Assembly: GCA_004022145.1 (NCBI GenBank)
Contig: RCNU01000003.1
Source: Paecilomyces variotii
Lineage: Eukaryota
DNA: 64,000 nt
Direction: 5' to 3' (one strand)
Made by a program: the position numbers and the translations under genes. Of the stretch, positions 1 through 64,000 are shown one piece after another. The notes below the pieces were generated by a model. It was given only the letters and a program-made list of their open reading frames with translations. It searched no databases and was not told where the DNA came from. Every line of letters begins with the position of its first letter. Within the stretch, counting starts at the first letter, position 1.

Positions 1-189
1 AGAATGCGGAGTAAAAGATCGGAAATTGGACTCTGCTGAACTCGTCGTACTAGATAATTGTGACATGAAGCGTTCCGCCAAACTCATGGTTTGCGTGCAT
101 CTGGAGAGATCTTTCTCCATTTGTTGTATTTATATTTATCCAGCGCACTAGGATCTGGACGGCAATATTTGGAACTTGTCCTTCGGTAG

Positions 190-1560
190 CTATGCTCTGA
201 TAGTATCCACGAAGCCTCTGACCCTTTGTTCGGCTCTGCTATCCTTTCCTGACGTTCGGGGAGTTTGCATGTACAGTGCTTGGCCGAACGCAACATCATA
301 AGTACTGCCATTCATCATATCAGCTGGCGATGACTGTTCTCGGGACACTATACCTTCGTAATGCAAGTGATATTGGTGACCATAGAGCTTCCAAGTGGGT
401 GAGAGAGGCACAGCCGCCGATCCAGGTAGTTGAAGATTCTGCCATTGTCTCGATGTAACAAATGGCTAGGCGTTGACACATCCAACTACTACCGGGGTCT
501 TTGATGTGGAAGAGGCAGACCCCGAGAGACACACCCGGTCAATTCCATCGCTCTGATGGAAATCTAGCTTTGTGGTCTAGGAGAGCTCGGGTCCAGTAGG
601 ATATTTCTCAGGTGAGAGAGTCGAGAAGTTGGATTTTGTCATCTAGCCTCGAATGTGGAATTGTTGTAATTGTGAGGAACGGGTCTCATAAATTTCCAAG
701 CTCCTCTCGAGCCATTGGACATATTTATACTTCAAGAATGCCTCGACAGGATTCGTGACGATGGCCCAGAACTGTTCAAGAAGGGGATAGAATCAGGCCA
801 ATGGATCGAAAGTTTCAGCTCAGAGACCCGACAAAGATCAACACCTGCGATAGATGTTGAGGCAGTGCGATTTCGGCTAGTTGTTCCCTATCGAATAACT
901 TATGATTAGGAACCTTTTTTGCTATATGAAAAGCTCCCCATTCCGAGCGCAGTAGCTGGGAATGAATAAGGAGATAACTTACCCGGGTCTCTATGGTTCT
1001 GCTCCTGTTGATGGGTTTCGGCGATTTCGATCTTTGGGGTCAAGTCTAGGTACTTATGGATTGGATTGACGGACGCCAGTCCTGGTATTATTCTGCGAGA
1101 AAAGAGAACAATACGTTCTGCGTCATTGGCATGGGGAAGAGACAAAGTTCCTGTATATACGAGACAAGCAGCAACGATATATATTGAGGCGCGTGTTCAG
1201 CGAAGGTATATCGGAGTCCGAGCTAACCACCCATATCAGAGGAATAGTTGGTCGCTCGGTGGAGAGTGTAGTAGTTCGTGATGAATGGCTGCTACCAAAT
1301 CGCAACCGCACCAGGGAATGACCTTGAGAGCAACGAATCGATCTGCGTACTCAAATATTAGCGATTGTCAGAGTCGACGTGTACAAGTCAATACAGGCTA
1401 GGATGAAAACAGCGTTTCTCTAATTTCAAGAGTATGAACTTTCCAAGTATCATCCAATGGAATTCAAGAAGTTGACTCAAACTTAGCAAAATTCCTTGAG
1501 TCTGCTTGATAAAGTCGCGGACAATTTATACAAAATGTTCGTAGTTATATAACGCGTCTG
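190..1560 (-). pseudogene. Possible degenerate multi-exon gene relic, family unknown
   Basis: The minus strand shows splice-like signals (GCTAAT..CAG near 1345, ..TATACAG near 1153, G|GTAAGT near 981). It also shows protein-like fragments in shifting frames broken by TAG/TGA/TAA (e.g. 'FWAIVTNPVEAFLKYKYVQWLERSLEIYE', 'LDDKIQLLDSLT*EISYWTRALLDHKARF'). No intact reading frame could be assembled. Confidence 0.3.
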
Positions 1561-2629
1561 GTCATTGGCAACGAAAACGGTTCCATGTCAGGAGGAATGA
1601 GAAAGGATAATAGAGTGTTAACTATACTATATAGGCTCACTCCTGGGCCGACGCATCCAAGGAAGGGGTCGATAATAACGCTCTGCAAGAACAAAAAGAA
1701 AGAGAGAAAAGTATCAAATCACACACAGATATATATAATCTCAACATGGCAGTGGAGACACAGAGAACAGAAATCCTATCTTCCAATGACAGATACCTCT
1801 CGTATTTAAGCTTAGTTCGAAAAGATGAGATCGTGTAGGGTACGTTTGTATCATCGCGGATTCCATCTTCTTCCAGTCGTGGCCATATGCAAGTAACCTC
1901 TACATAGGCCCGAATCTAGCAGACAAAGAAGCGAACAAATCTGGATATGCACATTGCCTCCACTCTCAAAGAGAAAGACGGGGACGATAAGCGGGCTTAT
2001 GCGGGTATGCCAGCGTCCGAAGAGACTTTGAGACCTAATATGCAATGTCTAATCAGTTCTTTGAGACAAAGCGGTTTCTTACAGGTAGTTGCTGCGGAAG
2101 CAAGTACGACGTGTATATGCGGAAATAAGTTGCAGCACTGCAGAGATCACAGGTAATGTGGTCCTCCTTGAAGCGGTTGACATTGGACATTCGCTTAGGA
2201 GGCTCACATGTAGGGAACGACAGCCAACTTAGCGTTTCGCAGATGTAGGACAAGTGGGGGGGAATAAGGTAGGACAAACTACAGCAGCTTGCCGGGTTAC
2301 GGAACGACCTTGGAAACCTAACATATACCTGAAACGGAAGGCAGATTCTGAAACTACTGAACGGGTGGTTTGACTCTCATTTGATATACATATCCACGAT
2401 AAACGCTATTTAGAAGGCTCCTATAAACACATCATTTGTCTTGTAGCCTTTCGGCCATCACATAATCATGAATGTACAAGATGTTTGGAGTAATGGCACC
2501 TACCACGGGTAGTGTCATCAAAGCACTTGGTCCACGTAGACAGACAAAAGTTGAGTGGACTTCCGCTGCCACGAACTGCGCCTAAGACACAGTCAGAAAA
2601 ACACTCACCGTATCGGCGTTGCCGATCTT

Positions 2630-4528
2630 CTAGATCGCCTTTGTCCGGGAAAAAAGACTGCTGTACACAGCGTCGACGACAGGTTGAGCGGTAATCTGGC
2701 GACCACCAAAGAAACGGCCGTTGAGGCCCTTGATGGCATTCTCGCCACCCTGGACTCGGTCGAATTTGAGGTAGATATCGCCCTGCGAATGAGGATCTAG
2801 AGCAATGTGAACAACGTGGCCATATTTTTCTTCACACTCAGCGCGGACGTCATCCTCCAGCTCCTTGACCCAGCTTTCACCTTCTTCCCTGTTGAAATGT
2901 TAGCACATCCTACCTAGCAATTGACGACCAATGGGCAAAGTGAACTTACTCGGCAGGGTCAAACATATTACGCAGCAACACACATCTGCTCGCCATGTTG
3001 ACATTGACAGGCAATGGCTTGGTCTCGGTCTTCGGTTTGAGAATCTTTGCTTTCTCATCGGCGGAGGGTTCAGGCTCATCTGTTCTGGCAAGTTTCCTCA
3101 TCAATGCATCTCTGCTATAGTTGTTGAAGTTCACACCAGCAACATCCGTGTCATCCAGAGCACTGGCGCCGCTTGTACCCTTGTCGTCTCTGCCACCTGC
3201 ACGATCGAAGTTGCCACCGGCACCGCCAGCGTGAACACCGCGGCCTCCTTGGCCAGAGAATAATGAACCCTGGTAACTTGGTTGGTTTGCGCCCTGGCCT
3301 TGGAAACGCTGTAAAAGGTTCGCGGTCGATTCAGGGGTGAACTTATCGTTGCCAAGGCCAACACGAATCGGTCGACCAGCAAGATCAAAGCCATTCATCT
3401 TCTCCAGGGCCTCACGAGCTTGGTTAGGGTCACGGAACCTGTGATATATTGTTAGTATTGTTCTCATGTATGAGGAAGAACGGATTGAACCTACTGGACA
3501 AATCCATATCCTCTGCTGCGTCCGGTCTCGTCCTTCTGTAGTTGGACAAATTCGAGCTCACCGAAAGGTTCAAAAACGTTCTGCAGATCACTCTCAGTGA
3601 TACTGAAATGAATATTACCAACATATAATCTATGGAACGGAATAGAGTTATGGTTGCCGCTGACAGTGGGATTGCGAGCTTGTCGGTTCTTTTCGGCTTC
3701 GGTCAATTGTGCAATAATAGGGATCCCTAGAAGCTTCTGGCCGGTAAGCTGGATAGCAAGGGGAACTGATTCTTCGTCTTTAAATTCGACATAGCCCACA
3801 CTATAGAGATCATGTTAGTCGTATGAATACCATGTGATTGACGCGAAATTAAGAACTTACCCCTTAGAGCGCCCGCTCACACGATCCTTAACGATCTGAG
3901 CTTCCTTCACAGGCCCAACCTTCTCAAAGAAGGCAATTAGCTCTTTAGTCCTGAGACGAGCGGCCAACTGCTGCACAAAGACGGTACGTCTGTCACGCTC
4001 ATCCTCGGTAAGTTGAGGTTCTGCTGGAGTCCTGCTACGACGCCGTGGACTAGGGCTGCGTTTACGGTCACGGTCTCGACGGCGCCTATCATCGTCACGG
4101 TCATCTCTCCGCGAACGTCCTGAAGGACGGTAGTAACGGTCATCACGAGGGGAGCGAGAGCGAGTACGAGCACGTCCTCCACCACGGTAATAGTCACCCC
4201 CAGAGCGGTAGTCATCACGGTCGCGGCGAGCGCGGCGTCGGTCGCTGTCGCGGCTCCTGCTCCTCTTTCTGCTTCTATGGCTTCCGTTAGCACTGCCATG
4301 CTCGCTTCTCGGACTCTTCATTTCCTCGTCTCCATCGGCATCTCGTTCACGTCGGCGATCGCGACTGCGGTCTCGTCGTCGGCGATCTCTGTCCCGAGAA
4401 CGATCGCGGTCCTTGCGGTCACTGGGGTCGGCTCTGGAATGGTCATCGCGATCGCGGGAATCTCGCGATTCCTGAACTGAGGGAGCTGCTGCAGATTCGA
4501 GAAGAGCTTCAACGTCAAGACCTGACAT
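2630..4528 (-). CDS. RBM39/Pad-1/Rsd1-type RNA splicing factor (RS domain, two RRMs, C-terminal UHM-type RRM)
   Basis: Four exons, about 4528-3861, 3800-3495, 3438-2950 and 2888-2630, joined in frame by GT-AG introns. N-terminus [10 protein letters not shown] is followed by an RD/RS-rich region. RRM motifs: '[23 protein letters not shown]', '[23 protein letters not shown]' and '[35 protein letters not shown]'. Stop TAG at 2632-2630. Confidence 0.93.
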
Positions 4529-4808
4529 GGTGACAGAATATCGGACAGAACGCGACGAAGCACAGTACGAGTACGGATGGGGTGGTTGGTCACTTTGTTT
4601 CGTTAGAGCGGCAGGACGGACCCGGGTCTGGCTAGCGAACCCTTCTTTGATAGTGAGAGACACGCCTGGAAGACAGTTTCCAGCGTCGTCTCGATGCTAC
4701 TGAGTCAAAAGTCGATGCACAGGGGCGTGTCGCCTGGGGATGGAAGGCTGCGTGCTGTGCTGTGGTTGCAAGTCGAAAGACTTTCTACGGAGACGGAATC
4801 GGTCCTCG

Positions 4809-4816
4809 TCACGTGA
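4809..4816. promoter_or_regulatory. TCACGTGA bHLH E-box upstream of the splicing-factor gene
   Basis: Palindromic TCACGTGA lies about 280 bp upstream of the ATG at 4528. The same 8-mer occurs at 13628, 14492 (about 365 bp upstream of the BTB-like gene) and 59852. Function is not demonstrated. Confidence 0.3.
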
Positions 4817-5531
4817 TCGGCAATTACGTCGGCATCGAAGCCGAAAGTCATCCCGATGTTATCTCGGGCATCAAAGAAGGCCTAACATTGTTCAAAATAT
4901 GACCTGAATGACAGAAGGCCACATCTCTATTTGGAATTCTATTTGGCAGTGGTTTATTCACGTTTTGGCTGACTGGAGAAGATCTCTTACGACATAGGAA
5001 ACTCGTAATCGCATTCTCAATGAACGATCCTAGGCAACATTCTACAAAGGAAAGTCATTTCTACCCAGGATGATCTGCCACCGCTCAACAGACCATATCT
5101 ATACACAAGAACCTTTCCGGGCTTGTTCAGCGATGCAAGCCTATAGTCCTAGTATAATAACCCTCCAAGGGCCAAACCCCGTAGCACAAAATTGGTGCTG
5201 TAGTTGGCCCGGAGTGTCACTACTCGTCGCCACCATATCAATTCCTAGCTGGTTGACCTTGTATCATATAGGATGGCATAGCAATGGATACCATCATGAA
5301 CCGTGAACCATGATTGACTGGTGGTCAGATATTAGATATATGCTGTCTGCGTGTCATCGTTATTCCTTCCAAGACCGTCGTCGTATGTCGCGGTCCTTCC
5401 GGTCGTATACCACACACCTGTATTACAGGTTGATCGACACATATATACGTAGATTTGTAGTGAATAGGTCATGAGTTTCGTAAACAAGAGGTGAATTAGT
5501 TCGGAGGGGAGTATTGTGCTCCAAGGCGACT

Positions 5532-6664
5532 TCAAGATGCACGACGCCCCCAGATCCAGGACCATACTTTCGATACCAAATTGGTAATAGTAGGCTTTGG
5601 TGAGGGTTCCTGGAGAGGTAGAGCCGTGCTGGAGGGAGAGTACTGTGGTGGTGGCGGGATCTCGCATGCTGAATGATATGGCGGAGGCACAGTCTCGGGC
5701 GACGACAGGTCTGGCGTTGGGAAGCTCTGGGGAGCCAATCGACTGTACCCTTGGGACGTTTGTCTCTGGGCAGAATGAAAGGATTCCTCGAGGCGCTCGG
5801 GTTGTGGCTGGATGTCTGGCACATCCTCCTCGAAGCTCTCCCCAAGCAGCTCCCCTGCCGCCTCGACGTCCCGGTCATGGTAGTCCTTGTGTTGCTTGCG
5901 GATCCGTCTAGTAGAGGCATAATTGTGATATCTGTATAGGGGTTAGTAGCCGTACATTGACCATGTGAGTTATGAGTCGTTGTGAACTTACAATGACTCC
6001 GTCTTTTCCTTCACCCGTGTGAAGAGTCGAGAAATGAAATTCCGTTTGGAGGGCTTGCGCTGTTCTCCACCATACTGCGAGCCCCTCACTGAATATGGGA
6101 GCCACTCAGTGGTGCTAGAAGAGACAGCACGAGGCTGCATATTTGGAGCCGGCCTCGAGACGGTGTTGATCACACGCACTGTGATTTGGCCTCGTGTCTC
6201 GTTTGCTCTCTCGTATAAAGTTTCCTGTCAGGAGCCCAATGTTAGGAAATGGCACTATATAGATTCATCGTGGATACTTACACATGAAGGCACATTTCTG
6301 AAGATGGGATGCATCGAGATGTCCGGTACTGACCAGACACTGCAGGAGATACCTGCCTTCCAGGACTTGATCGAATAATCTGGGGCCGGCTTCTGGGCCT
6401 GGTATAGTGGTCAGCACATGTATGATCATTCCAGTCTGTCAGAATACCTACCTCGGCCGCTTTCTGCTTTTGAACATTGACCTCGCTATCCTTGGACTTT
6501 CCATCGTCCAGATTGTTGAGTCCACCTGGTTTGTAGAGATAAGCGAAATCCCACAGCCAAGGCACGACCTCCTCCTTCTTCGACGGCTCAATGCCCTTGG
6601 CCATAGGCTTCCCCGGCAGCTCCCTGCCCTGTTCAAACTGCGCCAGTCTCCTTGTCATAGACAT
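5532..6664 (-). CDS. Four-exon orphan hypothetical protein (~320 aa) with C-terminal PY-type motifs
   Basis: Exons 6664-6452, 6398-6282, 6224-5992 and 5931-5532 total 963 nt. They join in frame through three short introns (donors GTAGGT, GTAAGT, GTAAGT; branch CTGAC/CTAAC; CAG acceptors). The C-terminus contains VPPPY and PPPPQY. Confidence 0.68.
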
Positions 6665-7816
6665 GGTGAGATCTGGTAAAAAGAAGAGCAAGGACAGCCA
6701 GTAGCTTCGGGATTTGGAGAGTAGTAGATGCGTAGAAGATGTGGTGGTAAACAGTCCTCACAATCGGAGAACTGTGACGGGTTTCCGCAAAAGATGCCCG
6801 CAAGGATCGAACATCAGAGAGAAGGGACAACGAGGGGGGTATTTCAATAATAGCTCGATGTGAGTCATGATGCTGCTAATGAGCTGTCCATCCCCCTCTG
6901 CTCCCTAACTACGCTGCACATTGGATGCAAGCGGTCAACACCGCTATCATCTGCCGTATCATTAGGTCGTCCATGATGCCGCTTGAGATAAAAAGAGAGG
7001 CCTTTTCTCCACACTGATGAATTGTGCAGATTCCTATTGGGAGTGGGTGCAGAGAACCGTGTCGACGGCCTATTCGACATGTTGTCGCCCTAAAGCGGTC
7101 ATGCGCGTGGTTTAGTTGGGTATCGCGTTCTTGACCGCCAGCCCGAACACCATCGAGGTACGACCCTCCGTTGGAAAGGCCTCGCAGCAAACTTCTGCTT
7201 GTCTCCCAGCCATCTATTTTGCCGATGCTGGAAGCCGTTATTTCGGGAACGGGCCGTTGGCTGCATTTGTATTGTGACTACAACTGGGGTTCTGCAGATC
7301 GCCGTGCTTATTGCCCTTCGGAATGGGGTTCTTCCAGTGTTGCTGTTGTTCGGCCCTGTTGTTCACGATCGATTGACAACAATTGCCCCAAGGAGATGTA
7401 ACGTGGATAACATAGGGGAGATGGCTAACGCCCAAGCTTAACACGCAAAAGGAGTACTATCCCATTAGAGCAAGAGTTTCATTATCAATTAGGCATATAT
7501 CTAAGTATGTATCCAGACAACCGTCCTTATTACCTGAAGCTCACAGCTAAAGAAGAACGCCATGCCCACGCACCCAAACGACACTCGTGGATGCTCTCAG
7601 CAGCAATGACGCTATATACTTGGAAGCGGCAGATAGACATAATGGACCAAGTCCGCATATGTCGCCTCTTCAAACATGAAAGCGAACCACCTCCCAAAAG
7701 CGAGCGTACCGCATTAATGAGCGCAACAATAAATTACATAAATATCTTCGGAGAGTTTTGAACATCCACATAAAATACATCAGAAGGCCAGCGACCTCCA
7801 TTCGAGCTGCCCGTAC

Positions 7817-9079
7817 CTACTGGGTTTTCACCTCCTTCGGAGGCGGGGTCTCGAGCTCCGTACCAAAGACTCTATCCCAGAAACGACTCGTGACACCAAA
7901 GCCGTTGTCGAAATCGGCAAAATGGTGCTGGAGATGATACTTCTTCAGCTCCTTGTAGTAAAGGGGGAGGCTAAGGACCAAAGTCAGTATAAGAGTTCCA
8001 AAGGCAAGAAACATCGTATGGTAAGTGACTTACTTGCGATGGTGGAGGAAATAGTGCGTCATATCGTAGCAGATATATCCAAAGATACCACCACAGTATA
8101 CCATCACAGCCGCGTACCAATTGTAGGAGAAAACGGCATGGGCTAGCTTGTAAAATGGAGTGGCAAGAATGAGGAACAAAGTTGGCGGCATAACAAGACG
8201 ATACTTGTCCATCGGAAGGTAGTGGTGGATGCCATGCAGGACAAAGTGGAGCGAGATTCCAACACGGTTATCGGGCAGGTACCTGAAATCAATTAGTGAA
8301 TACTTCTAACGACGAAGGAAGCGCGGACGGCCATACTTGTCAATGTGGAACAGGAACCTATGCATTCCATACTCGACCAGTGTCCAGATACACAATCCCA
8401 GAATCCAGTACGCGGCAGGCTCGACCACGTTCGTGAACCCGGTCGAACCGATGAACGTGCCATACGTAACGGCCGGGAACCAAATAATTGGCACGCAGTA
8501 CCAGGCAGTCTTGGTGAGCGGCTCCAGGAAGTTCCCGAACAAAGGCGCAGATTCCCCTCCTCTGTAATGGCGAGGACGGTGGACTTGTTGCAGGTAAAAT
8601 TCCTTGGTGAAACCGCCGTACCACAACTGCGGGAAAAGCGGCTTATTCAGATCGAGAAACTTGTGAGTGCGGTAATCTGCTACCGGGTCCGTATCCACAG
8701 ATAGGTCCTCTTCCCTAGACATGCCAGTGGCATAGACAGGTCGCGAGTCAACTTGGCCGTTTGTTTGTTCTACCCCCGTCGCCGGCGCTCCTCCATTAGC
8801 CATGCTCTTCGCGGTCGATTCCGATGAGACGAAGCCCACGAGGCATTCGTCCAAGATCTCATAAGCAGCGTCCGTGTGTTCATGGGATACAACATCGCGC
8901 ATGATCTCCGACACATCTTTTCCGGCGTATTCCATGATCAGATCTCCGCCACCGGGGTGATCGTCCACGAAGGAGGTCACATCGTAGACCTTGGAGCCCA
9001 GCGTGACATAGCAGGACTTCTCTGTGTTGTGCGCCGCGACCTCGGCCGGTGTGAACGTAGGCAGGACCTTTCCGGGCAT
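7817..9079 (-). CDS. scs7: Sphingolipid fatty acid alpha-hydroxylase with N-terminal cytochrome b5 domain
   Basis: Cytochrome b5 heme motif 'FVDDHPGG'. Di-metal His boxes 'EYGMHRFLFH', 'LHGIHHYLP', 'YDMTHYFLHH' and 'KYHLQHHF'. Three exons with GT-AG introns near 8337-8283 and 8033-7971. Confidence 0.95.
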
Positions 9080-9275
9080 GGTTTTGAGTAAATATCGGCG
9101 GAGATCTTCGACGCAAAAGAGAACAGACGGGACTGTATGGTTGTCTTGACAGTTCTGGGTCAGGACCAGCTCGTAGAAGAAAAGAATCCAGATATGTCGC
9201 CAAACCCGAGAGTTCCGACGATGAAAAGAAAATTGTTGAAAAAGGGGAGAGATCGGATGGCCGATGAATCGAGGA

Positions 9276-9285
9276 GTGGCGTGAG
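9276..9285 (-). promoter_or_regulatory. Putative sterol regulatory element (SREBP/SrbA-type) in the scs7 promoter
   Basis: The minus strand reads CTCACGCCAC, matching the TCACNCCAC SRE core, about 200 bp upstream of the scs7 ATG. scs7 is a known Sre1 target in fission yeast. Confidence 0.4.
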
Positions 9286-9712
9286 GGCCTCGAAGGCGGA
9301 CAAATAAGTTTAGATTGCGGGTATTAACCCAGCACGGGACCGTTTGCTGGGACCGAAGATTGCTGCCTTACTGGTTGGTCCGACAAAGGGGTCAAGCTGT
9401 CAATGGAGTGTTGGTGGCGATTATAATGATAATATTGTACTCGTCCACAATTTGATCAGATGGATAGTCGCTCTCAAGGGTGCAGTGACGAGGTGAAGGA
9501 ATCCTGGACGATCTAACCATGCATGTCTTGCCGCAGAGGATATCAATACATTCAGCTCATAATAGTTGCTAATACATTGTTATTACGGGACCCAAAGCGG
9601 GAACAATAGAGTAATCCACGGGCTTTGCTGCGGGATCACGCCGTTCGGCATCACGGGGAAAGCAGCCCTAAGCCCTAACTCACATCCAGATTGAGACATG
9701 CCCGGTGACCTG

Positions 9713-9837
9713 AGGCATCAAGGTATCAAGGCATGAAGGCACTAAGGTATTCAGGCATAAAGGCACTAAGGCATCAAGGCATCAAGGCAGCAGCGGAATG
9801 TTCAGGCACCAAATTGGCAGGCATTATTATTCAGGCA
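9713..9837 (+). repeat. 8-bp-period tandem array of AGGCA-containing units (candidate SltA/Ace1 binding-site cluster)
   Basis: Units begin at 9713, 9721, 9729, 9737, 9745, 9753, 9761, 9769, 9777 and 9785 (8 AGGCA, 2 AGGTA). The 3-nt spacers vary (TCA, TGA, CTA, TTC, TAA). Three more AGGCA occur at 9804, 9819 and 9833, all in the same orientation. Confidence 0.85.
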
Positions 9838-11513
9838 CAGGGCGATCTCAGGAGACGCTAATTAATCCCGTCCATCATCCATCCCACAGCCCCGTCAATC
9901 TGTCTAGTTAGTCTAACTCGACGCTATCGCCGCTCTCTCCAACTTGGAACAGATCGCTTCAAGGATCTTCTTCTTCTAAGCGATCCACCGGGTGTCGGAA
10001 CCTCTAATTTATTCTCCTAGTCAGTGGATCGTCGCCTCATTATTCTCTAATCAAGGTTTCTGGATTGACTGATTATTTACCCAGGCGAAGCAGGTCCGAT
10101 GCAGGAATCACGATAGATAGTTCACCAACAGCGATATAGGCCCTTTGATTGGCCATGCTTCCAAACCCACTGTTTTGGAACTGGAATGTACGCAGATTAC
10201 CGATCAGAAACAGAGCCGGTTTCCCATTGTCGTCTTCAATCCGATGGGGCACGATCTACGAGTACTCCGTACAAGGGTATACAGAAACCGGCAGATGAGA
10301 CAATGAGCCTTACAGGATAACGGTAATAAGAACAATAATAATAATAATGAATGCAGTTGAACGAGCCATATGTGGGCCTGTTCACACATGCCGGCCAAGG
10401 CTAGAGTATAACTAATTGCCGTCTTGGCTACTTTCTGATCATCAAGACCGAAGCAAAAGAGCTGGTCCACAGCTTGCGGACAGATGCTTTGAGGTGCGGA
10501 CTATGGGCTATAAACAACTGCTGTACGCAGTGTACGGAGGTCTAGGAGATAATTCCCCTCCGCTCGTCGCATGGATCAAGTTTCAGCGCAGAAATGGTCA
10601 ACAGACGATTATCGCCCCTCGTGCCTGGACGCTTTGCTGAGTTAACTCAACCCCAAACGTATCCACAGGGGCTGCTGCTTACCCTAGCCTATCTGCCTAG
10701 CTTCATCTGGGCCGCGACACCGCCATCTCTTTTCTCTTCTCGGCGTCCTGGCGTCTTGTCAGCAAATTCCTGAAATTTGAATATCGAGATTAACTCAAGC
10801 ACTGGATGCAAGCACTAGCACTACGGTCGTGCAGCATAGGAGGGCATTTGCTAACGGTTAGCTACTGAAAGATCGATATAAGATGACCGACCATCATGGT
10901 AGGAACACAGGAGTTCTGCCGGAAGACAGGGACCCAGATTCCGGGCTTTCATACTAGTCCGTCCTGTCGGATAGGCTAAGATTACAGCCGGAGCTCTAGA
11001 CCACTTCCGTACGTACACTTTCAGAAACAACACAGCTCACTCGTGCGGAGAAGCTGATGAATACAGGGGGAAACAGTCAATTCTGCAATTACTGCTATTT
11101 ATGATATATGTGGTCGTATTAATTGCTCGCGGATCGATCCTGCGATCCTTTTTCATGCACTCATCAACCAATCGATCCTGGGCTTGTTGATCGTCGCGTC
11201 CCCTCTCTCTGCGTCGAGGTCGTGCCTCCGAGTGGCCAAGATTGATCTCGACCGTTGCTGCGGCGTACGCCAATCGCTTAGCCGCCAGCTCATCTGCAGA
11301 GTGGAGAGTCAATTAACTTAATATCGCTAAGTTGCTGCCATTAGGAGCCAGCTGTCATTCTCTATCTGCAGTAATTAACGCCCCTAGTATTCCATTGTTG
11401 TTAGCGTCACTGCGGACGAGGTCATTGTTTAAGATCACTACTACCCTTCCTGTGTCTTCCCCTCGGGACCTTCTTTGTGCCAATCATCCTCAAGAGGCAA
11501 GCAGGAACCCAAA

Positions 11514-12923
11514 ATGTCCTCCACGTCGTCGCCAGTGCCGGTAAATCGGCTGATTACTTATCTCCGTATGCTTCAACGCTCCAAGCCGGGATTGCCTCAT
11601 GGCCAACTCGTTTGCGTGTCTGCGTCCCACACGATTACCACCACAGAGGCTCTGCTCCAGCTTGCTTCTGCGGTCGGATCACAGATCGCCATTCTCCAGA
11701 TCCAGGCAGACATAATCGACGATTGGTCCGACGAGACTGTGAACCAATTGATGGTGCTGGCAAAGACATATGGATTCTTACTATGGGAAGGCGGAAGGAT
11801 TCTGAATCCGTACCTGAGCTCTCTGGGAAAACGCGAGTCAGAATCTATCGGACAGAGGAAAGAGATCATAGAATGCATCCGAAGGTCCTATACTAAGGGC
11901 AGGCTTAACATGGCTTCATGGGCGGGCCTGGCAACTGCCTGGGCATCTGGGGTAATGGCCGAGAAGCAGGAAACGGATATGCTAATCCCAACGCTCAAAA
12001 ACGCCGCTCGCGAGACAGTTTCCGTGATAGCGCAGACTATTACTACTGAGATTACGGCCGAGGGCACAAAGGGTGACCACCAAACACAGGATGATCACCA
12101 GTTACCTGATAGCTTTGTGGACCAGGACGAATCAGGCGACGGTGGGCTTACTCCTAGTTATGCCATAACTAAAGATCTTGGAGATGTCATGCCCCTTCCA
12201 CCAAGGAAAGCCTCCACTATATCGCTCACGCAGACCATCACCCAACACACTGAAACCTCGCTCTCGTCGCCTTCAATCATTGAGCGCCGGGACTCTGTGG
12301 AAGATGTACTACTGCAGTTCACTATCACCGGGGACGATATCCCTCCCCCACCGCTGCTCGTTCGTGGACTAGTCCTCTGCCTGCCGTCTTTGAGGCTTAG
12401 TATTTTCACTCCGGAGTACAGACGGAGTTGTCTGGCGGCTGCGCGGGCCAATCGCGATTTCGTTATTGGCTTTGTTTCCAAGGAACCGTGGACGGTCATT
12501 TCCCGGACAGATGATATACTTGATGTGCACGAGGTCAGTGCATCGGAAGCCCACAGCAGCAGGGAAGAAGCTGGTGGACGCGACTCAGATGTGGTTCCCG
12601 ACTGGTTCATTGTCTTCTCTCCCATTACCGAGATTGCCGCCAATTCGTCCAGTCACGAGGAATCCGATGCCCGAGAGCACCGCTCATCTAATCAGCGAGG
12701 AAATGGCACGGAAGAGGTTGACTGTCTTGCCAGTGGAACACTGCCGGAATCTGGACCAGCTACACAAAGTTCTCAAGCCTCTCGCTTATCTGCTATTGTT
12801 CAGCAAGCGATGGCCGTTCGTGACGAAACCAGCAAAAAGGAAGCTGGCACTGCCCGACAAAGCGGACGCAAGCCGAACAGAACCAACATTCTCTACATTC
12901 CCATTGTAAAGCTTGGTCTATAA
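11514..12923 (+). CDS. Orotidine-5'-phosphate decarboxylase-fold protein, predicted catalytically inactive (469 aa, intronless)
   Basis: Aligns by eye to Ura3/PyrG in three segments: 'VCVSASHTITTTEALLQLASAVGSQIAILQIQADIIDDWSDETVNQLMVLAKTYGFLLWEGGRILN', 'RGLVLCLPSLRLSIFTPEYRRSCLAAARANRDFVIGFVSK' and 'DWFIVFSPI'. The KTHxD and DxKxxD motifs are replaced. Confidence 0.82.
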   Translation: MSSTSSPVPVNRLITYLRMLQRSKPGLPHGQLVCVSASHTITTTEALLQLASAVGSQIAILQIQADIIDDWSDETVNQLMVLAKTYGFLLWEGGRILNPYLSSLGKRESESIGQRKEIIECIRRSYTKGRLNMASWAGLATAWASGVMAEKQETDMLIPTLKNAARETVSVIAQTITTEITAEGTKGDHQTQDDHQLPDSFVDQDESGDGGLTPSYAITKDLGDVMPLPPRKASTISLTQTITQHTETSLSSPSIIERRDSVEDVLLQFTITGDDIPPPPLLVRGLVLCLPSLRLSIFTPEYRRSCLAAARANRDFVIGFVSKEPWTVISRTDDILDVHEVSASEAHSSREEAGGRDSDVVPDWFIVFSPITEIAANSSSHEESDAREHRSSNQRGNGTEEVDCLASGTLPESGPATQSSQASRLSAIVQQAMAVRDETSKKEAGTARQSGRKPNRTNILYIPIVKLGL

Positions 12924-14860
12924 GCCTGAGGTGCCATCCGCCTTCCTTTTTTTCTCTCGCTTCGAGTATATATTTCCTTGACCGACCGACTAGACTACCC
13001 AGTCAGGGAGCCTTAACGACATGGCCGGCTGATGATATCTTTTGTTTCCTACCTTGCGTCTCGGCGTTTTTATTTCCGATTTATTATAGCAAATATCGGA
13101 ATAACTTTTGAGGTGATGGCCTCGACTGATGCGTGATCTCGGACGCTATACAACACCATTAAAAGTCTTCTTAGTGGACTCACAACATTGACTGCATGCC
13201 TGCGTTGGGAGGAATATTATTTTCGGGAAGGAAATCGTGAATAGAAAAGGGACGGCATCGTTATTCGATATTCATTGTATATCATGTATGCCTTCGAGGT
13301 AGATTTGGGAGGGTTTCCTGTTTCGTCAGATATTATCATAGGCCGGTCAATAGTATATCGTCTTCATCACATAGTATTTGATTTGAGGACGAGAATTTCA
13401 TGCTACGTTCAACAATGACTGAGAACTCCGCCGGGAACTCCGTAGCTAGGTAGGCAATCTCCGAGATGTATCAATGTCTGAAGTGCATCCATACTGGCTA
13501 TCAGCACTAGTAACCAAACCATATATAATGGAGGCCCCGTCCTATGTATCTTCATGACTGGAAGTAAAACATGGAGAGGAATCTGTTGTTTAAAAACAAC
13601 GCTAAACAGGCAGAGGAGCCACCAGACTCACGTGACCTGGAGGTGAGCTGACTTACGGTCTCTCTTTGGAGTTTGACTCCTCTTAGTTAACTAACTAATT
13701 ATAACAGGTATAGGATTGTTGATATGTATTGTCATCGGGTGTGGGCTCATGGGGGCCTTCCATGGTATCGGTATTGACGGTTGGAGATCGAAGACCTCAA
13801 GGAAGGAATCTTCGCTCTGATTGACGTGCATGGGCGCTGCTATGCTTCATGTCTCCAAGTTGCAGGAAAAGTAAGGGTCAAGTTGGCCAAGGCGTTCGAA
13901 GCCAAGGAGACGACCGTCACCGGGCTCACTTCACGACTGGCAGAGCTGCTCACCGCAGCAGGATTCAAGAGATTCCTCGAAAAATATGCTATGTTCATGT
14001 TACCGTTTATCACGATCATAAGAAAAAGGGTTGGAATCCAACATCTTCATTGGAGAAGTGAGTCTCGGAGTTCCAGTGTCTGCTATGCCAATCGCGGCAA
14101 TCATGGGTATACTAGCTGATTCGCTGTTGGTTACCTAGTATATAAGTAAGTCGTACAGACCAGATCCTGGTGAGATACTTATCTAATCCATTCCAGGAGC
14201 AGCAATACTGCTCCTCTGCAACTGTCCTGAGTTATCTCAACTTGTTTCTTGTATCTCGTGGCTGCAGGACTCTCTTCTAAGTCGGCCTGGTTTCTGGAAC
14301 AGAATCATGTAAGTGATCAGAACAATAAATTGGCCACCAAAAAACTGAGAAGAGCATTAGCAGAATCACGTTACAGGTTGTGATGTCGCAGAGACTGGCT
14401 CGAGGCCTGGGTCCTACAACATTCGTAACACCGTGTGGTATCTCTGCAAGAGTAGAATAGCTGCATCCGGTGGGGGATGCTGAATAAATCATCACGTGAC
14501 ATCGAATTGTCATCGGTCTGCGGCGGCGATGCTTTCTCTTCCCTAGGACTGCTTGGCCTTATATTTGGAAATCGAATTACTCTATTGATGCCATGAGATT
14601 ATGATATAGCCCCGCTTTATTCTTTCAACCTGCCGCTCAAGGATTCACATTTTGGAAGCGTGTTACTAGTCATGACATCCTCAACTGAGTCCGACGATCA
14701 ACAGCTTGCATCTGCGTGACACATATTTTCTATTCTTTATTTCTGGCCCATTCTTGAAGACACTATTGATGTGTCTACAAAACTGAAGTGTCTTAATGTC
14801 ACGACGAGCACTGCCGCGTCCGTCTGCAGTTATCTTGAGAGACAAATTATTTTAGACATC

Positions 14861-16559
14861 ATGGACACGGAGTATCCACCACTTCCTTCAGTCTCGAAAG
14901 AGTCGACAGAGAAGAAAATATTCTCTTCACGGGTGTCAACTCCTGCAACTGTGCAGTCCGGGACGTCAGAAGAAAGTTCCTCTATCACAAATGGCTTTCG
15001 GGCTCCGGGTGGCGCATCGTCCAGTTCAAAGACTAACAGGAAGATCATCTCCAGTCAAGGAGACGTTATCATTGAATATAAGGACCGTGATACAAATGTG
15101 TCAAATGAACCAGAAATCTATTATCAATGGCAAGTTTCGAGTGAGGATCTCACGAGACATAGTCCGTACTTCGCGGCTTTACTTGACCCAAACAAATTCT
15201 ACGAGGGTAGAGCATTCATGGAAAAGAAGACGGAAATATCACAGCTCAGGAAAGAGCACGAGTATTCGGCCCGTATTCATGCAGATGAGCTGCCTGTCGT
15301 GAATCTAAGTGTGGAGCGTCTGTCTAGGAGGTTCCGCGCGAGCGCTGTGGATGTCTTCCTGAGGATACTCTGTGCTCACTCTCTGGATGATCACGCCCGG
15401 GCAGACTTTGATGCTGAAATAAAGCACCTCTCCACATCTGTCGTGGCCAATCTAATCGAAATATCTGACTTGCTGAACTCTCCCGATATTGTGCGAGACA
15501 CGCTCAAACGATCAGGATATGCGTTTGGGAAAGGGAAGATTCCACTTTTTAAATTCACTTCCGCCTTGTTAAAATACAGCGAGGAGCGAGTTCGACAGAC
15601 AATATTCATTGCGATGTATCTAGAAGAGCATAATATCTTCCAGACCCTGACGCATACGTTAGTGCTTATTGGCTCAAAGTCATGGATCAATGGAGTTGGA
15701 ATTCATGATCCGGAGAGCCCACGCTGGTGGTATTTACCACATGGAATGGAAGGTGATATACTCATTAAACATCCATTTACGCATTTTTCCTAAGTACTAA
15801 CTATGTCTGTGCTATTCAGAGGAGTTATACTACCGGCGTCAGTGCGTACTTAACACGATTACCGACTTGCAAGCTCACTTCCTTCGTGTCTATGGAGCAC
15901 TCGAGGACTCCAGAGATCCGAAGCCTACTGCTTCAAACACACCATTAGGATCAACCACTACATCTGCATCTCGTTCTCGTCCGTTTCAATGCCGTTGGGG
16001 CTTCAGCAACTCGAGAGCATGTGACGCATTCCATCTAGGCGAAATGACTCGCTTCTTCGCTATCCGTACGAAAACAATCTTCCTGGGTTCCACCCTAATA
16101 GACCCCGACTTTGATCTTGATCCCGAAGACGACTCTTCTGTAGACGAGGAAGGGGGCGCTACTCGTTCATTGATGGCGGGCCCTCCATCGGACATATCAT
16201 CCATCATCGCCTCCCTCAGACAAATTCCGGACTATCAGATAGATTCCAATCACACAGGATGTGGTATTCGCCGCCGCCTCCTGCCCGCCTTGGACGTTAT
16301 CGAGCGCTTCGTTGCCGACGGACGAGGCCTCCTGGGCCTGGTTCTGCGGTACTGGAAATCGCCCCCCGCCACGAATTCGATCTCCTGGATGGACCGGTCC
16401 CTCCGGAGGGCCGAGAGCGTGGATATACGCTACTCTAAAATCATTTCCCTCAACTGCAACCCTACCGGACCATTATACCCCGGCCCATTACCCCCTGGTT
16501 CACAAGAGGAAGATGCGCGGTTATTCTTCACAGCAAAGAAGAGGAACTGGGAATCTTAA
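14861..16559 (+). CDS. Conserved-type fungal hypothetical protein with BTB/POZ-like N-terminal region
   Basis: Two exons, 14861-15752 and 15820-16559, join as ..GMEEELYYRRQC... The segment 'IISSQGDVIIEY..WQVSSEDLTRHSPYFAALLDPNKFYEG' resembles fungal BTB domains. Confidence 0.75.
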
Positions 16560-16685
16560 TCTTCACAATTGGCCTATAGAAATCAAACGAACAATTTATC
16601 CTCAGGTTCATAAGGAAGGCTCGGTAACCTTGGCAACTCCTAGAAGAGGGAAAAAAGGACGTCATGTAGCCGTCGTAATGGAGAC

Positions 16686-16687
<2 letters not shown>

Positions 16688-16717
<30 letters not shown>
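16688..16717 (+). repeat. Poly-G homopolymer (30 nt)
   Basis: Uninterrupted G run about 130 bp after the stop codon of the BTB-like gene. Confidence 0.95.
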
Positions 16718-16718
<1 letters not shown>

Positions 16719-17737
16719 CTAGAACATGTAATCATTATTTTCGCCCTGTTGAGATGAGCCTTGGTTCAAGCTCCCTTGGATAATTGTTGTACAGAGCTTT
16801 TGGTTCTGAGTGGGTTCTAGAATTCGTTGCCGTTCCAAGGATATATTGAACGATAAAACTATCCCAGAGAGTCAATCCGAACAGGAGGTCCGAGGTTCTG
16901 GGATAGATAAACTTGTATGGAAGCTTTCGTTTGGTATCCAGTTGAACTGCTAGGATAACGTCCCACGAGAATTCCCGGTGTCTGGGAGAGAGAAACGAGC
17001 CTACATCAGCCCTGGAGGAGCTGGGTAACTACCCAAGTAGGGCAAAAGACCTTCGTACACCAGTATATAGAGACTATCGTCTATAAGGAATGCGTCCTCG
17101 AGTTTCGAACGCAGAACTTTGAAATAGAATGAGAAGCTCTGAATTTCCCCATGACGCCTGAAGTAAAGCGAGAAATAAGACTTTTAATTTCCCCTCTTTC
17201 TTATCTATAGTTCGAGAAATTACAACAGTACATGTGTCTATACAGCACTAAAACATATTCAATAGCGATGGATTGAAGAGCCAATATCGCATTATGTCGG
17301 AAAATGAGGGGGGGAGAAAGAATGCAATGATTATAGTCAATACACAAGACGGTTTATAGAAACAAAGAATGTCTTGAGGACCAAAATTCGAGAACATCTT
17401 TCCAAGGTGCCCCATTCCTCCACTTTCCATCGTGTATATCGTCTTATATATCTGTGTCAATGGAGCATTGGGAACTTGGTCCGGGTTCTCAAGAGGTCAG
17501 CATGCGACGTATGTGATTCCAAACAAGTTTCTTTCCCAAAATCTCAAGATAGAGGAACAAGTAAAACTTTTGTGTGCTGGGATGAAGTAGGTGAAAAGTT
17601 GAATGCAATCAATGCCAGAGCCAGCTGTCTAGAATGAAGGTAAAAGATGCCGGTGATATGTATACATGCCGTAGAATGGAAGATGAGAGGAAGTCAAAGA
17701 GATGATAAGCGATAGGAATTAAATAGTACAACGACTT

Positions 17738-20404
17738 TTAGCACATTGTATCTCCCCACATGTAGCCAAGTTCGAGATCGAGGTTTGTTGACGATGGGAA
17801 GAAAGATCCGGTCAGATGACCTGTAGCAGGGTCGTATGGCAGGTAGTCGTCATATCCGCTGCGAATGGGGGGACATTTTTCAGGCTTGATAAAATCCGCC
17901 ATGTCCGGCTGTTCCAAGGAATAAGGGAAAATCGGAGCAGGAGGAGAAGCGTGATCCATAAGCGGACAGGAAGTTGAGTCAAAGCTGGAGCTAGCAGAAG
18001 AAAAGTCTACGGCCGGCATGTCGTTAATAACAGCTTCATCATTGCATGGAAGATCGTTGACCTCGACACCAACGTGAGGCGCCAAGCGGCGAAGATAGTC
18101 ATCGCAGAGCTTCCACGCTCGAGATGCAGCTGCACTGAATGTCGACATGTGGTGGAGCCACTCAATTCCGGTCTTTGCTGCCTTCGAGACAGTTGCCGCC
18201 TTGTCTGGAACATGCTGTGCCCTAAACGACAATTCGAGCAGCAAAACCGTGGTAGCCTGCATGATATAGTGTAGCATACACCACCATGGTGCAATCTTGC
18301 ACAGCAGAGCCGAGTCTGGCGCGTCTGGCAGAAGCCTCAGTAGGCGACACGCGGAATCAACACATTCAGCAGCGGTCTTGCTGCAGAAATCATAGGACTT
18401 GCTACCATGCGGTCGACTAGCGTCTAACCGGCAGAGGCATGGTCGAGTTATGGCGATCTTTGTACTGTAGAAAAGACATGCCAGGCTCATTCTCTGACCC
18501 AGAAGAGCCTGTGACATCTGGACTGATGTGAAATCGTATGGCTCTGGGAGGTTCAGGAGCCACGAGTCGGTCTCCAGCATGAGGCTTTGAATCATAAATT
18601 CAATGCTGGGCCAGGGCGATTGGACAGACTCAGCACTGTACAGCTTAGCATTGACCCTTTTGGATATTGAAGTAAGAGTCGAGAGCTGTAGGAAGTAAAG
18701 GGACATGCTTGGAGCCAGGCCTTTCAACCATTCAGTAGAGCCGACTTCTGAAAGCTTCGCAGAGGGCGGCTCCATGCTGGGAATTTCCAACTGCGCCGGA
18801 CTTGGCGTGTTGGAACAATCTGACATTTTGTCATGAGTATACGAATTTCTGCGAGAAGAGTTACCGATAAGTTGAGTCACTTCTTCCTTTTGGAAATCGC
18901 ACTCGTCGAACGGAACTGGCAGTGGGGTTGTGCAGGTGCTGTCCACTATGCATGTAGGTCGACCGGTCATCACGCTAAGCAGGTGATCGATTGTATAAAG
19001 GGACCACCAGACACGGTATCGGATTTCTTTCGAGGTGTCGGATGTGGAGGAACCTACGTTCCTCAGATGCAGGCCGAGCGCCACAGCCGCACGAACAGCG
19101 TTTCCACAAAGCTTCCAGGCTCTGTCGAATCGGGAATCAGAATTGTATCTGTGTATGACAGTTATGTTGAACATACCTGTTTATCTGGTCCATGGCTAGC
19201 AGGTAAAATGACGCTAGACCTTCAACCTGTATTTGCTGGAGATCTGGATGATCAAAAAGCTGATCATTCATACTAAGCATCCTAGCTCTCGCAAAATATA
19301 GCTGATGATCGTCTTCATTGTCTCTCCAATCAGCACGGGAAATGTGGGAATACTTCGCAGCAATCGCGAAGATCAGATTCAAAATAGCCAGCCACTTGTT
19401 TCCAGGCTTCACAGAAGGTTGATTGAAGAAGAGCTGATACTGTGAGATGAATGTGGAAATACCGATTATAGGAAATGAAGGGTGAACCGAAGCCAAGTAG
19501 GCATTGAACAAGCGGGCAGCGACGTCCCGAGACGGCATGCCATATGGATCCACTCGGGCTGGAATAGTGATCTCCGTATCATCTAAATAATAGCTCGAGG
19601 AAGCAATGGAAGGTTCAATTGACCCTTCATCTTTCGAGCTGGCTGCTGGTGAGTATCGTTCATGGGATGGACTCTCCTGTTTAACTTCTGATTCGTGGCT
19701 GACTTCCCTACTTAACTTTTGCAGCCAAGCAATTTCCGAGCTCTTTCCTATGTAGCCAGTGGCACGCGTCGTATGATCTCGATTGAAGTCTTCCTCAACA
19801 CGGTCAACTTCGTCAAATGACCCGACTGAAGAAGATCGGGATTGTGGATATCCGGAACTGGAGCTCCCTGAGTTTTGTCTGCCTCTCGACGTGGCCATGT
19901 GGAAGTCAGGGTGAAGTGACAAACGATGGGGAGATTCCTGGAACTGTTAGGCATGTACAATTAGACGGTTGATCTCATGCGTACCGCTGACATAGCACTG
20001 TTCATGAGCTGTTCATCTGAGATGCCAAAGCTAAGGCTCAATTTGCGGATGACGTCCTCGTATGCTTGAACCTTAGCCGAAAGACTGGCAAGCTGTCTGC
20101 GCGTCGTTATCAATATCAAAGTGTACTCGCATCAATCGCTCCAATCAACGAACCTCTTGGATTTCTCTCTCTTGCCATCTGTATAACAGCAGATGATGCC
20201 TGCCTCTCGACAATTGCGACAGCCAGATTTGTCACCAGTACATTTTGTTTTCCTCTGTCTGCAGGACTCGCAGGCACGGCGAACGTGTCGACGGTGAAAT
20301 CTTCCAGGGGAGCTGAAAGCAGCTTCTGCTCCCTCCGGAAGCCGGGGGATAGCCATCTTCTTAGTATTCAGACGGTCCTGATCATTTTCGGGAGAATGGG
20401 ACAT
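17738..20404 (-). CDS. Zn(II)2Cys6 transcription factor with fungal-specific TF (middle homology) domain
   Basis: Zinc cluster 'RACESCRQRKTKCTGDKSGCRNCREAGIICCY' followed by a coiled coil 'RQLASLSAKVQAYEDVI'. Middle region has 'AYLASVHPSFPII' and 'AVRAAVALGLH..EIRYRVWWSLYTIDHLLSVMTGRP'. Four exons with introns near 20153-20097, 19984-19945 and 19176-19122. Confidence 0.92.
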
Positions 20405-23400
20405 CGACAGATCCTGAGCAGCTCTTAGAACTAGTCGACGTATCCGGAATCGAACGCATAAGCTCACCACATTGGATAGCTGACTGCACGTCTCCGCGTC
20501 ATAAGACAGCTTGAAACAAGATGTCTGCTCGGGCCAGGCCTGAAACCGCAAGGTCTCCATATTTAGAACCGTGACAGGACACAGAGATATTAGAGCGACG
20601 TATTAATGGGATTTCACGTTGGGGCGCAGCAGATATGAAATATAGAGGTGCTTTGGAGTCTTCAGTGGCCCCGTATTGCTTACAGGCAGGCAATACCCGT
20701 TGTCAATAAGGGCTCAATGTAGGGGAAGCACCGTGTCAGGGTGTGCTTTGAATGACACAGACAGAGAGAGTATGCTCTTCAATTATAGTCGGATGCTTTC
20801 GAATATAAGATGTCAAGAGAGGTCAAGAGAGGACGATAGGTAACTATATCCAAAGAATACTAGCACAGTATGCTCTGAGGTCCCCAGTCAAACTAGTGAA
20901 TTGGGCACGGAAAGCGGTGGGACGATGGCGTCCTGTCCAGAGGAGACAGCTGCAGCACAAACAGCTATATCCTTGGGAAGTTAGCAAGGATGTCCTATAA
21001 ACAGTGAGTTCATCAAAGTCCGGAAAGTAAATGCGAGTGGGGAACGCAAGACATTGGCAGAAACTCCATGGCACCTCTGCGTCAGGACAGAAGCTAGTTA
21101 TCTAGGGCCTTTTGCTAGATAGATTAGGATCACGTCCAGGTGAAGGGTCAGTTCTGGAGTGACAGGCGGATGATATGTCCGATCCCTTCATCTGCACTCC
21201 GTACGCTAAGTGGCGATCGGCTGGAGGCGAGGAAATGCATTGTTGATGCGTTCTCTATGGCAAAGATATCGCCTGAGAAAGAGGCCCAGAACAATGTAGG
21301 TCGAGAGTCAAGAGGCTTAAACCAACCTGGCACCATGGGAATAGGGTTCATCATCAATCATGCCCACTGAACGCTCCCGGTGGCTGATTCGTGTCTTGCC
21401 GCCAGCGTTCATACAATGCTTGCCTTTGATCTCCTCGTGTGAGAAGCCGTTGGTAACGGCTGATAGTATCCATTGGCCAGACCGGTGCAATACACTAAGT
21501 GGACACCCCACCAAGATATGTCACCCCTCTCTAAGTTGAAGTTTCCTATACTGTCGTCAGCCTAGCGGCTGGAAGCTCAAGGAACTGGCGGATAGTACAA
21601 TGTAAGCAGGAGGATCCTATCACCATCGATCGTGCTTGACCAGCCACTTGACAGACTTCCCGGTGTCAATCCACCGGGCTGACCTGATATCCCATAGATA
21701 CGGGTAGATGGCTGACCTCCCAGTCGTATCTCGTCTGGTGATCAGGGATCTCACCCAATGCAGACATGATGCTGTAGGTACCGTGTGTAGAACGATTGGG
21801 TCTCATACATACTAACTATACGACTAGGCCTCTCTGAATTATCCGTTGGGTTACATAATGGCGGCCGCCAGGAAGCACTGATCGCGAGAATCGACTGATC
21901 ATGTCGGAAAAGTGGTGGCAATGATATCCTCATCCATGGATCTTCATCTCTTCCCGTGGTTCCACATCCCAGAACATAGACGAAGCTAAAGCCCGAGTTC
22001 ACGGAAGACCTTCCGCGATGGCCGTGCGCGAAGTGAGTGAAGGGACGGGTTCTCTCTGGTAGGAAACTCATGAGCGGGTAAGCCTCAATCTGAGGTTCGA
22101 CTCGTTAAGATAGACGAAAGGAGACGTCGCTGCTGCGATACCCCTGCTATCTGAGCCAAATGTGAGTTTGTCCGGATCCCCAGAATAAGTTCCTCTGCAG
22201 CCCCTCTATCTTGCCCCGCGGCTCTCCTCGTTGAGTGGACAGTGGAAGGAGAGAGAAAGAGGGCCCAGTGATAATGCTGACGTCTTGCGGACGAAGTTGT
22301 TCCTGGGGCTTCCTGTACATTATGCCTGAATTACGTGCTAGTATTGTTGGCCCACGATTCTCGTACCAGGCTAACAGATACAGTACATACCTAGCCCATC
22401 TCTGTAATCTGAATCTGGCAGCATCCGAAATTGAACTCCACATGTGCATTATGCACTGCGGGCATAAGACGCAGGGGAAGCAATTGTCATGTCCTGACGC
22501 CTGCATATGGTACAATTGCGACGTGGGGAAGAGCTGTTATGTCCAAGAGATGGGATGTTGGCATCGGGTGAACGTGCGAGTGGATCCATGTGGCAGCTAA
22601 GGCCGGTAGATGGACCAAGCTCCATGAGCTCTGTTTCCACGCCTCTGCTAACTAAAAAATAATAATACCCCCGTCCAAGCCTTAAGATCCTTCCAAGTTA
22701 TGGGCCCTGCACGAGGGTCTAGAGTAGGTTAGAGTGCGAGGCTAAGGGTTCCCCATAATCATCAACGACTAGTGTTAGGTGGTGCCGCGCATGACGGGGA
22801 GATACGAACAGTAGTAATAGATACTCTGACCATCCGGTTCCGGGACTTGTTAGTATATGGCATCGGTATCCCCCCTTTTTTTTTTGTTGCTATACTATTA
22901 GTTTCACTATTAGTTTCTTCGTTATCTCAGATGACAGACAAGAGATGACTCCAGATATACTCTTTCTTCCATATATGTGGTTACTAACTTCAATAGCGAC
23001 CTCTTTTCTCATAACTTAGCTCACGTAATATGGCCCCTCATACATAGTGTACCTTACATATGCCCGCTTCGATGCAGCAATTAGTCTCGGATGCTGACCA
23101 GCATCAAGATATTAACCCTGAGAGGCGATCAGTTGCGTCTTTTAGCCACGGAGCCACGTATTTACCCACTTGCCCACGGTACCCGGGAACGACCGCACTA
23201 GGTTCTTGCAGCTTGCTCGCTTGACAAAAAAGAGAGAATTCCTTTGTATCTTGACTCCCAGACATGAACTAGTCTGGATGTGGAGCCGATCAAGGACCCC
23301 CAGTACTCATGTCTCGGAACATACCTACTGTCAGTGACATACCATAAACATGATACGGCCCTGGCTTGGTATGGTATAGTTATGTGCGGGGGTCTGTATC

Positions 23401-26400
23401 TGGGGACGCGCACAGTCCAGGACCCTGAATACCGTTATCAGCGGTTATTTCGGACTCTCTGGTCTCCTGCTGGTCTTAGCTTCGAAAGCGCTGCACCCTG
23501 TACACCTTAAACGAGCGGTTGTCTCACTTGTAACCCTGCTCGCTCTCCAGCATCGTGGAATAGGCTCCATAGGGTTACTGACAAGGTATGTGAACCTCTA
23601 TTTCCTCTTTCACTTTTAACCATCAAGGCCCTCGTCCAAACGGTAATAGTTACTTTTTCTTGTCGATCAGTTCATCGGATCGTCGACCCTTGTCACGATT
23701 GTGTGACCCTGATTATTTAGTACGCGCCCCCCTGCTGGGACGTGGAAACAGCGGGCTCATTTACCTCTTCACATCTTCTAATCATCCGATAGATGACGCT
23801 AACTTGGATAGATTTAGGCCCGCACAACCGAATACGTCCGAGTACATATCACTACTTTAGCAAGATTGGGTAGAGTCGTTTAGGCTGCTTTGCTGCCATG
23901 TAAGGTACCATGCGTCTGCACTGCGCATCCGCATTCCCCTAAGAACGTGGTCTCATTATCGACTTAGGCGTATAAGCTAACATGATTTATTTCCAGCTGA
24001 CATCACTATCAGATTCTATGAGGCTCAACAACCGCTGAAAAGGAAAACCCGAACAGAGTTAACCTTGTAGCAATAGCATAGGATCTGTATGCTTCTTTCG
24101 GGCGGCTCATGGCTTATTGATCCGATCCCTGTCAGCACAATCCGTCCAGGCCTATCTACCTACAGACAGATACAGAGCAGATGTGATAGGCTGCCAATGA
24201 CTTCCCCCTGTGAACTGGAGCGTAATACCACCCTATACTGAGTACGCAGCACCTGAAACTAGTTACACATACGGGCTTCCCGCGACTAATTTCGTAAAGG
24301 CAGTTAGACGCGGCGCTGTCGAGAACGAATGTGTTGCCTGATTATTTTTCTCTTGGCTCCTATCGGCAATCTTAGCCCTGATCATACACCCCGGTCTGCT
24401 ATTGCTCATCTCTATGGTGGATGGTGCAAGGAGCACTTTGGCGCCAGACCCTGCCCGCATATAATTCCTTAGAGAGAGTGGCAGTGTCGCAGATTAGATT
24501 TTAACGTCTGAGGTACTGGTCTGCTCTACTCTCAGTCACGGGATTATATCTCCCAAGTATAGTGTAGGGCTGACGGCTCACCTCATCGTATGGAGTTCGC
24601 AATCTGACATGATGAGTAAGTGCCGGCAGGTTTATATCTTCATTTGAGGGATGACACCATTTGCTAAGTTCACATGCAGGTACCAGCCCACGCGGCCACC
24701 ATGGCTCATCAAGATCAATAGTTCAGCGGAACTGCAACTACTGCATAGCTGCTGCTTAGACTGGTCCTGCAGCATATGGATAGGTACTACTACATCGTCG
24801 ACTTTATCCGCAGTATCGACACATCAGCGGACAAACTCATCCAACGGCCCGTCAATCCGATCCCTCGAGCTTCAATTCACCGCGGATTCCGGAGAAGTTG
24901 GTCGGACAGGATCGAGCATGCTAAGCCGCATCATCGTTCCACAGTCACTACGATAGTAAAATACTACTGTCCTAGTGAGATACTATAAAAGATTGGTAGG
25001 TGCCCACCTGGGCACCCATACTGGCTTGTCAGAAACGGCCTAGTGTTATGAATTATATAAGCATGTAGCCGAACTTATGTAAGATGGACATGTGTCGGAA
25101 CTCGTACTTTCTTTCGCAGCGAACGTCCTCATATCCTTAAGCTTCCTAGGGAGAACGAATGCCAAAGATCTCAGACGGATAAATAGCCATTAGATAGTCA
25201 CTAATCTGGCACCAAACACGCAGACTGTGTAAGTTTGATCACTGGATGATCCGATTGGCCGCTAAGACACAGACAGATATCAAGCCAGAAAAGCCTCCGT
25301 CGAGGTTGTTTCGTGTCACATGCTGCCCTTCTCAATATTTGCTTCGAAACTAGAGATATGCGATATCATTTATATGTCCTCATGATATACTCCATCATTG
25401 GTTTCTGGATCTTATAATCTACGGGGTTGCTACTGCCAGCGACATGCGAACCGCCCCTAGGCCCTGCTAGGAGATGCACACTCCGTACCTAGGTACCCAA
25501 AGAGAAAGAGTATATGTGGCGAGCTTTCTCTTTCTACGGATCAATTTTTCTCCATGCACTATGGCGGACCGAAGCCTTTCCGTCTCAACATCATGGGAGA
25601 GTTCAACAGTGGATCCCTTGCGCATCCTGTACTCCATACCAGCCTCCAAAATAACTAAAGAGAGCCGAGCGGGTTAAGGTGCCATCACTTGCTGCTGTCA
25701 TGACATCAATATCATCTTATTGACTGTCAATCGTTCCTCCTGTCGGCCTACGATAGGGTCAATATACAGGGACGACGGCATTAGAGTCAATGAGAAACCC
25801 TGTTTTTCATCCGCGTACACCATCGAAGGTCTCAGTTGCATGTGGATCAGATGTTTGTGAAGGCTTCACTAAATTAGATGCATCCTTGAACTTGCCCATC
25901 TTCGCCAGGACGAGTAGTACCGAAGCCGTCTTCGGGTCGCCATCTTCCAAGTTCTCCTGAGGGGCAAGCTTTCCTGTCGGAGATAGCAGCTCTGTTTTGG
26001 CAATTCAAGAATCCCCACAAGATACTGTATTGATAGGCGGGAAGTTTACATCGGCTTTTCCTCTCCAGATGCGGTATTCACTCGGCCAGTCGATAATCGC
26101 ACGGCCAGTCCAGCCCTCGACGGGGACCGGCACTTGCTAGGCTTTATTTTAAGCCAATATCATTGGTAATCTCCTTCTTTGCCTTCTACTATTGCACTGA
26201 CACCTCTTTTGCACGCAAATCGGACAGTTTCCGCTCCCGCATAGGTACCGCCGCTGCCGGCCGTATTATTATTCTCTCGTGTCCTCTTTCAGCTTCTGGC
26301 CTCACGCTTACCCGTATGGAATAGGTCTACAAAGGGCCGTGGCTCAAAGTGCGGAATGCTACGATGGACGGAATGGGATGCAGCTTCTGGTCGACAACTT

Positions 26401-28677
26401 GCCCCGCGCGCTGGCTGCGGGGCCCTGATGAATAGCCATTCATCTCAGGAGTCTCCCTCGCAATGAAGCCTATTGCTGCAGCTCTGTAAACGGCAAACTA
26501 TCGGGGGTATGCTTCGACGTCTTTGGCTAACAATTTCCCGGCATGATGCACAAATATGCGTTCCACAACCGACGGTTGTCTTCCATCGAACGGGTCCGGC
26601 CGTCCTCCTCTTTATTCCCCACATATGACAGGAGAACTGCATCTCTTGGCAGACAGGACTCCGCCTATCTAACAGTCATCAGGTCTTACTGAGAAGCGGT
26701 GAGAAATCGGCCGGAAAACCGTTCTAACGTGAAAGAGAACGGTATGGGAATCTAGCTTGCATAATAATAGGTTCGTTCCTGATGACCGTATTGTCAAGCC
26801 TGGGGTTGGTAGGCAGATGCAGTAATACGAGTCACCGCCTTCAGTCATACTAATACAAACTAACAAGCTTCTCGTGGTGGTCATAACGTCCCAGGAGGAT
26901 TACTCTTTGACAAGCATAGGTCATCTTCCCCTCTCTCTACTTTTTTTTAGCGTTGCGCTAAGGGAGGGGTGGAATTCCAACAGAACCAGATCCACCTCTA
27001 CTGGACATCAGGGGAAAGCAGCTAGCTAATAATAGCGAACCCGGAAGGCCAAGGGAGCTCGAAGGATGCCACACCAGATGATTGGGACGCTGTTGTGGAC
27101 ATGTTAACGTGGTAACGGGGAGAAGCGCTTGAAAGATCCGGGGCAAGGGTTCATTGTCATGAACATTTCCTGATTTGGGACACTATCTGTAATCGACCTC
27201 GCTCGAAAATAGGTACCCAGTAATAACTATGCCAGGGCCGTCTCCTGACCAGGCTAGCCAGTGGCCATCGCCTTTCCCCGATGACAAGCAACAAGCATCG
27301 GAAGGGAACTCCTACCCCTGTTCACTACTAGCTGCATGCTAGACGCCTCACTGTGCCCTAAACCCGCGGCTGATGGCTCTGGTAAACGGTCAACGTTGTG
27401 GTCGATGCAGGTCCCCCTCTGCGATACTTTCCAACAGCAAGGTTGTGCAGATGCAAAGCACACGGAAATTTTACTGTTTAGGACGGTGTCCTGCATCTCT
27501 AACCGTCAGTCCCGATGATCCACGCAGGAGCAACTGCCGTCAACTACTTCTTAAACCCTGGTTAAATCGTGGAGATTGTCGATAACGAAATCGCTTGGTG
27601 AAAGTTAATCATTAGTCCTCGATCCTCCTCTCACCCATCCTCATGTCGCCCGGGCGATGTCCCAGGGGCGTTGATAGATAGCGTCTAGACTAATCCCCTC
27701 TCCACTTCCTGCTTTACCAGCTTTTTCTTTGCACAGCCCTAACTAGATCTGTTCACATTCTACTCCGTAGTCAGTGCAAATCAGCCACCTGATGATCGAT
27801 TGCCCAGGTGTACATACTCTAATCAACTATCTAGTCTAGCGGTAAAGCTACGCGCGAAAAATTAACCCATGATTGGCTGAGGATGTGCGATCCGCACCAG
27901 TCATACGACGAGGTGACATGATATGCCTTTTACAGTTACAGTATTACAAGCAACCAAGTAAAAAAAAGAAAAAGAAAAAGAAAGACAGACTTTGTAGGCG
28001 ACGCTGTCTGTTGCAATAACGGCCCCAACAACTGCTGCACGGCTCAAAAAAAAGAGATACCCCCTGCGTAAGCGTCCCTCGTGTCCGCGTGTCATTTGTG
28101 AGAAAAAGGCCGATCAGGTCGAAGGATTAGCAACCTCTTTATCGTCATAGTACTGCATGAGGCACAGCAGTTAATTTCCGTCGCATCCGTGACTCCCGTG
28201 AGTGAGGGGAGAAAGTACGTAGTAGAGTGGTAGAGTAGAGTACTAGCACGTTGGCGAGAGAAAACTACTCGAAATAATAGCCTAACCGAGTGTTGACCCT
28301 GTCTGATTGATTGATTGACTGGGACGGAGGTTCAGGGTGATAGGGCCTTTTTTTTTTTGCTCATTGCTCTATTTTTTCTTTTGTTTTATTGTTTGGTCTT
28401 GTCTCTATGTGATATTTGTATTTTTCTTTTTACGAGATTCAAGAGCAAGCTGCCAGGTTCAAGATACTTGTGGGACTGGCGAAAAGGCCGGCCTTCACGA
28501 TGAAATAGAAGGGGCGGAAAAGAAGAAGTGAATCGCATCAAGGTGATACAAAAGCGCTGGAACATAGTCACAAGCCCTGACCGACAACAACCAGGTATAG
28601 CAGATAATAAACAACGAGAACCGGTTAAATTGAAGAAAACCCCAACGTCATTAGTAGTTTGGACAACCATAGCTGAA

Positions 28678-30384
28678 TTACTCGATCACGAAACCCTCCG
28701 AAACGCTCTTGATATCCTTGGAGAATCCAACGCTTTCACCCTCCATGTCGAGCAACGAGACGCTGGAGACGTCCACATCGACGTATGGTGCTGACTTCGA
28801 GAACCGCACGTTCATAGGGAAGAACTCGTTCTCGTCGTCGACCTGGGCTTCGAACTCGAAGCTGCCAGTTGGGTTATCCTGGTCCACGGTGCCGATGTTC
28901 CACTCCAGGGTATCACCGGATACTTCGTAGACGGCATCGAAGCTGGAGACAGTCGGCTCCTGGCTAGAGTAAGGGATAGTCACGGTAACATCACGCAGGC
29001 TGTCAGACTGGTTGAGCTCATATTCGATCGTGACAGTCGTTGAGTCTGATCCCTTGTTCACCCACACAGTGAAGTTGACGGGAAGAAGGTCGGAGTTGTC
29101 AGATCCCGCAACACGCCATCGCAGGACACCGATAGAGTTGTTTGCGGGGAACCGTTTCGTAGTATCTTTCAGCTGGATAACGTTCGAGCTGGTAAACAGG
29201 CCCTTGTCCACATTAGGATGCGTACGGAACTGAGCACCATGTGTCGGGTTGGCGACCAGCTCGAGTTTGGCTTTCGTGAAGGTAGGGTCGGAGATGCGAA
29301 GCTGAAGGTCACCCTTAACCTCGAAGGACTTCACTGCACCCTCGCGGGTCAGTCTTGCGGATATACTCTCGGCCACAGTGACATGAACCGCCTCCCGGTC
29401 GGCCGACAGGGAAGCACGAGCGGAGGATTGACCCGCCACGGGGGTGGAAGCCTGAGGTGTGACAAGCGGAGTGGATTCCTCGACCTCAGGACCCAGGTCG
29501 CCGCGAACCTTCTCGTAGATATCCGTAGTCTTGGATTTCTTGCCGAGTTGCATTCCCTTTCCACGTGTCGGGAGTGGCCTAAACTAGGTCAGTAGAGTAT
29601 CAGAATTGGGCCACCAGCAAAAACGTACTTGGCGAATGTCTTCTTCTTCTCTGCCTCATAGGTATCGAATGTATCTGGAACTGCCGGGCGAGACGGCGGG
29701 GTATAGACGGGATATGTAGGAGTCCTGGAAGGGATACCACGGCCAGTACGAGCGGCCTCCTTGCGCTGCATCTCCAGCTGCTTCGCCTTCCTCTTCCGCT
29801 CTTCACTAGCCTCCAGTTCCTTGTTCTGTTGTCCGGGTCAGCCTGATCAATTAACCAGCATAATCCATTGTTCCCTACCCTTTCGATAATCTCCTGTATC
29901 CTCTCCTCGTGACTCTCCATCTCCAAGAATGTCTTGATCTGGCTCAGGGACAAGTTCTCCCTGTATCCCAGGGTGACCAACTCATCGAAGGCGCTGAGGA
30001 GCTCAAACGCGCTGCGCAAAATCTCCCGCTCATCGAGGCTCCTGCAGATACTAGTGGTGACCTGTGCAAAGAGATGGAGACTGTCGATGTCCTGTAGAAT
30101 GTTGGACTGGCGGTTGGTGATGAGCACGATGTAGAGTTCATCCAACGGCTGGTAAACGAATCGCACGTTGTCCTGCTCGACGGTCGTGTGTTGCGTACCG
30201 GCGTCGGCGAGCTTAGGGAAAGACGCAAGTAGAGCTTCAATTCTGGAACGAGGGATTTCGCGGAATTGACGTGAGAGCACTGCCTTGCCCCCTCGGGTGC
30301 ATATCGAAGCGGCGAGGACGACCTGTGTGCGGACGCAATCAGTTAAGGAGACCGTGTCATTGATGATGGGGGACAACAAACCAT
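28678..30384 (-). CDS. ret2: Coatomer (COPI) subunit delta
   Basis: An ATG-only first coding exon (30384-30382) is followed by 'VVLAASICTRGGKAVLSRQFREIPRSRIEALLASFPKL', 'SNILQDIDSLHLF', 'LEMESHEERIQEII' and a mu-homology C-terminal domain 'QFRTHPNVDK'. Three GT-AG introns keep the frame. Confidence 0.95.
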
Positions 30385-30860
30385 TGTTGATGTAGGGCTC
30401 AAACACAAGAGGGCCTCAAGTAATTGCTAGCATCTAAAAGAGCTACTACGCGGCGACAAGTGCGTTGGTGCGGTCTCCCGTGTCGAAGCCAGATAGACCG
30501 TCCCCGATACTGCGCATGTTGTTCTCTTTGTCTGGAGGTTGCCCGTCTTGGCCCGTGCACCAAGCTAGCCCCTCGCTTACGGAGACACAGGCGGGCGGCT
30601 GCCTTGCTGAACTTGCCTCCTGCAAAGACTGCGCATCAGACCACGGCTTCATATGTTCGATGGATAGGCCAGCTTCAAGCTTGACTCGTTTGTTGGCTAT
30701 TCCCTGAGTTCATTGTAGCTCTTACATCAAAGGAACTCTCTACGCGTCTTTATCCAACGAGACTTCACTTTGTCTCTCAAGTTCTGGTCGATGACAACGT
30801 GCCTTTTTGCAGTCAACGTGACTCTTTTCTCTTGAGCAATATATCATATCGACACATGTC

Positions 30861-33405
30861 ATGACGACAGTAGCGCAAGGACAGTTTTCTACGATGGAAC
30901 CTCCGCCCGGCGACGATAGTATGGAGATGGCGTCGCCATATCAAGGGCACATGGATGACTTCGAGATCGATCTGGACGTGATGGAAGATCAGGTTTCAGA
31001 GGTCGATCAGGACCTTGACGTGGCAGACGCTACTCCAGAACCTACAAATGGCCCAGGTTCAGTTAACGATGCTGATATGGTGGACGAGATCGATGAACGG
31101 CCCATGATCGACGCGGATGAAAATAACCAGGGGACGGTTGGCCCGAACGAAAATGGCTACTACCACATCGAGGAGACATATGAAGCGCAGATGGAAGAGT
31201 ACGACGAAGATATCGACGCACCTGTTCCTGAACAACCTGATATTGTCATTACCGACACCCAGCCGGATCAGCAGGATCTCCAGGAGACGTCTGAGTTTCC
31301 GGAACAACAGGAGACCACTGAGCAGAATAAAGAGAACGAAGATGAAGCACATCGTGATACTACGGAGCATCTGACAGAACAAAAAATCGAGCATCACGAC
31401 CTGCAGGAACAGCCCAAGGAAGCCAAAGGTCACGGCACAGAAGAAGCTACTGAGGAGCTTGACAATGTCAAGGATCATGGCGAGCAGCAGCATCATCAAC
31501 CGGAAGATGACACTAACAACTCAACTCGTTTAGAGTCACATGAACCAAATGTCAACGGTGTGGATAAAGAACAACAAGCACAAGATAGTGAACCTGAAAT
31601 CGCACAGATCCATGAGACACCCCCATCTCCAAAACAAGATGGTGCTGCTCGAATGGAAGAGAAGAGTGCCCATGAGACGGTGGATGAGAGGACTGAAGAG
31701 TCCCTTCAGGTTTCTCACCTCCATCCTGTGAAGGTCCTGTATCAGGACAGTGAGATATCTTTGTTTCGTCCACGGGAAGGTGACTCCTCAGAGACCTTTT
31801 TCCTTGAGGACGAGAGCCTTGCCTATGGAGATCTTGGTAAACTTCTCTCTTCATGTCGAGAGGTCCTAGGTGAACATATCAGCGAGGGTGAAGTGTTAGT
31901 TGTAGATATCGACTCGCTCAATTTGCAGTTGAATGAGGTAAGCGCTTTTATTCCGCTGCTTTTAACCGGTTTATTAACAGTTAGTGCAGGACTCGTATCA
32001 CACGTCCAAGGTGACGCTGTCTCAGATAGTTGGGTTGTACTTAGATCTCTGCCGCAACGACGGCATGAATGAACCCGAACCTCTTTACCTTACCCTCAGC
32101 ACGAAACTCACACTCCCCGCCGAAATTTCTAACCTTCTTGCAGCTGCAGGTGAGGGGAAGGGTTTATCCCATATTTATCAATGGGAAGAATATGAGGATG
32201 AGCAACAGATTGAGGACAAGGACAGCCCCGTGGATGGAGAAGAGGAAGAAGAACAAGAAGAAGAGCAGGGCAGGCCGGAGTCTTCTGAACAGGTTGCCCC
32301 AGCTGAGGCACCTGAGCCCCGGCAGACGGAGGAAGAGCACGTAGATCGACAAGTGGCCCCAGAAGAGATCGATGCGCAGGAAGCCACCGCATCGAACGAC
32401 CGTGAAGATACTAATGCCGATAAGAGTGAATCGAAGCCGGCGGACGCTACTGACGAGTTTTCTTACGAGAGAAATGATGAGGTCGCTCCTGCTGTCACCG
32501 ACGGCCACCATGAACAGCAGCAAGATGAAGAGGGCGAGCTCGATGGCGAACCCAACGCAGAAGTGGAGCCTGGTGAGGCAGGTCCAGGAGATGACCAGTA
32601 TGATTATGAAGAGGAAGCATCTGAATCGACAGCCACGCTTGCACAGGTCTCTGCAGATGAGCTCAAAGCGGACAAGGCGGCCGAAGAATCAGCAGCCCAG
32701 GGTGATGGAGACGCTGCTGACGCCGGTGAAGAGGCAACGGATAGTGTAGACCACAACGTTGCCGGTGAGGAAGTCCAAGATGAAGACGAGGACTTCGACG
32801 AAGGTGTCTACGAACATGACGAACCTCAACCGGGTCAGTATGCATCTCTTGACGTTTCTCAAGACGGTCAAGAAGAACAGCCTACGGCCGATCCGAATGA
32901 GTTGAGTGAACCTGAGAAGGCAGACGCCATTCCGGAGCCGCCTCTGGAAGTCACTGAGGGCGATTACGGCGAGTCTCATGAGCAGGCTGAAGTCCACCCC
33001 GAATCATCCGATGATACCCAACATCAAGGTGAAGAGCCTGGGACCAATGAAGATCTTCTCGGTATAGACGAAGACATCTTCAAAAGCCCAGCGAAGAAAG
33101 CGAATGTGGCCCACGCCCCTGTCAGCCATGAGGAATTTGAGCACGACACTCATGCTAGTGTCTCTGGTACCGGTCAAGAAACGTTGGTTCATGACACGGG
33201 AGATGAGTATGAGGAGTTGCCTTTTGACGAGGAGGATGATTATATCGACCTAGGCACGGCCTCCGCCCTTGACGGCGAGACCGAGAATGGGAAGCCGGAT
33301 TCGCGTGAAAGTGGGCATTCTGGGAAACGGTCCCGTAGTCCTGAAGACGAGGTCGATGTCGCCCAGTCACCGAGTCCTGATGCTAAGCGTCGCCGTTCTT
33401 CGTGA
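30861..33405 (+). CDS. Highly acidic, largely disordered nuclear protein with a central DUF2420/UPF0646 (Rmr1-like) domain
   Basis: Two exons with an intron at about 31938-31989. E/D-rich arms flank the ordered segment 'HPVKVLYQDSEISLF..ETFFLEDESLAY..LYLDLCRNDGMNEPEPLYLTLSTK'. The C-terminus 'KRSRSPEDEVDVAQSPSPDAKRRRSS' resembles a bipartite NLS. The domain name is from recall, not from a search. Confidence 0.75.
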
Positions 33406-35777
33406 CATAGGTCCCTTTCCCTTTCCCTTGTATCCGCCTTTTATTGTACAGATAATTCGACATGGCATACTGATGACAGTGTCCATGCGGATTTCGACTT
33501 ACCCGTCTGACCGTCCTGGCCGGATCGCATCGTCTCGGTGCAGGAAGCTTTACTAACGTTTAATATCGCGCTATTTCACTGAGACTACAGGTAATGACGA
33601 TGGAGTATCGAGCGGATGTGGAAGAGCAATTTCAGCAGGTACGTGTCCTTACCCTCTCACCTTGGCCTTACGGCCGTCTTCTGTCTGCTCTTTTGCTAGT
33701 TACCATTGCTTCTTCAAAACTGTTACCCTTGTCTTGTATTGCTGTATCATCCGTTGCTGGCGTCTACCCTGTTTCTGGGTTGACCCACGATTGTTTTCTC
33801 CTCTCCCGGGTTGGCATCTACATTGGGGGTGTCGGCGCTTGCCGTGTCCTGGAAGTATGCCGGCCACCGCGGTTGACTCTGTGAGAGTGATGTGTGGGCT
33901 CCGGCGTTTATGTGGGCGCTCTGTATCCTGGGATGATACCAGAAAAGCACTTGTTCCCTTTCTAGCTTAGTTATGTCTGAATTACTTGTCCAACAAAGGG
34001 CGCTATGTTGATGTATGATTGTATTCTCCTCTACGCTAGAGCTTGGGTTCCGTGGTAGTTCCGGTCCCGCTCTCGTCTGGGCAACGAAACTTGGAGGCAG
34101 GTACCGTGGTAACATCTGTAAGACGATAATGTGCGAGCGAGTCAGTATTAATTAGCTAGTTGCTAATCTCCAGCAAATGCCATGGACAGCCATGGACACG
34201 CCCTTGCTTACGGCGGGTGTTCAGTGGAACGTCAACACCGGCCTGTTTTTCGAGTATAGACCGCAGTATGAGCAAGGAAGCAGAAACTCGACTACTAAGA
34301 CCAAAGGGGTAGTCATGAAGGAAACAAAAAGCGATAGTGATAATGTACTCTACTAATCAGAGCTCTGGATGTCTCCGACGCATCCGTGCTGGGGACAACG
34401 GCCCACGTGACTGTGGCTCATCTCTAAAATTAACCAACCCCGACAGCTGAAGGAGCACGGAGCCGGCGCAAGTAATAATGTGTAGTGTACTAATAATAAT
34501 ACAATAATAATAATAAAAAAGCCGATTGTTGGGGGAGGCTTGCAAAGATCGAGTAGTGTATCGTGCACGGGAGAGACGGGTTATTAGGAGATGATGGATG
34601 GATCGCACTCAGCTATCAGAGTGTATGCACTCGAAGAGCATGTATATAGTCTAGATATGTACAGTAGAATATCATCATCACCATCCGTACCAGATCAGCT
34701 CTCATCGTGCATTACCAGCCTCACCAGGGCAGTTGACGCCGTGGACTGGACCGGCAAAGCCAGCGGGTTTGAGCTATGAAGCAAAACGACGATCAGACCA
34801 CGGAAACGATCCCCTGGAGGCTGGAGGCTTGTCTCCAGGCCAAGTCAAGGGGCAGCGGGTGGATGCGCGGAATGCCAGGTCTTTTGGGACTGAACCAGCT
34901 AACTAGTCAGGTTAGTTAAGAGTCTTAATACGCCCTGACGAGAAGTGCAACCCCGAGTGCCCCGTGCAGCTCAGATCTTCTCCGGTCTTGCTGGTCTGGC
35001 GTGTCTCTGCATTTGCATCAACTTTCGCTCCCGTCGACTCTGCCCTGCTCTGTTCTCTCTCAATAATCTACTCTACTCACCTCGCACCCCCCTTCGTCTC
35101 TTTCTCTACTCTACTCGACTCGGCTTCTTTCTTCTCTTCCCTTCTCCCGGACCTGGTCGCTGGGCCTTCTCCTCCTGTTGAGCGCCACCGCAGTGTTCCC
35201 TTCCGTCACTCGTTTGAAACACGCGTCCACCCGGCTCCAGCTCGATTCAGGACCCCACCGCACCGCACCAGCCGCTTGTACCTGGAGGCCAAGTCCGAGG
35301 CAATCTGAGCTCCTTCTTTTGCGACTAGGAGCGCAAAATACCACTGGAGAAAAGAAATCACAAACACTAAAATCAAATTATAATAAAAAACACACACACT
35401 CACACCACGGTCACGAGGGTATCCGCTGTGCGATAATAATACTGTCGACGGGCAACTCGACTTTGCAGACACTCGTGCTGGATCACTGGTCTGCCGCCAA
35501 TTGTGCTACCCCTCGTCTCGCACCGCTTCCTCCTCGTTCAAGGGCGCCAGATATCCTTGCCTCTCAACCCATCTCCAGCTGAACACAGCGTCCATCTGTC
35601 CTATTCCGTGCGCTTCAGGACGATTTCCTCGGTGCAGCGTCCTCGAGTCAGACGAACAGGGAGCCGGAAGCTATTCAACGGGTCTGTTCGGTCCTGCGTT
35701 ATTCGATATCTCCGGAATTATTAGCATTGGAGGTTGTGCGACGGTAGGAGCAGTAGGCTCCTCAGAGTTATATCAAG

Positions 35778-37501
35778 ATGGTTTCAGACAAGTATGTCAT
35801 TGCTATCCCGGGACGCCTCTGTGAGAGAAAGCGTTTCGTGCATGATGGTCAATCTCATTGCAACGTGTACTGATGGACATCTTCCCGCTTGGTAGATATA
35901 TCGGACTGATACTGGCAATCCTGTCCACCATGGCTATCGGTATGTACTTCGAGTAAAAGCTTGACTAAAGTTCGTCTACCATGTAATTGATGGCTAACGG
36001 ATTCTATTGCAGGAACGAGTTTCGTTATCACCAAAAAGGTTGGTTTAGGCTACAATATACTGCCTTTCGAGGCCGAGATAAAGTGCAATCGAGGACGGCT
36101 GGCGGGATATATCATCAGAGGCTAATGGCATTTGGCGCAGGGCTTGTTGCATGCCTCCGAAACCCATGGTTTCGAGGGAGAGGGCTTCTCGTACCTGAAA
36201 AGCCCAATCTGGTGGGGTGGTATTGGCACACGTACGTCCGCCAACTTATCTGTCGTCCCCCAACCATTGTGCTTGAGATACTGACGATGGATGATGGATC
36301 TTAGTCGCTCTGGGAGAAATCTCCAACTTTGCGGCCTATGCCTTTGCTCCTGCGATTCTGGTGACACCGTTGGGTGCGCTTAGTGTCTTGATTGGGTGTG
36401 TAATGCAGTCTCATCGCTGAATGTTGAATGTCCGTGCTGATGCGATACCAGCGCCGTTCTCGGTTCCTATTTCCTGAACGAAAGACTCGGTGTACTGGGG
36501 AAACTTGGTTGTGCAATGTGTCTCCTCGGTTCCGTCGTCATCGTATTGCATGCGCCTCCAGACAAGCCAGTAGAAACTATTGATGAAATTCTTCACTACG
36601 CCCTGCAGCCAGGTTTGTTCTCGATACGCGGCAGAATCCTCTATCCATCATCGAGCTAACAAGTGGATAGGCTTCCTGTTGTACTGTCTGGCTGTTGCGG
36701 TCTTCTCGACCGTGATGATCTACCGTGTCGCCCCGGTTTACGGCAAGAAGAACCCATTGATTTACATCTCGATCTGCTCCACTGTCGGCTCCGTATCGGT
36801 CATGTCTGTGAAGGCCTTTGGAATTGCGCTCAAGTTAACACTTGGAGGACACAACCAGTTCACTCATGCCTCGACCTATGTCTTCGCCATCGTCACCGGA
36901 TTCTGCATCCTGACGCAGATGAACTACTTTAACAAGGCCTTGAATCAGTTTTCTACGTCCATGTAAGCTCCCCCAGTCAATGCGGAAGGCCCAGGCCCAG
37001 CTAATCACCATTTGTAGTGTCAACCCTCTCTACTACGTCACGTTCACTACAGCTACGCTTTGCGCTTCGTTTATCCTTTTCAAAGGCTTCAACACCACCG
37101 ACGCCGTCAATACCATCTCGCTTCTTTGCGGATTCTTGGTTATCTTCTCCGGCGTGTATCTCCTCAACCTTTCTCGAAACGACCCGGACGGTCGCCAGCT
37201 CCTCAACGGCAAGATTGACGAAGAAGACGGTGTTCCCACGGACGGAATTGCCAGCTTCCACACCCGGCGGTCTATGCAGTCGAGGAGGAGTCAAGACCCT
37301 CACCGGAGGAGCTCCTCGAGCATAGCTTTTCTGAATGGCCAGAGCGACCGCGAAGGTCTCATCCATTCCTACGATCTTGAGGATGGCGCCTTTGGCTTGA
37401 GTGAGCTGGCGGAGGAAAGCGACGGGGAACCGGGTCCTACCCGCAAGCATAGTGGGGAGGCCAACCGTGCCGAACTTGGTGCCAAGCACGATGACCGATG
37501 A
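35778..37501 (+). CDS. NIPA-family (DUF803) magnesium transporter
   Basis: Eight exons assembled in frame: '[30 protein letters not shown]', '[11 protein letters not shown]', '[31 protein letters not shown]', '[27 protein letters not shown]'. Confidence 0.93.
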
Positions 37502-39023
37502 CATGGGACACAGTTTGATTTCGTTGATTCTTCGTTTATTAGCATTATCAAGGCGGCGCAGCCGCGGGAGGCCTTACAATTCTCTTGCGTGATTTTTTTC
37601 TTTCGGCTTTTTGGGCTAGGTTGGGGATTCAACGACATCTTTTTTTTGACGATAAAATTCCCAGGAATGATTGGACACGGCACGAATTCGGATCAGATCG
37701 ATTGTATACATCCTGGGGTCTGGTGGGTTTTGTTCATGGGACGAAGTATTTGTTTGCGAGAACGAGGAAGAACGGGCATGTCTGCGATGAGCGATATCAT
37801 ATATGCACCTCTTCCTATATGCATCTGCGGCCCAGCAAAAGAATTGGACCGGGGTGATGTTTCTCACCTTATCTCTCGCGTTGTCTTTTCGGGTAGGGAA
37901 AAAGAGTCTACCTATGACGGACTGTCTGACGAGAGACAACATGTTATCTATGTACCTAGGCATGTATATATGTTCTTTATGCACCGCTGCTATTTTCTCT
38001 GCTGTTGTACACTATCTCTTTTTTTTGTTTTGTCTGTTTTCTTGCTGCTTGAAATGATCTGGGCATGTTTTAGCTTCTGCGCCATCTGTCCGAGACCTGG
38101 GTGTAATTATAGAATCCGGATCTGTTTCCTATTATCATTTTTATAAAGAGATGACATTCTTCATATTTCTCACATTATACCGGTGATCTACTAGTATACT
38201 AGGCTAGGTAGTTAGGTAGTCAGCCTCTCACACGTGTACAATACACACCCCCTATAGGTTAATTTGACCGGAGAGGGGTATTCTACTAAACTCCTAGTCA
38301 GTTAATATACTTTACTGCTGACTGAAGCGTATTTCGGTTCAAGACCAAGCAACACCCTTTGATACTACGAAATTCAAGTGCTCCCGGAGGTTGGAAAATA
38401 TATAATCAGACAGTTGGCGCTGGATTGATTTTAGTTCCGGGGTCGGATGAAAGGTGGTCTGCTTCGCGGACTTATGCTATAGTTAAATAGTTACTGACTT
38501 GCGAACTATTAGTTAACTCGTCTGTTACTTACTTATCCTTTGACATTCCCATGGTCTAAAATCCAGCGAATAGAAAAAAGAAATGATTGAATGAACTAAT
38601 CAAACGAACAGTTATATATCAGGATAATATGCTACCTAGTGATGCTAGTTTACTACTGAAACTCCGATTAAGTACGTGTACGCCGCCAAGCCCCCCTAGA
38701 CTAACCCCGACCTATGATGTAGTTGGCTGGAGAGTACATCCAACACCTTTTACCAGTATTGTTCAGTTGCGACGGAAGTAAGGATCGGACTCTCTACTCT
38801 CATATCCAGGGCCTCGTCTCTATCTGGGCTGGTCGCTTCACTCCATTTTCTTTACGTTCTCTGTTGAGTCCTCTTTGCGAGCAGGGTCAGAGTCTAGGTA
38901 TCTCCTACTTAGTCTTGTTACCTTTTCGGTGGATTCGCTTCTTGTACGCGGTATAGCTGCTACATGGCACGGTCGTCCGGAACATAGGCTGAGCTGTAGT
39001 TCGTCTTCTTCGCCATCGTCGCA

Positions 39024-42000
39024 ATGCCGGGCCTGGTGCGAAAGCTCCTCGTCATCGCCGCAGTTGACGGGCTGATCCTCCAGCCCCACGGGAATGCGCA
39101 GCGCAATGCCAGCAACGGACACCACGCCATTCAGATTCAGTATAAGACGAGGAAGATCTCGTCGTTGCCGCCACAGTCGCTGCCGTCGGTCAGTCCTGAT
39201 CTGAATGAGAAGAAGCAGGATGGGGAGGCAGAAGGGAAGAATCAACAGCAGAAGCAACAACAGCAGAAAGATGCAGAGCTGGAAGCGCATGGTGTTGTTG
39301 GTGAGTTTTCCCCGCGGCCTGAGCGGAGCGCACGAGGGAGAGAGAGACAGGCCAGTGCGATTATACTCGTTGAAGAATAGCCATGCTGATTATCGATTGA
39401 TGTCCTTTTCTTCTGGCGAAACAGGTCTGCTATCAGTAGCGTCTTATTCATTTCTGATTTCAATCACGCAAAGAGAGCAAGTCGCTCAGATCCTCGGCAA
39501 ACCCATCTATGCAGTGACGAACGTCGCGATCATCCCTCTCTCCTCGCAGTCCGATGCAAGTCGCGCGATCTTACAAGCTCATGAGAATCTTTCTGGCGGC
39601 GAACTGGGACCCGGGGAGACAGCCTCGGACGCATCGACTGATGCCTCCAGTATTACTAGCGATGGCGCGGAGAGTGGCGTCAGTGAGGACCAGACCATAA
39701 GCGCTCCTGCAGCATCCTCCCATAAGAGAGACGGGAGCGTGAGCAGTATCGTCGAAGACGTCATTGGCAAAAAGGGTCGGTTTACAGTCAATTGGTTCTC
39801 GGGACAATGGGGACTAGGACGAAGCAACAACAACAACAACAACGTCGCTGGTAAAGAGACCGATGCTGATCAAGAAAGCGATCCGGTTGCAACTCTTCCA
39901 GGGGCAGACATTTCGGACGTGAAAGAGGAGGCGACGACCGCTGCGCCTGAAGGGGTAATTCCGTCCAAGAAAGAGGCGCAAGAGGATCATACGCCGGATG
40001 AGACGGTGGAGCTGATGCCTAAATTGCTTCGGTATACGAAGCTGCTTTTCTCTTCTAAGAATTTCTTTTTCTCATATGATCATGATCTCACGAGACGGTT
40101 CAGTGTGGAGGACCCGATTAAGGCGCATTCGCCGCTATACACCACGGTAGATCCATTGGTACGTACTAGCTTGTTGTATCTTATGAGTGTATCGGAGCTA
40201 ACAGTCTGCAGTATTTTTGGAATAAGCATCTAATGAATCCTCTGATCGAAGCCAGTGCGCATAGCTTCATTCTGCCTCTTATGCAGGGGTTTGTAGGCCA
40301 GAGACAGTTTTCGGTTGCTGCTCCGGAGAAGAAACCGCAAGAGGAACGGAAACCTGATGAACCCGCTGCAGAGGGTAGCGTCCTTGCGGAAACGCAGGAG
40401 GTGGAGTCGTCTGAGAAGGGCTTGGAAACGCACGAATATCTGCTTACGCTCATCTCGCGACGATCGATCATGCGTCCAGGATTGCGATACCTGCGGCGTG
40501 GTGTGGACGACGATGGGAACACCGCTAATACGGTAGAGACGGAGCAAATCCTCTCGACTCCTTCATGGGACCCTTCTCGCAAGGTGTACTCGTTTCTGCA
40601 ACTGCGTGGCTCTGTACCCATCTACTTCTCACAATCACCGTATTCCCTCAAGCCGGTTCCAGTGCTCCATCATTCGGAGCAGACTAACCAGCTTGCGTTC
40701 AACAAGCATTTCCGGGAGCTGAGTAAGAGATATGGGAAGATTCAAGCAGTTTCGCTTATCGACAAACATGGAGGGGAAGCCAAAGTTGGAGAGATGTACG
40801 AGAAATATGCGAAGGCTCTTAGTGAAGGGGGCACCATGGACGGGTCGCAACTGCGTCTTGAGTGGTTCGACTTCCATAGCGAATGCCGTGGGATGAAGTT
40901 TGAAAATATCAAGAAACTGGTTGATAGTCTCGAAGAGACTCTAGACGAGTACGGGGAGACGGTTATTCAGGGCAACAACATCCTACGGAACCAGACAGGG
41001 ATTGTGAGGACGAACTGCATGGATTGTTTGGACCGCACGGGAGTCGCGCAGTGTGCCTTTGGCGGAAGAGCGTTGGAGAGGGAGCTTCTCAGTGAAGGCA
41101 TCAGCATTGACCTGCACGGAGACTCATCCACCCAGTGGTTCAATATCCTCTGGGCCGACAATGGCGATGCTATCTCTAAGCAGTATTCGTCCACTGCGGC
41201 TCTCAAGGGCGACTACACCCGGACCAGGAAGCGCGATTACCGTGGAGCCCTGAATGACTTGGGCTTGACCATGTCTCGCTACTTCAACAACATCGTCAAC
41301 GACTACTTTTCCCAGGCATGCATCGACTACTTGCTTGGCAACGTCTCGATGGGAGTGTTCAAGGAGTTCGAGATGGAGCTGCAGTCTGCGGATCCCGGTA
41401 TTTCAGTGCAGAAACTCCGACAAAACGCCATCGAGACCAGCTGCAAGATCGTAATTGGTGACCAGAGGGAAGAGCTCCTGGGAGGATGGACGATTCTGAC
41501 TCCTCGTCAGCCCAACACCCTGCGAACCCTCCCATTCGAAGAATGCGTCCTGCTCCTGACCGACTCCGCAGTGTACAACTGCCGCTTCGACTGGAACACG
41601 GATAAGGTCCTCTCCTTTGAACGCATCGATCTAAAGTCCATCATCCGCATCAACTACGGCACATATATCACCTCCGTGATGACAGACATCCAGCAAGACG
41701 AAAAGCGCAATGTCGGCCTCGTCATCGTCTACCGTGACGCCGATGAGAACGCGCTACGCGTCAACACCCGCTCTCTTCGCAGTCTCTTCAAACAAGACGC
41801 CCAGGATAGCGAAACCAAGAACGAATGGGACATTGCATCGTGGCTGAAAGGCGAAAAGAAAACTACAACACGATTCATTGCCTTCAAGGCCCTCCCTGTG
41901 TCCAGTTGCGTGACGGTCCAGAACCGGAACAACCTCGCCGTCAGCGAGATTGATTCCGTTCGCTCGATCTGTGTCGAGATCGAACGCGCCATGATGACTG

Positions 42001-42140
42001 CTGAGGACGGAGGTCCAGGACATGTCGAGAAAAGTTCCGTTATCGAAGAACAAGATATCATTTCATTAGACGAAGCGAAGAAGCGAACGGGGTATTTGGA
42101 GCATTTGGTTTATGATTTCAAGAAGTTGGTTTGGGCGTGA
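39024..42140 (+). CDS. Sac-domain phosphoinositide phosphatase (Sac2/INPP5F-like, with C-terminal hSac2-like region)
   Basis: Three exons with introns at about 39301-39424 and 40159-40211. Motifs: 'FFFSYDHDLT', 'LISRRSIMRPGLRYLRRGVDDDGNTANTVETEQ', catalytic CX5RT 'RTNCMDCLDRTG', and 'WADNGDAISKQYSSTAALK'. Confidence 0.92.
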
Positions 42141-43691
42141 TTTTTTTTTATACAGGTACGTATAATTATGGAGATGAGTAGAGATTATGAGAATATTCAT
42201 GACGCATCCGTATATTCTATGATCTTCTCTTCTGCCAATCCTCTATTATGAGTATAAATAGCCTAAATAGACAGGAAAGATTCAAGACAGTCTTTTCAGA
42301 ATAGTGATTTGTCCCCGGCAACAAAGAAGAAATTATAGTCATTTTTCAAATAATTATCACGAATGATCTCATATACCACATCGCTAAACTTCAAGCATGA
42401 TCATGATCATGCTCCATGGTCCTGGGACCTATTTATGTATGTACCTCATTAGTACACAGTAGCGGGGTATAACAATAGCAGTAGCAGTAAGTACCGTACC
42501 CAACAAACTAGGACGCTCAGATCTCCCACGGCCACTCATGATCTTCCGCGTGCACATGCGCAGCGGCAGACTGAGTTAGCTGGGCCAATGTGGAGAGAGG
42601 ATGGGGAAGATCGAAATGGTCGCAAGGGAACAGGAAGGAAGTTGAGATATTCTTCGGTAGGTAATGTTACTGTAAATAGTTATCTACGTTGCTTACTTAC
42701 TTAGTATGTGTGTACTGTACGTGTACCTAGATAGACAGTTTCTGGGTTCCTTGGCATGTGATTATTGGTTTTTATTTCTTCTTCTATGCATGTGTATAGT
42801 TATATGCATCTTGTAGAGAAGGAGGAACTATATATATATATATATTATATATAATTTTCTTTTCTGTTGGTTTCTCGTGAAGAAAGTCCAATATAGCAAG
42901 TGACGGGACCAAATAAGTGATACTTCCTTTCTGCCGGCGAACAGGATTAATTTGGGCAGAGTTCGTTGGTAGTTGGTTGGGTTGCAGAGAGCCGTATTAA
43001 TATCTTACTGTATCACAGCCTTTTTTTTTTTCTCGCCACTCCTTTTTTATATATACAGTTGTCTTTTCTCAAGTAAATAATCATCCATACTACTTAGAAC
43101 TGCCCACCCCCTCACCCTCACCGCAGTGAGAACCCGCCCCCGACATCGTCCACTGTGTCTAGCCCCCTGCTGGACAAGGCGCGTTGGGACTTGCTTGTTG
43201 TCTCTGAAATACTGAATAATAATAGATATCAGGTTCCTGATCGGAGATCTCATCGTTTCTGTTTCTTTTTCTCGGACGTTGCAGGGTTGGGTGGCTACTT
43301 AAGAAGTGTACAGATCCCGTCGGTCTGCTGGTTGCTATTTGGTACTTAGACGCCGCCCATATTTTTTTACCCTTTTTCTTTTTTCTTTTCCTCGCAAAAA
43401 AAGAGGTCACCGTGGAGAAAAAGGGAGCTGTGTAACTTCAAATATAGAGGATACACTAGTTATCCTGTGGGACAACTCTTTTTTTTTTCGCCTTTTTTCC
43501 TTATTTTTTTTCCCTTCTCGACCTCGCCTGGTTCACACGCTGTCCTCGCCAAGCAACGTTTCGCGGAGCTTTATCCGTCATCGCGGGGCTTCCATCCTAA
43601 ACGCTTCCCACTCGGTCCCCGTACGTGTCGGCGGTCTTTTCTCCCCTGTCCCCCCCCTTCACTTCGCTACCACCGCGAGCATTTCTCCAAG

Positions 43692-46600
43692 ATGGCGTGG
43701 CAACCGCAGGACGAGCCATTGAGACAGCTGGCGGGTTATCTGAGGGACTCCCTGAACGGATATGATCGCGCCGTTCAGAAACAAGCGGAGCAGGTGAGTT
43801 TGCTGTCCGCTTTGCAGCTTCTGGGGATTTTTTTTTTCTTCTTCTTCCGATCCTGGTCCATCAGAGATCACGGAAGATGCCGCATACAACCCAGGATCGA
43901 GGGTGCCAGAAGAGCTGGGCTAACGAAAGGGTCTCTCCGCTGCGTGAATGACAGATGCTCGTGCAAGCGACGTCGTCTCCCGATTTCGTCAACTACCTCA
44001 CATTTCTCTTTGCTACGCCCCAAGTACCATCCGCTGTTGGGGTTGACCAGAATACCTACAATGTCGTCCGTTTCGCCGCTGCCATGAATCTGAAGACGAA
44101 GATTCATGTGGCATACACTACCATCCCGCAACAGAGTCTAGCCTATGTGCGATCTGCCACCATCCTCACGCTCCGAGACCCCAACCCGCAGGTACGGAAT
44201 TCGGCTGGAAGTATCATCGCGGAGTTGATCCAGCGCGCGGGGTTGTTGGCATGGCCAGAAGTGCTTCAGGAGTTGATCTCGCTGGTGGGCAACATGCCCG
44301 GGGATGTGCCGGTGGTCGCCCAGGAGGCAGCGATGTCGGCTCTCGCCAAGGTCTGTGAGGACAATCGCAAGATCCTCGACCGGGACTACCAGGGACAGCG
44401 TCCCCTAGATGTGATTATACCCAAGCTTCTCGAGTTTACCCAGAGCCAGAGCCCCAACGTGCGCTCGATGTCTCTGCAGACGATCCACGTCTTTCTCCCG
44501 CAAAGACCCCAGGCGCTGATCGCATCGTTGGACCTCTTCCTGGCCCAGCTTTTCAGACTTGCCAACGACCCAAACACAGAAGTACGGAGGACAGTGTGCC
44601 AGAGTTTTGCGCAGCTGGTCGACTTCGCACCCGAGAAGCTAATCCCCCACATGGATGGCCTGGTGAACTATATATTGATGCAGCAGCATAACCCGGAAGA
44701 CCCCGAACTCGCCCTGGATGCAGCAGAATTCTGGCTGGTGGCTGGTGAGCAACAGACGCTGCACGAGCCGCTGGCAGCCCACCTGCCCAAGATCATCCCC
44801 GTCTTGCTGCAGAGTATGGTATATGATGAAGACGATGCCATCAGACTTGCGGGCGAACAAGACGACGCGGAACAGGAGGATCGTGAGGAGGATCTAAAAC
44901 CGCAGTTCGCCAAATCCAAGGGAGCTCGTCTGGAACTATCCAAGGGAGATGGAGCTTCTGCTAACGGCAATGCTGCCAATACAGAGGACGATGATCTCAG
45001 TGATGGTGAGATTGATGACTCTGAGTTTGGCGACGAAGATCCCGAGGATGAGTGGACGCTGAGAAAGTGCTCTGCCGCTGCACTCGATGTTTTTGCCAAC
45101 GTCTATCACAATCCCGTGTTCGAGATCATTCTGCCGTACTTGAAAGATACTCTCCGTCACGAACAGTGGCCGAATCGGGAAGCCGCCGTGCTTACACTGG
45201 GTGCTGTCGCTGATGGGTGTATGGATGCCGTTACACCTCACCTTCCCGAACTTGTCCCCTACTTGATTTCTCTTTTGAATGATGCCCAGCCCGTTGTCCG
45301 ACAGATCACTTGCTGGTGTCTCGGAAGATACTCTGAATGGGCCTCTCATCTGGATGATCCCGTCCAGAAGGCTCGCTTCTTTGAGCCGATGATGGAAGGT
45401 ATCCTCCACCGGATGTTGGACAACAACAAGAAGGTGCAGGAAGCGGCTGCGTCAGCCTTTGCCAGTCTCGAGGAGAAGTCTGATGCCAACTTGATCCCCT
45501 ACTGTGAGCCCATCCTACGGCAATTTGTCCAGTGCTTCGGCAAGTACAAGGACCGCAACATGTACATCCTGTACGATTGCGTGCAGACGCTGGCAGACCG
45601 TGTCGGTTCAGAACTGGCCAAGCCTAACCTCGTCGATACCCTTATGCCTGCTCTTATTGATCGTTACAACAAGGTTTCGGACCAGTCGAGAGAGCTCTTC
45701 CCGCTGCTGGAGTGTCTGGGTTACATTGCCACCGCGTACGGAGATGCTTTCTCGCCTTTTGCGCCTCCGTTGTTCCAGAGATGCATCAAGATCATCTACC
45801 AGAACCTGCAGGAATATATGGCCGCCGTGAACAACCAGACGGGTGAGGAGCCGGACAAGGACTTCCTGGTCACCAGTCTGGATCTCCTGAGTGCGATCAT
45901 CCAAGCCATCGACCCTCAGAAGAGCGGTGAACTCGTGGCGAACTCTCAGCCACGCTTCTTCGATCTGCTATGTTATTGCATGGACGACCCGAACAACGAG
46001 GTCCGCCAGTCATCATACGCTCTTCTGGGCGACTGTGCTATGAACATCTTCCCTCAACTCCAACCATTTATTTCTAATATAATGCCTATCTTGATCAAGC
46101 AGCTGGATCTTGATCTCATCCGGGACGACGAGTCGCAGACTGGCTTCAGCGTTCTCAACAATGTCTGCTGGTCATGTGGAGAGATTGCAGTGAAAAAGGC
46201 GGATCTTGCGCCTTACGTCGACAAATTATACCAAGGACTGCTGATCATCCTCAGCAATGAGGAGATTCCGGACTCGGTGAATGAAAACGCCGCGCTGGCC
46301 CTGGGTCGACTCGGTGTATGCTGCTCGGACCAGCTTGCACCACATCTGGCCGAGTACGCCGACGTTTTCCTGAAGTCGATGGCCAAGATCGACTTTACCC
46401 GTGAGAAGGCATCCGCATTTCTTGGCTTCAACCAGGTTGTCATGAAGAACCCGCAGGCAATGGAAGCGTGTCTGGCAGATTATTTCCAGGCGATTGCCAT
46501 GTTCCCAAGCAAATCTCTTGGCCAGGAAGACTACCATGATATCCAGAGTTCATTCCAGCAGGTGAGTTTGTACTTGACACTGGAGAAACAAACGAAGTAC

Positions 46601-46716
46601 TAATTCTCTTGCAGGTCCTTCAAGGCTACAAAGATATGATACCCAATTTCGACTCCTATCTCTCCCAGCTTCCGGCTCCTGTCACGCAGAAGCTTCGTTC
46701 CGTATACCAGATTTAA
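43692..46716 (+). CDS. kap104: Transportin / importin beta-2 (karyopherin Kap104)
   Basis: N-terminus 'MAWQPQDEPLRQL', HEAT repeats, and the acidic loop 'EDREEDLKPQF..DDDDLSDGEIDD..EDEWTLRKCSAAALDVFA'. Three exons with introns at about 43794-43955 and 46562-46614. Confidence 0.95.
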
Positions 46717-47158
46717 ATATCACCTGGGATTATCTTTTCTCTTCTAGTCCATAGATTCAAAGAAAGAAAGCAAACAAAAAATGAAAAACTATTAATATTC
46801 TCACTCGTCTCGTTCGCTGTGCATTTGGAGCAAGGCTGAACGGCGCAACGGAGTGTCTTGTATCATTATTAAGACTTTTCATCATCGCCTTAGAGGAATT
46901 ATTTTTTCTACATTGCGTATCAATATTTGGATCAACATAGTGGATTCATCAGCATCGTTGAGACTATACGTCTATCTCAACACACGAGAAGAATACTTTG
47001 AATATACATACATTCAGCTTAGATTATTACAATCATCCCAGTGCGCTTCAGTATAAATATCTATTCGCCCTAAAATACTCCTTTTCTCATCTTTTTCATC
47101 ATCCAAAAAAAAAAAAAATCCCAAAAGATCCACAGAGCGGTACCAACCGGGACCAAAC

Positions 47159-47595
47159 TCAACAACCATGACTCCCCTGCGGCTGCCCAGTCGTACACCC
47201 ATTTGAACATAACTTCGGATGTCCCACGATCCCCGGATTCTTGCAGTGGAAGAGAATATCTTTCAGATCGTCCGTCGCGAGATCAGTCCCGTTCAGCACG
47301 GCTTTAAGATCCGATTCTGTGAAGCCTTGAGAATTTATCAAGTTAGTATCGAGATGGATCGATACGGTAGTGGGGAAAAGAAAAAACAAAGAAAATAGAG
47401 TTAGGTTATATAGTTAAGTATAGGGACGTTGTGTATGGGTAGTAGTAGGTATGGGGACTCACCATTGGATTTTATGAGATCATCAGCGCAGTAATCGAAA
47501 CTCGGGGTACATGTTTTCTTAGCTGATGTTGAGGTAGAGAGAGAGAGGAGAGCGAGGATTGGGAAAAGAAGAATTGTTGTTGTTGTGGGTTTCAT
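47159..47595 (-). CDS. Small secreted cysteine-rich protein (99 aa, 6 Cys)
   Basis: Exons 47595-47463 and 47325-47159 total 300 nt. Signal-peptide-like N-terminus 'MKPTTTTILLFPILALLSLSTSTSA'. Mature part 'KKTCTPSFDYCADDLIKSNGFTESDLKAVL..LFHCKNPGIVGHPKLCSNGCTTGQPQGSHGC'. Confidence 0.82.
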
Positions 47596-48630
47596 TTTTT
47601 TTTTTTTCTTCTTCTTTCCTTTCCTAAGGATATATACGCGTATGTATATCGTCTTGGTCGCTGGTATAGTAGAATAGTAACGTGGTGACTACTCAAGAGA
47701 AACCAAAGGTAAGTAAAAAGTTATATGTGTGTGTGTGTGTGGTGGTTATGGTCGTGATTGATAGTTTCTAAGTAGTATTTATTTATTTATTTACGCCCGC
47801 CTCCAACAAGACAGCCCTCTCGTGTCTACTTAAGATAAAACACTGACGTAAGAACCTAACAAGAATAACAAAAGGGGTTTAGTTCCCCAAGGAAAGTATT
47901 CATTCTACTCTTACCAGTAGTAACTAAATCGAAAGGAAACTCTAGAGGTATGTACATGTACATATCTATTTCCCTTTCCGGTCTAGTTTCGGAATGGATG
48001 TGCTGTATGTATAAGAATTTTGATGGTGTGTGCTTTTTGGTATGTTGCGTTATTTATGCAATATGTACCTTAAGTAAGAGTAAGAGCGGCGGAGGTGTTG
48101 GGTTATTTATAGATACTCTCTCTGATTTATTTTAGCCTTGAGAGATTGTTATATTGTGATGGTTAGATTGTGTTTGATGTGGTGGGTATTATATGAATGA
48201 GAGATGTGGATTGTAGTTAGTTGGTGTGATCTTTATGTTATTGGATATCCTGAATGGGTGCGTTGGAGTCTTGGGATTGGCGCTACTGAAGCTGAAACAG
48301 AATGGTATGTCACCAGACTCATGTGGTCTCGTGGCTAGTTCCTTGATCTATGTACTCCGCGGTGTGGGTTAAATAATTTATGGAGAGTGGCTGAAGACAC
48401 GCGATCTGCGTACAAGCTTTGCGTGGAGATTTTAGTGGAATATCATTGCTTCGTATATGTCTGAGATCCTGCGTGTACATATGCTTCTGTATTTATGCAT
48501 CTGTGCTTCAACGCCATATATGCAGAGATGATATATATAAGCCATGGATCGGGAATGCCAGCAAATGCGTATGAACGGTGACATGTCATGCAGTGGTCCC
48601 TTTATCAATTCATGGAATAACAATGACTAG

Positions 48631-50262
48631 TTACAGCTGGAGCTTGGGTCCGTGGTACGGGCTCTTCGAGGTGTCGGAGGTAGAGAAAGTATTGGTATCG
48701 GTTCTCTTTGGGAACCCCTCGAATGATCGAGCATAGGTAGCGACAGAGTGAGCGACAAGCTAGGGGAAAATGTTAGCATGGTTCATGTATATATGAAAAG
48801 GAGCTAGGTAGTACCTTGGTGTTAACTTCCCAAGCCGTGAGGTTGACATTGGCGACAGTGTCGCAGATCTGGTGATAGCAAGGATCGTACCAGTCTCCAG
48901 CAACACCGCCAAATTGCTTTTGCTCAGTCTTGGTCTTGATACCTTCTGCGCCAGTGGCAATGCCACCTCCGGGAATGCCGTGTTTGATGAAAGCATCGTA
49001 GTCACTTCTTCCATCGAAAGGAATGTAGGTGAAGTTTAGACCCTTTGATCTGTAGAACTCGGTGTACAGGTCGCGGAGCTCCTCAGATCCGACCGGGTTG
49101 ACAGCGTTGGTGGCATTGTAGACCTGGTAGGCATAATTAGGCGAGGCGAGCATGTCGTAGTCCATGAAAAGGCGGATCTTCAGGTTCTCCTCTGGGGAAA
49201 GGACGGAAACGTAGTAGTCTGATCCGAGAAGGCCTTCTTCTTCACCCGCCCACCAGGCAAAGCGTACACAGTTGTTGACGCGGTAGTTCACCAGCTGGGT
49301 AGCGACCTCAAGAAGAGTAAGGGAGCCAGTTCCGTCATCGTTGATACCAGGTCCTTCTGCCACGCTATCACTATGACCGCCAAGCATGACGCAGTTTTCA
49401 GGGTCACCATCGCGTGTCTGAGCGATGATGTTGGTAGTTTCAATGCTCTCTACAATGGCATCAATGTAGGCAGTCGCGTCAACCTCTTCTCCATTCTTCA
49501 GCTTCTTAAGGTATGGTGCAGCATCAGAGTCTGAGATAGAAAAGGTGGCAACGTGGTCAGGAGATGGGGTTCCCAGAGTTCCGCCCAGGGAGCCCTTTTC
49601 ATTGTTGTAGATTACAGCAGCAACTGCACCAGCTCGTCCGGCAAACGCGGACTTGGTACCGAAGGGACACTCGCCGCGACTGATAAAAGCAATTTTGCCA
49701 GAAAGATCTGGGTAGTCTGAGTCGTTGCATCCGAAATCAGATACGAGTCCCAGAGGTCCGGAGACGGGCTCCTTGTCCTTGGTGGGTGGAGTCAAGCTCA
49801 TTGCGAGAGCAGACTCCGGAACCTTGTCTCCCAGAATGAGGCGAGACTCGAACACATTTCCCACAACTGCTGGAAATGACTGGTTTGACAGGGTATAGTA
49901 GTCTCCCAGTTCAGCGATGGTGGAGTAAATGTAATCAATGGTGCCAAGATGTCCTACAGACCGCGTCAGTGAAATCATTCACGAAAGACAGAATCCGACG
50001 AGATGATACCTTTGCTTCCAATGACTCTGGTCGGGTGATTGTACTCTTCCTCTCCCAGCTCTGCGATGCTGTAGAGTTTCTTGGCCCGTTGCAGCAGGTT
50101 ATCGGCATTGATGCGTTCTTGGATGGATTCGGAGCTAACCAGCTCCTTGCCGCCTGTTACTGGAATCTGGGGAGACGCTGCTGGTGGTGCGAAAAGCGGC
50201 TCTTGGGCGGCAATGGCGCCTCCCAGTAGAGATAGACCGAGGGTAAAGCTAGCTTGCTTCAT
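48631..50262 (-). CDS. Secreted M28 aminopeptidase with PA domain (aminopeptidase Y / leucine aminopeptidase 2 type)
   Basis: Signal peptide 'MKQASFTLGLSLLGGAIA'. PA domain 'GKIAFISRGECPFGTKS'. Zinc ligands 'GGHSDSV..GPGINDDGTG', 'WWAGEEEGLLGS', 'MDYDMLAS', 'DPCYHQICD'. Three exons. Confidence 0.93.

Positions 50263-64000: not shown

Follow-up and report, generated by a model that had tools for sequence, protein, structure and literature searches.

The window analysed in this study is a stretch of 64,000 nucleotides of Paecilomyces variotii (GenBank assembly GCA_004022145.1, contig RCNU01000003.1). It contains a gene whose product, P0001, is a homologue of orotidine 5'-phosphate decarboxylase (OMPDC) that is predicted to be catalytically dead. 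The coding sequence and transcript lie as follows.

11514..12923, plus strand: coding sequence of the predicted dead OMPDC paralogue P0001, a single exon from ATG to stop (469 aa plus stop), from the ORF listing and its translation
11148..13418, plus strand: approximate extent of the transcript, from the coverage of cDNA metatranscriptome contigs

The reading frame is uninterrupted from ATG to stop, as the initial annotation had stated, while the reverse strand is stop-rich there; both the start methionine and the C-terminus of P0001 align with those of its orthologues. The cDNA contigs from two studies lie over the ORF, at 11148-11479, 11551-11791, 11940-12703, and 12674-13418 in run X5 and at 11283-11785, 11773-12245, and 12567-12792 in run X12. 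No RNA contig has a joint within the coding sequence, indicating an intron-free gene, and the neighbour genes show spliced joints. In the upstream intergenic region (10486-11028), no coverage was found in either cDNA run. The random-primed RNA runs X2 and X4 span the whole 5.4 kb including the spacers, and therefore are by themselves no proof of transcription. The gene is transcribed.

The homologue search with P0001 returned 149 proteins at E <= 0.001, and all named organisms among those listed belong to genera of Eurotiales or Onygenales. The family counts given here refer to 120 listed homologues (299-510 aa), 117 of which were aligned (410-510 aa). Three segments make up the predicted barrel.

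11529..12032, plus strand: N-terminal half of the TIM barrel, aa 6-173, strands beta1 to beta4 with their helices; AlphaFold2 (AF2) pLDDT 91-98 except in the loop 101-110, alignable to Ura3
12351..12629, plus strand: strands beta5 to beta7, aa 280-372, with PPPLLVRGLVLCLPS, DFVIGF, and FIVFSP; second phmmer stretch, AF2 strands 285-290, 317-322, and 365-370
12762..12914, plus strand: long helix aa 417-446, basic linker, and last strand beta8 aa 459-467 (ILYIPIVKL), from the AF2 model

The Ura3-like barrel proposed in the initial annotation was confirmed by sequence and by model. A phmmer search against PDB sequences matched yeast Ura3 with an E-value of 6e-10 over two collinear stretches (query 29-96 to Ura3 26-94 and query 284-324 to Ura3 145-186), and all 41 matches were OMPDC or UMPS chains. 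The barrel of the AF2 model has a pLDDT above 90; a Foldseek search with this model gave OMPDC for all of the best 31 matches (E 1e-9), and VIA-align superposed it on yeast 3gdm (3gdm_B) with a Z of 21.3 and an rmsd of 2.6 A over 209 residues, the leading 24 rows of its list being eukaryotic OMPDC. P0001 is therefore, by structure prediction, an OMPDC-type (beta/alpha)8 TIM barrel. Profile searches told less: the Pfam OMPdecase profile PF00215 scored 13.1 bits against a cut-off of 27, TIGR01740 scored 15.7 bits against 92.3, and a precomputed PF00215 match exists for 9 of the 120 listed relatives. The OMPDC match that the initial annotation had expected was thus found in the predicted structure and fell below the cut-off in Pfam.

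Compared with yeast Ura3 and the OMPDC domain of human UMPS (EC 4.1.1.23; 1dqw, 3gdk, 2qcc), P0001 has the same TIM-barrel fold and strand order, with a Z of 19-21 and 24-28% identity over about 210-220 aligned residues. E92 (Ura3 E90) and the DFV.GF strand are common to P0001 and Ura3, and S292 occupies the position of Ura3 S154. P0001 departs from these enzymes in having an insert of 106 residues and a disordered stretch of 42 residues. P463 in beta8 is present in all 120 listed family members, and Y126, G129, W136, and G319 are invariant across both the family members and the long active forms described below (alignment A2).

In Ura3, D37 is a ribose ligand, Q215 and Y217 form the phosphate gripper, and G234-R235 form the phosphate site (yeast numbering). 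The corresponding places in P0001 are the following, with counts from the listed family.

11631..11633, plus strand: T40, aligned with Ura3 D37; T 81, N 19, S 8, L 5, I 3, A 3, and D 0 of 120
11697..11699, plus strand: Q62 at the position of catalytic K59; Q 104, K 9, and others 7 of 120
11787..11807, plus strand: E92-G-G-R-I-L-N98 in place of the catalytic loop E-D-R-K-F-x-D (D91 to G, K93 to R, D96 to N), from the phmmer alignment
12636..12761, plus strand: variable, predicted disordered stretch aa 375-416 (pLDDT below 50), at the place of the GQQY phosphate-gripper loop of active enzymes

In the phmmer alignment, Ura3 D37, K59, D91, K93, and D96 correspond to T40, Q62, G93, R95, and N98, the last assignment lying two residues past the alignment end. 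The letters paired as Q62/K59, G93/D91, and R95/K93 were checked, and the K93R, D91N, and wild-type Ura3 chains differ exactly there; the readings of Q62, G93, R95, and N98 in the initial annotation were therefore correct. The change of K93 to arginine is a conservative replacement. The earlier statement that all catalytic residues are replaced is accurate in that the positions of K59, D91, K93, and D96 are all changed, and needs this one qualification.

The replacements extend to the whole family. The D91 position holds G in 84 and S in 32 of the 120 listed members and D in none, the K93 position holds R in 115 and K in 1, and N stands at the D96 position in 115. The pattern WE[GSCA][GS][RKQH] occurs in 119 of 120 listed members against 0 of 10 active forms, while the DRK motif occurs in none of the 120; in the active forms, K stands at the K59 position in 10 of 10, and D stands at the D37 position in 10 of 10 active long forms. 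Concerning the phosphate site, GQ[QRKETH][YF] was found in 2 of 120 listed members against 9 of 10 active forms, and [IV][IVA][VA]GR in 0 of 120. P0001 itself contains neither GQQY nor VGRG, in agreement with the initial reading that no QY/VGR motif is evident. The protein ends two residues past beta8 and so lacks both the G-R phosphate site and helix alpha-8; in the listed family, a median of 3 and a maximum of 11 residues follow the xIPIV motif.

Judging from these residue losses, P0001 would have no OMPDC activity. Despite the losses, the family retains H64, D66, and E92; these residues, the arginine at the K93 position, and the lysine that 9 of 120 members have at the K59 position leave some chemistry possible. 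With its ribose ligands (D37, K59) and phosphate ligands (GQQY, GR) gone, P0001 is unlikely to sense UMP/OMP in the canonical binding mode, as would be needed for the nucleotide-sensor role suggested in the initial annotation.

Several lines of evidence bear on whether this gene is a relic. Alignment A1 contains 43 invariant columns across 27 species of two orders. In metagenomes, the ORF of the orthologue is intact at 4 of 4 distinct loci, where L001, L002, L003, and L007 are identical and were counted as one; the flanking genes in L001, L004, and L006 are syntenic with those of the window. Six further metagenome loci (L008-L013) considered as additional dead copies were rejected, as they are ordinary active OMPDC genes or fragments. 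Between L004 and L005, pN is 0.185 against a pS of 0.661, with omega about 0.13, and between the window and L001, pN is 0.318 and pS 0.733; as dS is saturated in all pairs (pS 0.66-0.83), omega values are rough, and finite ones were obtained in two pairs only, both below 0.2. In these comparisons, pN is far below pS. Over the same 55 species pairs, the median identity is 0.39 for the P0001 family against 0.73 for PyrG, corresponding to about 2.2-fold faster evolution.

These comparisons support the view that purifying selection has kept the P0001 family in Eurotiales and Onygenales and that it is no decaying relic; the number of homologues, intact orthologues, low pN, synteny, and cDNA all agree with the retained gene of the initial annotation. 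With catalytic residues lost, purifying selection, and expression, the P0001 family fits the operational definition of a pseudoenzyme.

The features of the long insert of P0001 are listed here.

12033..12350, plus strand: long insert aa 174-279, between the helix after beta4 and beta5; mostly disordered by prediction (pLDDT 40-58 over 181-270)
12033..12059, plus strand: first insert motif QTITTEITA ('TEI'), aa 174-182; mean top-residue frequency 0.84
12204..12254, plus strand: second insert motif R231-K-A-S234-T-I-S-L-T-Q-T-I-T-Q-H-T-E247, an R/K-R/K-x-S site followed by a strand-like stretch
12285..12296, plus strand: RRDS, aa 258-261, a lineage-specific basic-Ser site; not conserved, with R258 in 14 and S261 in 29 of 120 listed family members

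In the first motif, T178, E179, and I180 are invariant in alignment A1. In the second, RKAS (aa 231-234), R231 and S234 are present in 120 of 120 listed members and E247 in 116, and position 232 is K in 111 and R in the remaining 9. The mean top-residue frequency of this RKxS motif is 0.90, with at least 90% at 11 of its 17 positions, against 0.63-0.69 for the barrel elements and 0.23 for the 92 low-pLDDT residues outside both motifs (including aa 375-416). By this measure, the RKxS...TxTI....E motif is the best conserved stretch of the aligned P0001 protein. It sits in a predicted disordered loop of low pLDDT, and its sequence agrees with a basophilic-kinase consensus. Of the two PKA-type sites noted initially in the insert, RKAS is therefore conserved, whereas RRDS is lineage-specific. 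In one A. nidulans study, R/K-R/K-x-S is the motif for calling direct PKA substrates, and the pyrimidine enzyme PyrABCN is a likely PKA target common to A. nidulans and yeast (PMC6495382). The main texts of two Aspergillus PKA phosphoproteomes contain no mention of P0001 orthologues (PMC7773993, PMC6495382), and orotidine is not mentioned in the phosphoproteome literature among the matches listed. Searching the ESM Atlas with aa 165-282, which cover the insert, gave no usable match.

The same insert occurs in enzymes that appear fully active. Long OMPDCs of Dothideomycetes, Lecanoromycetes, Leotiomycetes, and other Pezizomycotina classes (for example, Cryoendolithus P0141, Sphaceloma P0151, Phlyctema P0160, and Pyrenophora P0410) have an insert at the equivalent site, with both motifs in common spacing (R, +3 S, +5 V/I, +10 T, +11 I, +16 E). 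We take this long, insert-bearing enzyme to be of the Neurospora pyr-4 and Trichoderma pyr4 type. The active long forms keep KTHAD, FEDRKF.DIG, GQQY, VGRG, and helix alpha-8, whereas the P0001 family has none of these. In the TEI motif of 84 active long forms, T157 and I159 are nearly invariant. The insert of the long type likewise has low model confidence and is predicted to be disordered.

The insert motif pattern, composed after both sequence sets had been seen, was present in 95 of the 145 active long sequences, in 1 of the 98 short ones, and in 0 shuffles, and in 90 of 90 long forms tested the motif lies between the DxK motif and beta5; the long-type relatives cover the best 120 of 2058 matches. 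The family-motif HMM scored long active forms weakly (best 13-17 bits). Two HMMs, one per insert motif and trained on family sequences only, gave E < 1e-3 for none of the long active forms at Z = 1e6. When Z was 254, 8 and 1 of 145 passed this threshold, and weak matches (E < 10) appeared in 84 and 100 of the 145 long forms versus 1 and 2 of the 98 short ones. According to these alignments, the insert is no invention of the dead copy and is common to active long OMPDCs, which is a new point. The insert with RKAS consequently does not serve as a hallmark of the pseudoenzyme.

A separate, short PyrG of 274-290 aa belongs to the same fold family and is encoded in the same organisms of Eurotiales and Onygenales (P. 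variotii P0232/P0235, A. nidulans P0257); it has no insert and keeps all catalytic motifs. Across the 40 sequences of alignment A3, 34 of them from Eurotiales or Onygenales, identity to P. variotii PyrG P0235 is 64-96%. The short PyrG forms its own clade (100*), which includes Orbiliomycetes, Geoglossomycetes, Lecanoromycetes, Leotiomycetes, and one Sordariomycete, and it is present in every P0001-bearing lineage checked (11 species pairs).

In insert-free trees, the P0001 family joins the long type with SH-aLRT values of 92 and 90, not starred. A tree in which the family branches with short PyrG was not rejected by the AU test (delta lnL 2.87, p 0.44), and the stem leading to the family is very long, at 1.7-2.9 changes per column; therefore, the tree alone is insufficient to fix its origin. 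Signature columns place the P0001 family with the long against the short type in 10 cases and with the short against the long type in 3. Since the insert is shared and a separate short PyrG is the Eurotiomycete enzyme, the P0001 family is most likely the dead descendant of a long paralogue.

Based on this evidence, we consider it fairly probable that P0001 is a dead OMPDC homologue kept functional in Eurotiomycetes, most likely derived from the long paralogue and acting as a scaffold for a phospho-regulated motif. In Eurotiales and Onygenales, the short PyrG carries out catalysis, and the long copy would have lost helix alpha-8 and its residues for ribose binding, catalysis, and phosphate binding, while keeping the barrel and, above all, the insert motifs T-E-I and R-K-x-S-x-I-S-L-T-x-T-I-x-x-x-x-E. 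The barrel may have turned into a scaffold, probably dimeric by analogy with OMPDC, that displays a strand-prone linear motif with an invariant serine of the basophilic-kinase (PKA/AGC) type. The function kept would be a phospho-regulated protein–protein interaction, possibly a second function of the active long OMPDCs, with S234 as the putative phosphorylation site. The mean conservation of the catalytic-face loops and of the opposite face is 0.69 in both cases, which fits a scaffold without proving one.

The initial annotation also raised pairing with PyrG, and P0001 could be a regulatory subunit that forms a heterodimer with it through the canonical OMPDC interface, possibly under kinase control. 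In OMPDC, each active site is completed by D96 of the other chain; in a heterodimer, N98 would therefore disable or modulate the site of PyrG. The good preservation of the barrel in the model, the constant company of short PyrG, and the strong conservation of the G-G-R-I-L-N loop at the D96 position (L97 in 120 and N98 in 115 of 120 listed members) agree with such pairing. However, the family has diverged about twice as fast as its supposed partner, the segment directly after N98 (aa 101-110), which in OMPDC reaches the partner site, is variable among orthologues with an AF2 pLDDT of 62, and the best conserved element is an insert motif absent from short PyrG. A complex prediction for PyrG (A3) and P0001 (A2) gave 0.63, and the control with an unrelated protein replacing PyrG gave 0.69, so that this prediction weighs on neither side. 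We regard a heterodimer as unlikely. P0001 would be no true pseudoenzyme if its pocket (W71, W91, GGR, T141, W143, C-L-P, W326) had been rebuilt for a new ligand or reaction; this neofunctionalised enzyme or small-molecule binder is rather improbable. Near-invariant residues specific to the family do lie at the C-terminal ends of the strands (W71 and W91 in 120, G94 in 116, R95 in 115, W143 in 114, and P291 in 116 of 120 listed members), and D66, D70, and E92 are kept, but every known ligand of ribose, base, and phosphate has disappeared, the gripper region has become a variable disordered stretch, and conservation of the catalytic-face loops does not exceed that of the opposite side. Glycine and bulky aromatics in place of polar catalytic residues may reflect a filled pocket.

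Two simpler explanations can be given hardly any weight. Fast evolution relative to PyrG and large predicted disordered parts might suggest a functionless, decaying duplicate or an annotation artefact, but the 149 homologues, the intact ORFs at all four metagenome loci, pN far below pS, kept synteny, the 43 invariant columns, and transcription speak against it. A still-active OMP decarboxylase serving as a second PyrG isozyme would agree with the fold and with the name 'orotidine 5'-phosphate decarboxylase' given to relatives in some databases. It is contradicted by the family-wide absence of D91, the near-absence of K93, the N at D96, and the missing GR and GQQY sites. Further, Aspergillus and Paecilomyces pyrG mutants are reported as uridine auxotrophs used as markers, which indicates that no second active enzyme substitutes for PyrG.

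As an extension of the scaffold reading, we tentatively suggest, while considering it doubtful, that long OMPDCs of filamentous ascomycetes are bifunctional and that their disordered insert bears an ancient kinase-controlled interaction motif (R-K-x-pS plus strand). The two functions would have been split between the Eurotiomycete paralogues, with the chemistry going to short PyrG and the signalling or assembly to P0001. If this were true, the insert motif could tie pyrimidine synthesis to nutrient signalling or to the assembly of pathway proteins, and P0001 would amount to a naturally occurring separation-of-function allele of the long enzyme, presumably pyr-4 in Neurospora.

The genes pyrG and pyr-4 are the workhorse selectable markers of fungal genetics. 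The literature search found no description of a conserved dead OMPDC paralogue in Aspergillus, Penicillium, Paecilomyces, or Onygenales, no paper joining orotidine or OMP decarboxylase with pseudoenzyme, and nothing relevant on the phylogeny of an orotidine insertion; among the literature matches listed, none described a function of the long-form insert, and the pyr-4 insertion papers concerned marker use. The present evidence ties Eurotiomycete P0001 to the active long enzyme of other classes, and the alignments identify a kinase-type motif, located in a predicted disordered loop, as the element best conserved in both. As the dead copy should be deletable, or mutable at S234, without uridine auxotrophy, it offers a clean genetic handle. 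If the motif is functional, OMPDC would have a non-catalytic role, and the family would exemplify the passage from a moonlighting enzyme to a pseudoenzyme after paralogue replacement.

Dead paralogues that regulate decarboxylases are known in other systems, namely antizyme inhibitor, a homologue of ornithine decarboxylase, and the trypanosomatid AdoMetDC 'prozyme'. P0001 resembles them as a predicted dead decarboxylase paralogue retained under selection, whereas they differ from it in having other folds, other pathways, and known partners.

The open reading frame (ORF) at 11514-12923 on the plus strand runs from ATG to stop through 469 uninterrupted codons, as the initial annotation had described, and the opposite strand carries many stops throughout. 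Its product, P0001, is clearly an OMP decarboxylase (OMPDC) homologue. In a phmmer search of all PDB sequences, 41/41 matches were OMPDC or UMPS chains, and the top match, yeast Ura3 (E 6e-10), was aligned in two collinear stretches (residues 29-96 with 26-94, and 284-324 with 145-186). The AlphaFold2 model, built from 130 input sequences, averaged pLDDT 74.6, exceeded 90 at 217 residues and showed eight strands ordered as a barrel. Foldseek returned OMPDC as the first 31 matches of this model (E ~1e-9), and VIA-align placed yeast 3gdm first (Z 21.3, rmsd 2.6 Å over 209 residues, 28% identity), followed by archaeal OMPDCs (Z ~13). The homology claimed earlier was upheld by the PDB search and the superposition, but not by the curated cut-offs, as P0001 scored 13.1 against 27 bits with the Pfam OMPDC profile and 15.7 against 92.3 bits with TIGR01740. 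Because such scores fall short of the curated cut-offs, databases list most relatives as hypothetical proteins.

Residues D37, K59, D91, K93 and D96 of Ura3 have well-known catalytic roles, with which the titles of PDB entries (K93R, D91N, human D312N, K314A) agree. P0001 was numbered straight from the phmmer alignment to the yeast chains, among which K93R, D91N and wild type vary precisely at R95 and G93 of P0001; T40, Q62, N98 and S292 correspond to D37, K59, D96 and S154. The manual alignment behind the initial annotation, in which the catalytic residues were replaced by Q62, G93, R95 and N98, was therefore correct. The same replacements were found across P0001 and its orthologues without catalytic residues (the dead family), counted in 117 of the best 120 listed homologues plus P0121, P0126 and P0133, with the fragments P0090, P0092 and P0096 omitted.

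Residues at Ura3 catalytic positions in the dead family (n=120)
D37 position: T 81, N 19, S 8, L 5, I 3, A 3, D 0
K59 position: Q 104, K 9
D91 position: G 84, S 32, D 0
K93 position: R 115, K 1
D96 position: N 115

Ten long active enzymes, the insert-bearing catalytic OMPDCs of other Pezizomycotina, carried D, K, D and K at D37, K59, D91 and K93 in 10/10 when aligned with the family, and were gapped at the N98 (D96) column. The reported absence of the phosphate-binding QY and VGR motifs also extends to the family, with a GQQY-like motif in 2/120 members and VGR in 0/120. All members end at most 11 residues (median 3) beyond the last strand, and helix alpha-8 is therefore absent. Judged from these sequences, P0001 would no longer decarboxylate OMP or bind OMP/UMP in the canonical mode. 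Among the metagenome orthologues, the Penicillium-like L004, L005 and L006 are shorter (407-418 aa) and keep a catalytic-loop remnant, W-E-G-S-K or W-E-S-G-K, with K again at the K93 position. At K59 these three have Q or E, and L001 has K; D91 is absent from all four.

A word-index search identified 149 homologues of P0001 (E <= 0.001). The best 120 of these were 35-84% identical to P0001 and 299-510 aa long (410-510 aa for the 117 aligned), and their organism names were all genera of Eurotiales or Onygenales, an order assignment that we presume for every genus except Paecilomyces, which was checked. The nearest named relatives among the matches listed were Paecilomyces lecythidis and P. variotii (84% identity). 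An exhaustive search of cluster representatives gave 25 clusters at E <= 1e-30, and scanned metagenome contigs yielded four distinct loci with an orthologue, each an intact single-frame ORF. Non-synonymous differences were much rarer than synonymous ones among the orthologues: L004-L005 gave pN 0.185, pS 0.661 and omega ~0.13, and the gene of P0001 and L001 gave pN 0.318 and pS 0.733, these values being rough since dS is saturated. The cytochrome-b5-domain gene upstream and the gene downstream kept their order and orientation where the orthologue protein was only 35-50% identical. Over 55 pairs of 11 species, median identity was 39% for the dead OMPDC against 73% for PyrG (p-distance ratio 2.2); the gene evolves faster than PyrG yet is clearly constrained.

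The dead OMPDC gene is transcribed. Contigs from two cDNA-based metatranscriptome studies, X5 and X12, cover 11148-13418 and 11283-12792, respectively, with no joint within the ORF, and the upstream spacer at 10486-11028 was uncovered in both. In neighbouring genes these contigs have spliced joints of the GT..AG and CT..AC kinds as well as poly(A)/poly(T) ends, and they therefore derive from RNA. Two random-primed runs cover everything, spacers included, and are uninformative on transcription. The neighbouring features are as follows.

Features around the dead OMPDC gene
2946-4696, minus strand: gene for an RBM39-like splicing factor, with RRM_1 and RBM39linker domains
7800-9367, minus strand: upstream cytochrome-b5-domain gene, position and orientation kept in L001 and L006
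9878-10393: transcribed unit lying between the cytochrome-b5 and dead OMPDC genes
13643-14300, minus strand: small convergent gene, seen in RNA contigs
14720-16559, plus strand: two adjacent long open frames of 357 and 252 aa, no Pfam match
17738-19946, minus strand: gene for a fungal-specific transcription factor, with its Fungal_trans domain split over two ORF pieces

The transcribed unit contains a 65-base GT..AG intron (10020-10084) in RNA contigs of two studies. The small minus-strand gene has a 54-base intron (13989-14042, CT..AC on the plus strand), and the loose poly(T) ends at 13643 and 13661 show where its transcripts are polyadenylated. L004 and L006 also have the two open frames downstream of their orthologue. 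A distance of ~5 kb separates the dead OMPDC from the downstream Fungal_trans gene, a nearness that could easily be chance.

The intact orthologues, pN below pS, synteny and transcription bear out the proposal that the fold is retained: the gene is kept and is not a relic. A decaying relic is contradicted by the low pN relative to pS and by conservation across the family, and a second active OMPDC isozyme by the loss of catalytic and phosphate motifs (n=120).

The exhaustive search with P0001 also matched proteins of 346-486 aa over residues 33-325, insert included, which have all catalytic motifs (KTHAD, FEDRKF.DIGNTV, GQQYNTP, IIVGRG). These long active forms, which we take to be of the Neurospora pyr-4/Trichoderma pyr4 type, carry a long insert at the same site as P0001, with the motifs S-T-E-I-S and R-K-x-S-V-V-S-x-S-T-T-I-S-x-x-T-E. 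Named examples came from Dothideomycetes, Leotiomycetes and Lecanoromycetes, and the best 120 of 2058 matches to one long form, all annotated as OMPDC, included Arthoniomycetes, Lichinomycetes, Xylonomycetes and others and no Eurotiomycetes, the class assignments being presumed. In 84 long active enzymes, R207, S210, V212, T216, T217, I218 and E223 were each at least 90% conserved, and R231, S234, I236, T241, I242 and E247 of P0001 have identical spacing. A pattern written from both the dead family and the long active forms matched 95/145 long active forms, 1/98 short forms and 0 shuffled sequences, and lay between the DxK loop and beta5 in 90/90.

The exhaustive search also gave several unusual proteins. 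In P0164 (1092 aa, Achaetomium macrosporum) and P0168 (1115 aa), an OMPDC of the long active type stops within beta8 (..DIVI/..DIII) and continues directly into a partial Cys-rich DNA-binding motif of a Zn-cluster/Fungal_trans transcription factor; these gene models look like adjacent same-strand genes merged by the annotator and not a real fusion. P0153 (327 aa, 85-kb contig) is a far more diverged OMPDC-like protein without catalytic motifs or a Pfam match that keeps R-A-R-K-A-S-V-I-S-L-T-S-T-L-T-Q; it joins the dead family at 95*, on a branch that is very long and flagged by a long-branch warning, and could represent a second dead lineage or an earlier one. P0163 (298 aa) belongs to the Leotiomycete/Sordariomycete long branch of OMPDCs and has a short insert; it reads F-E-D-R-E-F, with E at the K93 position, and retains GQQY and VGRG. 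It may be a sequencing variant or a further OMPDC that is partly disabled.

The catalytic OMPDC of Eurotiomycetes is a different, short paralogue: PyrG of P. variotii, A. nidulans, P. chrysogenum, Coccidioides and others is 274-290 aa long, insert-free and complete in its catalytic motifs. In the literature, pyrG mutants are auxotrophs serving as markers. The short type is present in addition in Orbiliomycetes, Geoglossomycetes, Lecanoromycetes, Leotiomycetes and one Sordariomycete, and both active forms were found within one lichen genus (Heterodermia) and one family (Teloschistaceae), with co-occurrence in a single genome not seen; both paralogues are therefore old. In trees of 60 and 48 sequences, hand-chosen from about 470 and built on insert-free columns, monophyly was recovered both for the short clade (100*) and for the dead family (96* and 100*). 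The dead family grouped with the long forms at SH-aLRT 92 and 90, which is not decisive, on a stem of 1.7-2.9 changes per column, and holding it with the short clade was not rejected by the AU test (p 0.44). It agreed with the long against the short forms in 10 signature columns and with the short against the long in 3. With the shared insert regarded as a rare event, we consider it highly probable that the dead family originates from the long paralogue.

Conservation over 120 dead-family members (mean top-residue frequency)
RKxS motif (231-247): 0.90, with 11/17 positions at least 90%
TEI motif: 0.84
Catalytic-face loops: 0.69
Opposite-face loops: 0.69
Helices: 0.63
Other low-confidence parts: 0.23

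The loop with both motifs is unstructured in the AlphaFold2 models (pLDDT 40-58 in P0001, 47-65 in the long active P0141). Such a highly conserved short element in a loop predicted to be disordered behaves like a linear interaction motif, or a strand ordering upon binding. The start of the second motif, R-K-x-S, matches the R/K-R/K-x-S rule, which in PMC6495382 serves for calling direct PKA substrates in A. nidulans; the same paper gives the pyrimidine enzyme PyrABCN as a likely PKA target common to A. nidulans and yeast. Of the two PKA-type sites put forward initially, R-K-x-S is conserved and RRDS (258-261) is not, with S261 in 29/120 members.

These data demonstrate an OMPDC barrel without ribose, catalytic and phosphate ligands that is selected and expressed and carries a very conserved shared insert motif. 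A dead descendant of the long OMPDC that functions as a protein is very likely. The barrel may serve as a scaffold, the retained function would be a kinase-controlled interaction via the insert, and the same function may also be borne by the active long enzymes; this mechanism is put forward tentatively, and the descent and mechanism together form the probable best explanation overall. The conserved loop at the D96 position would suit a PyrG-binding regulatory subunit, which we regard as an unlikely candidate; the one predicted complex with PyrG scored 0.63, against 0.69 for a control in which an unrelated protein replaced PyrG, and speaks neither way. A pocket rebuilt for a new ligand or reaction could account for the invariant family-specific tryptophans and G-G-R, but the catalytic face is conserved no more than the opposite face, and this reading appears improbable.

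No paper linking 'pseudoenzyme' to orotidine or to OMP decarboxylase came up in the literature search, and among the matches listed none dealt with a dead paralogue of pyrG or with what the long-form insert does; the database names of the relatives are hypothetical or 'OMPDC domain-containing'. Dead enzyme paralogues are a known kind, and what is new here is a dead OMPDC linked to an active long form by a conserved kinase-type motif.
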